A DNA stretch of 64,000 bases from the NCBI GenBank assembly GCA_010093815.1, contig ML996571.1, one strand, 5' to 3'. The position numbers were made by a program, and so were the translations under genes. The notes beneath the pieces were generated by a model. That model saw only the letters and a list, made by a program, of their open reading frames with translations, was not told where the DNA came from and did no database searches. Source of the DNA: Pseudovirgaria hyperparasitica. Lineage: Eukaryota. The stretch's first letter is position 1, and each line of letters starts with the position of its first letter. This document shows, in pieces, positions 1 through 64,000 of the stretch.

Positions 1-561
1 AGTGCCTTGGTTCGGACATCTACGGAGATCTACGAAGATCGTTCGGAAGTCAATGTCGCGTGGCATTTACTTAATACTTCACGCGAAATAGCATGCCAAA
101 TGCACGACATATGCTGTACTCGTTTTGGCAGACTTGTAAATAAGCATTCTCTGTCGAGAGTCAGAATTCACGAGACAAACAGGTACAGGTTGACCTTCAA
201 TGACACATCTTACGTATATATAGCCTGACAGAGTATTTTTGATACTGGTTGGCTCAACTTGCTTCAAGCCCTACGGAGAGACAACACGGGAGACGTAAAA
301 TGGATGGCTGCGTCAAGTTGTACACACGCGATGAGCATATAACCCCGTAAGTGGGTCGGCGTGAGCAAAGCGATGACATTAAACAGGCTGTAAGCGGAAA
401 CAATTAGGGTAGAATGCCGACGTGTCATTAGTATGTAGATCTTCGGAGTCTCCTCTCATGACTGATTGGGGGACAGGGAAGACATCAGGCGTAGGCTTGT
501 AATTACTGTAAAATGGTCAAGATGAATCACAACTCCACTAGGCTACGAGAACGATCCCAGA

Positions 562-2042
562 TCAATGTCGCAGTTGGTGATCGTCCCTTCGTCGGTCATA
601 GTCTCTGTCACGGTCACGTCGACGACTATCTCGATCTCGATGTCTGCTACGCTCCCGCCTTCGGTCATCATAACGTCTCTCGCTACTTCTGTCCCTCTGC
701 CTGAAGCTCGAATGCCTTTCGCGATCTTCTTCTCTACCGACTGTTCGCCGCCGAGGACTTCGGCTCCTCGAAGGCATCCGCGTATTCCTCTCAGGACTTC
801 TTCCTTGCGTATTTCCTGGTCTGCCCTGATTGACCATAATGCCGTAGCCACTGCCCCTCTGCTTGGGCGTAATATGTGTTTTGTACTGCGTTTTCTGCTC
901 CAGAGCATCCAAGCCTCCAAAGCCAGGTCCCGCATGCTTTTTCCTCTTGGCGTTGGTAGCCGTACGCCACGTATCCGAAAGTCGACTGACACTCTGTGAG
1001 AAATCTACGTGTATCCGGTGGTCGTCAATCAGGGTACCATCCATCTTGTGATATGCACGTTCGCAGTCTTCCTTCTCTTCGAATTCAATGAAAGCGTATT
1101 GAAGTGAGTCACCTGTTCGCTTGTCCCGTATAACCTCGCAGGACAGGATTTTACCGAAACGACTGAATATCAGTTCTAGATCTTCATCCTGTGTCACGGG
1201 GTTGAGTTTGCAAACGAATAGCACGTTTTCTGGGGGTTTGACTTCAGCGAAAGGCAGGTCGCCCATCATCTCAAGTGTAAGCGCTTGTGCGCGAGCCTCA
1301 CGCTCACGGCGCAGCTTCTCGATATTTTCCTGGTCCGCATCTGGATCAAGTCTTTCGTCGTGAGCGATACGGACTGTCGCGAGTTGCGCTGCACTCGGAA
1401 TAGGTGATTGATCGGGCTCCTGAAGGCCAGCCGGGTCGAAATAGGGGTCGTCAATGATATGCGTATGTAGAATACGGATGTCTTTCAAAGGCCTTCCAGA
1501 GTCATCCGTGAAAGCGCCGTTGATATTTTCCAAGGCATCAAAGCCTTCGATAACATTTCCAAATACTGCAGCCTTGCCGTCAAGGTATTCCAGGTTGTCC
1601 CCTAAGGTGACTATGAACTGACTCCCAGCTACACGCGTATCATCATTCTGGGGATCTGGTGCCGTCGAGAAGCTGATTGTACCTCTCTCGCTGTGCTTCA
1701 GCTTTGGGTGGAACTCTGGTGGGAAGGTCTTCTTGGTTGGGTTCGCGGGATCCAGCAATCCCCATATCGAAGAGCCGCCATCGCTATCCGCGGAGCCAGG
1801 ACCGATTGGATCACCAGTCGTGAATGAGAAATCCTTTTGTACAGAGTATATCGGTGAGTAATTGTAGTATTTGATTTTACAGAGCTTGAGAAAGCTGGAT
1901 TTGTTAGTATCTGTGAGGGCTTAATGTTCAGCGCGCGTCAACGTACAGGAACAAGAACTTACTTTTCGCAGGCCTTCGGCGCTTGGTCCACAAGCAGATC
2001 AACTACAAGATCTCCAGCTGAAGTTTCGAGTAGCACACTCAT
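562..2042 (-). CDS. PPIL4: Peptidyl-prolyl cis-trans isomerase-like 4 (cyclophilin + RRM + RD/RS-rich tail)
   Basis: ATG at 2042 ([16 protein letters not shown]) and intron ~1895-1962 (GTAAGT..CAG) join to [11 protein letters not shown]. Cyclophilin [26 protein letters not shown]...SLQYAFIEF; Arg/Asp tail. Confidence 0.93.
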
Positions 2043-4952
2043 TATGATGCTGGAATCCCGTTCTTGGCTGCGGTGAGGAATCTAAGTTTGCTGTTTGTCA
2101 ATCCATCGTTCACGCTAGCTCGTTCGGCCGGAGAGCTTGGAGCACCGCCACAGAATTTTGCCAGCCTTCTACGCCACCCTTTGAGTAAAACAACACGACA
2201 TACCATGGCGCATCCCCCATACTCTTCTAACACCGAGTCAGGCACTTCTCACATCTTTACTTCTCTTTAACCCCCACTGTTTCTGAGCCAAAAAGACTTA
2301 CGGCTACCCAGAAATCGGCTACCCAGCAGGGATCTTGCGCGACACAAACATTCAACGCACTTCAGTGTGAAACAAGACAGTATAACGGTATTGGCTGGGG
2401 TACTATGTCCATTTCCGACACTATCTACAGGTACCTACTACTACCCCAATTACTGTCCTCCTAGGAACGCGATCAGAGTGCTTCTTTGATCTCTGTAACG
2501 CTAAGACTGATGAACAAGCGTCCACACAAGACGAGGGAGCCGGCCTTCCGATATCAGTCTTGAGCATCGCCGACGTGATCTTCGACGTGAATAACGGCAT
2601 CGGGGCCCTATTACTTCCCACAATGCTCAGTATCCACATCTGCATCACACCTGTTCGTCTGGCGAAGGACCTGCAGCACTCCGTTTCTAGCCTGTCAAGG
2701 GTCCACGATTCCACGCATGTACCCGTAGGGGATTGCACAAGAGCTGTAAGTCAGTGAACCATCTTTTTGATTCAGAAGAACAACGTGAAAGGGTTCATGA
2801 TCCAATATGACCTTCTCTTTTTCTTCTTCGCATCTAGCGTGCTTGGCAATACTCTTGTCGTCTCCTCGGTTTTCTATCAAGTAGTGTGGATCAACTTTTC
2901 GTCACACAACTGCACTACCCTACTTATGCCCTACATAGGAGCAGATAGCATGTATGTCTTCTCCTGATTCGTTTCAGCCTCCTGTTTGTTATCGGTTTAG
3001 TCAAAAAAGCCCTGGACAGCATTGCCGCCCCACGACCAGAGTAACGATGTTTCATCACTGGTTGGGTAGAATACACACAAGTAAAGCCTGGCCCTTTGTC
3101 GATTACAGCTCATACGTGCTCAAACACACAAGATCGACCAAGGATCTATCGATGCGTGTGCAACAACGTTCTATCTTTTTTCAAACTGAATGGACATCCA
3201 AATACACGTTCTTTACGATGCTGCTTTGCATAGCGCCCTTCTATAGCGGGAAGACCTTCTTGGGGTCTTTGAAACCCTTCCTACAGATATATACACCGCT
3301 TCTCGTTCCACACTCAATTCAAACATGCTCACCGTAAGGCTGTAATTCGAATCGCTCTTGGCTCGGGGATATGTCGCTGACCTTCCCGGTGTATCAGTGC
3401 AAACGCCACGGGTGGGCCTCTACTCAATCCTGTAGACTGTATCATCATCGAGCTTTGTACGTTCCTCACTCATCACTTTTGACCGTTTTCCATGACCAAA
3501 CAAGTAGACCTCCAGCCCCGTTAGCGCGGGAATCATCATCAAACAGGATCTGTCGTATGTAGGACTTCCTCAATATGTATGAGACATCGCACGGCTCCAA
3601 ACGATAGTATGCTAGAGCGTGCCCCTGCCGATGCACATCCCTACCACGTACAGCCTGTGGGCGAGAGGGTGGTCTACTAGGTTTCTTTTGTCCGCCAACC
3701 TCTCAGATCCAACCAAGCGCCTGTCAGAACGTAGCTAACTCAGCTGAAAAACAGCTTCTCATATGCAGCACAACAGCGGGACTTGTCATTCTGCGCCGGT
3801 GCCGCCCAGACTGGATGTTGGCAACGCACCCACCCCTCGGGCCCACTTGCCCTGTTGTGCAAGATTCGAGATTTACAAAGAGCCCAACCTATTTGTATTA
3901 TGCCTCCTACTATGGCTGATTCTCCTCGGATCTGCATAGCAAATCATACATGTTCAATGTTCTTGTACTGGCTTGAGCTTTCGCACTCGGATACCATGAC
4001 TACTGCATGGATTGTTCGGCGCACAAACTTGAGCTCGATACCACGGAACCGAATTTTCATACAAGCTATGCAACCTACGCATACGTGTCCTACGCAGTCT
4101 GTTCTCTTCCCCTCTCTGTACTCCAGAAGACACAAACATCAACGCTCTTATGACATGTGCAGCTCATTCGAGAGCAATTGACTTTGATCGTACTTTCGCG
4201 TCCAGATTAGCACGAACCTTCACAGCAGGACTCTGGAAGTTTCATGTTGCTATCATAATGTTCTGTCAATAGTAAGCTCTTCGGTAGATATTGCTCACAT
4301 CGTAGAGGGTGTTTGGCTCTGTCTATGTCGAATGGTCGACGAATTCTTATCCGGAGCTATTCCCGCGCATCGTAGAACGTTGCACTTTTGGAACACGGAC
4401 ATGATTTGCTTACCAGGTAAAGACCCTCAGTATGAGGCCACCACTTTAAACGCATTCTCATTCGGTTGAGCGATTGTCACTCAATGCAAAGGTCCGTTCC
4501 GTTGTATGCTGATTGAACAAAGCTCTGTCAGACGAAGTAGAGGACCATTATGTACCAACACAAATCGTCTACAAAAGTATATCTCAACCGTTGGCTGGTG
4601 TGAACTCCTTTCACTAGACAAAGTCTCCTCAGCCCGAAGCAAACAATACTGCGAACAAACTCTGGGCTGCTCCAGCTCGATGTAGGATAGCGACACCGGC
4701 TATGATATAGAGCAAGCATATTTGATAGCACTGATCCCCAGGCTCTCCACAACGCTTACCCCAGTCGTGATCGTACTGCTTCCAGCTTCGGCACGCAAGC
4801 AACCGCCCCTCTTACCCTTCAGAATATCAAGTGAGCTTTTCCCCTGACATAAGGTCACCCGACTATTTTTAGCCAACGTACGCTCTGGCCACCACTTGGG
4901 AGAGAGAGTTCAGGTTTCGTTGGATTCTGTCCAAATTCTAACATCGTTTCAG

Positions 4953-6371
4953 ATGATGGCCAGTGTGGACTCGTTTTCTCGGTTTGGTCATGTTCCTAGC
5001 CATATGGCCTCCCATGGTCAATATCATTATTTTCATCCGAACGACTACAAATCTGTAGATATCAACCACTCGCCGTTCTCCAGCCAAAGTCAGAGTCCTC
5101 TTCATTACTGGTACCCTTCACTTGGTTTCCCAATGAATAGTCCTGAAGATACTGACGGTCATACGCGACGCCGGGTCGCAATGGCAGTGAGTAAAGCTAT
5201 ATCACTGTTTTGGCAGACCTCTGTGTTCAGCCCGATCGTCGGGGTTTTTACTGACAGTATATACAGTGCGGTCGCTGTCGTAAAAGAAAGATTCGCTGTG
5301 GTGGTGAACACAGAAGTGGCCAACCATGCTCAACTTGTGTCGCAGCAAGTGTTGGGGATGACTGCCAATTCATTCGGAGTGGAGCGGTAAGATAGTAAAA
5401 TCGAGACCAGAAGCAGCTCATTGAGTGATGGAATAGATCACAGTAGATATACAGAGCGATGACACGACAAGAGCATCAGGTCACGAAGAATCCGCCAATG
5501 CTGACCTACCCACGGATTATTCTTCTGGGGGTATCTCTCACGGCGTATCAACAACAGGTTATCAAGGATACTGTCACGAGACTGAATCTCGATCCCGGAT
5601 GGAGGGCTGTTACGATCGCTACGCTACCCCTAGCTACAGCACGCCAGCTGCAGCTTCAGTAATGCCTCAGCGAGCTCAAGACAGTTTGACAGATCCTTCC
5701 AAAGATCCTGGCGGCGATATGAGTACTCAACGTTGCGCAATCATCGATAACATGTCTCTGCAAGCTCTATGTCCACCTTCAGCAGGACGCCCGGGTAGTG
5801 ACAGACTCCACCTCCCTCCGCCAGCAGCCTCAGCTGCTCCTTCAATTGCGTCCTTCTCGCAAAGCTTCGGCTTCACCTCTGGCTACTCTGCTCAACCACC
5901 TGTATACACAGCTCCTATAACTGTAACCCATCAAGAGTCTTACAGCAGACATCAAAATTATGGATATGCAGGTGCTCCTCCAACCGGATTACCACCACAT
6001 GGCCCTAGGGCCGATATGAGTACCCAAGGCCAAGCCTTCGTACCGGAATCATCAGTACAGTATGCAGATTTTACGACAGGCAGGAACTCTGGTAAGCTAC
6101 CATAGGGTTTGACCTCGTATCATGCTTATGAACACCAGACTACTCATCGCGATCTGAGCCATCAAGTGGCTACCATTTCTCCACATCGAATAGTCCTCTG
6201 ACGACTTCACTTACTGCAGTGCACAACCATCCCCTGCTCGGTACTGGCCGCGAATACTATCCGGTATCAGAAGCACCCGCAACGTATACACAAGTCGATC
6301 AAGAGCACGATATGGCTTACAAGTACTCTCGAAACCATAGTACTCATCCCCAATCGCGTCCAACATTGTAG
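4953..6371 (+). CDS. Zn(II)2Cys6 fungal transcription factor (4 exons)
   Basis: Splicing out 5187-5266, 5387-5436 and 6092-6138 gives one open frame with RRRVAMA-CGRCRKRKIRCGGEHRSGQPCSTCVAASVGDDCQF (six-Cys binuclear cluster) and a Ser/Pro/Tyr-rich C-terminus. Upstream UTR exons are possible. Confidence 0.82.
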
Positions 6372-7749
6372 GTAGCGTGGTATGCTTACAGAGGTATTAT
6401 AAACCTCCATCCAGCACATATTGCCCCATCAAGGCTGTCTCCAGACTCCCACTTGGACATTCACGGGATTCCACTATCAAAGCAGCCTTGGATCTTCGTC
6501 ATGACTCTCCTTTCTGAATCGCATGTTGGTCCCATTCATTAGCATTTTGATGGACATTGCATCCAGGTATCCTGCTTTGGTGTTATGGAGATGTTGTATA
6601 ATTATCATTAATTTCAGTATGTATTACCACTAGGGATAGGGAGAGTTTGTTCTCGTGCTTCTACAACGAACTCATGATCATTTGGCGGCATTGGGATGTT
6701 GCTTCGAATCGAAGCACTATGTACGGGTAAAAGTGATTTATTGCCTTTTGAATAGAAGAATGGAATATAGCTTCTCGGTCGTATCATAGAGAACTTTGAT
6801 ATCAGGAAGATGCGGTATTGATCTAGTATTGGGATCTAATTGCCTGTTATACTAGCCTGCATTCCACTTTGTCGGATATTGCAGACCACGTAATAAGCCC
6901 ATAACGAAGCAATTTCACCAAGAGTATTGCTAAGTAGTGCGTGTCTCAAGCCATTAGTTTACCATAAGTTCCTAGCATCCTCGTGTGCGTTGTATTTAAT
7001 TCTGTCCTTAACAACTGTCAAAAGTCCCGTATAATGATAGAATTTTCAAGGCACACATATTCGCGTAAAGGGAGGAATATTCGTTTTCTTTGCTAATGAA
7101 TACAATCTGCATTCCGTTGGTGACTTAGCCTGGCATGCACCGTGGCAAGAACCTGTGACCAACGGATGGGTTACCTACACCTGCTTACGATACCAACTCT
7201 GCATTGTTTGAGACGACCTAGCTGACACTTGATTCAAAGCCCATCCCTTTTGAGTTGCTCGACCTGTATTGAGATACTTCGCTCATAGACCCATGGTTCT
7301 GACGGCTCCTGATGTGTGTATACATTATTCTTCTACCTTGAGACTTTGCATCCTCCCGCACATCGGTTTTGTGCACTTGCTCTATTGGCTCCTATACTAT
7401 GCGAGCTTCACTAAAGCATGAAGATATCTGTGACAGCACCAGTAGCGAGCTAATGATCAACACTTGCTTAGACCATTCGTTCCTGTGGATGTAGAATCGG
7501 GAAGATCACTCATCAGCAGTCGAAATGATATACGATACTGTCTGTTCATCGTGAATGGTCCGCTCAAGAACATGCATTGCAATTCTTGAATGCAGGCGGC
7601 AGTGTCATCGAGCTTGAAAAGGATACCGTGAATACATGTCCTTGGAACAAGTGCCGTGATTCCAGCACATATATGACAGATAACTCCTACAGCCCCCATA
7701 CAGCGCTGACTATCTTTCCTCAACTGCCGCAAATCATCGATACGTTATC

Positions 7750-8456
7750 ATGTCTTCTCAACACGATCTGTACCAAATCAAATTCAATATTATCTCCTTC
7801 CTGGGACCCATTGACTCTTGGGTAAGTCTACGCAGCAAAAGTATAGGAGAGACTCAGGTGCTGATACTCCGTAGCCCGACTTCTTTCGCCAAAACCTCCG
7901 CGATGTAACTCTATTCCTTCCAAGGATGTGCCGCCCAGTGTTCCGATCTCTTCGCGGTGAACAACACGGCCAGAACGGACTCGACCTCAATCTTACGAAC
8001 CTCGAACTGGTCGCAGGTATGAAGTATTACCTCTGTTCCCTGCGTGGTCTTCTCCGAGAAGTTCGCGAAGTAAAGATCAGACCCGATCGTGGACCTAATC
8101 CCGTGGTGAATGCACAAATTGAGCGATGGGCGGCGTCATGGAGACTGGTTGAACCTCCGACGCTTGAGCTTGGTCTCTTGAGAGGTTGTATGGCAGCAAC
8201 AGAGGACATAGAGTTCCTGGAGCGTATATTGAATGGTGAAATCGATCCAAGGGGCGGTATATTGTCAAGGCGCACACACCATACTGGATCACCCCTGCGG
8301 GCCGCGGGTAGTGGTGAAGAGCAGAGGCCAAACCAGAGGACAGAAGGACCAGGGCGGTCAAATGAGGGTCCAGTGGAAGGTCGGTTTGGAGGACATTTCG
8401 ACGGCAATGAGCTCATTCTGGATTACTTGACGTTTGTTATACCTCGTACTGAGTAG
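7750..8456 (+). CDS. Hypothetical protein (~217 aa)
   Basis: ATG at 7750 (MSSQHDLYQIKFNIISFLGPIDSW) and a canonical intron 7822-7874 (GTAAGT..GCTGAT..TAG) join in frame to the ORF ending at 8456. No motif recognised. Confidence 0.55.
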
Positions 8457-8886
8457 AGGCTGGGTTGAGAACTTGATTTGTGACAGCCAAAGCTGATGAT
8501 ACGTCACTTTAAGGGCATGTCTAGGCTAACGTAACAACCCACAAGCAATATATGAGCCTCTATTGCCTCTTTGTTGTTCAGCCGTGTGCCCTAGGGTCTC
8601 CGGTCGAGACCTTTATATTTATGGCTGACCATATCTCAGACCCTCAGCGGACCCGGAATAGCAAAGCAAGCTTAGGACTATCCTGCTTAGGCCCAGATAC
8701 GTGTGGCCACCAAGCATAAATTGTTATCGTACGACGGCAAAATCGTCTCCATAACGCCCTAACCACAAGGTCTAAAGATCACTTGGTCGCAACAAGTATC
8801 GGAAGTCACCCCTTGCAATACTGACAAACGTCTTCTAAAAATGCTCACAGGGTATGTGAAACGGGTATCATTAGAAAATGCAATTT

Positions 8887-10586
8887 TCAATCTGCGCGCC
8901 GTCGTTTGGTGCCGTTTGGAGCTTTAGATATCCCGTTGATTGCGGCTTTCCTGCCACCTGCCGTGTCGTCTGCGTTTTCCACAGCTTCAGCTTCATTCAT
9001 CCACTGCTGGCCTCGCCCAGGACTCTTGCGGCGATACTGGCCTGTCCCAATCGCTATAACTTCGTCCTCGCTATCGCTGGCGTCAAGGTCCAATAGGACT
9101 GGCATCCGGAACTCTCCTGGATTGAAATCGGCTTTTCCGGGATCAATCGTCAGCACGTCCACCTCTTCATCTTCTTGATCAAGTCGACGTTTATGCAACT
9201 CCTCTAAAGGTTGTATGTCGAATTCATCTTCCCTCTCCACATATTCGACGTTCTCTTCGACCTCGTGGAAATCAGGAGCCAGGGCAGACCAGCGTTGTGG
9301 CGTCAGCAGAGACCATATGAAGATGGGACCAGATTCAGCGCCCACAGCGGCGACAAATGGACGATGTGGATGCCACTGTCGATCGTTAGCTTGCGGTGTT
9401 TGGTTCCGACGAAAAAGGCTCTCACCTCGACCACAGATAGCTCCTCCTTGGGGCCTTCCAGAATCTTGACGAGACTACCATGCCTTCTTTCCCAGATATA
9501 AACGTCGTGATTCATGTAGGTGGAAGCTGTAACATAGTCGCCAGTAGCACTGAAGCAAACGTGGTTCCAAGAAAGTCGATTCACAAGATCCTGGAATTTG
9601 TGCTCAACCTCAATCCGGAGATTGTCAAAATCGGTCTTGGGATCTGTGAAATCAGGTAAATGGACAGTACGAATTATTCTGTCGCTGGAATTGATAACCA
9701 TATCTCGACCGGAGGCTGTCAGCCGGATGAACACGATGAGATTTGAAGACAGATGCGTTGAGTGTACGATCTGTCTCGACCTTGTGTCAATGACATTTAG
9801 CCAGCCTCTTGAGGTTCCAGCTAGAACGTGTTCACCAGATGAGCTCCACACTGCGACAGTGGTTGTTTGTTTTTCGTCTAATGTTTGTTGCCTTGTACTA
9901 AGCTTTTCCCACTCTGCTTGTGATCGTTTCGGGACCGAAGGAAGAGTGCACTTCTTTGGAATTTCGTCTGTCACATCGACTAACACGGGTTGTTGTTCGA
10001 AAAGAGCCGTTATGAACATCAGACTAAGCCATTGTTAGAAGCGGAGAGGGATATTGGAGTGATTAGTATACTGATTTGTTGGATGTATTTCTGCAATGAA
10101 GATGGGTGCCTCAAATCGTACAGATCTGATTCTCGTACCGTCCTCCAAGTCCCAGAGTATGCATTTGCAATCTTGCGATGCGCTTAGCAGGTAGCGATCA
10201 TTGCTAGACCAACTTGGCTAGGAGTCAGACTGTGCGATATTGTCTTCAGCGGCCAACAAACCTTAGAGACTGAATTTGCCGTGTGTGGCCACGCATTTTC
10301 CGAGCAACACCATTTGTTTCGATATCAAAGACCACGACGGTTCCTTCAGCCTAAGTCATGGTGTATGAGCAAGCATTCTCGCAATGAATGATGGTAAAGA
10401 TTACCCTCCCAGATGCGAGATAGTCACCGCGGTGATTGAATCGAATGCAAGATGAATGGCCGCTACCTAGGATACTGTAAGTTCACTTAAACATAGGAGA
10501 TATTCGGATCACGCACGAAGCTTTCCGGTCATAGCCTCTGGGCAGTCTTGCGCCAGCACAAAGGGATCGACTAAAGCGAGATTCAT
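8887..10586 (-). CDS. SWD1: COMPASS/Set1 complex WD40 subunit Swd1 (RBBP5 homolog)
   Basis: MNLALVDPFVLAQDCPE start; WD40 repeats; HKFQDLVNRLSWN, GSLVKILEGPKEEL and WSALAPDFHEVEENVEYVEREDEFD; several GT-AG introns. Confidence 0.93.
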
Positions 10587-11279
10587 GACTGCGCAAAGTA
10601 AATGGGCGACCGTGGCGGAGCGTCGAGCCTAGGAAGGGCGAACTGTTACTGATGAGTCTCATTACCTGCCGGTACTAGCTATGACGATGGCGACCGGGGT
10701 GACAATAATAGTTAAGAAATGGACTTTTTTGTCGTTGTCACGAACGCGACACCGGCACACGCGATGGTTGGTGGAAAGCGAGTCTGCCAAGTCACGCTAA
10801 TAATCGACAGGTATGTGCGCTGCGACGCAAGGTGGGTTATGTCAGCCGCTTCTTCGAAAGGCGCTCCCTGCGCAGAATCGCCTCTCACCAAACAAGTCTC
10901 ATCCTCAACCACCAACTTTCCATCCCGGACGTCTTAATCCTGTCTGCCGATCGTTGTGGCAGTTGCAGGCAGCGCCTCAACTTCATCGGTTTCGTCTGAC
11001 AGCGCGCATTCGGATCTCGCCCACGGTGTCACGTCACGATCTCCCAATCCTTCAAGTCGCCAGGCGACAGCCCGCGCGACCCGCGCTTTCTAACGGCAAC
11101 ATTCATTCACACGCCTAATATTCGATCGATACGATCATAGTAGAGGAGTATTATAGCGGCGAGGGAGTGAGAAGGTGGATTATTGTTGGGTGAAGGGATT
11201 CGCATACGGCACTCGGAAACGCGCTTTGTTGCGCCTATACAGATCGTCTCACAACCGTCAAAAACGATAGTGCTTCATC

Positions 11280-14200
11280 ATGGCGAACATGAATTTCAGT
11301 TTTTCTAGCGCGCCCCTGCGCCCCATCAGGGAGATTCAGTTCGGGTTGCTGTCTCCTGATGAGATTAAAAACATGAGTGTTCAACACATCGAGTATCCGG
11401 AGACTATGGTATGAGCAATTGTACACATGCATGCACAAATTACTCACTGTCACATAGGACGATGAGAAACATCGACCACGTGAAAGAGGACTTAACGACC
11501 CAAAGCTCGGCTCGATCGACCGCTCCTTCTCTTGCGCTACCTGCAATGAAAACATGCAAGAGTGCCCGGGCCATTTTGGTCACATCGAGCTAGCGGTTCC
11601 CGTCTTTCATGTTGGTATGCGGTCCTTGGCCCTATCAATTTCAGTCGTAAGCCCTATTAACACGCTTTTTAGGCTTCATCACGAAGATCAAAAAAATCCT
11701 CGAGACTGTTTGCCACAATTGCGGCAAAATAAAAGCTGATGAGAACAAAGAAGACTGGAAGCAGGCTGTGCGGTTACGAGATCCAAGGCGTCGCTTCAAT
11801 GCGATTTGGAACTGTTCTAAGGCTCGCAAAGTCTGTGAGACTGACGCTGAAGATGAAGACCCCAAAAAACCCAGGATACAGCATGGGGGATGCGGCAATC
11901 TTCAGCCTGAGATTCGAAAGGAGGGACTCAAACTCTTCGCGCGATTCAAGGCACCGAAATCAGAGGATGAAGAAGCCAAAGATGAGAAGAAAGAGCTGAA
12001 ACCCCAAGATGCGCTCAATGTGTTCCGTCATGTAAGTGACGAAACATTGATTCTGCTTGGGCTTAACAAGGACTGGGCTCGCCCCGAGTGGATGATCATA
12101 ACCGTCCTACCGGTACCACCACCACCCGTTCGACCCTCGATATCTGTTGATGGTACTGGACAAGGCATGCGCGGAGAGGACGATCTGACCTACAAACTTG
12201 GCGACATCATTCGAGCGAACGCTAACGTCGGAAAATGCGCGACTGACGGTTCGCCCTTGCATGTAACCAATGAATTCGAGAGTTTGCTCCAGTACCACGT
12301 TGCAACATATATGGACAACAATATTGCGGGCCAGCCTCAGGCAATGCAGAAATCTGGACGACCGGTCAAGTCAATCCGCAGCCGCTTAAAGGGTAAGGAA
12401 GGCCGTATTCGTGGCAATTTAATGGGCAAACGTGTTGACTTCTCGGCACGTACTGTCATCACGGGTGACCCTAATTTATCCCTCGATGAAGTGGGAGTCC
12501 CACGCAGTATCGCACGAACTCTCACTTACCCGGAGACTGTCACTCCTTATAACATTGCAAAATTGCATCAACTCGTCCGTAACGGCCCTAACGAACACCC
12601 TGGTGCCAAATATGTCATCAGAGACACTGGTGAGCGCATCGATCTAAGACATCACAAGCGCGCTGGAGAAATTACTCTCCAGTATGGTTGGAAAGTGGAG
12701 CGACATATCGTTGACGGAGATGTCATCATCTTCAATCGTCAGCCATCACTTCACAAGGAATCCATGATGGGTCACCGCGTCAAAGTCATGCCTTACTCAA
12801 CTTTCCGTTTGAATTTGTCTGTCACGTCTCCATACAACGCCGATTTCGACGGCGATGAGATGAACTTGCACGTACCACAGAGTGAAGAGACTAGAGCTGA
12901 GGTGATGAACCTGTGCATGGTTCCTCTCAACATCGTCTCACCACAGGCTAATCGCCCACTAATGGGTATCGTTCAGGATACATTATGCGGTATTTACAAA
13001 ATGACGCGACGTGACGTCCTGTTGACAAAGGAGCATGTGATGAACTTGCTGATGTGGGTACCCGGTTGGGACGGTGTTATTCCTCAACCGGCCATCTTCA
13101 AGCCAGCTCCAAGATGGACTGGCAAGCAGCTTATAAGTATGGCTTTGCCAGAGATCAACCTCATCAGGCGCAGCAAAGATGGATATCACCCACTCTTGGA
13201 GGACACGGCGATTCTGGTTCACCGTGGTGAGCTCGTATATGGTATGTTCAAGAAGAAGACGGTCGGAGCCTCTCACGACGGCATTATCCAGACTATTTAT
13301 AACGAGAAGGGCTGGCAAGCAGCTGTCGATTTCTTCAATGCCGCACAACGCATTGTCTGCTACTGGTTGCTTCACCATGGATTCAGTATCGGTATTGGTG
13401 ACACCGTGCCAGGCCCCGAGACTACGAAGGCGATCCAATCTGTTATCGCACAACAGAAAGGTAATGTCGAGGAGATCACAGCAAATGCTACAGCGGATCT
13501 GTTGGACCCACTTCCCGGCATGAATCTCCGTGAGACATTCGAAAGTAAGGTGTTGAAGGAGCTTAACGAGGCGCGTGACGAAGCTGGAAAGTTGGCCATG
13601 AAGAGTTTGAAAGATTTGAACAACGCCGTGCAAATGGCTGATTCAGGTTCCAAGGGTTCTTCCATCAACATCTCGCAAATGTCCGCGCTTGTGGGACAGC
13701 AGTCAGTGGAAGGCAAACGTATCCCGTTCGGGTTCAAATATCGCAGTCTGCCGCATTTCACGAAAGATGACTACTCTGCGGAAGCTCGTGGCTTTGTCGA
13801 AAACTCGTATCTTCGAGGTCTGACACCGACAGAATTCTTCTTTCACGCTATGGCTGGTCGTGAAGGTTTGATTGACACTGCGGTCAAAACCGCCGAAACT
13901 GGTTATATTCAAAGAAGATTAACGAAGGGTTTGGAAGACGTAATGGCGAAATACGACGGCACTGTCCGCAACTCGCTTGGCGATGTCGTGCAATTCACTT
14001 ATGGTGAGGATGGGCTTGATGGAGTCTCCATTGAGGCTCAGTCAACCGACGTTGTCACCATAGCTGATAAGCAATTCGAGAGGATGTGCAAGGTCGACTG
14101 CATGGATCCTGACCTCAAGCTCTCTTCTAATGTACTGGAAATGGCTAGCGAGCTCGATGGCAACCTTGAAGTCCAATCCATGTTTGATGAAGAATGGGAG

Positions 14201-16721
14201 CAGCTCATGAAAGATCGACAGCTACTTCGAGATTATATCAACCGCGAAGCAAAGGACGACTACCATCTTCCCCTGAACATCAAGCGTATCATCACTATGT
14301 CCAAGCAAAAGTTCCGTATCAAGGATGGTGCTCGCAGTGATTTAGATCCTGTAGAGGCCATCACGAAGATTCGGGAGGTCTTGGATCGATTAGTCGTTAT
14401 TCGTGGTGACGATCCAATCTCTCGGGAAGCTCAGGCGAACGCTACTTGGTTGTTGAAGGCACATATGCGATGTCAGCTCGCTTTCAAGCGAATCGTGCGA
14501 GAGCATTCATTGAACAAGCTTGCGCTTGACAATGTACTCGGCGACTTGGAAGCCCGATTCGCCCGGAGTGCCATCAGCCCTGGAGAGATGGTAGGAGTCC
14601 TGGCAGCGCAGTCTATCGGTGAGCCTGCTACACAGATGACTCTGAACACTTTCCACTTCACTGGTATTTCAGCGAAGAATGTGACTTTAGGTGTGCCCCG
14701 TCTACGAGAAATTCTAAATGTCGCTACCAACCTAAAAACGCCATCGATGACCATTTATCAAGCGGATCGACGAGGCGGCCCTGACGCTGTCATGCAACTG
14801 AGAAACAAAATTCAGTACACTACCCTTCGTCACTTGGCTGAAGCCACGGAAATATGGTACGACCCAGATATCCAGGGTACAGTCGTTGAAGCAGATCAAG
14901 AAATCGTCGAGTCGTACTGGATTCTGCCCGACGAGGACGAAGCCAGTGTTGAGTTGCAGTCCAAGTGGTTGCTGCGTATTGTGCTCAGTCGCCAGAAGCT
15001 TCTCGACCGTGGTCTCACTGTCTCCGAAGTCGCCTCGGCGATCAGGTCGCAGTATGACAAGAACAACCTGCACGTGATATTTAGTGACAATAATGCTGAA
15101 GAGTTGGTTCTTCGCATTCGTTTTATCCACGACGAAGACATGCGCAAGAACCAAGAGGACGAGGAGGGCGAAGATCAAGATGAGAAGTGGATTCGCAAAC
15201 TAGAGAAGGATCTTCTCGATCGTAACGCTTTGCAAGGCATTGAAGGCATCTCGAGATGCTTCATCAACAAAGAGGAATTGAGCATTCAGACCTTAGCCGA
15301 TGGCTCACTCGTAAAGAGCAAAGCATATCCCGAATGTGTCGAATGTACACTGGAAACTACTGGCACTGCACTTGCCGAGGTGTTGGCTGTGGATGGCGTC
15401 AACCCGTACCGTACCACCACGAATTCGTTCCGCGAGTTTTTAGAAGTCTTTGGCATCGAAGCTGCTCGCGCATCATTATTCAGGGAACTTCACGCGGTTC
15501 TCTCATTCGATGGTTCGTACGTGAACTACCGCCATATGGTGCTGCTTGTTGATGCAATGACCGTTCGCGGGTATATCATGCCAATTACTCGTCACGGTAT
15601 CAACCGCGGCGAGACCGGTGCGCTGATGCGATGTTCTTTCGAAGAGACTGTAGAGATTCTCTTGGATGCCGCAGCGTGCGGTGAACTTGACGACTGCAAG
15701 GGTATTTCAGAGAACATTATGCTCGGTCAGCTCGCACCCATGGGCACTGGTGAGCTAGACGTCATCATGGATCAAGATATGTTGAATACCATGAACAACG
15801 ATAACGCTCGCCTTGGTCTGATGCCCGGTTTAGCGGCAGCTCCTGGTTTCATGGACTCCGGTGCTGCCACACCATACGACGTCGGTTCGCCTATGCACGA
15901 GGATGCTCTCGGTGGACCAGACTATGGCGCATCATTCTCGCCTATCATTCAGCCGGGAGGTGATGATAGAGGAGGTTTCACATCGATCCCCTCGTTTGGC
16001 GACGCAAACAGTCCATACTCGTCCCGCAGCCCTGGCGGCTACAATCCGCAAAGTCCTTTCAGCGGGCCAAGTCCAACCTCTCCAGGCGGGTGGTCTCCCA
16101 CGTCGCCCGGCGGCGGATACTCACCGACCTCTCCTGGCATGAGCTTGACAAGCCCACGTTTCGGCGCTACATCCCCAATGTTCAACCCCACCAGTCCGCA
16201 ATACTCTCCGACATCTCCTACGTACTCGCCGACCTCGCCCGCATACGGCGCTGGCACTTCGCCAACATCACCCAACTATTCCCCCACATCGCCAAGCTAC
16301 TCTCCGACATCCCCGAGCTACTCTCCCACGTCTCCAAGCTTCAGCCCGACCTCGCCAGTTCATCGAGCTACGGCCACATCACCTCACTACAGTCCAACCT
16401 CGCCCCAATACAGTCCGTCTTCTCCCATGTATAGCCCAACAAGTCCGCAGTTCAATGCTGGTAGCGATCGACGATCACCTACTTCTCCTACCTCACCAAG
16501 CTACAGCCCGACGAGTCCGGTATACAGTCCAACAAGTCCTGCTGCTGGGGCGTACTCTCCGACATCTCCTACGAGCTACTCTCCAACATCACCGGGAGCG
16601 GCACCATACTCGGCCCAGTCGCCGAAATGGTCGCCGACGAGCCCCAAATACTCCCCAACGTATGTCTTCTTGGCTCTCTAGAGGATATCGACTGACAAAT
16701 TTCAGATCCCCACGCTCGTAA
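11280..16721 (+). CDS. RPB1: DNA-directed RNA polymerase II largest subunit
   Basis: [11 protein letters not shown] zinc motif, catalytic [16 protein letters not shown] trigger loop and YSPTSP CTD repeats. Introns ~11409-11457, ~11615-11672 and ~16660-16705. Confidence 0.99.
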
Positions 16722-17605
16722 CGGCCTCGCTAGGCTACATATATCAGCAACTCGGCGGGCATTGATCTTGTAAGACCATTCTCGTCCTTGTTTGTATTAC
16801 CACAAGTGTGCCTCAGTGCTGATAGATTTGGCATAAAGCTACCCGCTTCGCTATCTCTATTCATTGAGCCACTGCTCATCCGCTACGTGGAGTCCAACGT
16901 ATCCTTAGCTGGACCCACGTTCGTCCTCGTCAGTGGAATTATTTTCCAAATTCTCCAATTACTGTAATATCACGGTTCGTACCTTGCCATGGAACGATCA
17001 AAGCTGGTCTGTCCAACAAAAAGCCAAAAATTCTTCCCCTGGACGCTACTGCATTGAGCTGGTCAACTATTGGATAAATTTGCTTTGCCGATTTGCTTTC
17101 TCTCTGTTGTTTAAACTTGAAGGATCGGTCCCCTGTTTGGGCTTGCTAATGGGCTTCTATTACGGCGTTTATATCGGGGCTCTTTGCATTTACCATAGCA
17201 TACACACTCTGTGTGCTTCCCTGTTACATTTCGAGATGAGCAACATAGTTCATGTTGGGTGACGGATGTGGATTGAGGACACACCAAATTGCACACAGAT
17301 CCTGCGATATATATTTCACAGGGATAGGGCGATAGATAGCGCGACGAAACCGTCGCATAGACTAGGTTGGGACAGAAGCGAGACAGACTGTGTGACAGAG
17401 ACGGCGTGTCTGACATTGAGCGAAAAGAAAATATTGAAGACAAATATTATGAAGATCCAATACGTCGCTGTGTATTGTGCCGTGCACAGTGAGACTCATA
17501 ATGCTACGAGCGCCTTAGCCTATCCATACATGCATCATTCGAACGAGACCTGAAGCTATGTGTGCACTAACACCATAACTCTGATCTACCACCTCATCCA
17601 CCGCA

Positions 17606-18729
17606 ATGGCAAATTCGAAGTGCGCGAATCGAACTCTCTGTCAAAGGCCACTGGCGCTAATCTTTGCAGGTACGAATATGTGCGCCTCTTTGAACAACCT
17701 GATGCGCTGCTTCCCAACACCTGGATCGTCGTGCGCATCGATGGACGAGGTTTCCACAAGTACTACAAGCCCTACACAAGCCCCGCGAAACACAAAAGCT
17801 AATAACATACCGCAGATTCAGCAAGAAATATGACTTTGAGAAGCCCAATGACCGCCGCGCTGTTGACCTCATGAACGCAGCCGCTCGCGGCGTCATGCAA
17901 GAGCTGCACGATCTCGTGCTTGCATACGGCGTTAGTGATGAATTCAGCTTCGTGTTCCACCCCAGCACGACGCTGTTCGAGCGCAGAGAAAGTAAACTGG
18001 TCAGCACTATTGTGAGTACATTCACGAGCTATTACGTGTTCTCGTGGGGGAAATATTTTGAGGGTGTGGATCTGGCACCGCCATTGCCGACTTTTGATGG
18101 GCGTGCGGTGTGTTATCCCAGTGTGGGCAATCTCAGGGATTATTTGAGTTGGAGACAGGTTGATTGTGAATACTATGGTCACTCAATAGAAGAGGGAGGC
18201 TAATAGGTAACAGGTCATATTAATAACTTGTACAACACGACGTTTTGGAACTTGGTGCAAAAGGGTGGGATGAATACGACGGATGCGGAGAAAGAGCTTG
18301 CTGTAAGTACGCATAGCCTGTATTTTGTGTCTACAGAGGTAGCTTATGAGAACAGGGCACGGTATCGGCAGACAAGAATGAGATCCTATTTTCGCGCTTT
18401 GGTATCAACTATAACAATGAGCTGGATGTTTGGAAGAAAGGGAGTGTTCTTTTTCGAGAGGTCGGTCTCGTACACATAGTCTGAGAACGCTTGTTAACCA
18501 TCCATAGTACGAGCTTGCCGCTGTTGAGAATCTTTCTGAGTCATTGTCTGAGTCAACTGAGCCTTCGACTGCAGTCCCAGTCCCTGTGACCAAGACAGCC
18601 ATCAATAAGGATGCGAAGCTGAAGAAGAAAGCACAGGTTATAATCATGCACACCGATGTGATCAAAGATGAGTTTTGGCAAAGGCGGCCATGGATACTGA
18701 GTGGAAAGGCTGGCAATCTGCTGACTTGA
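17606..18729 (+). CDS. THG1: tRNA(His) guanylyltransferase
   Basis: [58 protein letters not shown]; five introns. Confidence 0.96.
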
Positions 18730-18918
18730 GAGAAGCCTTGCATTGCTAAAGTGAATTGACGAAAGCATACCAGTTGTCAAGCTCGAGGGAAGAGGCGGTA
18801 GGGAGATAAGATAAAGCGACCTACCGAGAGCGCAGAGGCGCAAAGTTATGGTTAGTAGTATCCTCGTGTCTGAAGAAGGCGAGATGAGCGAGTACGCACC
18901 TGTGAGAAGAAAAGTTTG

Positions 18919-19310
18919 ACCACACCCCGTCCTCAGCAGAGTAATCGGAATCGAATTGTACCTTCGCGTGACTCAGAAATGAATCAACGCTGCAGCACGC
19001 CGCGTATTGCACTAAAGTATCACAGCCGCTCCTGTACTTTCGAACAGCGAGCGGACCGCATACAATCTTCGCACCGGCTCCCATAGGGACACTGCTGCGT
19101 TCAAAGCAGACCCTGAGCTTTCTGATGCCAGTCGTGCGAACGTGAGATCACGTCGGACCCTTGCGGGCGGTGACCAGAGCTCTGTCCGGAGACGGAGATG
19201 GATGTGAGGTGAAGATTACTCCGAATTTCTCATTTGCATAGTTAGGATCTTGCCAAAGGCAGTCTGTGTGTGAGCAAAGAAACGCGGCGATGTAGAGGAC
19301 GGGGTGTGGT
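18919..19310 (-). ncRNA. RPR1: Nuclear RNase P RNA
   Basis: Perfect 16-bp terminal helix P1 (18919-18934 with 19295-19310). CR-I GAGAAAUUCGGAG (19219-19231) can pair with CR-V ACAAUUCGAUUCCGAUUA (18942-18959) to form P4. CR-IV AGUGCAAU (19006-19013); P2 CGCCGCGU/ACGCGGCG; CR-II-like AGAAA. Confidence 0.88.
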
Positions 19311-19381
19311 GAGGAAAAGAATTGAAGGTGAAGCTGGTTGGGACTTTTCTTTATCGTGCCTGCCAAGCCCTTCCTGACTCG

Positions 19382-19422
19382 TCGCGTAATCACGTGCGCT
19401 CTCTCCTGAGTCAATTACGCGA
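19382..19422. promoter_or_regulatory. Candidate bidirectional promoter elements between the RNase P RNA and the NAD(P)-binding gene
   Basis: A 9-bp inverted repeat (TCGCGTAAT / ATTACGCGA) encloses CACGTG (19391-19396) and TGAGTCA (19407-19413). Confidence 0.35.
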
Positions 19423-19506
19423 GTCTGGTGAGATGATCTCATCAATGCATAAGTGTGAGTGACGGTCGTCTACCAGTGACAAAACCTTATCATAGTATCA
19501 TTTGCA

Positions 19507-20271
19507 ATGTCCTCAGTACTCCTTTTTGGTGGCAGCGGCAAGGTCGCTCGCCATCTTACGAAACAGCTCGCCAGCTCTGGCTACACAGTCTACTCCGTCA
19601 TCCGCAATCCTGAACAAGTAGACGAACTCAAGGGTCTTGGTGCATCGCCGATACTCCAATCTATCGAAGACTCCTCTCAGGCTGACTTTGTTGATCTGAT
19701 CAAGAAACATAAGCCAACTGCTGTTGTTTGGGCAGCAGGCGCTGGCGGAGGAAATCCGGAGCGGACACAGAGTGTGGATTACAGAGGCGCTGTAAAGACT
19801 ATGGATGCCATTGCTCAAGCTGCAGACGAAGCGGGAACAACAAGGAGATATGTCACTGTGTCTGCACTCGACGTTCGTGATCGGGAGAGCAAGCCTGTTC
19901 CGAGCTGGTACGACGACAACGACAAGTCGATGAGCGACAGAGTCTGGGGCGTAATTAAGGCATATATGTTGGCAAAGTACGAAGCGGATAAATCGTTAGT
20001 TGAAGAGAATGGCAGACGAAAACTGGACTACACAATTGTGAGGCCAGGTGGGTTGAGTCAAGATCCCGCTGTCGGTGTGATTGCTGCTGGGCATGTCAAG
20101 CTAGGCAGGACTATTAGCAGAGAAGATGTCGCTGCTGTGGTCGCGGAATGTCTCAAGAATGAAAAGACCGTAGGACTTGCCTTCGATGTTGCTGGCGGCG
20201 ATACGAAGATATCCGAAGCAGTTGCGAAGATTGCTTCGGATAGAGTGGATACTTTTGAAGGGTTCCACTGA
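19507..20271 (+). CDS. NAD(P)-binding Rossmann-fold protein (atypical SDR, YMR090W/UPF0659-like)
   Basis: Intronless 254 aa; FGGSGKVA, WAAGAGGG, YxxAK, YTIVRPGGL, ISREDVA. Confidence 0.85.
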   Translation: MSSVLLFGGSGKVARHLTKQLASSGYTVYSVIRNPEQVDELKGLGASPILQSIEDSSQADFVDLIKKHKPTAVVWAAGAGGGNPERTQSVDYRGAVKTMDAIAQAADEAGTTRRYVTVSALDVRDRESKPVPSWYDDNDKSMSDRVWGVIKAYMLAKYEADKSLVEENGRRKLDYTIVRPGGLSQDPAVGVIAAGHVKLGRTISREDVAAVVAECLKNEKTVGLAFDVAGGDTKISEAVAKIASDRVDTFEGFH

Positions 20272-20565
20272 ACATATCATGAGAACTTCTAGTAGTAGCC
20301 ATATGCAGGGGTACAACTCAAATTCTTTGATAATTGCACCTTTCAGTCGCAGCCGAAAAGGGTAATACGTCTTGTTATTCACACTGAGAATAGTTCCAAA
20401 GTGGACCCTTCGGTGTTCTTCGCGCGCAAGTGTACCGAGCCCCGCTTGGCTCAGTTGGGGAAGGTAAGGCACAGCTACTGTTCCGGTGGTGGCTGGATAT
20501 ATAAATGTCGACAACGTTCACGAACCAATCTAATATTGCTTCTCCAATTCTGACACTCTTACAAG

Positions 20566-21619
20566 ATGTCTATGACACTCGAAGAGGCTGCAGTCCCACG
20601 GACACCGCTGCCCCCTCCAGATACTCCAGAGAATGTCTTCCAGCAGCTCAGCTTAAAAGGGCGCGTTGTTGCTATAACGGGTGCAGCTGATGGGATAGGA
20701 TTCTCTGTCGCTGAGGCAATGGCAGAAGCCGGTGCACATGTAGCTTTGTGGTACAACTCGTAAGTCCTTTAGACATTTCAGAATTTCACGTATAGGACGG
20801 TTCTCAAGTCTTGCACAGCAACAACCAGGCCATTGAGAAGGGCGAGAAGCTCGCCAAGCAGCACGGTATACGAGCGAAGGCGTACCAAGTCGAAGGTGAG
20901 GATTTCTGAACGATCCACTGGCAGTCATGTGGGTCTCCCATTGACCTCCATGCAGTATCGAAGGCAGAGAACGTACAAAGCGCAATGGACGAAGTCGTGA
21001 AAGACTTTGGAAAAATTGACGTCTTCGTTGCCAATGCAGGCATGGCTATCTCCAAACCGATCACAGAACAGACGCTTGACGAATACCACAAGCAGATGAG
21101 CGTGAACGGTAAGTCTCCACGACATCGACGAGTAGGAGCGCAATCAGTCTCATATCTTTATGTGCACAGTCGATGGCGTCGTATATTGCGCCAAATACGC
21201 TGGTGAACTGTTCAAGAAGCAAGGAAAGGGCAACTTGATCATCACATCAAGCATGTCAGCGCATATAGTCAACGTACCAGTCGACCAACCAGTATGTCAA
21301 CAACCATCAAAGGCTCCCTCTAGCTGGCTAATTGCCACAGGTCTACAATGCAACGAAGGCATTTGTAACGCATTTTGGCAAATCACTCGCTCGTGAATGG
21401 CGTGACTTTGCCCGTGTCAACATCGTCTCGCCGGGTTTCTTCAATACTAAGATGGGTGCTTCGCCATCATGTATCAATGAAGCCTATCGAATGACTCCTT
21501 TCGCACGACAAGGGCATGTCAAGGAGCTTAAGGGGCTGTACTTGTATTTGGCTAGTGACGCATCGAGCTATCAGACCGGAAGTGACACTCTCATCGATGG
21601 CGGCTACACTTTGCCTTAG
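20566..21619 (+). CDS. Short-chain dehydrogenase (sorbose reductase/L-xylulose reductase-like)
   Basis: TGAADGIG, FVANAG, SSMSAHIVNVP, YNATK, RVNIVSPG, TGSDTLIDGGYT; multi-exon; TATA-like TATATAAA near 20497. Confidence 0.88.
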
Positions 21620-22247
21620 GTAGAATTTTGAACATATCTATTCTGCCTTAACAACGAACACCGTGTCTTGGACTATGATTCACTCGTAAAATCTTACCAT
21701 ATCAAAAGTTGCGCTTTAGACTGCTCACTTTCTGATCACCAAAGCACACTGAAGTCGATCTCATCTATTCTGCTACTGCCATTCAATATTAGTACCCAGA
21801 AAACTCTCAAGGGGCCCCTGGTTTGGTTCTCTTCTTGACTCTAGACATCACTTGATGGGCAGAATCCAGGCTCAATGGTATACATGCCGTGCCGTGCTGC
21901 AGACGGGTTGCTCTAGGGATTATATATATTACATTGATGGTTTCTTTCATCTGTAATACTACCTTACTCATATCCACTGGAACTTCATCAGGCTTAAGAA
22001 GTCGTATACCGAATGTGAACATTCCAGCAGCGATATATGACATTTTAATCGGCGCCAGGTAGAGTTTGCTAATGGAACGATAGACTCAATGTTCTATCAT
22101 GGCAAAGAGCTACTATATTTCATATCACATTCCGACCGAACGCTTTGATTACATGTGTGTCCCGAATCATATAGCCAAGAAACATTCTCACCAGCAACAA
22201 TTCTATCTTTACAAGGCTACCAGTCCTCTCAGTACAAATCATACCCC

Positions 22248-23060
22248 TCACTTCGTGCAAATATCCTTCGCTTCACCAGGCCTCAGGCTCGGAGGCGTGG
22301 TATCGGCATCGCCATAGCTCCAGCTGGGATCAATCAAATCTCCCTTTGCTAACTCCAGCGGGAGATAGTACCAGTCCCAACTCCTAAACTCATCTTGATC
22401 CGCCACAGCAAGAGTGTCAAAGGTAGTCTTGCGCGTATGGAAGATAGCATGGCGGAACGAGCCAACATACACCTTAGCATGGTCGCGGTCCTTTGCCCCC
22501 TGATCGAACTGGTCATCGATTCCATTGACAGTATTCTGCACGTCGCCCCATGACACTGTCTGGTGACCCTTGTGCTGGCCGAGTAGCAAGCGGTCGCGAC
22601 GCCACGTACCGTCGTCGTTGCGCACCCACACTACCGCAATGTGCTCCCAGTCGTTGGTGTGGCCCGAGTCGTGGCGGAAGTAGATGCTGTACGTCGTGCG
22701 GTATGTTCCGTCGTTGCACTGTACTGTCTCATAATAAGTCGGAAAGTAGTTCCCGGGGTTTTGGCCAGCTTCCGAGGGTGACTTCCAAGGGCCTGGGTCT
22801 GCGCATCCGTCATCGAGACGGCCCCAGTCTCCCACGTCTGGCCCGTTGCCCTTGGTTTGGACGCCATTTTCTTCGGCGGCTTGGGGGTAGCAGGAGTTTG
22901 CGCCGTGCGGACGGCCGAAGTGCCACATAGGAGCAGCTGCGACGGCGGCTTGGTGGCCGATACCGTGGCCGTCGTCGTCGTGAAAGGCAGACTCGGGAAT
23001 GCCCCCGTTGGCGGCGACGAGGGTGCTACCAAGGGCAGCCGCGAGAACGAAAGTTTTCAT
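22248..23060 (-). CDS. Secreted NPP1-domain protein (Nep1-like protein, probably type 3)
   Basis: Signal peptide; CYP motif; YSIYFRHDSGHTNDWEHIAVVW (variant of the GHRHDWE heptapeptide); HAKVYVGSFRHA. Confidence 0.82.
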   Translation of the reverse strand: MKTFVLAAALGSTLVAANGGIPESAFHDDDGHGIGHQAAVAAAPMWHFGRPHGANSCYPQAAEENGVQTKGNGPDVGDWGRLDDGCADPGPWKSPSEAGQNPGNYFPTYYETVQCNDGTYRTTYSIYFRHDSGHTNDWEHIAVVWVRNDDGTWRRDRLLLGQHKGHQTVSWGDVQNTVNGIDDQFDQGAKDRDHAKVYVGSFRHAIFHTRKTTFDTLAVADQDEFRSWDWYYLPLELAKGDLIDPSWSYGDADTTPPSLRPGEAKDICTK

Positions 23061-24443
23061 GTTGATGACGAAGTATTCTAGGTATCGTTCTGGGATCTAG
23101 GCTGCGAGCGCTACGTGAAGACGAGCCTAGAGAGAGGGATTTGGGAGGATAAGCACTGTTGATGGTGAGCAATGTGCATCCAACGAGATTTCCCTTGTCC
23201 TTCTTATACAAGACTGTAGTAGCCTCCATGCTCCCAATTATGACGATGATCATTTTTGATTCTTAAATCGTCTAGCTCTCGCCTAGGAGCTGTTACCTAC
23301 AAAGAAGGTATACTGCCTCCATCTAGCAGACCACCGGTCATCACACCATGGAGCTAATCATGCAAACATTCTAGACACCTTTGACGTGAGCTCCACGAAT
23401 GGCATGCGGATCTTTGGGCAAGTGGAGTGCCATATTCGAAAATCGGAACACTACATCACAGAGAAACGAACGGCTTAAGGTGATCCATGCCATCGGATGA
23501 AAACATGAACCAACATTAGTGGGCTTGGAAGTGGTCCTAGAATTTTTGTAGAAGGACGTGGGTGCGATCGGATGGGGCTGAGCGAACTGATCTGCGTATC
23601 GTTAAACGATCGGGGACGGACATGAGCCATGACGTTTTCTGTCAAACATGCTATCTGTTATATGAAACAGTAGTCTTCACGCCGTTGAGGATGATCGGTG
23701 GTATTCCTACGACACAGAGACTAAAGACAGTATATCACTTCTAAATTTGAAGTCCACAAAGCTGAGAGGGTGATATGTTTTGTTTCTGTCAGTCAAACCT
23801 CCGTCTCGCACGTATCCACAATCGGGATGAAGTAGACACTCACATATAAATTCCACAATACACTCTATGACCTCGGACAAGTGTGATCGTGGAGACAACA
23901 ATGATGGGTTTCGAGTGCTTGAAGGAATTTGAGAATCAATGTACATTGAAGACGGGGTTCAGCTCGTGGACCGTGTTATTTTTAGATATAATTATACGCT
24001 AATCAACTTTAGGCAAATTGACAAGACCAAAAAAGCGTTGCCAAGTCCTTATCCATGGGCCGATGTGACTTTATTAGGTACCGGAATAATAATTATGACG
24101 CTCTGATTGCTACTTAGGGTTACTCGGTGGTTCCGTTAATTATGAGCTACGCGCATGGCCGTAGAACAACTCTCCTGGTGCGACAAGGGTACGATGACGA
24201 TCCTGAGGCTACTGTGTTTTTCGATTCGCCTCCATGAAAACAACGATTTGTCCTAGCGTACATCACAACATGTTGGCGTACGAACAGCGCCATACTTGCG
24301 ATGGTAATTGTACCACATAGCCTGTACGAGGGACTGCTCATATGTATCTCGTGTGCTCATGGTCAACGAGAAGGATGTGTTCCAAATGATAAGTCTAGTG
24401 CAAGCATGCTTTAGACTGGGCTAATAACAGCAATACTTTGAAC

Positions 24444-25867
24444 TCATAATGTCCCTTCGTTGAGCTTGACTTCCAGAATGCCATGGCCACCAAGACTGGG
24501 TCTCTGGATATCGACAATCTCAAGTCTGCTATCTACCTTCGCAATGAGCTCCCTCCACATATCCACGTCACGCTCAATCGCGCCAACAAACGCATACATT
24601 TGCAGATCTGTCGCGCCTAGCATACAGTCAGTCGTTGAATTGAGCAGATATCGGCACTTCTAAGTGACAGCTTACGGGCACTCTTCTCCTTATACTTTGG
24701 CACCGTGTTCGGTTCCGGTAGAATAACATCGACCAAAAGTATTCTACTCCCCGGTTTCATCGTTGCAATGGTATTCCTCAAGATCTTGGCTGCATACTTA
24801 TCAGGCCAGTCATGCAATACCCAGCGCAGCAGATACACATCTGCAGTCTCAGGCTGCGGTCCACTGAAGAAATCGTAGGCGCTAAAGCTAATACGATCGG
24901 CAAGTTCTGGTTCAAGTGATTTATGTGCATCGGAGACCACGCTGGGAAGGTCCTGAACGCAGAATTTGAGGTGTGGGTGGGCCAGGGCGATGGCTTTGCT
25001 GACGTGCCCGTAGGAGCCGCCGATCTGAGGGTGTTAATGAAGATTACTAACTATCTAGAAGGATACTCGACTTACGTCGACAACAGAGGCGCCCTCAGGC
25101 AATTTCTTCCAGCCGCTCCATTCTGTGACATGTGATGTACTGAACGTGTCGAATTTCTTCGAGGCGCGCATGGCGCCGTGGAATGCATTCCAGCGCTGCG
25201 TGTCAGAGCTCATGTACTGGAACACGTCTGTGCTGTCGCCATAAAGGATGTTCCGTGGGGTTTTGTTTGTTTCATCGCTGCCCTTAAAGCCTGGTCTGGA
25301 TAAAGCATCGTTGAAAGATATAGTCGATAGATAGACGTCACGGATGTTGTGTAGGGCCCAGTTTCGTTCATCGGCGTCTGTTGCCCATAGTGCAGATACG
25401 GCAGAATGTGACACATATCCCTTCCGGTGCTCGTAGAATATGTAGTTCGTGATGGCGAACTTAACAAAGCGCTTTACTTCTCTCTCGGCCAAATCACATT
25501 TCTTTGAAATTTCTGCGTATGAAGCTTCCCCGTTAATGGGAACAGCTTTGTCGATTTCAAATACTAAAATCGCACGCATAACCGCAGCGTCATATTTATC
25601 GGCCAAAGTTACTTGGTTAAGATACTCTCTTGGACCTAGAGCTAGGACATAGATTTGTCGTGCTGCCTCTACCAAGGCAGTCTTCACGGGGATGATCTCC
25701 AACTTGGAGTCTGGGGTCTGATCGATGTTATCACATATATTGGGAGCAAAGGATGGTTGAGGTATGTCGTGTTTGTCCAGGAGTCGTTGCAGTTCGGCAA
25801 TCTTCTGCGTAACCTGGCTCCCCAGAGCGTCAAGGGTTTGAAGATTTTGTTGCTGTATCGAATCCAT
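24444..25867 (-). CDS. SAM-dependent O-methyltransferase (OmtA/sterigmatocystin OMT-like family)
   Basis: VVD|IGGSYGH, YDFF, DVYLLRWVLHDWPD, MKPGSRILLVD, ERDVDMW; two introns. Confidence 0.88.
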
Positions 25868-27142
25868 ATTACCACAATGCTATCTCTTTGTTTTCGAAAG
25901 CCAGCTGGATGACGGACGAGGAAGCCATGATTATATATGGACTGACACAGCCCTGTATACTATACCGTAGTCTTAGATAGCACACAAGTTCACCCGGTAA
26001 AGATCACACTCTAGGCAAGGATGAATCCGGTAGATAGTTCAGTTAGAGATAGATCTGACCCTGGCGAATCAAGTCCGAGGACATTCAGACGGTGCAGGGC
26101 GATCCAAGGCTTACGTGTGTGTGTTAATGGCCCCCACTCACTCCATGTACCCTAAACGTTAGCCAGAGCGGATCTAAATTGCCGATAGCTTGTGCTAACG
26201 TTCCACTTGCCCGTGTTCTTCTTCATGGACAGCTCATGCCATCTACATATTAAACTCTATGACGCCGAGTGTGAATATTCTGGATGGTGAGAAAAGAGGA
26301 TACCGAAGAATAAGGTATTGATCCATTTGACCACGAAGCAAAAGGTCGACCCTGGTCAAGTCATACGATAGGAGGCGTTGTAACTTGTGGTCCCTATAGC
26401 CAGACTTGGTCATGTACGATCCTGTCGACAAGTGCCGGGCTCGTTGCTAGAGCACAGAGACAGGCTTGGTAAATCGCACCAAGAATAGTGCTTATCTGCC
26501 GAAGAAACCATGAGCCTGACGACCAGCAATGTTCGAAACGCAAACCGTGACTCCAGTACTCTAGTACTCCACTCCAGGACCAACAGGAAAGGAAATCGTA
26601 GAGTTCTTCCACAATATCGGCATCGAACACTACCTTCACGATACAGCCTGTTGCCTCATCGCCATGCCATGTCATAAGTCTGCCGCACCTACATGAAATT
26701 ATAGGGAAGGCACACGTCTCTTGCGATCAATCTTTCGTTCATGGCCATAGGAGATCAAGGGACGGTCTGGATTCTTACGCATCGTACTCCCCTCGTTAAT
26801 TGCACCCATTTCACATTTTGTGGTATTTTCTTTTCTCCTTTGAAAGTCATTCGATGTCGACTAACAAATATTGATCCAAATGTCATGCCAGCTCTTGACA
26901 CCAGTCACGAAAAGTGCCGTAGCATGTGTGAATCCAACATTGTGCTAGCCTTCAAGTTTGGTATCACTGCTAGGGGTCCAAGGCTTAACCTCGCAGAAGT
27001 GCACATTCACAGCTGACAAGTCGTGTTATTTTCACGACTTCCGTACATATATATCACGATATTATACGATAGTGTGCACGGGCAATATGAAGGCTGCATT
27101 GCATTGCAACATGTGCAACAAATGATGATAATGTAGGAGTAT

Positions 27143-29250
27143 TCACAGCAAGATCAGCAAGACAGAAGCCAAAGAGATGACCGCTGCTGATCCAGCCATG
27201 CCGAATGGCACACCTATAACGTTTCCATCTCTGCCAAGGCTCGATGCACCACTTGCCGGAGGCGTAGGTGTGGGTGATGGTCCTGGAATGCTACCATTGT
27301 TCAGATCAGGAAACAAGTGGATTGTGTTCTCGTCCACGACGATCCAATTGCGCACCAATGCAGTACCATTCGAAACACTCTCCCATTGATCGTCTGTGCA
27401 CTGATCAGGGTCCAGTACGTAGCATGTAGGTGCCGGCATCGGGATCACCTCGTTCTTGATATCGAACGTCGAGGTCGGACCCTCCGTACCGTAGTTGGCA
27501 TTCTCGGCAGTGTTGATCTGACCGGTTGCAATGTCCATATTGAACAGCGCTCGCTCAAAGATGCGTAGTGCAGTCTCTGGCTGGTATGCTGGAACTTCGT
27601 GACCAGCTTCGTAGACACGACTGAAGCTGAGATTCCCATACTGGCGGACTTGGCCGCCAATGTACGAGTCGTTGACTTGGATACCGGCGTAGCCAGCCGC
27701 ATTAAAGGCTTCAGTGTTAGTGTAGTTGATGGCCTTCGAGACTGCTTCTCCGCCGAACCAATTGCAGGCGTAGTCACGGTCCCCGTAGACCAATGTGACC
27801 TTGACCCCGGACTCCAGGAGATAAGTCAGGTCTTCCAACCATCCTGGACGTGGATAGTCGCCAATGCTGCGGAATGCCGTCGAGACTGGTCCAGAGCTCT
27901 GAGTCCAATTCCGAGGCACACCGAGGCCTTGCTGTACATGTGGCTGGTTGAGCCAGCCGGCATAGAATGGTACCGGGAAAGCTGCAGGGTTGATGGCAGA
28001 GATATCGTAGTAATTGCGACCCGAGTCTTCAAGATATGGGTCACGAATGTTCGCCCCACAGAATGTCTCAGCTGCCTCGCAGACTCCATTCACAGTATCG
28101 TTGAAGCCTTGGTTAGTCGGATCAGACTCAGCAGCAAGCTTCCGACATTCGATTATCTGATCAGAGCATCCGCCTTCTCGAGTGAACGCATCCATCGCGG
28201 CTTCATATCTAGTATGATTGATGGCCTCGATACCGTATGTATTGTTGTACGCCATCATGGGATAGGATGGCCATTGGACAAGACGATCAATGCAGCCATT
28301 GATGATGAGGAGAGTATCTAGGTGAAGAATATGAGTTTCACCAGACTCTGTCCATGTCCCGTTTGCGATCTTATCATTCTGCTCTTGGAAAAAGGCAGCG
28401 AAAGCAGGGCCATATCTACCACCGTAAGACTCCGTAGAGATTGAGATCTTATCGTTATTTGGCTTATGCTCAGGGAACTCCTGGAACCAAGTCTGAGCAA
28501 AATACCACATGGCACGTGCAGAATTTTCCGTGCCCTTGGTGGTGTAGTTGCGATTCTGGCTAGCATAAGTACCGACATAGTACGTGTTGTTCTGCTCCGG
28601 GACACCATTCGAAAAGTCTGCCGTACGAGTGTCATTGTTGAGGTCCACTGTGACATTTTGAAGTGTGTCGTACGACAAGCCGACTTGCACCGGCTGGTCA
28701 AGATACAACATGTTAACTACGAATCTTAGCGATGTCATGGATGCTAAGGGCTACGGAGATGCTTACCGTTATTGTTCCACGAATGTTCGTTCAGATAAGT
28801 AGAGTTTGAATCTGCATTCACGTAGCATGGGCCGTGTTCTCGCATAAGGCCAAGCATCGATGAACTTCCAGGCCCTCCATTCATCCAGATTGATAATGGT
28901 GCATTCTGAGGATCGTTACGAGCCTCGAAGAACCAGAAGTACGTATTTATCGGGTAATCCTGATCAACGTCCAAACCCTCCAACGTTTGAGGTGGAAGAT
29001 GTACATAGCCGGAAAATGAGCGGACGCCCTCGGTCGTTTCGCATAATTCTGTCTACGCATAGTCGGTCTTGGAGCTCATCCCATACGAGTTTGCTACAGG
29101 ATTATATCTTACCTCTTTGTACGAAATGTAGACTCCCTCTTCCAGGGTAGAGTTGACAATAGTAATGTCGGTCGGCGTAGGCGGAAACTGAGCCGCCGCC
29201 GATCTACTGAAGCCAACGACGGCCACCGTCAGACCGTGAAGCGCTCGCAT
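27143..29250 (-). CDS. Secreted serine carboxypeptidase (S10), possibly GPI-anchored
   Basis: Signal peptide; [23 protein letters not shown] (nucleophile), [14 protein letters not shown]; hydrophobic C-terminus; two introns. Confidence 0.92.
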
Positions 29251-30153
29251 GGCTCAGGACTAGCAATGATCACTTTTTGAGGTCTGGTGCCCAAGGCAAG
29301 TAGGTACTATGCTGTACCGCTGCAATATATATTCTCGCATGGCGCCAAGGAACCTGGCTGATAGCGTCGGGGGGAGTCTTGAGGGCATCGCGAAACGATA
29401 GCGGTCGATAGGGCAAACAACGCCGAACAAGCCGTTTGACCCGGTGTTTTGTGAGAATTCGGTATTGGATACATGGGCGGGGTACATGGCCAAGCCCGCT
29501 ATGAACGATTCAGGAAGCTGGTATAAGCATTCTGAAGCAGCAGCCTGCAGCGAAATCACCTGGGCCGTGCTCCTTTCACAGTTTATGACATTAATTTCGA
29601 GTCTAATTGACTTTGCGAAGAGACGGAGATTATATGGGGTGGACAAAGGATCATAGCTCCAGGTTCCTTTCATCCTTCCATCACGTTCCGCTGCGCTACG
29701 AAGGACAGCGGCCTGCGGAGACAATATCAGACGTAGAAAACTACAGCCTAAAAGCATGCAATGAGTCAATGAGTATGCGAATATCAGTAATAACGGAGTA
29801 GGCGATGGTGATGTTATCCTTGGCCAAGGAGGGTTCGAGATAGAAACTCAAGAGCGCGGACAATTTATGGGTCGCCATACGAATGCATATCCACCATGGA
29901 ATTGCTTCGCACGAACGATATTTGTCATGTCAAATCTTGCTTCAATACTCCAATTCTACGTGATGCGTACGGGCGAAGATTTCATCGTAATGGAAGTGGT
30001 ATTGCCGTCCATGGGTGGAGGTCAAGGAACAGCCAGCTTGGCGCGTCCGTCTCTGCCGTCGCGTCGTGCCACCCGTGTTGACGTTTGATCCATATCAGCA
30101 ATCATGAGGAGCCGTTTTACACCAAACCTGAGAACGGCTTTGTCAACGTCACA

Positions 30154-32030
30154 ATGGGGATTCCTGGGTGAGCCTACACTTCAAGCTTTGACGCGGTCAC
30201 GAATAATGATTTTGCAGCTTATGGGACATACTGGGAGACGGTGAACTCACGTCCCTCGCCGAGTTGTCCACACGACACTACGAGCAGCATGGCCGACCGC
30301 TTCGAGTTGCGGTCGATGAAGCTGGTTGGCGTTTCAAGAACCTGACACCGCAGCAAGTAGCCTTTATCAAACAAAGTAGGCATTTGATCGTACTCTCCAT
30401 AACTAAGCTGATTGAGTAAATTGAAGAGGAGCCTCGTGCAAACCCTGTCGAGAAAGCTTTGCTATTCCGTATCTTGAAGCTTCGACGGCTCAATATACAG
30501 CCCATCTTCGTATTCGACGGGCCCGGACGTCCACATAAAAGAGGCGGGGCTTCAGGGCACATTGAGTGGGACAAAGTGGCACTCGTATATGAGCTTCTCA
30601 ATAACCTCGGCGTACCACATCATCGTGCACCCGGTGAGGCTGAGGCAGAATGTGCAAGGCTTCAAGAACTTGGTATAGTTGATGCCGTGTGGTCAGAAGA
30701 CGGCGATAGCTTCATGTTCGGCTGCACGCTGTTGCTTCGCGATTTTCGAGAAGATAATAAGAAGAGTGACACTCACGTTAGGGTTCATCGTGCGGAGGAA
30801 CTGAAGACTAGATACGGCATCGATCGGGAAGGCCTAGTTTTGTTTGCGCTAGCTAACGGCTGCGATTACACGAAAGGAGTTCACGGCTGTGGAACACAAA
30901 AAGCTTTGAAGCTGATCCGAGAGGATGACGGAAGGATTGGAAGATCTCTTTGTCAGCGAGCCGAAAATACTGCCCAGGTTTGGAAAGAAAGTTATTGCGA
31001 GGTGCTGACGCGCCATTTGGGTCCTCTGCCTCCGGACTTTCCTGACAAACGAGCTTTGAGGTATTGTAAAAGCCCAACAATATCGATGGACGAAGAGCTT
31101 TGGAATCTGAGAGGGCTACAGCAAGGCTGGGACAGGCAGATAAATCAGACTACTCTACGAGGTTTCCTGAGATATCGCTTCAACTTTACAACGAAAACAT
31201 TTCTGAAACATATCACGCCCCATCTACTCGTTCGCCAGCTTCTTGCGCAGACGCAAAAGCCTCAAGGTTCTGGGCCAAGAAATCCCCAGAACATTCAGTT
31301 GGTCCATCAGAGAGTGCGCAAAGCGAGTGAAAACGAGCACCGATATGAAAGGAAGATCAAGTTCGACCCCCAGGCTCTCGTCACCTTCGACCTTTCGGAA
31401 CAGCCGCCTGAAGAAGACTGGTCTAAGTTCGTCACCAAATCAGAGCCTTATTTTAGCCCGATTGCTATGGTGGAAACCGAAATTTTAGAATGCACATTGC
31501 GAGCGTCCTTACCACCAGAGACCTTCGAACCCCATGTATCTACCCAAAAGTCCCAAAAGAGGAAAAGCAACGTCACATGCACTCCGGAGTCGACGTCAAA
31601 CGTGGAACCAGAGGCCAAGCCAAAGAAGCGAAAGACTACTGCAAAGAGACCCCAAGCTCTTACCGAGACTGACAGAAATAGCGACAAGGGAGCCCCCTTG
31701 TGGGTCAACAAGCCCCAAAGTAAATCCAAGAAAGCGACTGTTCCTTCTTATTCACATACACATCTTCACCCGCACCAGATATCCTCTGCTTATCCAAAGC
31801 CCGATGCAGCCTACTTGAGCAAGTCGACAGTCACTATCGATCTTGGAGAGAATTCAGATGACGACGAATTGCCTAATTTATCGCAAATCATGCATCTTTC
31901 AACAGACAGGATAAGTCATGGCTCTGCTGAAAGATTGCCTAATCCCAAAACTGCCATTGATCGCGCAGCCTCGACACTTCGACAAAACAACAATACAACC
32001 TCTAATTTTGAATTAATAGATCTTACCTAA
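30154..32030 (+). CDS. XPG/FEN1-superfamily nuclease (GEN1/Yen1-like)
   Basis: MGIPG|LWD start, RVAVD, FVFDG, APGEAEAECA, WSEDGDSFMFG, GCDYTKGVHGCG; two 5' introns. Confidence 0.85.
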
Positions 32031-32410
32031 AGATGTTTTTACGCACACGCGCACTTCATATTGCATCAGGATACCACGCACAACTAGCTAGATGGATGTA
32101 CGCGCGCCATTTCGTATTCTACCGAAAGTCCAGGCGAAGCTTACAGCTTTAAATCCTAATCACGGAGCGACCTGCCACACGTTAGGCTTCTTGTTTCGAA
32201 GGATTCGTGGCCGCCATGCCGAACGCACTTTTCTGCACATTAGCCTCACCTGGGCGCGCAGCCACGCCGAGCCGCGTTGACTTGACGTCACCACTATTCT
32301 CGAACCTGCTTGGCTGGTCAAACAGAGCTGCTGGATATTTACTATATTCTAATCTCAGCAATACAGATCGAAGAAAGTCATTACGAGAACACGTAATACC
32401 AATTCTCGTG

Positions 32411-33802
32411 ATGACTGACTCCATATCATCCAACCGCTCCGCCTTCAAGGAGTTCATCGCATCCATCTCCACCATCTCAGGCGATTTGAGCAACATAACA
32501 GCGCCACCATTCCTGCTCGCCCAAAACTCCACTGTCGAACTGCCCCAATACTGGGCAGATCATCCACAGCTCTTCGTCGCACCAACGTTTGAGCAAGATC
32601 CCGCTCAGAGGGCTCTGCTCGTGCTGAAATGGTTCCTCGGATCGCTGCGCAACCAGCAATACGCAGGCCGGTCCGAAGACGAGGGCGTCAAGAAGCCCTT
32701 GAACGCATTCCTAGGCGAGCTCCTCCTCGGATCTTTCAAAGACAACGATATCGGCGAGACGCGCCTGTTGAGCGAGCAAGTCAGCCACCACCCCCCAGTA
32801 ACCGCATGCTATCTCTGGAACGACCAGTGCGGAATCCGCGCCGAAGGCTTCACGTGTCAAGAAATCACATTCTCGGGCAGTGTGAGCATCAAGCAGAAGG
32901 GCTTTGCAGTGCTGCATATCGATAAGTTCGACGAGAATTATCTGGTTCCGCTGCCAGATGTTAAGGTCAAGGGCGTGCTCAGCGGCACACCGTATCCGGA
33001 ACTCACAGGCACAGTCCATCTCGTGAGCTCAACCGGGTATGTCGCCGAGATCAGCTTCGAGGGCAAGGGCTTCCTGCGCGGCTCGAAGAACAGTGTTGAT
33101 GCCAGGCTATTCAAGGTGGATATGCCTGAAGACCCGCTATATCATGTACACGGGCAGTGGACCAGCGATCTGACAATCCACGACGTAAAAGCCAACAAAG
33201 ACGTGGAAACATACAACGTCACCGCGGAAAACTCTGCGAAGATGAGCCTAGCGCCGCTCTCCGAACAAGATCCCTGGGAGTCGCGACGCGCGTGGGAGGG
33301 CGTCATCGCGTCCCTGCAGAAGGGCAACATGCAGGGCGTCAGCGATGCGAAGTCGAAGGTCGAGCAAGGGCAGCGACAAATGCGCGAGGACGAGAAGGGC
33401 AGCGGACGCGAATGGACGCCTGTGTTCTTCACCCGGGCAGATAATGTGCCTGTCTTTGACCAGTTGCAGACGGTCTGGGATACAAAGACGCCGATTGAGC
33501 CAAAGGGCGGGATGTGGAGGATCGACAAGGAGAAAGTAGAGAGTGCGAAAAGGCCTTTCCACGGAGATATGACGCCAGGCAATCAAAGGCGTGGGAGGAG
33601 TGGGGATACCGTGAATGGATCTCAAAAGAGTAGTAGCACAGCTGCACCAGGTGAAGCGGCCCAGCAAAAGCAAACCAAGGCCTCTCCAGCACTCAATCGT
33701 TCATCTGATAAAGAAGACTCGAAAGCACCACCCACGAACCGCGAACTAGACACAAAACAAGTCGAGACCTTTCTGCGCAATAAGTACAGCTCCGTCAGGT
33801 AG
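32411..33802 (+). CDS. KES1: Oxysterol-binding protein Kes1/Osh4 homolog
   Basis: GDLSNITAPPFLL, KKPLNAFLGE, EQVSHHPP, ESRRAW; first ATG at 32411. Confidence 0.9.
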   Translation: MTDSISSNRSAFKEFIASISTISGDLSNITAPPFLLAQNSTVELPQYWADHPQLFVAPTFEQDPAQRALLVLKWFLGSLRNQQYAGRSEDEGVKKPLNAFLGELLLGSFKDNDIGETRLLSEQVSHHPPVTACYLWNDQCGIRAEGFTCQEITFSGSVSIKQKGFAVLHIDKFDENYLVPLPDVKVKGVLSGTPYPELTGTVHLVSSTGYVAEISFEGKGFLRGSKNSVDARLFKVDMPEDPLYHVHGQWTSDLTIHDVKANKDVETYNVTAENSAKMSLAPLSEQDPWESRRAWEGVIASLQKGNMQGVSDAKSKVEQGQRQMREDEKGSGREWTPVFFTRADNVPVFDQLQTVWDTKTPIEPKGGMWRIDKEKVESAKRPFHGDMTPGNQRRGRSGDTVNGSQKSSSTAAPGEAAQQKQTKASPALNRSSDKEDSKAPPTNRELDTKQVETFLRNKYSSVR

Positions 33803-34374
33803 ACAGTACAAACGCAATCTACCAGCCACCTTACTCACAGGTCAATATCGGTACTCTGGGCTCGTAAAGATGTTGATATACAACACACCGTCCTTGAACG
33901 ATCTAGTAAGCTGAACTTGCCTGTGTGCACTACACTTCAGACTCTTGTATCTACACAGATCAGTCGATTACCGACGATCAGGCATTTGCTATTTAGGACA
34001 ACGCAGGATCTCTACGAGCAACAAGATGTCAGGATGAAGCTGAAACCTCGTCGAGACGCTTGTGACGAGTGACGAGACCCAGTAGTAGATTGAGGGAGAA
34101 GCAATCACGAGTGGACGGGTTCTACAATCAAGGGCCAAGGCTAAAAAGCTTGCGTCAGTGGACTTTACATGTCAGCCAAGAGGGGTTTTATATGACTTAA
34201 TGACTAGTGTCTTTATTCCATTTCCGTGCAAATACTTGCATAATTATCTCCGACGCTATTACAACCAGTCCGTTCAGTTAGACTTCGTAAGGCCTATCCA
34301 CGCTCTCCTTGAGCCCTGTCATAACAAGGGTATAACATCCCAAATACCTACAAGAGTCCAGATACATGCATGTC

Positions 34375-36919
34375 TCAAGCATCAGTCTCAACCAGAGTGC
34401 CGCTGGTGGGAACAGCTGCCGTCTCCGCGTTTTCCTCCGGCGGCGAATCTGCGATACCGTTCCAACTCACAGTCGACAAATTAGCCTCCTGAGGTGATTG
34501 CAGCTCATTCTCCTCTTGCACTGGTCCCGCTTCCAGTAGCCTAGCTTCGAGCAGCTCCGCAAATGAAAGACAGCGGTACCCATCATCTACATCGTCGTCG
34601 TCCTCGTCATGCATTTCGAACTTGCCATAGATGCGGTTCCCCTCCTCATCGTATGCGATCTCACGCTGTGAGCGATCGCGCTTGGCAAGCGTCATCTCGA
34701 TCTCGCCGCTGTCTTTGACACGGTCGATCTTGGCGGTGCGAAAAGCAGTAATCAGGGGCTGCCAATTGGTTTCGTGTGACATGTCCAGCTGTTTGAATAC
34801 TACGATAGCACCTTCACGAACGTCTTTCTGCGCCAACACTGGGAGGTCTTCGACGCACAGCGGCAGTATAGGAAGGTCGTCGGCGAAGACTACGTGCTTT
34901 CCGGCTGGCTTGGCGGTGTCTGGGGCTTCGTCGTAATCGAGCACTACATTTGATTCCGGTTCATCTACTGCTTGAGAGAACACATTCCCGAAATCAGCAT
35001 TAGTATTGAAGTCGTTGTAGTAGTTGGTATTATTTCGCTGGCGCTTCTTCTTTCTACGCTCGTTGTTGGCATTACGACTGTTACGCTGAGGATCATACTG
35101 CTGTTGCGGGTCCCAGCGCTGAACAAACGGAAAGAGAGGGGTACTGAGCACGATTCCGTCTTTACAGCATTCAACAGCGTTAAGGTTGAGTTTGAATTTC
35201 CAGGCATTTACGTCTTCGACTTTGCTATCATCTACGACGGGCAGCCTCCCCTTGCCATTGTTCGGCGACTGTGTTCTAGTTGTGATAGCATCCTCTTCAG
35301 AATTTGTCGTAGGAATGCAGAAACGTGGCGAGTCATTCGATGTGCCCTTCGATCGAGTAGCGCCTGTACGTGCGCGCTTATTGGGAGTCTCTGTATCGGT
35401 GCCATCTCTTGAGCGCCGAGACTTTCTCTTCTTAGAATTCTCGGGTAAGAGAGTAACTGCTGCAATGTCTACCCCACCAGTGGCCAGATCACGGAGTAAA
35501 ACTTCTCGTTGTTCCAGCTCTTCTTTTGAGAGTGAGTGCGCTGTAAGAGCAACTCCAGGGGTTCCATTCTTGCCTTTCCCCTTCGGCGAGGCCATCGGTG
35601 TCTGCTCGTCGTCGGGTGCAGAGTTTCCTGAATCCAGATGTGCGCGAAGGTCAGCTAATGAGGCATCGGGGTCAAGCTCGCCAAGCTCTTTGAGTCTGTT
35701 GAGAGTCCTCAGGGCGCGTCTACGCTGGTTTCTTGTCTTCGTGTCTGACGAGCCTTCATATGGCAGGGATACACGCTGCTTTGGGCGAGTTGATTCGACT
35801 TCTGGCCCAGGATCTGACGTAGCATCTGAATCTGAAGGACTGGGCACACTGTATCTTCCGGTGTTATCTTTTGCATTGACACCTTCTGCTGGGGTGGCGT
35901 CTGAGTCTGAATCAGAACTTGAATCCGAATCCGAATCTGAATCCGAATCCGAATCTGAGTTCGAGTCTGAGTCCGCGTCCAAAGCCGAACTGTCGGAGCT
36001 AGAATCTGTATCGGGATCTGACTCGTTGTCGGCATCGCTATCTGGCATCGCTTGCCCCTTGGACCTGGTCAAGCGAGTTTCCGCGATAGCTTCTCCTTCA
36101 CTCTCCTCTAGGTCACTTTCATTCTCCGAGCTACTTGACCCGTCCTCAAAGTTGTCGTCTGATTCGTCGTCATCTGAGGGAAGCAGAGTCGATTCGTTCA
36201 CTGCTGCGGCTGTATTGAACCTTACTCTTCTACTGACACGCGCGTTGGCAGGCCTTGCAGATTGAACCTCTCCGGCTACGTTTTCTTCCCGGTCGTGCTC
36301 GTATGGGACGAAATCCTCATCCTCCTCTTCGTCGTCTTCGTCGTCTTCGGCGTTATTTCCATTCGTGATTCTAGAGAGGGATGTAGGCTCGGGGCTCGGG
36401 CTAAGGTCAATGTCGCCGTCCGCAGGTGGCAAGAGACGTGCTCGCTTGCGAGGAGGAATATTGACCGCAGGTCTGGCTGGCCTTCTGAGCCCGGTCTTGC
36501 CAAAAGGTACACCGTCTAGTAGATGTACACCGGCAGACGATACCTGGACACGACCAGAGACTCGACGTACGCGAAGCTCGGGTGTCTGAAGAGGTCTCAC
36601 ACTATGTCGTCATGTCAGTCTCGAACCTGCAGCTGGCTTTTCTCCGAGTTCATCGGAATGCGGAGAGGGATACTTACCAGACATGGTCACCGTCCTTGAG
36701 TATCTGGGCAAGCCGTGAGTAGTGGAGGCACTCGAAACCATCGACCTCTACCACATAGTCCTCGAGACCCCATTCTGGAGCTTCCAGGGGTATAGCTTCG
36801 TCAATATCCTCGAGGAGATTCGAGATTGTCTGTAAGCCCTGGGCCGGATGGTCAGAGATATTCCAAAGCAGGTCTACAGACGGCAGACCGTGACGCTGAA
36901 CTGAGAGTTTCAAGCGCAT
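34375..36919 (-). CDS. Probable coilin homolog (N-terminal domain, acidic/Ser linker, C-terminal Tudor-like domain)
   Basis: ATG at 36919 (MRLKLSVQRHG...ILKDGDHVCVRPL), intron 36602-36677. The C-terminal LPVL..GAIVVFKQLDMS...GKFE...FAELLEARL resembles the coilin C-terminus as I remember it. Confidence 0.62.
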
Positions 36920-37808
36920 GATTAGATCATTGCGGAGTGAGTCTAGGTCATGGATGTTGTTGTTATTGTTGTACACACGCAGAAAGCCAGAAGCAGAAAC
37001 AATTATTTGGTTCTTGTCGCGTCAGTCCTCGGCCGCCGTCGCACTAGTCAGAGGTAATAAAGGTGGGGCGAGCGCCGGCCACGCCGTAATGCCTTGCTGC
37101 CTTGTTTTCTTGTTTCTGCCTGACTGCCTTGCTGTCTGACTGCCTGACTGCCTTGCTGCCTCCACATACAATCGATGAATCGCGTATTCATTCGTCTTGA
37201 CGAGATTGACATCTCATTCCCCTAGATTACTACTGACACGTAGGTATCTTACTTGCCTTTTCCTCTCCCAAGGTAATCATGTTTCTCCTTCTCACTCACA
37301 TAATACTTCCTAGCCTCTTTCTTGAAGAATCATCAGGCGCGTCTCATTCGTTCCATGTTTCTTACGTTTTGTCGTTTTCATCACCTCAATTCTCTTATCG
37401 GTATCGAGAAGCGATCGTTTCCCATCATCATCATGAGGGTTGCACACACAGTGAAACGGGTGTTCTTGGCGAAGGCAGCAGAAGTCTTGGAAGCGCGCGT
37501 TTGAGCACGTTTCGCCCCACAACTGCATCCATTCATAACCACCGAGAGAACTGTAGAATTATGACAACGCCGCTCCACTCACCAGTCGCCGATTACTCAA
37601 ATATCACCTTCTTTCCCACGTGGCTATCTGCAGAATTAGTTTGGTTCCCGTACTTTCGAGATCAATCGCTGTATCGACCATAACCTCGTCGCACGTCGCT
37701 TGGATTTAACATCAGTCGACGATCCGGATCGAACTAGCGGAAGCTGTCGAGCATTTCTTGGCTGCCATGCTTGGCTAAACACGGAATCACACTCGAAACT
37801 CCAGCCTT

Positions 37809-37855
37809 GATAAACCATTTATCGCATGGTCTTGTGCTCAGCGACATATAATAAA
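37809..37855 (+). promoter_or_regulatory. Candidate metal-response promoter (GATA pair, Mac1-like site, TATA-like)
   Basis: GATAA and TTATC near 37809-37823, TGTGCTCA at 37833-37840 and TATAATAAA at ~37847, just upstream of the reductase ATG. Confidence 0.3.
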
Positions 37856-37883
37856 CTCCCGTACGTTTTCGCCGTACTTCAAG

Positions 37884-39875
37884 ATGTTCCAACTCTTCCG
37901 GCGGCAGCATATCCAAGACCACGACTCAGCAACGAACGTCACAGAACACTGGGGATACCCAAGCCGGGTCGTACCATGTGTCAACGATGTCGGATCTTGC
38001 CAATATCTTGACGCCGTATACTGGATGCATGATACGTCCATGCTGTATTCCTTCATTCTCTGGGCGGTCATTGGGAGTATATTGTTGATATGGCTTCTCG
38101 GTCGAACATTTAAGCCTTCGTCAAGATCAACGCCATGGGACTGGGAATCCCAAAAGGCCAGCAATAGGGGCGTTGTTTACCGCGCGGCTCGAGCATTCTC
38201 AGCGCAGGCCAGACGGTGGCTACTACCGGAGAGTATGACGAGAATCTTTGGACACACATCGCGGATACAGCTTCTCGTCTTGGCTGTCCTGAGTGGCTAT
38301 CTTATCATATTCAGTTTTGTTGGTATCGTGTACAAGACCTGGGTCACGCCCGTCAAGAACTCCGACAAGTTCAACACCCGCACCGGACTGGGTGGATTTT
38401 CTGATCGCATTGGTGTGTTGGCATATGCCCTGACCCCTTTCTCAGTCCTCCTTTCCAGCAGAGAGAGCATTCTCTCCATCGTCACCGGCATTCCTTACCA
38501 CCACTTTAACTTCCTCCATCGATGGCTTGGCCGTATCATCTTCATCCAGTCCTTCGTCCACACCGTTGGCTGGATCGTCGTCGAAGCGAGATTGTACCAA
38601 CCCCAGCCTAAGGTCTGGAACACCTTTGTTAACCAGCCGTACATCATCTGGGGCTGGGTCGCCATGATATTAATCACATTCCTCTACGTCTTCAGCATCC
38701 GTCGCGTAATTCGTTGGACTGGCTACGAGTTCTTCCGCAAGACGCACTACATCGTCGCAGGTCTCTATTTCGGCGCATGCTGGGCTCACTGGGCTCGTCT
38801 CGTATGTTGGATGATTGCCGCCCTAGGACTATTCCTTGTCGATCGCGGCGTGCGCCTCCTCCGCACCTGTCTCATTCACTTTGGCTACAAGCACGGCGAG
38901 CGAGGCTTCGGTTTCCGCTCCTCCCCAGCCCGTGTACAGGCCTTTGTCGATCCGGAAAGCACCGTGCTGCGAGTCACGTTCGAGGCGAATCACGATCCGT
39001 GGGCCATTGGACAGCATTACTTTGTATGCTTTCCCGAGCTGTCGATCTGGCAGAGCCATCCTTTCACGCCGGCGAGTGTGCCGAACGCTCACCCTGCTCT
39101 GCCAGAGCATACTTATATCATTCGCGCGCTAGGCGGACAGACGGCGAAGCTTGCGCAACTGGCACAAGAGAAGGAGAAGACAGACGTCTGTGAAACACCG
39201 GTGATCATCACTGGGCCGTATGGTACACCGGTGATCGACCCTGCGTACTCCCACATCCTGGCCATCGCTGGAGGTACGGGCATATCATTCACGTTACCCA
39301 TCGCGATGGCAGCTGCGACGAGGCGTTCTGCATCAAACGCATCAGTCCATCTAGTATGGATCATACGACACGCAGACAACATCTCCTGGCTAGCAGACGA
39401 GCTCACGCTGCTCAAAGACCTCATGGCCCGCGGCGCCACAGACCTAAAAATTAGCATATACATCACACGAGACGCGAGCAGGCCGACCTCGAACCAAGGC
39501 TCCGTCTCCACCAAAGACGCATCTCTGCGGAAGGAGGCCGAAAAGACAGACAATGAAATCACAACAACGTCTACATCTATTTCATCCGGCGCTGACGCGT
39601 GCTGCTGTGCGCCGACTGCGGGAACACTTCTCTCCCCGAGCCGAAACTTCAGCATACATTACCTCGCAGACCACCACCCGTCCATGCCCAAGATCCTCGA
39701 CGAGTACATCGCGGACACGCTCGTGGACGGGCCGATCCAAGTCGCCGCTTCCGGTCCGCCTGGTCTGGGTGCTGATATCAGGCAGGCTGTGGCATCGCGG
39801 AACAGCGGTGCGCGCGTGTGGAGGGGTGACTGGAGTGCGGATGTAGACTTGGTATGGGACGATCGGGCCGTGTGA
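37884..39875 (+). CDS. Ferric/cupric reductase (FRE family)
   Basis: Transmembrane helices with HRWLGR..H and H..H heme ligands, HPFT (FAD), GPYG, AGGTG (NADPH); intronless 663 aa. Confidence 0.92.
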   Translation: MFQLFRRQHIQDHDSATNVTEHWGYPSRVVPCVNDVGSCQYLDAVYWMHDTSMLYSFILWAVIGSILLIWLLGRTFKPSSRSTPWDWESQKASNRGVVYRAARAFSAQARRWLLPESMTRIFGHTSRIQLLVLAVLSGYLIIFSFVGIVYKTWVTPVKNSDKFNTRTGLGGFSDRIGVLAYALTPFSVLLSSRESILSIVTGIPYHHFNFLHRWLGRIIFIQSFVHTVGWIVVEARLYQPQPKVWNTFVNQPYIIWGWVAMILITFLYVFSIRRVIRWTGYEFFRKTHYIVAGLYFGACWAHWARLVCWMIAALGLFLVDRGVRLLRTCLIHFGYKHGERGFGFRSSPARVQAFVDPESTVLRVTFEANHDPWAIGQHYFVCFPELSIWQSHPFTPASVPNAHPALPEHTYIIRALGGQTAKLAQLAQEKEKTDVCETPVIITGPYGTPVIDPAYSHILAIAGGTGISFTLPIAMAAATRRSASNASVHLVWIIRHADNISWLADELTLLKDLMARGATDLKISIYITRDASRPTSNQGSVSTKDASLRKEAEKTDNEITTTSTSISSGADACCCAPTAGTLLSPSRNFSIHYLADHHPSMPKILDEYIADTLVDGPIQVAASGPPGLGADIRQAVASRNSGARVWRGDWSADVDLVWDDRAV

Positions 39876-41276
39876 TGTTGCTTGCTTTGGCGTCTTGGTT
39901 AGGGTTTATTGCTATCATAGTAACATCGTCGTAGTTGCAAATGAATTGTTCAAAGACAATACAAAGACGCTATATTCGTTCCTGTATCACCCCTCTTCAC
40001 ATACTCACCGCCCTCACACTCCTCTTCACAGACCTCCCATTCTCGCAAAGCAGACACACCACACCTCACCACACCTCACCACACCTCACCACACCACACC
40101 AACCCGACACAATCACCGCCAGCTCCTACACACATATATATATCCCCCCCTCCTCTCTTCTACTCACAACCACAGATAGCACACGAAGTCTTCATGTGCT
40201 GTGGGTACCCTCGCGAAAGGTAGCAACTTCTACATCCTCTCACGAAAACTCAACCCACCGCATAAAGACGCATGTATCTACTGCGACGACGAAGGCAAGC
40301 TAGTTCCTGTCGCCGGCAAGTAGCAATTACATCCTACACGGCGAGGATCCATTCTCTGCTGTGTGCGTTCCGTACTCGTGGGGCCTTTGCGTACAGTGGT
40401 GATGATGATGGTCATCACCATCACAATCTGTAACTAATCCGAGCGTTTAATATTCCGCACTCCACACTCGTGAGTCTTGAATAGCAGTGATGCTAATCAT
40501 CATCATCACCACCACCACCACAACCACAACCCACAACCACCACCACAACCACCACCACAGCCATCATCATAATATAGAGATAAGAGCCGCCGAACACCAC
40601 AGAAAGCCCATAAAATCAGGTCTAGGTCCTCGTCGCACCGCACGTATACTACTACTACCAGAACAGACCAGCCCAGCCCAGAACAGAACAGAACAGAACA
40701 GAGTAATTAGATGCAAGAAAGCACACAAACCTAATACATAGATCATCCATCCTTTATATTACGTATATGCATGCATATCCGTACCCGGCACTTTCCAATC
40801 CTCCACCCTTCCACCCTTTCACACCCCCACCCTCACCTCCATAAATACACACACACACATAAAACATACAACACAAACCCGGCCCTAACTCCTAGTATAG
40901 CAAATCCTTCACCTCAACCGACAACCACGCATGACGAGAGGGAAGGGGGAAATTGCGGGACCGGCGCAAGTCATGTTTTCTTGAAATGTGTGTGCGTGTG
41001 GACGTTTATGCCTAGATATGTGCGAGCGAGCCGTCCATTAGATGATGGTGTGGCTTTGTTTGTGGGGGGGTTGGGGGGGGGTTTCTTTTAACGTGATACT
41101 GATTGTCAGCATCCTTTGTATGTCGTCAATGGTGGACTATATTCGGAAGATCATGGTAATGGTTCGTATTACTATTTATCTGTCTATATCGTAAATGCAT
41201 GTTCGTCATGCGCCCGTAGGCATCTCCGATCCGATCTACCATTGCACTAACTTATCACCGGGTAGGAAGTAATGCA

Positions 41277-42683
41277 TCATTGCTGTCCGTATATGGACAG
41301 TATGTTCGTCGAGTTGCTGTAGTCGACGCCACACAAGCCGTCAAAGTCGCCAAACATCTCGCCTCTTGCCTTGATGAACTCCTGGAACCCGCTCAGCCCA
41401 CAGCTCTCTGCCGGACCATCCACACAGCCCGGTAGCGGTTGCGGGGCCTGGTTGACCAGCACTCGGATAAACTCGCCTGGCTCATATCCGTAGGAATCGC
41501 AGCTCAATTTCTCCATGGCAATGTTTGACAAGAACGGGAGGATACGAGACGATTGCCAGACGCGATTGGTGCTGATTTGAGTCAGCGGCATGGTTGCGTT
41601 GTAGTCCAACGAGTTGGTGAATGCGGTGTTGTTGAACAAGCCCAGTGCGACCAGGACGTTTGGTGGTAGCTCACGATGAGCAAAGGATACATACAGATCC
41701 TGGATGTCGGAGCTGTTTGCCGGCGCAAGAAGCAGCTGCGCGGTTGCGTTAGTCCAGGGGAAGCCTTGAGCGCCAGAAATGCCTGGAGAGCCGTAGCCAA
41801 GCGAGTGATGGTACATGATATCGTTCATATACTCAAAGGAGAGCCACTCGTTCGGTGTGAAGAGGGAGAGGGAACAAAAGGGCGATTCACCGCGGATGAC
41901 GGTCTCGTAACCACAGAGCTGCTGCATTCCGACCACGTCGGACATGGTAAAGTTGAAAGCGGAGGCTTGGGCATTGAGACGCTCAACGATGGGCTTGGTG
42001 TAGATCTTTTGGTAGGTCTAGGAAAGTCAGCTTTTGTGCATGATCGTCAATCGGTAGATATTCACCCCAGATTGCTCACTGCCCCGCGAGCCGCTGTAGT
42101 TGGGGCACGTCTGATGGGGCGTCAGACTATCTGCACCCTCTTCGCTGGCCTCACTGATACCCTCAAGCTTTGTGGAGTTCTGGCCAACAGTGTATCCATC
42201 AATGAAACTCTGTGCGCTGATTGTGGTCCTCTCAGCCGTGCTGGCCCATACTTTTCCTGGCTTGTTGAATCCCTTTCCGCCTTTCGCGTATTGGTATCTT
42301 TGTTTGACCTGAACCCCGAGCTTGAAGGCCTCAAGCTCGCCGACCTTTGTCAAGTCCTCGAGATCCTCGTCTTCAATTGGGCTCTTCCATGTCGTCAGAA
42401 AGCTCAAATCTCTCGTCTTGCTCCAATCTGCAGTCGTATTGCCCAACTTCATTACAAAGGGCTCGATATAGCTCTCGAAGTCGAAATCGTTGGCGTAGAT
42501 TGCTGCATGACGAACGATATAGGCAGCGCGAGTGACGTTACAGCCTTGAGGCGGAGCTGGGTCAGACGGAGGGTCTTCAGGCTCAAAGTATGGAGCAATG
42601 CCGGCCAGATGTTCGAGTGGGTCAAACGAGTAGGCCGCAGCCACGGAGAAAGCTAGAGGAGCGAGAGCTGCCGATGAACGCAT
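41277..42683 (-). CDS. Secreted histidine acid phosphatase / 3-phytase-like
   Basis: Signal peptide; FDPLEHLAGIAPY, VRHAAIY, SFAHRE, RVLVNQ; one intron ~42018-42065. Confidence 0.9.
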
Positions 42684-44816
42684 TGCGGCGGTCAAGGTGG
42701 AAAAGGAGGAATAATCGATGAGGTGTGAGGAGGATAGTCTGACAGGCGTTGAGGAGAAGTCATGGTTGTTAGCGTGGATTGGGCTCTATAAAGGCCCAGC
42801 AGCGATCTCGATTTGTTTACAGCGATGACGATGACGGACGGAGGTGAACGGGCATGACGTGAAGCTTGGAAAGACGGGAAACAGGGTAGATCGCGTGCTA
42901 ACGGTCTTCGGATAGCGCCAGGTCCCGTCTCGCGCACGTCTGACCGTGATTCGCGCACAAGAGCAATAGTGGAGATGCCAAATCTGCATTGAGGATAGAG
43001 TTTGGGTGAAATGAGAGCGGAATGACGATGAATGAACGAGCGCCGCAGAGAATCCTAATGAGATGCAAGTTAAAGAAGCTTGAGCACCGACAAGCTCACG
43101 CCACATCTCAGTGGCTGATGCTTCTCTACCTACCACAACTCTGGCCTAGGGTTGTCCACTGACAATACTGGCAATCTATCTTACCCAACGAGGCTCGAGC
43201 GACCTGATCTGTGTCCACGGTGAAAGGAGCCATGCCATTCGTGTTGTACAACCAAGATATAGTGCTTCAATCGAACTGGCCCTCTCCGACCCACTTCACA
43301 CTCGGTCCGGGAGATGCGATACAGGCCGGTGGATGTGGTTGATTTGCGGAATTCGGGGATTTTGCGTATGCGCTGACATGCCGGCAATCAACGAATAGAA
43401 AAGTATTAGCAGGCACAATCGCAGACTAAGCCGCCGTAGGAGTCGCGAACTACGCTCGTGCAGTTGTTTTGCTGCGTTAAGGAGGGCACCTTCAAGACAG
43501 GTTTGGAAGTTGACAGACGATGAGAAGCTCCCAGCGACTCCTCCGAGTGCTCGACGGATTCAAACAGATGGACGACTCTATTCGCGAGCCCTGGCTATTC
43601 CATTACTTGGGTGTCGAGGGAAGTCTTACACTAAGCTCAACATTTACCACTCAATACTGCATGGTGTACAGCCATTTCACAAGCTGCATATGGCGTAAAC
43701 GTCCTATCATCATCTAATGGATCCTACAAGCCATTAAGCCAGACATCATGCTAGACGTCATGCCAGAATCACCAAGAATACTCGAAGACATCTCACATAC
43801 TGGATAGGATGTTCATCAGACGACTACGAAGTTGCCCTCGGAACTCGAAATAGGTTGCCAAGCTCTCGATGAGGGGCCTAGGGCCACTGGCGAGAGAGCA
43901 TTCTACCGCGCCTATTCCATGGCCCGTTGCCCTGGGTGCGGACGGTCTTTATATCGCCCGAGATTGGAAAACCACCAACACAACGCCCGAATGTATGCTG
44001 GAATGGACGATCGAATGTATGCTGCTGTCGATGAAGGATTAGGTACTCTCACAAGCTGGCATGAATATGGTGAGACTGGAGAGGAAATATAGTCCGAAAT
44101 GCGAAAGCCATATCAATGCTCCGGCACATCCGCCGGGTCAGCCGGCAAGACGGTGTCGGGGGTAATTAATTACACACATACGCAGGGAGGTTAAAGGGGT
44201 GGAGTCCCCACCGGAGGCTAAGCGAGGCTTCTGCAGTGCAACCCAACGTTACTTCAACTCTGCTTTCACTCTATCGAACTATCTTCTATCTATAGCTCCT
44301 TCATAGTAGTAGCACTTACCATCACTTCGGGCATCACCACAGCCACCATATACTCGAATGAATGAATAATGACGAGGGCCAAGCTGCTGTGGCGCTCGGC
44401 CGACAGCCACGCGTGCTGGCTACTGCAGACTTCTAGAACCCCAGTTTCTGGTGGTGCCACTGGCCACTGTATTCGATAAATTAGCTGACTTTTCACATCT
44501 TACTATTGGCTCGCTTTGGCTCGTTCTATCCCCTGTATTTCTTAAAACAATTGATCGACTGCTTGGACTTCCTTTACCGGAGTGGTCTCCTTGACGTTGG
44601 TATGGCTGGCGCATCATACCTTGCCTTGCCTCTCTGAAGTTACACGAGGATACGATGCAAAAAATACGCCTCCATGTCATCTTCATATCATGCCCTCGAC
44701 GTTGATACAAAAGGCTTCTATGCCACCCTGGCACTTCATCTAGTATCCGCTCATCTTCGACTGCACCTTGACAAACACATCCATCACCACTTATCGGTCC
44801 TATCACCGCCATCAAG

Positions 44817-46538
44817 ATGCAGCGCAGTCTCGTTGCAAGCCTCGCGCTACTGGGCTCGGTTTCTGCAGCATATGTCTGGCCATCAACACAAGATCCCATA
44901 GATGATCTGCTATATCTCCAGTCCGGGTACATCCGTTTCGGCTCTCTATCAGACCGTGCGTCACCTCTCCGGTGCCAACCAGAAACTCCTTTGCTAATGC
45001 ACAGTAGAGGTCTCATCATGCGGTTTCGGTGCGGGCTCGCCAGGAATCCAAAAGTCGGCGGAATGGGTCAGAACTGCTTTCCATGACGCTGCAACACATG
45101 ATGCAGCTGCAGGTACTGGAGGCGTCGACGGCTCTATCCAGTACGAGCTGGAGCGACCGGAGAACTTGGGCGCTGCACTCAACCACACATTGGCAGATAT
45201 TTCGAGTTCAGTGAACGTACATAGCTCAGCTGCCGATCTCCTATCTCTGGCCCTCGTGATTGCTGTCGCGAGGTGTGGTGATCTCGAAGTCCCGTTGCGG
45301 CTCGGTCGGAAGGATGCTACAGAGGCTGGAATCAAGGGGGTCCCAGAGGCTCACACAGATCTGGAAACAACGAGAAATAGGTTTCAGATTGCCGGATTCA
45401 ATGAGGGTAAGATCCAATCTGTACAATTCAATAATTCAACGGTCTGACGTTTCTGATAGCGGATATGATCACCCTTGTTGCGTGCGGACATACTCTCGGC
45501 GGCGTCCACTCTGTTGATCACCCCGAGATCGTAACAGGCACAGTCGACCCAGCCAATGTCGCCCGTTTCGACAACACAACAGACAAGTTCGACACCAAGG
45601 TCGTGACCGAATACCTCGACAACTCGAGCCGCAACCCCCTCCTCCGCAACACAAACGACACCCTCAACTCCGACAAACGCGTCTTCGCCGCCGATGGCAA
45701 CGTCACGATGAACAAACTCGCAGACGCCACCTACTACAAAGCCCAATGCGAATCCGTCTTCACCCGCATGCTCGACCTCGTCCCCAGCGACGTCACCCTC
45801 AGCGAGCCACTCCAACCCGCCGACATCAGACCCTACATCACCAAATACCAACTCAGCAGCAACGGGTCCGTCGAGCTCGCCGGCCGCATCCGCATCCGCA
45901 CATCCCCCGACTCCGGCCGCGTAGCCACAGACCTCAAAGTCAGCCTCCTCCCCACCGACCGCAACGGCCAAAGCATCCAAGAAATCACCACCACGGCCGC
46001 GACAGCCAAGGGAGGCGACTCCTTCGGCTACCTCAAGGAACGCTTCAACTGGTTCGAATTCAGCAAAGTCCTCCCCGCCACCACCGGCCTGAGCGGCTTC
46101 AACATCAAACTCACCGTCCCCTCATCCGGCCTCTCAACCACATACGACAACGCCGGCGCAGCAGGCGGCTTCGCCCTGAACCCAGACATCACCTTTCAAC
46201 AGCCCCAATCCTGCGTCTCCTTTGACTCCGCAACAAACAAAGGCACCCTAACCCTCACAACAGCCATCTCCAAGAAAGCCCTCGCGTCAGGCGCAACGCC
46301 ACAGGTCCGCCTCGTGCAGCGCATCGACCAGCCGCGCAACTTCATCCCCAAGCTCGAGCAGCAAGTCATCCAGATGACGCCCGCGGGCAAGGAGACGGCC
46401 GAGTACGTATACTACCGCGCGACTGGGACGGTGGGCCGGAACGGGCTGCAGACGACGTTTGACGTCGAGGTTGGGGAGTCGAAGTTGTTGTTTCAGGAGA
46501 CGACGGCGCTTGTGGGGACGACGTGTGGGGCGTTGTGA
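44817..46538 (+). CDS. Secreted heme peroxidase (hybrid-B / peroxidase-catalase superfamily)
   Basis: Signal peptide; WVRTAFHDA (distal R/F/H), GGVDGSI, GRKDA, VACGHTLGGVH (proximal H), FDNT; two introns. Confidence 0.88.
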
Positions 46539-46807
46539 TTGTTTTCTTTTTGTACTACTACTGGATAGATATATAATGTTTAAGCGTTAATTGTAATTAT
46601 TTGTTGATACCTTTCGAGCACGTGCTGAGTCACTATGCTGAAGGGGGTTTAGACCTGGCTTTGCTGGTCCTACTGCTCCTGCCTGTTCTCAAGATGCCTC
46701 CGGCTCGACGCAACTGCCAGGTTTGTACTTGACATTGTTATTCTAGGTAGGTACGCTTCTTGTCTCTTTCTGTTTCTGTCTCGACCTTAGTCTATGGTAT
46801 CTCAGGT

Positions 46808-46900
46808 CCCCCCCCCCCCCCAAAAAAAAAAAAAAAAAAAAAAAAACCTCTTCTCTTTTTCTCTCTCTCTCTCTCTCTATTTCTCTCTCTCTCTCTCTTT
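46808..46900. repeat. poly(C)-poly(A)-(CT)n simple repeat cluster
   Basis: Runs are directly visible in the sequence. Confidence 0.9.
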
Positions 46901-47582
46901 CTGTCTCTATGAAACCCCAGATATCTTATCAATCACCACAGCCCAGAACCTACGATGTTATCATTACTGGGACATACCGAATCCAGCGAAGGATGTATGT
47001 GCTAGTAGTGACCCTAGCTTTCCATGACTACGTGATTGCTCTCGAATAGTGCGGGCAGTCCGTGAACGAAGCTTGGTGTGATATCATTGCCTTCTTTGTT
47101 GGATGAAGCGATCTTCTTAGGGAGCCAAGAAATAAACCTTGTATCGCCGATTATGGAATAATGTACTCGCAAGACAAGGACACGGGACAGTGACGCATGA
47201 TGATCTTGGAAGGTCAGTTTACAGTCCGGCTTTGTTCTTCCAGCGTTGTGCAGAGTTCGGCTACATTGTTAACATACCACAGGGAAGGCCGGGAAATGTA
47301 TGAGAGATTCTGGGTTACTGGCTTGGAATCTTGCCATCAGCACGCGTCACGCCAAGTTTTTGAGGGTTTGTCATTCACACAAGGAACAGCAGCACAAGGA
47401 GCACAATCTATATAAACCAGGCACCGCCTCGCCAGTACCACGTTCGACAAACAACTTCAAGGACACCTCCCCAGTACAGCACCTACCTACCTACCTACCT
47501 ACCTACCTACCTACCTACCATCTACCCGACCTATACAGCAGAACACCACTCTAGAACTAGCCACCCTCCAACCACCATAACC

Positions 47583-48026
47583 ATGACAAACCCGCAAGCC
47601 ATCACAGAGCCCCAAAAAACACCCTCCGCTCCTCTCCTTCCCCCAGCCGCAGCGAGAGACCCCCAGAAACTCTATGAAGAACCCGCCGAGACATTTGAGG
47701 ACCTCCTCAAACGAATGCGAGATTCCCCCAAGAACGCCCACGAAGAATTAGTAGGCCAATACGGCCCGGCGTTGCGCTGTTATGCCGATGGAAGAACAAA
47801 AGAAATTTATTGTCCCCTTTGTGATGAATACCCCATGGGATTGATCAATTATGCAAAGCATTTGGCATTGCCATTGCGTAGACACATTATTGAAAAACTG
47901 GCAGCATTCTTAGAGCGGCAGGAAAACAATAGACAATTCTGGCGTGCTCGTGTAGAGAAGGGTTCTCCCCTTCCGGAGTTCGTGCAGAACAAACTACTTC
48001 GAGGCGATCTTGGATCAGATATGTAA
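47583..48026 (+). CDS. Small hypothetical protein with a possible C2H2-type zinc finger
   Basis: 147-aa ORF with an ACCATGA start context and TATATAAA at ~47409; CPLC-x12-H-x7-H. Confidence 0.55.
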   Translation: MTNPQAITEPQKTPSAPLLPPAAARDPQKLYEEPAETFEDLLKRMRDSPKNAHEELVGQYGPALRCYADGRTKEIYCPLCDEYPMGLINYAKHLALPLRRHIIEKLAAFLERQENNRQFWRARVEKGSPLPEFVQNKLLRGDLGSDM

Positions 48027-48203
48027 AATATAGAGCGAGTTTTCATAATTCAATCTTCTTACACCTTTTTTTTTTTAAAAAAAACCCCTCTCTTCCCTAG
48101 CTCTATCAAACAACTAATAGATAGTTAGAGTAAGTAAGTCAAGTAAAAACACTAATAATTAATCTAGAGCGACCTATTCAGAAGGAGACTTTGGCATTTC
48201 TTT

Positions 48204-48422
48204 TACTACTACTTACTACTTACTCCTACTACTTACTCCTACTACTTACTCCTACTACTTACTCCTACTACTTACTCCTACTACTTACTCCTACTACTTA
48301 CTACTTACTACTTATTACTTATTAGTGATAGGGACGTGAGTAGAGCTGTTGTATATAGTAAGTATAAATAGATAAGAACTTCTTCTTCTTCCTCTTCTTC
48401 TTCTTCCTCTTCTTCTTCCTCT

Positions 48423-48454
<32 letters not shown>

Positions 48455-48500
48455 TTCTTCTTCTTCTTCTTCTTCTTCTTCTTCTTCTTCTTCTTCTTCC
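48204..48500. repeat. 13-bp minisatellite (CCTACTACTTACT)n followed by a (CTT)n tract
   Basis: Tandem units at ~48204-48320 and ~48378-48500 in AT-rich DNA. Confidence 0.9.
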
Positions 48501-49192
48501 TTTACTTCTTACTTCCTCCCTCAACTTAGATTAATAATAATAACACCCAATGTCTCTCTAAAACAGCCAACTATCACTACCACCAAGCATTACAAAGCAA
48601 GCTCATGTATTTATGTGGCTGGGCCTTTGATTAGCTTGCATTAACGACAGGTGTAGTAGTCAGATGTAGTCAGGACAGGACAGGTCATGTGAGGACGAAT
48701 GGGTATTAAGGGAAGGAACGGTGCGGTACGGTCAACAAGCCGCGAGGCAGTCGCGTGCTTCATTCCACTAAGCAGCGCCGTAAGTAGCGGAAGCGGATCC
48801 AGTAGTTTTGCAACAACATGAACATGTACATGCATTCACGGCCAAGACAAGCACACGGCAAGAATAGAACGAGGACAGATGGCATGGTAGGTATATGCTA
48901 TACAATACAGACAGGCCACTTGAAAAAGAAACCGTTAAATCGAGTCGTGAGACAACTTCCAAAAGACAGCAGAGCGTGTAGACGTGTTGCTTTCGCTCCA
49001 GAAAGAGCTGGCGGGGCTGATTAGCCTGTGTACATGAGCCGGTCGCCGCGACCGATGTTGTGGCTGGCTCGCGTGCTCTCCAAAAATAAAAAAAAGACAG
49101 TGTGGCTGATGAAACGCCACTTTATACTCCTAGACCTCTACCTCCAAGTGATACCGATACCAATGGCCCACACAAAATGATGACACGCTTGC

Positions 49193-50334
49193 CTAAGCCG
49201 TGAACGGCTTGTTGGGAGAGTGGTTGATTCGGTCCTTCCAGTACATCTGGTCTTGCGTCTCCTTCTCTTCGACCTCGAGAAGACGGGCGTGCTCGCGGCG
49301 ACCGAGACGGCGTTGCTTGATGCAGAAGAAGAGGAGGGCACATACGGCGATACCGAAACCGGCGACGGAGCCAGCGACGATACCAACACGTGCACCAGCT
49401 GGGAGGGCCCTCCAGTGGGCGGAGATGCCCTTGGGCTCTGCGATGCGCTTCTCGGCGTAGGATTGACCTCTGTGACGCGTGTTAGTCCATGTTCTATGTG
49501 CTAGAGAGTTGCTGCCACTTACTCAACCATCTTGATGCTCTCCCAACTTCCAGACCTGTCGCCAAACTCGTATTCCTTGGCATCGGAGAAATCGTGGACG
49601 TAAACAGACTCGACGGTCATGGTGAAGGGAGCCTCGCCAAAGTCGGTCTCACCACCAGCCCATTCAACAGTGCCCTTTGCGTTCTTCTCTGGGTCACCAC
49701 CGGCCCAGATACCCAAGCGTAGGTTGAGAGGAGTCTGAGGAAAGTTCTTGCCACCGTTGGCATCGCCATAGTTCAAGGTGCGGACCTTGTCGTCGTCAAT
49801 GTAAAAGTCGATCTTCTCCTTGGTCCAGTTGACAGTGTAGTTGTGCATCTTGTTCTGTGGGTCGTCGACGGGATGCCAGATGGCACGGTCGAAGGTGGTC
49901 TGGTTACCCTTGCCGAAGTAGTTGGTCTGGACGTGGGTGTTGTTGCCGCCAATGAATTCCCAATCAATCTCATCGAGATCGTCCGACTGCATGACAATGG
50001 AGGAGACGATACCTCTTCCCTTTGCCGCCTTCATGACGACGCTGAAGATACCACCCATGAGGTAGAACTTGGAGCCGACAGTTGGCGAGTCACCACGGCC
50101 ACCAACGGTGAATTCAGTACCCTTTTCAGCCCAGTTGAGGGCACCAGCAGTTGTGTTCCAGATCTTGTTGTCGAGCAATTGGCTGTTGGTCAGGTTGAAG
50201 GTTGCGTTCGTGGACAGGGCGGCATTGTTCGGGCAGTCATCGCGTTCCATGGGATTGCATGCTGTGAAGGTTTGGGCGACGGCCGAGGAGAAGAGGAGGG
50301 GGAGTGCGGAGACGGCGAGAGTGAAGTACTGCAT
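49193..50334 (-). CDS. GH16 Crh-family chitin transglycosylase with a C-terminal TM helix
   Basis: Signal peptide, CNP, SDDLDEIDWE, QTNYFGKG, GIWAGGD. Intron ~49470-49522; exon 2 encodes GIVAGSVAGFGIAVCALLFFC-IKQRR. Confidence 0.92.
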
Positions 50335-52532
50335 GGTGAAGCAGTTGTCGAGGGACTCTTGAAATATACGGCTCAACGAAGGAGTGCTAAAGGAGCTGGC
50401 GGAGCGTGTAAACCAGTCACAGGCAAAAGATGGACTGTATATGTGAAAAAGAGAGTGTTGTGTGATCGATCCCAAGGAGTGGAGGACGACCAGCAGGCCC
50501 GAGAGGGGAATATCAAAGAGAGTGGTGATGCTTGAATGAGCAAGGAAGTTGAAAAGGATGAGAAAAGAGAGAAATGGGAAGAGGAGAGAAAGAGAGAGTA
50601 GTAGGAAGCGATGGATGGATGGAAGGATGGCACAATCAATTGGCGACGACCTGGGCTCGACCAGCACTTTTTTGGGGAGGGGGCAGCTAGCGAGACAGTG
50701 CCCCTGGACTAATCTCGACGCGCAGACGAATCACAGCAGCCTGCAGACAACAACGGCGGCCCGTTGCCGATCTCTGCTGCTGCTGCTGCTGCTGCTGCCA
50801 CACACACACGTTGAAGGTTATTCCTGTTCCTGTTCCTGTTCCTGTTTCTTCCTTTACTCCGCGAGTTGCCGTCATGAGACGACGCATATCATATACAGTC
50901 ATACAGCTCATGCAATTCTCCATCATCATCAATCGTCTGTTCGTTGTTGAGGCTGCACAGTAGTACAGTGGGAGCATGCATTGACCTCGATGTGCGCCAA
51001 TAGCCTACTTACTACTACATATACACCTTACGGGTGCTAAACTCTGGGCTGGCTGTCGGGCTGCAGCTTGTCCGGAGGCATAATAATAACACTAATCAAA
51101 TCCATATGCTCACTCATATCCACGCCGCATGGACGCACGCACGCACGCACGCACGCGATAAGGACGAGATTAGCTATTAGATCGATGGATACTGTGCAGA
51201 TATTGACGCATCTACGACAGACAGTGTGTGTGTTATAAAGATAGAACGGCCCTATTCCAACGTGAAAATCTGCAGCAGCATCCACCCATCGCACATCTGA
51301 TTATCAGCCACGATTCACTAGCCACAGCGGCCCAGAGAACAGGGAAGGTGCCGGCGCCACAGATAGTCTATCAGTCCAGTCCCTCGCACCTGCCTCTATT
51401 ATGGTCGACCGGCCGCCTTATCGCATGCGGAAATTGCGATGATCGATGTCGACGTCAGCATCACGGTGCAGACAGTGGCTGGTGGCTGGTGGCGGTGCAG
51501 CTCAGTATTCGGGCTTCGTTCAATAGAGACTTCTGCTGCTTCATCTTCTTCTTCTTCTTCTTCTTCTTCTTCTTCTTCTTCTTCTTCACCACCAGTCAAT
51601 CATCGCAGTCATTTTTGCATTTAATCTTACCTCGATCCTGTCACGCTCCAGTTTTCCACGAGCCTAAAAACTGGAGATGCTGGCTGATCATCCATCACGT
51701 GCAACTCCCTGAGTGCCGGTGCCGGAGTGACGATACGAAATCCCATCAGTCGTCGGCGTCTCGTCTGCTTACTACTATCTTCCCGGTCACCTGATATCTA
51801 ACCACGGGACTGCTGCCTGACTGCCTGACGGCCTGACTGCCTGACCGCCTTCCACTTGTCGCACCAATCCCCTTTACGTTCTTCACTGCATAGTCAAAAC
51901 CGTGGAACGTTGCACCATCAATATTTCAAACGTCAATCGTCAAGGGTTGCGTTCATGCATCACTTACGCTTCTTCTCAGATGTCTGAAAAACTTGCATTC
52001 CCATCATGCTTCATCCGGACACATGACTCGCTCACAAGTCTTCGTACACTCCATCCGTCATCGCTTCCTCGCATTTCTTCTCTCCTCCATCGCGCTATCA
52101 TGACCAACTCGTCCTTCAATGTCAAAGCCACCGTCTGTAGAACCAGGCCATCGTGACCAACTAGAACTCTGATAGACTCGTCCTCACTGGCCTGGACTGC
52201 CTAGCCACTGAGGCTAGTGCTGCTCCCACGCCACAACCGCTACAAACCCCCGTCATCGAATCAATCCACCACACCACCCGTTCTGTTGCGTGCAAACATC
52301 AGGTTTTGGTGATGCGACTCATCCACACCGTCATGGCTGTTGACGGGAGTCGCTGCGGGCATGGAGGAGTCTTCCTTCTCATCCATGTCCTATTTCTAAC
52401 AGGACACCCTTGAGTATTACTCCTTGTCGTAGATCTCACAGTCCTTCTCCCTTTTCCGTACATCTGTGTATCCGACAGCCCTACCAACAATCATATTGAC
52501 GCCCTCTTCGGATTCATCCCCAATTCCTCATC

Positions 52533-53571
52533 ATGAACGTCAGTCGGCCCTCAAAGGGCATCCGCATGCCCTGGCAATCCATGCACATCCACCGACACCT
52601 CCCCGACTCGGAACGCGCCCCCCGCCTGCCCCTATCCTTCCTCCCACGCACCGCCAAGCGCTACGTCGTCGCCTGCGCCGGCGAGTTCGTCGGCACATTC
52701 ATGTTCCTCCTCTTCGCCCTCGGCGGCACAAACGTCGTCAACACGGCCCCGGCAGAGGGCGCAAACTCGGCCGACCTGTCCGCGAACCCGAGCAAGATCA
52801 TGTTCATCGCGCTGTGCTTCGGCATGAGTCTGGCCGTGAATGCATGGGTGTTTTTCCGGATTACGGGGGGGCTGTTTAATCCCGCGGTGACGTTTGGCAT
52901 GATGATTATTGGCGCGATGGAGTATGCCAAGGGCGGCATGATTATCGCGAGTCAGATCCTCGGCGGCATTGCGGCGAGTGCGGTTGTGAGCGCCATGATG
53001 CCGAATGTGCTTGCGGTCAAGACGGAGCTGGGCGGCGGCACGACGGTCGTGCAAGGCCTGTTCATCGAGGTTTGTAGCCTTTCTTCTCCCCTCCTTTCCA
53101 GACGCGAAACTAAGCAAAGGACAGATGTTCCTCACCGCCCAGCTCGTCTTCACCATCTTCATGCTCGCGACGGAGAAGCACGCGGGCACGTTCATCGCCC
53201 CCGTCGGCATCGGCCTCTCCCTCTTCGTCGCCGAGCTCATGGGCGTCTACTACACCGGCGGCTCCGTCAACCCGGCCCGGTCCTTCGGCCCGTGCGTCGT
53301 CACGCGCGACTTCCATTCCTATCACTGGATCTACTGGGTCGGTCCCGTGCTGGGCAGCCTGCTGGCCGCCGCCTTTTACACCTTTATCAAGGCGCTCGAG
53401 TTTGAGACGGGCGATCTGGAGCCGGACAGCGAGGCGGCGGTGGAGGTGCCGTTGGATCGCGAGAGTGGTGGTGCGGTTGCGGCGGATGCGGGTCCGACGC
53501 CGGGGTTGATGACGAGGTCGACGGGGACGACGGATGTCTTTCAGAAGGGTCCGGAGCTGGAGAAGGCGTGA
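52533..53571 (+). CDS. Aquaporin (MIP family, water-specific type)
   Basis: GEFVGTFMFL, GGLFNPAVT, GGSVNPARSFGP, HWIYWVGP; intron ~53070-53124. Confidence 0.95.
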
Positions 53572-54967
53572 TGGGTCGAGGGCGGCATGTGTGATGGGTT
53601 ATGAGTTATGAGTTATGAGTTATGAGCCATGCACGGCACGGCACGGCACGTACACGCAGCGAGTGTCTTTTAATATAGTTCACACAAATCATATAATTAT
53701 ACAGCCCAGTCATCTCCCCTGACTCCAAAAGTACAAGAAAAGAAAGAAAAGCGAAAGCCATCCGTGATACACGGCAGTCTGACAGCAGTCCAAACGACTG
53801 ACCACGCCCACGGGAACGACTTGAATCATGACACGGAAGAAATCAAGGCGCGTGTACTAAGTGCATTGCATAATCGCGACGATGTGGTGGTGGTGATGAT
53901 GGTGATAGTGATAGACTAACTGAGTCGAGGGGTGTGCGGGTCATGCGAGGCTGTTTAACGTCGTTCTGAGCAGCTGATTCATCAGGTGGACGTTTCGAGT
54001 TGGCTGGGGTGGTTTAGGTAGCTAGTGCGATTTGGGATGGTATGTTACGGTTTTACTGCTGTTAGTAATCAGGTAGTAGATCGTCTGGCTTAGGTAAGCG
54101 ATGCTATGCTTCTATTTTCCGTGGAATCTACGTCTTGTTTTTTTTTTTTTTCGTTCTTTTTATTTTGACTTAGTCTAGGTGAATTCCACCTCGCAGGCTG
54201 CGAAACAGAGCTATATATATGTTCTCAAATAATTCCATATTACACACGGTAGGATCCTAAACTATATAACGATACGACGTAACACCAATTCTTATAATAC
54301 AAATAATACACCAGACCCTAAGACATCTCCCCCGGCGCTAAACCCACCTAGACCCACACCAAACGTCGCGCGGGACGGACCTCGTCATCTGCGCCTGTCG
54401 CACGCATTCCATGGATCTACTCTATGCAAGCAATCGCATTCTCTTCTTGCGTGAGATGATGACTGTGAATACTTCCACACAGAGACACCGATTGTTAGTC
54501 AGGAAGGGGATATGGGGATATACGTCCACCGCATTGATGCATGACTGGATAGATAGATGGATGCATGACAGAAAGAAAGGAGGTGAGGAAGAAAGACGCA
54601 GTGGTGTGCTCAGTGTCAGGGTCAGGGAGTTAACATTCGACATCCACGAGACCAGACCACGTTTAGGTTCCGCGTCTTGGACGGATAGCGGGCGTGCGAG
54701 GCAGGTGAGGTAGGTGGGTGTGTAGTGTAGGTAGCATGTTGCTGCTGTCGATCCATAAACAAAACACGGATTGTCTGCTCCTGGGTTTCGACGATATACT
54801 GACTCTCACACCTACCTACCTATATACATACATATTCATTCTATCCCTATATTCCCAAGCCCTAACCCCCAAACCCAAACCCTAACCCAACACCCCCTCC
54901 TCTACAACCCCCCAAACAACCCCCCAATCCCCCAACCCCCCCAATCCCCAAACCAACAACCCCAAAA

Positions 54968-55857
54968 ATGGGCATAACCCTCTCCACCGAACCCACCCCC
55001 CTCACCCCCCTCACCCTGACAACAACCACAATCGGCCTCCTCGGCTTCGCCTTCACCCTCTCCACCTTCTTCAACGTCTTCTGGTCCGCCATCCACACCT
55101 TCGCCCACGCCCCCACCCAGATCCAAGACCTCCTCGGCAACCTCAAGCAAGCCCTCTACGAGGAGCGGCGCCATCTGAGGGAGATTCGGCGGCGGGGGCG
55201 GGGGCGGTCGGGGCGGTGGAAGGGTGGTCCGGGGACGGGGAGAGGGACGGGGAGAGGGAGAGGGACGGGGACGGGGAGAGCGAACAGTGGCTTCAGGGGG
55301 GAGAAGTATGACTACGACGACCACGACGGGGACTGGGAAGTAGAAGACGACACATCGACCCAAACCATGCGCACCACGATCCGGCACCTCATCGCCGCCT
55401 TCAAGGCGCTCGAAGCCCCCTTTCTCGAGCCCGGGCGCGCGTACTACGAGGACACGAGCTGGGCGGGGGTGAGCGGAGCGAGCAGGACAGAGAGCGGAGC
55501 AGCAGCAGGCGGCATAACAGCAGAGCGAGAAGCAGACTGGTACACGACGCCGTACAGGAAGTGCGGGGTGCGCGAGCGGTGGGTGTGGGTGCGGCGGGCG
55601 AGGAAGGAGGCGGAGGGGCTGATGGGGGCGCTGGGCAGGGTGCAGATGAGGAGGGTGGCGAGGGAGGTTGGGGAGTTGTTTTTGTGAGTTCTTTTCTTCG
55701 TTCGTTTGTTTGGGGAGGGGTGAGAGAGAAAGGGGGGCTAATGTGTTGTGTTAGTGTTGTGCGGGATATGGAGGGGGAGGTTGGGGGGATTGAGGAGAGG
55801 GTGTTTGGGGTGGAGCAGAGGTTGTTGAGGGTTGTGGGGGTGCGGAGGGTTGGGTAG
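54968..55857 (+). CDS. Hypothetical protein with an N-terminal TM helix and a coiled-coil-like C-terminus
   Basis: 239-aa ORF plus intron ~55684-55754 (GTGAGT..CTAAT..TAG) and a last exon ending RVVGVRRVG*. Confidence 0.7.
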
Positions 55858-57044
55858 GGGGTGGATTGGGGTGCTGGGGGTTGCTGGAGGATTTGGATGA
55901 TGTTTGGTGCGTGAGAGGCGCATGTTTACGGCGATTGAGGACGAAGGATACCTGAACCTGTCTTCATCCCTTACATCCACGACGAACGCTGCGGGAAGGC
56001 AATGATATGCTATACGTCCTGACTAGGCCTCTCTTTCCTCCCGTATCCTTCCTCTTCTCCCTACCCATATACTATACGTCACACCAACAACGACACCAAC
56101 GACACCAACGACACCAAACAGACTCGAACAAACTCGAATAGACTCGAACGATATTGAACAGAATTGAACGGAATTGAACGAACCCGAACGAAATTGAATG
56201 GACGAATGGACACACGAACGTATAGACGAATGGACGAATGGACGCACGAACGTATACACGCATACACGAAACGGTCGTATACACGCATACACGCAACGAA
56301 CGTATAGACGTATACACGTATACAAGCATGTACATACAACCAAACACACAAACACACATACACAAAAACCGCCAAACACCCCATCCCCAGCCATGACGAG
56401 TAAGCAACAAGCCGTAGGATAGCTTTTAACGACAAGCAGCAGCAGCAGTAGGAGGAGGAGGAGCAGCAGCAGGAGAAAGAAGGCAGCCTATTCGATAGGT
56501 TATACATTGTTTCCAATATCGTGGTTTGAAGTCATGGCTAGAGTTCGTAGGCAATAGATCAAAGTAGACAGACCGGCTATAGACAATGGACGATGGACCG
56601 GAGGGGGGATTCACAGAACGAGGGGTTATAGATCCAACGACGCGCCACGAGGTAGATAGACAGACAGACAGACAGACAGAAACGACAAAAACGACGCAAA
56701 AACACACAACGGAGATGGGGAGAAAACGGACAAAGGAGACGGCGAGAGGCGAGAGGCGAGAGGCGAGAGAGGCACGGTGGATAGGCAGGCATGGTAGGTC
56801 GATAGGTCGATAGGTAGGCATGTATACATGCATGCATGCGTTGTAGATAGGTCATGTTAGACAAATAGGTATATAAATAATTCAAAAATCTGCGTGCGTT
56901 CGCTCTCCGCTCTTCGCTTCGCTACTATCTTTCGCTCAAGTCAAACGCCGTACGCTGTTTAAAAACAACCAAGACTAAGAAACTCCGCTGTTGGAAAATA
57001 TCTACAAGGCGTGATGGATGTATCATGCCGTACCATATGATGAT

Positions 57045-57170
57045 GCCGTGCTGTGCTGTGCTGTGCCGAGCTGTGCCGTGCCGAGCCGTCATGCCGAGCC
57101 GTCATGCCGTGCCGTGCTGTGCTGTGCCGTACCGTGCCGTGCTGTGCTGTTACATCGTGCCGTACCGTCA
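57045..57170. repeat. (GCCGT/GCTGT)n pentamer repeat
   Basis: Degenerate 5-bp tandem repeat, directly visible. Confidence 0.8.
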
Positions 57171-57251
57171 TGGTATATAGCCGTATCCGCATATCCGTAT
57201 CCCATATCCCACATCTGTATCCCACATCCCATATCCCACCCCCCTTAATCG

Positions 57252-57432
57252 CACACAAGGCACACAATACACAAGGCACACAATACACAAGGCACACAAT
57301 ACACAAGGCACACAATACACAAGGCACACAATACACANNNNNNNNNNACACAAGGCACACAATACACAAGGCACACAATACACAAGGCACACAATACACA
57401 AGGCACACAATACACAAGGCACACAATACACA
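57252..57432. repeat. 16-bp minisatellite (CACAAGGCACACAATA)n spanning an assembly gap
   Basis: Identical tandem units with a 10-N gap at 57338-57347, immediately 3' of the noxA stop. Confidence 0.93.
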
Positions 57433-57466
57433 CCACACAAACCCACCCCCTCCCCTCAAGAACCCC

Positions 57467-59252
57467 CTAAAAATGCTCCTTCCAAAACTTAAACCTCACC
57501 TCCCGACTATCCGCCACGCGACAAGCCCTCTTAATCTCCCTCGCCGCCACACTCGGCCCACAAAAGTAAACCCCCACATCCGTGCGCAGACTGCTCTCCA
57601 ACCCGCCAATATACGTGCGATTCATGATGCCGTCGCGCATGGCCGTTAGGAGCTTCGGAAAGTCGGGGCGGCCGAAATTGGTGCGGGAGCGCAGTTCGGT
57701 CAAGGGGTCCTTGTCGGTGCCGACGGAGTTGAGGACGATGTTCTGGGCGGTGTCGGCGTCGACTTTCTGCGTGAGGTAGGTGTGGATGCGGAGGAAGGAT
57801 TCGTGGTCGGAGCCCGGGGTGGGGGTGTAGCCGCTACCGCCAGACGTCTGGTTCTCGAGCGAGAGGAGGAGCGTCTGGAACCATTCGAACGAGGAGGTGT
57901 CTCTGCAGACCCAGATGAACTCGACGCGGCGGAGGCGGCGGGGCGGATTGGGGCTGTTGCGCAGATGGTAGATGTTCTTGAGGATGGCGGCCCAGGGGGT
58001 GACGCCGATGCCGGTGCCGATGAGGACGGCGATTTCGTTGTCGAAGACGTCTTCGGCCGGGGCGCCGTACGGCCCGTCGATGCGGATCTTGGGCATTTCC
58101 TGGCCGTGCTGCAGCGCGACCTCGTACATGCCCATGGGGTCGAGCTCGTCGTAGATTTTGGCCTGCGATTGGCCGGCGCCGAGGGCGTCGGCGAGGGCGC
58201 GCGTGAAGTCGCCCACCTGGCGGACGTGCACGGAGACGTAGGGGTCGAAGGGGCAGGAGGTGATGGTGAAGGGGTGCCATTGCTGGTAGGAGACGGACGG
58301 GCAGTTGAGGAAGAGCCATTGGCCGGGTTTGTACTTCATGGATGGCTTGACGAATTGGATTTCGACGGCGTCTGGGCGGGGGGAAGGGGGTTAGTATTTG
58401 CTTGTAGGATGCTTCCCTGGGAATAAGGAGACTTACCGTATGGATGGCGGACGACACGGACGATTGTGGTCTCGCGACGCATGCGGATTTCGCGGTAGAG
58501 ACGCTCGATGAGGTAGATGCCGCCGCCAAAGAGCTCCCATCGCCAGCCCTCGTAGCCGATGCAGTGTTTCCAGAAGTTTGTCTTGTCGAAAGGGGAGTAT
58601 GGTTGCGCGCTGTCACGGACGAAGCAGCCAGTGGCATGGGTGTACATGCCGAGCAGGAACGGGATGAAGAGGTGGTGGGTGTACCAGAACGTTTCAAACG
58701 ACTGTTGCCGTATCCTGGCGTGTGCGGTCGTGTACATCAACATCATGCAGAGAAGCATGATGTGCCCCGTGATGCCGCCGGCCTGCGCGTAATGGATCTG
58801 GACTGCAAGCTCCGGCCGGACTTGGGTCTTCTCGACGTTGAAGAAGTTGACGTAGTGGGCTGCGGTATGGCAGATGGTGAAGAAGAGCATTGCGTATGCC
58901 ACCTGTCGATGGAACCACTGTGACTCGTCGAGTGGGAGCCACCTAATCTTCGGCCGGATGACTCGAAGCAGATTCCTGCACATTGGCAGGATGATCAGGA
59001 GGATATCGACCGACAGAATCAGCCCGGCGCCTCGAGATATCCACACAGAGTACTGCAGTCCGTTCAGCGGCGCCAACCGTGCGTCGCCCTGTTGTTTCCA
59101 CCTACATGCTGTCAGTCAGTCCATGGCCGGCAGAACAATCTCAACAAGACTTACCATCCTATAGCAAAGATGGCCCAGTGAAAGCCCCAGAATACAAAGT
59201 AGAAGAAGAGTTTCCGGAATGTGAACTGATCTTTCCACGATCTTACAGCCAT
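57467..59252 (-). CDS. noxA: NADPH oxidase NoxA/Nox1 (gp91phox homolog)
   Basis: MAVRSWKDQF start; SRGAGL, PMCRN, FHRQVAY, FWYTHHLF, QWHPFT, DGPYG, GTGIGVTP, FCGP, FWKEHF; two introns. Confidence 0.97.
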
Positions 59253-62200
59253 CTTGTCCTGTGTGAATTTTCAATATTCTGAAAGAAATGGGGTATTGGT
59301 GTCTCTCGTTAATGCGCTCCCGGTAATGCTACAGACGTGTGTATTCGTGAATTGTAGTTTTGAGATGTAAATGCAGGATTACGAAATTAGCAACAGGTAG
59401 GAGGAGATGGGAGTGGCCTGCACCGGCAAAGGAAAGCAAATAGACCAGAGGAAGAAAAAAAAAAGGACCGGCCAGCCAGAAGAGGAAGTGAAGAATTAGA
59501 GAGTATGGCTCCAAGGAGATGGACAGCGTCTGGACAGAGACTGTTTCGGGGTGGGGACGATGTTAAGAAGGACTGGCAGGGTCGACGATTGAGCGGTCTG
59601 AGCGGCGCTGATGGTATTGCAAGGACAAGTGTGAACGTTGGTGCGAACACTCGAAACCGGCCGTATCAGCAATATGGACGGCTCAAACGGTCGTAAGAAC
59701 CCTTCGACGATGGGGCCGCTTGACGGTGGTGGTGTTGACAGACGATCGGCTCGCGTGGGGCAACGTGTCAAGGCGCCGATTCTGGTAAGAGAGATAGAGT
59801 ACAGAGGGAGAAGATGTCATGCAGAAGTCGGCGGTCGAATCTGCGTCTCAGATCTGTAGCGGATCTCGGGGTATAGTTTGACGACGTTTGAGATGACCTT
59901 GTAGGGCGGTGGTAGATGGCACGGATGTCAGCGCATGTACCCTTCCTTGATATCCTTTTCGTCTCGGAAGACCGAGAATAGGCAGAGAGAGGGACGCAAT
60001 CCCTATCTCATCATCGTCATCATGCAAACGGGAAATAGCTGTGTGGTGGTGAGTTCACGGATGAGATGTACTGATAGACTGGTGGTGGTGATGATGATGA
60101 TGATGTTTGCGCAAGACCTGGACCAGATTTGATATAATACTGGCAAAGATGTTGTTGCTATTCTCGCAGTGGCAGTGAGTACAGCGCTTCCAAGAAGACG
60201 ATTTGCGGTGCTGAGTTGAGCGAGCGCAAAGGGAATCTGAGACGTTGGAGGCGCTGAAGGGGTGCTTCTGAGACGAGGGGTGTGAGACGGGAGGGCGGGA
60301 AAAGCGTTAGCGAGGCGGTTTTGCTTTTGGTGGGCAGCAGTTGTTCGGGCGACACGGATGGATTACGTAGCAGTGACTTGGCAAGAGACACGAGTGTAGA
60401 AGTCGAAATGGTGGTGGTTGTGGTATAATGGATGTATATCCAAGATGATGATGGTGATGCTGGTGTTGAGAAAGCGTGTCGTCAAGTGTGCAGGCCAGGC
60501 ATGGATAGGCACAAACAGGCACAGACAGGCACGCAACGCATTGGAACGCAACGCAACGCAACGCAGCGGGAGTCAATTGCGGAGCGCTTGTGGAAAAAGG
60601 CTGGACCCGCCGACAAGGGCTAATACTACATGATATGGGTTACCCTCGCACGCTCTCCCCGCTGCACATGTACGGCGTAGAACTCTATCACAGCTACAAA
60701 GCTACAGAAAGGGACCATCTTCTCCGTCAAGTCACAAGGGAGGGGGAGGAAATTGAGCAGGCCACCAATGGAAATGCGCAAAAGGCCAGCCGAGAAAGAA
60801 CAAGGCTAATAATGGTTGAATAGCTAAGCAGACGGTCTGGACAGTCAACGGTCCAACCAGCTGTGGGAGACAAAGAAGAGGCAGGGCGAGGCAGGGAGAG
60901 GGCAGCCAATCGACAGCGAGCTGTACGCGCTGCCTCTACGTCGTCCAAGACTCCAAGACTCGAAGCGACCTGACGAGCCTTTTTCATTGGGTTGTCGGAA
61001 AAGCAGATACGGCCAAGTATCAAGCCACACAGGTCGAAGCATCGTGGAAGGTTCCTATTCATAGATATGTACTGGCATGCAATCTCCCAAGGCCGCTTCG
61101 GTGGCCAGAATGTGGCAATGTGAGAGTGATCAAGCCGCAATCGATAGCGAGATGTGACTTGTGGCGCCATCGTGGAGTGCACGACTCGTGTAGTGCGCTG
61201 AGTCGTGCAGTTTGTGGTAGCCGCATGATCAACCATCTTTGACTAGCGATGATAGATGTGAGGATGGTAGATAGTGCTATAGACAAGCATGGCACTCCCG
61301 TCTAGTAACATGGTGCTGGCACGTTCTTCGTTTGTGCAAAGTCGTTTGGGTAGACGGTTCTTTCGGCTTTGCTAGTGGTGATGTCGTCGATACACACTCT
61401 CCACTGCCCAGTGGCCATGCTACCTCTTGCGGCTAATGTGGTGGAGAGTCCGGCAGTCAGTCGTCCTGGACCAACAGCCTCCACACACATGGCCACTCGA
61501 AGCAAAGCATGAATCCGGGAGATGACAGGAGGTTAACGCTGACGCTGACAGGAGTAGAGCTGCAGAGAGAGGCTCAGCGATGCGCGCACCATGTCTTTCT
61601 TCACGGAACTGTGCCGGACGAGCGACAACAGGCAGAGGGCAATCGGATCTGAAGCACGTCTAAGCAACGTGTCTCTCATGCACAGCCAGGCATGACGATG
61701 CTAACGATGCTGATGATGATGATGATGGAGAGGAAGCATTAATTAGCGATATGTGAGAGAGAGAGAGCGGCAGTAGCAGCAGCACGTGGTGGGCCATGCG
61801 ACGGGCGAGAGTGGGGTCTGGCAGCTGGGACGGGTCTCTGGGATCCGTCTGGGTGTCTGGGAGTCTGGGTAATTAATTAGAAGGGATAACCGTGCAAGCG
61901 AAGTGGACGGACGACAGCAGCAGCATCATCCTAAAGAGGTTAAAGAGAAACGAAGAATCTACTTGCAATGCAGATGATGGAACTCTACGCGTGTTGAAGC
62001 GAGAGGGGGAGAGAGGAGAGGTGAAGCATAGAAAGCAGCAGGATTACTATAGTGTATGATTGATGTGCAGGACAATTGACCAATCAGAACGGCTGAAAGG
62101 CTTCATGGTTGATGCACAGACAGCGGGCGGAAGCGACTCGCCAAACTCGCCAAAGTGGAACAGATGCAGCAAAAGCAGCCCAGAGTTCGGGCGAGTCGGG

Positions 62201-62372
62201 GCGTCTTTGTCGTCTTTGTCGTCTTTGTCGCTCCCAATTGGCGGACACTCGGCGGGACTTGGGGGGGACTTGGGGGGCACTTGTCACTGATTCGGGGGGA
62301 GGGGGGCAGCAGGGGGATGATGGCGATTGGGCACGCCACGAACGGCAAACATCCCTGTAGTCTTCTCTTGTC

Positions 62373-62380
62373 GGCGCTTA
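62373..62380 (+). promoter_or_regulatory. Candidate PRO1/ADV-1 binding motif GGCGCTTA
   Basis: Exact GGCGCTTA ~620 bp upstream of the noxD ATG in the shared noxA/noxD intergenic region. Near matches GGCGCTGA at ~59604 and ~60250. Confidence 0.45.
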
Positions 62381-63000
62381 AACTCATGCACGCTTCATGC
62401 ATCACAACCCATACACTTCAACACACTACTCGACATCCTCTCTCTCCACTTCATGCCCAGTCCCCCAGTTCGCATCCTCTCTACAATACCAAGCCTGCAC
62501 ACTGTCAGCCATGCCTGTTTTCGTTAATCGCATATTCTGCTGCTTGCCCGTCTGCTCCTCCCCCCCCTCTCCTCCAATGAGCCCGCTCGAGCCATCTTCA
62601 TTACGAGCCTTCTCTCTCTCTTCTTCTTCTTCGCATGAACTTCTACCCCATCTTACCGCTCTCATGACACTCGACGAGTATCGTCTCTCTACATCTGACA
62701 CTCTCCACGCTGCTTCCGATCTACTCCACTGAGCCGCACCATCACTCACTCCGTCCTCCCCTATCGAGAAGCTTCATCTTATCTTGCACGCCAGAGAGCG
62801 ATATAACCGTCCGCCGTTCCGCCCTGCCATACATACCGTTGCCCGAGCATGTTCCTGAGATAGTCAAGCTGAGCCATTTCGCTGTGCGATTTCGCTCTAC
62901 CCCGTGCTGAACATCGACTCTTTGATTGATCAAGAACCGCTGGCAACGGTCAATCGTCCTTTCTTTTTCACTTTCTCAAACCTCCATACCATACCACATC

Positions 63001-63491
63001 ATGGGCAAGCTGATCAAGAACCACTGGGCCCGGCTGATCGTCCTCACTGCCGCAGCGTGTAAGTCTAATTCCATTACACAGCTTCAAAGTACTGACGCAA
63101 TCCTCCCCCAGACCAAGTCGCCGCCTCAATAGAAGGCTTCTTCTGGCCCAAGATCTTCTGGGACTTTCTCACCAAGAACCTCGACGGCGCCGTCAAGCCC
63201 GTCCCCGCCCTCCAGATCCTCAATCTCGTGCTCGGCCTCTTCGCGCTCGCCTTTGAGTGGCCCATCAGGCCCTTTGCCGGCACCACCATCCACCGCTCCA
63301 TCGAGGCCCGCCTCGTCATCTATCCGCTCTCCGCCCTCTGCTGCCTGCTCATGTACCAGTCCACCAACCCGGGAATCTACTACACCATTGCCATGGGTGT
63401 CTACTTCTGGGCCTACAGTGAGGGCGAGATTGTCTGTCCGGAGCCGTGGACGCTGCCGAAGCGTAGCGCGCGCGGGCCCGTCAAGGTCTGA
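63001..63491 (+). CDS. noxD: NoxD/Pro41 (fungal p22phox homolog)
   Basis: MGKLIKNHWARLIVLTAAA|YQVAASIEGFFWPKIFWDFLTK...EWP...YFWAYSEGEIVCPEPWTLP; intron ~63059-63111. Confidence 0.92.
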
Positions 63492-64000
63492 TATCCGCCG
63501 GGCCTGCATGCCCATCAATCTTTTTTTGGCGATTTATTACTCATTTCATTCATCTTGCATGGGGGGGCGCGCGGCGAGAGGCATGTTGAGCGCACGCACA
63601 CACGAAACGAAGCATTTAGAAGAGCGTTTAGATACCATTTTTCCTTGTGTCTGGTCCGGCATAGCGATTGGCGTTTTGGAAGTACCCTTGAGAGAAGGAG
63701 ACCTGACTGTTGATTGCACGGTTGGATGTCAGAGATGCGAATATGGGATATTGGGATATTGGGATATTGAATAGGAACGGTGGACTCTGGGATATAACGG
63801 GACCTATAGCGTGTATAGGACAGGCATTGTAGCTGGTGCTGGTGCTGTAATTACCTGCCCTGCCTAGCTGGCTAGCTAGCTACGGACTACATAATGGACG
63901 AAAATTCTACGACCCGAGACATGTCTCCGCACTACCCCTCCTTTTTGCCCGGAGCGCCGAACACCTATAAGCTCTGTATTAAGCTCTAATATAAGCTGCC

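Follow-up and report, generated by a model that had tools for sequence, protein, structure and literature searches.

Conserved splice signals behind the RNase P RNA of a fungal clade may mark a spliceosome-made 3′ end

Introduction

How is the 3′ end of an RNase P RNA made when an intron begins directly behind it? The question is raised by a locus of Pseudovirgaria hyperparasitica within a 64,000-nucleotide stretch of contig ML996571.1 (assembly GCA_010093815.1), hereafter the window, where a sequence-only reading had placed an RNase P RNA on the minus strand and a set of splice signals just past its end. That reading proposed a Pol II precursor matured by splicing or spliceosomal cleavage and knew of no such route described for RNase P. 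To our knowledge, spliceosomal cleavage makes the 3′ end of a functional RNA only in fungal telomerase RNA; its action on the fission-yeast telomerase RNA TER1 was reportedly described by Box in 2008. Our literature search, judged partly by titles and abstracts, likewise returned no report of a spliceosome-set 3′ end of RNase P RNA. Papers that mention spliceosomal cleavage together with RNase P RNA did not connect the two, the papers on 'spliceosomal cleavage' listed since 2015 dealt with telomerase or general splicing, going by titles and the openings of abstracts, and mentions of RNase P RNA with Pezizomycotina in the available part of PMC2871058 were unrelated to a spliceosomal route.

Here we report that the RNase P RNA and its downstream intron cassette are present as described and do not stand together by chance. 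The proposed route, a Pol II precursor with a spliceosome-made 3′ end, is supported; Pol II transcription and the donor cut as the end-forming event are the parts that we infer.

Results

RNase P RNA and its closing helix

On the minus strand of the window, positions 18929-19300 match Rfam RF00009, nuclear RNase P RNA, with 30.9 bits against a gathering score of 28 and over the full model (model positions 1-301), which bears out the identity given earlier to the RNA ahead of the cassette. Covariation lengthens the closing helix P1 by pairing 19310-19301 with 18928-18919, and with this extension the RNA measures 392 nt (18919..19310, minus strand). The resulting P1 has 16 pairs, with 91.3% of alignment cells paired and compensatory changes at 9 pairs; 0 of 500 shuffles paired as highly, and slid controls reached 38-60%. 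Core regions CR-I, CR-IV and CR-V are present, and the blocks ATGAGAAATTCGGAG, CATCAGAAA, AGTGCAAT and TTCGATTCCGATTACTC are invariant in the clade of RNase P RNAs described below. Upstream of the RNA's 5′ end we found no acceptor sequence; the RNA sits upstream of the donor and not inside a host intron.

The splice cassette directly behind the RNA

P1 is followed by a 19-nt, pyrimidine-rich tail, CAAACTTTTCTTCTCACAG (18900..18918, minus strand), which forms the end of the exon. Its T4 at 18913-18910, a possible Sm-, Lsm- or La-type U tract and a poor Pol III terminator, is the only run of T that the window has from P1 to the donor. The 5′ splice site GTGCGT (18894..18899, minus strand) stands in the context CAG/GTGCGT, with the cut between 18900 and 18899, and opens a spliceosomal GT..AG intron of 79 nt (18821..18899, minus strand). 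Within it lies an extended branch-site element, GGATACTACTAAC (18851..18863, minus strand), containing TACTAAC at 18857-18851; the presumed branch A, 18852, is 47 nt past the first G of the donor. The 3′ splice site TAG (18821..18823, minus strand) has its G 31 nt beyond the branch A, as against 9, 10 and 13 nt in the neighbouring Thg1-like gene, a comparison with the 3 of its 5 RNA-confirmed introns that have a consensus branch site. Both the GTGCGT donor and the TAG acceptor are ordinary, canonical sites. Exon 2 begins at 18820; the converging Thg1-like gene has its 3′ UTR on the opposite strand there.

These signals, together with a second donor, GTATGC, from 18770, are located where the sequence-only reading had put them. 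Its further observations held as well: the donor it placed 20 nt after P1 corresponds to the 19-nt tail counted from the covariation-supported P1 end at 18919, nothing but a T4 follows the RNA before the donor, and the branch-to-AG distance exceeds that of the protein-gene introns compared above.

A cassette in such a position could be noise, a cryptic intron in antisense read-through over the Thg1-like 3′ UTR that has no bearing on RNase P RNA. Its orientation relative to that UTR would suit this explanation, as would its detection in a single spliced contig (see below). Over both strands of the window, the strict form GTRNGT..TACTAAC..YAG has 5 matches at 4 loci against 0.46 expected from 100 Markov simulations, and the 13-mer GGRTACTRCTRAY occurs once, at the cassette. 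For a given point and strand, the chance that a strict-cassette donor lies within 100 nt is about 4e-4, a rate that argues against noise and to which comparative evidence is added below.

Splicing in RNA

We searched for use of the intron in contigs from two runs, X1 and X2, of one sample in one study, which we treated as cDNA-derived because their contigs skip the five GT..AG introns of the Thg1-like gene. One X1 contig (depth 24.5) joins 18818 to 18898 and skips 79 positions with CT..AC on the plus strand (cut +2), equivalent to a minus-strand intron at 18899..18821. This contig, the spliced support for the cassette, is found in X1 only, and its shorter side comprises 26 letters plus 4 ambiguous ones against a usual bridging requirement of 31 letters (alignment likeness threshold 90). 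The spliced junction across 18899-18821 that the proposed route calls for is thus present in one cDNA-derived contig. Because the joint is GT..AG on the minus strand, a minus-strand transcript must pass the end of the RNase P gene and its T4 and meet the spliceosome. An unspliced contig (depth 46.4) also spans 18793-18927. We read the contigs as evidence of presence only, did not count the uncovered 19319-19419 or X2 being without a spliced contig, and did not use contig depths for ranking transcripts. For the second donor, GTATGC at 18770, there is no joint among the X1 and X2 contigs.

Both runs also contain a contig over the body of the RNA (18946-19299), 384 nt long with 354 aligned and 30 unaligned letters and ambiguous in strand. 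We considered and dropped its assignment to RNase P RNA itself. A plus-strand Thg1-like mRNA that had read through and been polyadenylated would explain the contig at least as well, for it stops at an A of the plus strand, after which the genome has C, and the 30 unaligned letters, one fewer than the 31-letter word size of the alignment, would suit poly(A). We also rejected a circle closing on 18946, because this would continue with a C that the alignment would have included.

Conservation of donor and branch site

A pattern scan of metagenomes for RNase P RNA yielded 120 loci, which we fetched with flanks of up to 1,500 bases on each side. The same layout of donor and branch element recurs in 40 of them (28 distinct sequences), so that RNase P RNA is followed there by a conserved 5′ splice site and branch point, as the earlier proposal would lead one to expect. 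TACTRCTRAY is present in 34 of the 40 and a variant, chosen by eye, in the other 6; with the window there are 29 distinct sequences, the base for the counts out of 29 given below. RF00009 was passed by 40 of 60 metagenome loci tested, 24 of these 40 with the cassette. The cassette-bearing RNAs have a median identity of 61% and, counting the window, represent 18-22 lineages (22 clusters at 90% identity). All of them fall into one clade in a rough tree; lineages outside it have T runs right behind P1, and the cassette is absent. Three loci (L007, L020 and L040) had appeared as losses in the initial pattern scan, an interpretation that we dropped because they nest within the cassette clade. By eye, they show a 15-nt tail, GTTGGC or GTTAGC and then GGTGCTGAC about 35 nt on, and they are counted as a possible variant.

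What is conserved is narrowly confined. The extended branch element of the relatives, GGRTACTRCTAAY, lies 35-76 nt after the donor. Of its 10-mer TACTRCTRAY, 34 copies fall in the 90-nt target zone and 4 outside it (3.4 expected by chance). All 33 copies of the 13-mer lie at +40..+130 behind the RNase P RNA, with none in the remainder of the 441,466 bases scanned. The tail from P1 to the donor measures 16-21 nt, with a median of 18, in 23 of 23 loci. In alignment A2, (C)AG/GT and the branch element are the only conserved islands, and the GT is invariant; the triplet ahead of the donor is CAG in 17, AAG in 5 and TAG in 3 of the 29 sequences, and 6 of the 29 have GTCAGT or GTCAGC as the donor. 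Conservation does not extend to the 3′ splice site or to the remainder of the intron. The first YAG comes 17-232 nt past the branch A, at more than 40 nt in 13 of 29, and one locus (L074) has no AG for 83 nt. A pyrimidine-rich tail with T3-T10 is present in 29 of 29 sequences. It has no purine-flanked Sm consensus, and the lack of a canonical Sm site of the AU5-6G type is a difference from TER1.

The window's Thg1-like exon and the NAD(P)-binding protein upstream had no tblastn match in the 120 loci, and there is therefore no conserved pairing of RNase P RNA with Thg1. To judge from these flanks, the cassette travels with the RNase P RNA gene and not with its neighbours. A cassette present in 40 of 120 loci, in fetched flanks devoid of Thg1-like sequence, leaves the cryptic antisense intron hardly believable, and, as far as sequence evidence goes, we take the comparison between loci to have refuted that explanation.

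The conservation pattern also bears on whether the intron is simply an intron. RNase P RNA could form the first exon of a non-coding Pol II transcript that is spliced and polyadenylated, with complete splicing as the normal outcome and an aid to expression, export control or termination; other nucleases would later make the mature 3′ end of the RNase P RNA. An exon-exon junction is, after all, what was actually detected, and the donor and acceptor of the window are canonical. Insect RNase P RNA, moreover, derives from a Pol II host transcript, according to the available parts of PMC4287351 and PMC6797745. Yet acceptor and exon 2 are unconserved, with first YAGs that range over 17-232 nt and the AG-less stretch just described, the downstream genes vary among loci, and the features kept are those needed for step 1. 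The branch-to-3′-splice-site distance, furthermore, predicts discard of intermediates in vivo, as stated in the accessible part of bioRxiv 10.1101/224170. We therefore consider an ordinary intron with separately made 3′ end improbable.

The confinement of conservation to elements that bind U1 and U2 might instead reflect binding without a cut. U1 and U2 would then be recruited to block polyadenylation, to retain the precursor in the nucleus or to aid RNP assembly, and exonucleases would make the 3′ end; U1 does inhibit nearby polyadenylation (PMC4299874, seen in part, citing Kaida 2010). We give this little credence: the window intron is excised in RNA, so that catalysis occurs, and a donor-to-branch spacing of 35-76 nt is what a catalytic spliceosome needs.

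Promoter and polymerase

The putative promoter (19311..19413, minus strand) was recognized by the look of its sequence. A CT-rich tract (19350-19311) lies just before +1, preceded by a TATA-like ATAAAG at -44 (19354-19349), GAGTCA (19380-19375), CACGTG (19396-19391) and TGACTCA (19413-19407), all on the minus strand. Upstream regions are CT-rich in 23 of 23 loci, with a mean C+T share at -40..-1 of 0.78 (0.65 in the window); A/T-rich, TATA-like boxes occur about 40-50 nt upstream in several loci, GAGTCA/TGACTC in 10 of 23 regions and CACGTG in 5 of 23.

In fungi, Pol III needs at least five consecutive T to terminate. Between P1 and the donor, the longest T run varies from T3 to T10 and reaches T5-T10 in 19 of the 29 sequences; in the other 10, including the window, it is T3-T4, and in these the RNA could therefore not end there by fungal Pol III termination. 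As for a Pol III terminator farther on, the window has no T5 or longer run in about 300 nt after the cassette. In budding yeast, RPR1 is transcribed by Pol III and has both a leader with A and B boxes and a 3′ trailer. By eye, no leader of the RPR1 kind is present at our locus, and the covarying P1, which follows the CT-rich tract without a gap, leaves no space for one. The two genes would resemble each other in a 3′-extended precursor, as we propose here, and in a U tract open to La or Lsm binding, and they differ in that ours has no leader, only a T4 in the window and a conserved splice cassette behind the RNA. A B-box-like sequence, TTCGATTCC, is invariant in the clade and lies inside CR-V. 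The look of the promoter, the terminators missing in part of the lineages and the splicing itself together suggest transcription by Pol II.

The same T runs invite another explanation, in which the gene belongs to Pol III and mostly stops at the tail T run, and the cassette is a fail-safe that trims or condemns read-through by Pol III or stray Pol II. The T5-T10 runs in 19 of 29 sequences speak for it, as do the T runs right after P1 in cassette-free lineages outside the clade and the invariant B-box-like sequence in CR-V. Fission-yeast U6 shows that a Pol III transcript can carry an mRNA-type intron and be spliced; that intron, in contrast to the route proposed here, is internal and fully spliced. 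Most eukaryotes make RNase P RNA with Pol III (PMC6797745 and PMC4287351, available parts), and spliceosome-mediated decay has a precedent in BDF2 (PMC3792478; bioRxiv 10.1101/224170; each in part). Several features sit poorly with a fail-safe, however. In 10 of 29 sequences, the window among them, the tail has only T3-T4, and past the window cassette a usable run is missing for some 300 nt; nor is there an RPR1-like A/B-box leader, as P1 begins where the CT tract ends. Nor does a mere back-up device readily account for a donor that stays 16-21 nt from P1 in 23 of 23 loci or for the conserved branch element of 13 nt. On balance we judge a Pol III gene with a fail-safe cassette unlikely, though by no means negligible.

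Discussion

Proposed maturation of the RNA

We favour, at slightly better than an even chance, a model in which the spliceosome, chiefly through the first step of splicing, defines the 3′ end of a Pol II-type precursor, as in fungal telomerase RNA. Throughout the clade, the RNase P RNA gene would be transcribed from a Pol II-type promoter, starting at the first base of P1 (19310 in the window). The transcript would run beyond the 3′ end of the RNase P RNA and carry the donor 19 nt after P1, followed by the strong extended branch site. A spliceosome would assemble there, and its first step would cut after 18900 and release RNase P RNA with a short U-rich tail, which exonucleases would trim toward P1, possibly under the cover of La or Lsm proteins. 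With so strong a branch site and a 3′ splice site that is distant or missing, the second step, we propose, would be slow, and full splicing would for that reason be a minor side product on polyadenylated read-through RNA. Such a course agrees with published accounts of fission-yeast telomerase RNA.

How might the second step be held back? Tentatively, and at a little less than an even chance, we suggest that this filamentous-fungal clade has moved its RNase P RNA off Pol III and stalls splicing after step 1 by means of the 13-nt branch element GGRUACURCUAAY, with two overlapping U2 registers, the spacing from P1 to the donor serving to dock the particle. The branch-binding stretch of U2 is the GUAGUA motif. 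In the first register, U2 would pair in the usual way with a bulged A; in the second, its branch-binding stretch would form a bulge-free helix of 9 bp with the element. Whichever register forms, a U of U2 would stand opposite each of the two variable R positions. With the P1-to-donor distance fixed at 16-21 nt, the folded RNase P particle could dock on the spliceosome.

Relation to known systems

The features of the cassette that may slow the second step are its strong branch site, the 31 nt to the AG in the window, first YAGs beyond 40 nt in 13 of 29 sequences and the GTCAGY donors in 6 of 29. A strong branch site with a long distance to the 3′ splice site, or a GUCAGU donor, was given as the cause of first-step-only processing of telomerase RNA by Kannan 2015 (PMC4299874, of which a part was available, here and below), and minor spliced and polyadenylated forms of telomerase RNA are also reported there. 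Set beside TER1 as described in that source, our locus shares an intron directly behind the end of a structured non-coding RNA, a U-rich tract before the donor, a strong branch site and a long branch-to-3′-splice-site distance (31 nt in the window). It also has a spliced form beside the putative main product, the cleaved product being a proposal in our case. It departs from TER1 in its substrate, RNase P RNA being a classic Pol III product, and in a branch element that is a longer, conserved 13-mer.

Other telomerase RNAs offer further parallels in the same partial source (PMC4299874). In S. cryophilus and S. octosporus, a highly unusual GUCAGU donor over-stabilizes U6 pairing and blocks step 2; GTCAGT or GTCAGC in 6 of 29 RNase P cassettes is alike, the window itself having GTGCGT. 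In Aspergillus and other filamentous fungi, a group to which our organism presumably belongs, telomerase RNA has the donor AUA(A/C)GU and shows the order of pyrimidine-rich motif, donor and branch site that we see behind RNase P RNA. In contrast to these, all 29 RNase P cassettes start with GT and none has A at intron position 1, so any block to step 2 must work in another way.

Beyond telomerase, RNase P RNA of insects and crustaceans is carried by an intron of a host gene that Pol II transcribes (PMC4287351 and PMC6797745, in the parts available). The fungal RNA would resemble it in having left Pol III for Pol II and splicing-linked processing, and differs in lying in exon 1, upstream of the donor and at the transcription start, where theirs is released from an intron. 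U6 and BDF2, the latter according to the sources cited above for it, are comparable in that the spliceosome acts on a non-standard transcript and interrupted splicing is a regulated outcome. Cleavage destroys BDF2 RNA, whereas here the 5′ product would be a functional RNA.

Implications

If the proposed route is correct, RNase P RNA would be the second class of cellular RNA, after telomerase RNA, to be matured by spliceosomal cleavage. The two RNAs share Pop proteins (PMC13303942, available part), and they would then share a maturation route as well. The 13-nt branch element and its fixed spacing would provide a searchable signature for further RNAs of this kind and would help to dissect how step 2 is held back, and the finding would be relevant to Pol III-based tools for guide-RNA expression in such fungi. 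Above all, a ribozyme that is essential and conserved universally would have switched both its polymerase and the machinery that forms its end in a major group of fungi.

RNase P RNA gene and its downstream splice cassette

Rfam detects one RNA gene in the window, the nuclear RNase P RNA (RF00009; minus strand, 18929-19300), scoring 30.9 bits over the full model where the gathering score is 28. Ten base pairs beyond the model extend its P1 helix, with 19310-19301 (ACCACACCCC) pairing with 18928-18919. Relatives show the same extension (5' AAGC-RYC-GTCC with GGAC-GRY-GCTT 3'), and most of their RNAs have AAGC at the 5' end and GCTT at the 3' end. In an alignment of 26 RNase P RNAs (A1), the 16-pair P1 helix (columns 1-16 with 578-593) was 91.3% paired and 9 of 16 pairs had changed on both sides; none of 500 shuffles reached any of five covariation measures, and slid controls were 38-60% paired. 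Given this covariation, the RNA most likely spans 19310-18919 (392 nt), with the donor 19 nt behind it. The Rfam boundaries under-call the gene by ~10 nt per end because P1 in this clade is about ten pairs longer than the model. Within the RNA, CR-V (18942-18958, minus strand; A1 columns about 555-575) reads AATTCGATTCCGATTACTC clade-wide. It seemingly carries about five nucleotides (TTCGA-like) more than the Rfam consensus, giving a B-box-like TTCGATTCC, and does not vary among all 26 sequences of A1.

On the minus strand, GGGGTGTGGT comes after the RNA. The exon end and 5' splice site follow as CAAACTTTTCTTCTCACAG/GTGCGT (slash, cut; G of GT at 18899), then an extended branch element, GGATACTACTAAC, at 18863-18851 and a 3' splice site, TAG, at 18823-18821. 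The sequence-only reading had located the donor, branch point, TAG and a further GTATGC at 18770 correctly in every case, and the only T run it saw behind the RNA is indeed a T4 at 18913-18910. Strict cassettes (GTRNGT, TACTAAC and YAG at intron-like spacing) occur five times at four loci across both strands of the 64 kb, against 0.46 expected from 100 Markov simulations of the window; the probability of a strict-cassette donor turning up by chance no more than 100 nt from a given point, with the strand also given, is about 4e-4. With one mismatch allowed, the 13-mer GGRTACTRCTRAY has a single occurrence in the window, at the RNase P cassette. The intron is 79 nt long with a branch-to-acceptor distance of 31 nt, whereas five RNA-confirmed introns nearby measure 47-56 nt and those of them with a consensus branch site have distances of 9, 10 and 13 nt, in keeping with the earlier remark that this spacing exceeds that of most protein-gene introns here.

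Those five short introns belong to a plus-strand Thg1-like (tRNA-His guanylyltransferase) gene (ATG 17606 to stop 18729) that converges on the RNase P RNA gene; a plus-strand NAD(P)-binding protein gene starting at 19507 diverges from it. Downstream of the RNase P RNA gene we found no minus-strand coding gene able to own the intron. Neither flanking protein matched any of the 120 metagenome loci listed (below) by tblastn, and the Thg1 pairing is accordingly not conserved among them. The Thg1-like protein and RNase P, whose genes adjoin in the window, share the tRNA 5' end as their site of action. At 11651-16681 (plus strand), 2 kb from the Thg1-like gene, lies the gene for the largest RNA polymerase II subunit, heptad-repeat tail included, and a run of 10 N occupies 57338-57347.

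The predicted intron is spliced in RNA

We aligned Logan contigs from two runs of one sample in one study (X1 and X2) to 17400-20400 at a likeness threshold of 90, obtaining 11 records, all at least 99% alike to the window. The contigs of X1 and X2 skip five GT..AG introns of the Thg1-like gene and are therefore RNA-derived; the fifth intron (about 18459-18507) is retained in an X1 contig and spliced in X2. One X1 contig contains a joint at 18818->18898, reported as 'skips 79, CT..AC (cut +2)'. With the cut shifted two places, the skipped stretch is 18821-18899, CT..AC on the plus strand and hence GT..AG on the minus, which coincides precisely with the intron predicted. The contig has a depth of 24.5, and on the shorter side of its joint lie 26 letters, with 4 more fitting both sides; these 30 letters are the junction path expected in a 31-word graph and fall below the 31-letter bridging criterion. 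An unspliced contig across 18793-18927 is also present at depth 46.4. The spliced contig appears in X1 and not in X2, contigs being evidence of presence and not of absence.

This joint, which alone tells the strand, shows that a minus-strand transcript continues beyond the RNase P gene at its 3' end, from about 18926 at least, passes the T4 and gets spliced. Splicing across 18899-18821, as first proposed from sequence, is thus seen in one contig of one sample.

A 384-letter contig found in both runs aligns over 354 letters to 18946-19299 and leaves 30 letters matching nothing; the aligned part stops at a plus-strand A, where the next genomic base is C. It would fit a poly(A) tail on a plus-strand read-through of the Thg1-like mRNA whose end coincides with the RNase P gene's 5' border, along with another poly(A) site near 18975. 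On this poly(A) reading, the converging Thg1-like mRNA would overlap the entire RNase P gene in antisense. As the contig is possibly plus-strand read-through, we discarded it as evidence for the RNase P RNA or its ends.

Donor and branch element are conserved in a clade of relatives

We sought relatives on metagenome contigs with a CR-IV/CR-V pattern, AGTGCAATN{30,60}ATTCNGANTACTC, which gave at least 120 loci, many of them bacterial chance matches. Rfam confirmed RF00009 in 40 of 60 loci chosen as apparently eukaryotic and non-redundant (16, 14 and 10 in three batches of 20), and a donor and branch element followed the RNA in 24 of the 40 (16/16, 8/14 and 0/10 by batch; regular expression corrected by eye). 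Among the 120 loci listed, the sense-strand 10-mer TACTRCTRAY occurred 34 times between +40 and +130 after the CR-V match and 4 times elsewhere in 441,466 scanned bases (3.4 expected); with a leading GGR, the 13-mer gave 33 against 0. The variant A[CT][AGT]TGCTAAC added six loci. The cassette, whose conservation in relatives the sequence-only reading had proposed to check, lies behind RNase P RNA in 40 of the 120 listed loci, representing 28 distinct sequences plus L014 (element GGAATACTACTAAT), the window not counted.

These RNAs are diverse, with a minimum pairwise identity of 0.47 and a median of 0.61; the 26 sequences of A1 form 22 clusters at 90% and 18 at 80%. When 38 RNAs cut at their Rfam boundaries were placed in a rough FastTree, all 25 cassette-bearing RNAs fell in one clade, and all RNAs outside it were without a cassette. 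Three loci nested in the clade and scored 'no' (L007, L020 and L040) carry a variant cassette: a 15-nt tail, GTTGGC or GTTAGC, and then GGTGCTGAC 35 nt on.

An alignment of 29 sequences (A2; mean column identity 39%) has only two conserved islands after P1: (C)AG/GT and the branch element. The pyrimidine-rich tail from P1 to the donor is 16-21 nt long (median 18) in every one of the 23 loci whose 5' end is complete. Immediately before the cut, 17 of 29 sequences have CAG, 5 have AAG and 3 have TAG. All 29 donors begin with GT (GTGAGT in 8, GTCAGT in 5, GTTAGT in 3 and others in 13, including one GTCAGC and the window's GTGCGT), and 35-76 nt separate the donor G from the branch A. As branch element, 13 sequences have GGATACTGCTAAT, 4 have GGATACTACTAAT and 2 have the window's GGATACTACTAAC, the rest being close variants. 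The acceptor is unconserved: the distance from the branch A to the first YAG (at least 7 nt on) ranges from 17 to 232 nt and exceeds 40 nt in 13 of 29, and L074 has no AG within 83 nt. Selection keeps what splicing step 1 needs (a donor and a branch site, suitably spaced, with the donor held at a fixed distance from the folded RNA) and not what step 2 needs.

In the 29 cassette sequences the tail very frequently opens with CACC, CCAC or CAAC (GCTT followed by CACCA, for instance), and the long acceptor-like stem with an NCCA-like single strand looks faintly tRNA-like. Five loci (L034, L095, L096, L113 and L114; L034 scores 87 bits) form a separate RNase P lineage outside the cassette clade. 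There, T6-T12 directly follows P1 and is itself followed by a hairpin (CTCTCCTTCGGAGA) that is conserved. Some 85 nt downstream comes AAG/GTGYGT, likewise conserved, and a few nucleotides after it CTAAT or CTGAT and an AG, a unit that would resemble a mini-intron of about 23 nt. In L034, a tRNA gene lies about 250 nt downstream on the opposite strand.

Putative promoter features and the probable polymerase

All 23 upstream regions examined (the window and 22 loci) end in a CT-rich tract abutting the first P1 base (mean C+T 0.78 over -40..-1), and in several of them an A/T-rich box sits at about -40 to -50 (ATAAAG at -44 in the window, whose putative promoter region is 19311-19413, minus strand). 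GAGTCA/TGACTC, a Gcn4/AP-1-type site (GAGTCA/TGACTCA), occurs upstream in 10 of 23 and CACGTG, also as CACGTG(AT), in 5. This shared layout might represent a core promoter of a kind that these fungi use for small RNAs. Together with the short introns, the CT-rich promoters suggest a filamentous ascomycete. By eye, a CTAGCGCC-like string recurs upstream in several loci.

We infer Pol II as the transcribing polymerase because the transcript is a spliceosome substrate, T runs are short in part of the sequences, upstream regions are CT-rich and in several cases have an A/T-rich box, and no leader with A and B boxes precedes the RNase P RNA. No T run before the donor exceeds 4 in 10 of 29 distinct sequences, the window included, and in the window the roughly 300 nt that follow the donor contain no T5 or longer. 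The main alternative, a mixed state in which Pol III is joined by a spliceosomal fail-safe, is less likely. Several features speak for Pol III. Pol III transcripts can be spliced, as fission-yeast U6 illustrates. The longest tail T run among the 29 distinct sequences is 3 in 7, 4 in 3, 5 in 9, 6 in 3, 7 in 2, 8 in 2 and 10 in 3, so that 19 tails carry T5-T10. The B-box-like TTCGATTCC of CR-V is invariant, but it belongs to the catalytic core. In most eukaryotes, moreover, Pol III makes RNase P RNA (PMC6797745, PMC4287351).

A proposed telomerase RNA-like route to the 3' end

The pattern of conservation behind P1 is most likely the signature of spliceosome-mediated 3'-end formation, as for fungal telomerase RNA. 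Transcription would begin at 19310 and continue through the tail; the spliceosome would cut after 18900, and the released RNA, with its 19-nt U-rich tail, would be trimmed back. Molecules finishing step 2 would be the source of the spliced RNA in X1. We propose this route because the step-1 signals are conserved and telomerase RNA is known to stall at step 1.

The usual U2 pairing does not account for the leading GGR-UAC of the branch element. Hypothetically, GGRUACURC would pair at nine positions free of bulges with the branch-binding stretch of U2 (GUAGUA plus the adjoining downstream bases), both variable R facing U in either register.

According to Kannan et al. 2015 (PMC4299874), telomerase RNA stops at step 1 in three ways. 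In S. pombe, the branch site is perfectly complementary to U2 and the branch-to-acceptor distance is long; the window matches with TACTAAC and 31 nt to the acceptor. S. cryophilus and S. octosporus use an unusual donor, GUCAGU, and 6 of 29 RNase P relatives have GTCAGT or GTCAGC. Aspergillus uses an AU donor, whereas none of the 29 RNase P cassettes has A at intron position 1. In all three types an Sm-like motif, rich in U or in pyrimidines, precedes the donor, and spliced as well as polyadenylated RNAs occur as minor forms (same paper). Spliceosome profiling, as excerpted from bioRxiv 10.1101/224170, indicates that branch-to-3' splice site distance predicts lariat-intermediate discard in vivo; the interrupted-splicing substrates named in those excerpts are TER1, BDF2 and one further mRNA only.

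In line with the earlier remark that this route is not known to be described for RNase P, we found no report of a splice cassette behind RNase P RNA in the literature searched, which covers few subscription journals. As far as excerpts go, papers joining 'spliceosomal cleavage' with RNase P RNA concern telomerase proteins, and work on 'spliceosomal cleavage' since 2015 concerns, among the matches listed, telomerase or general splicing. Spliceosomal cleavage is a known mechanism; within the literature searched, RNase P RNA would be a new substrate for it, the branch element and the rule for its spacing are without precedent, and the change of polymerase implied for this RNA would be new as well.
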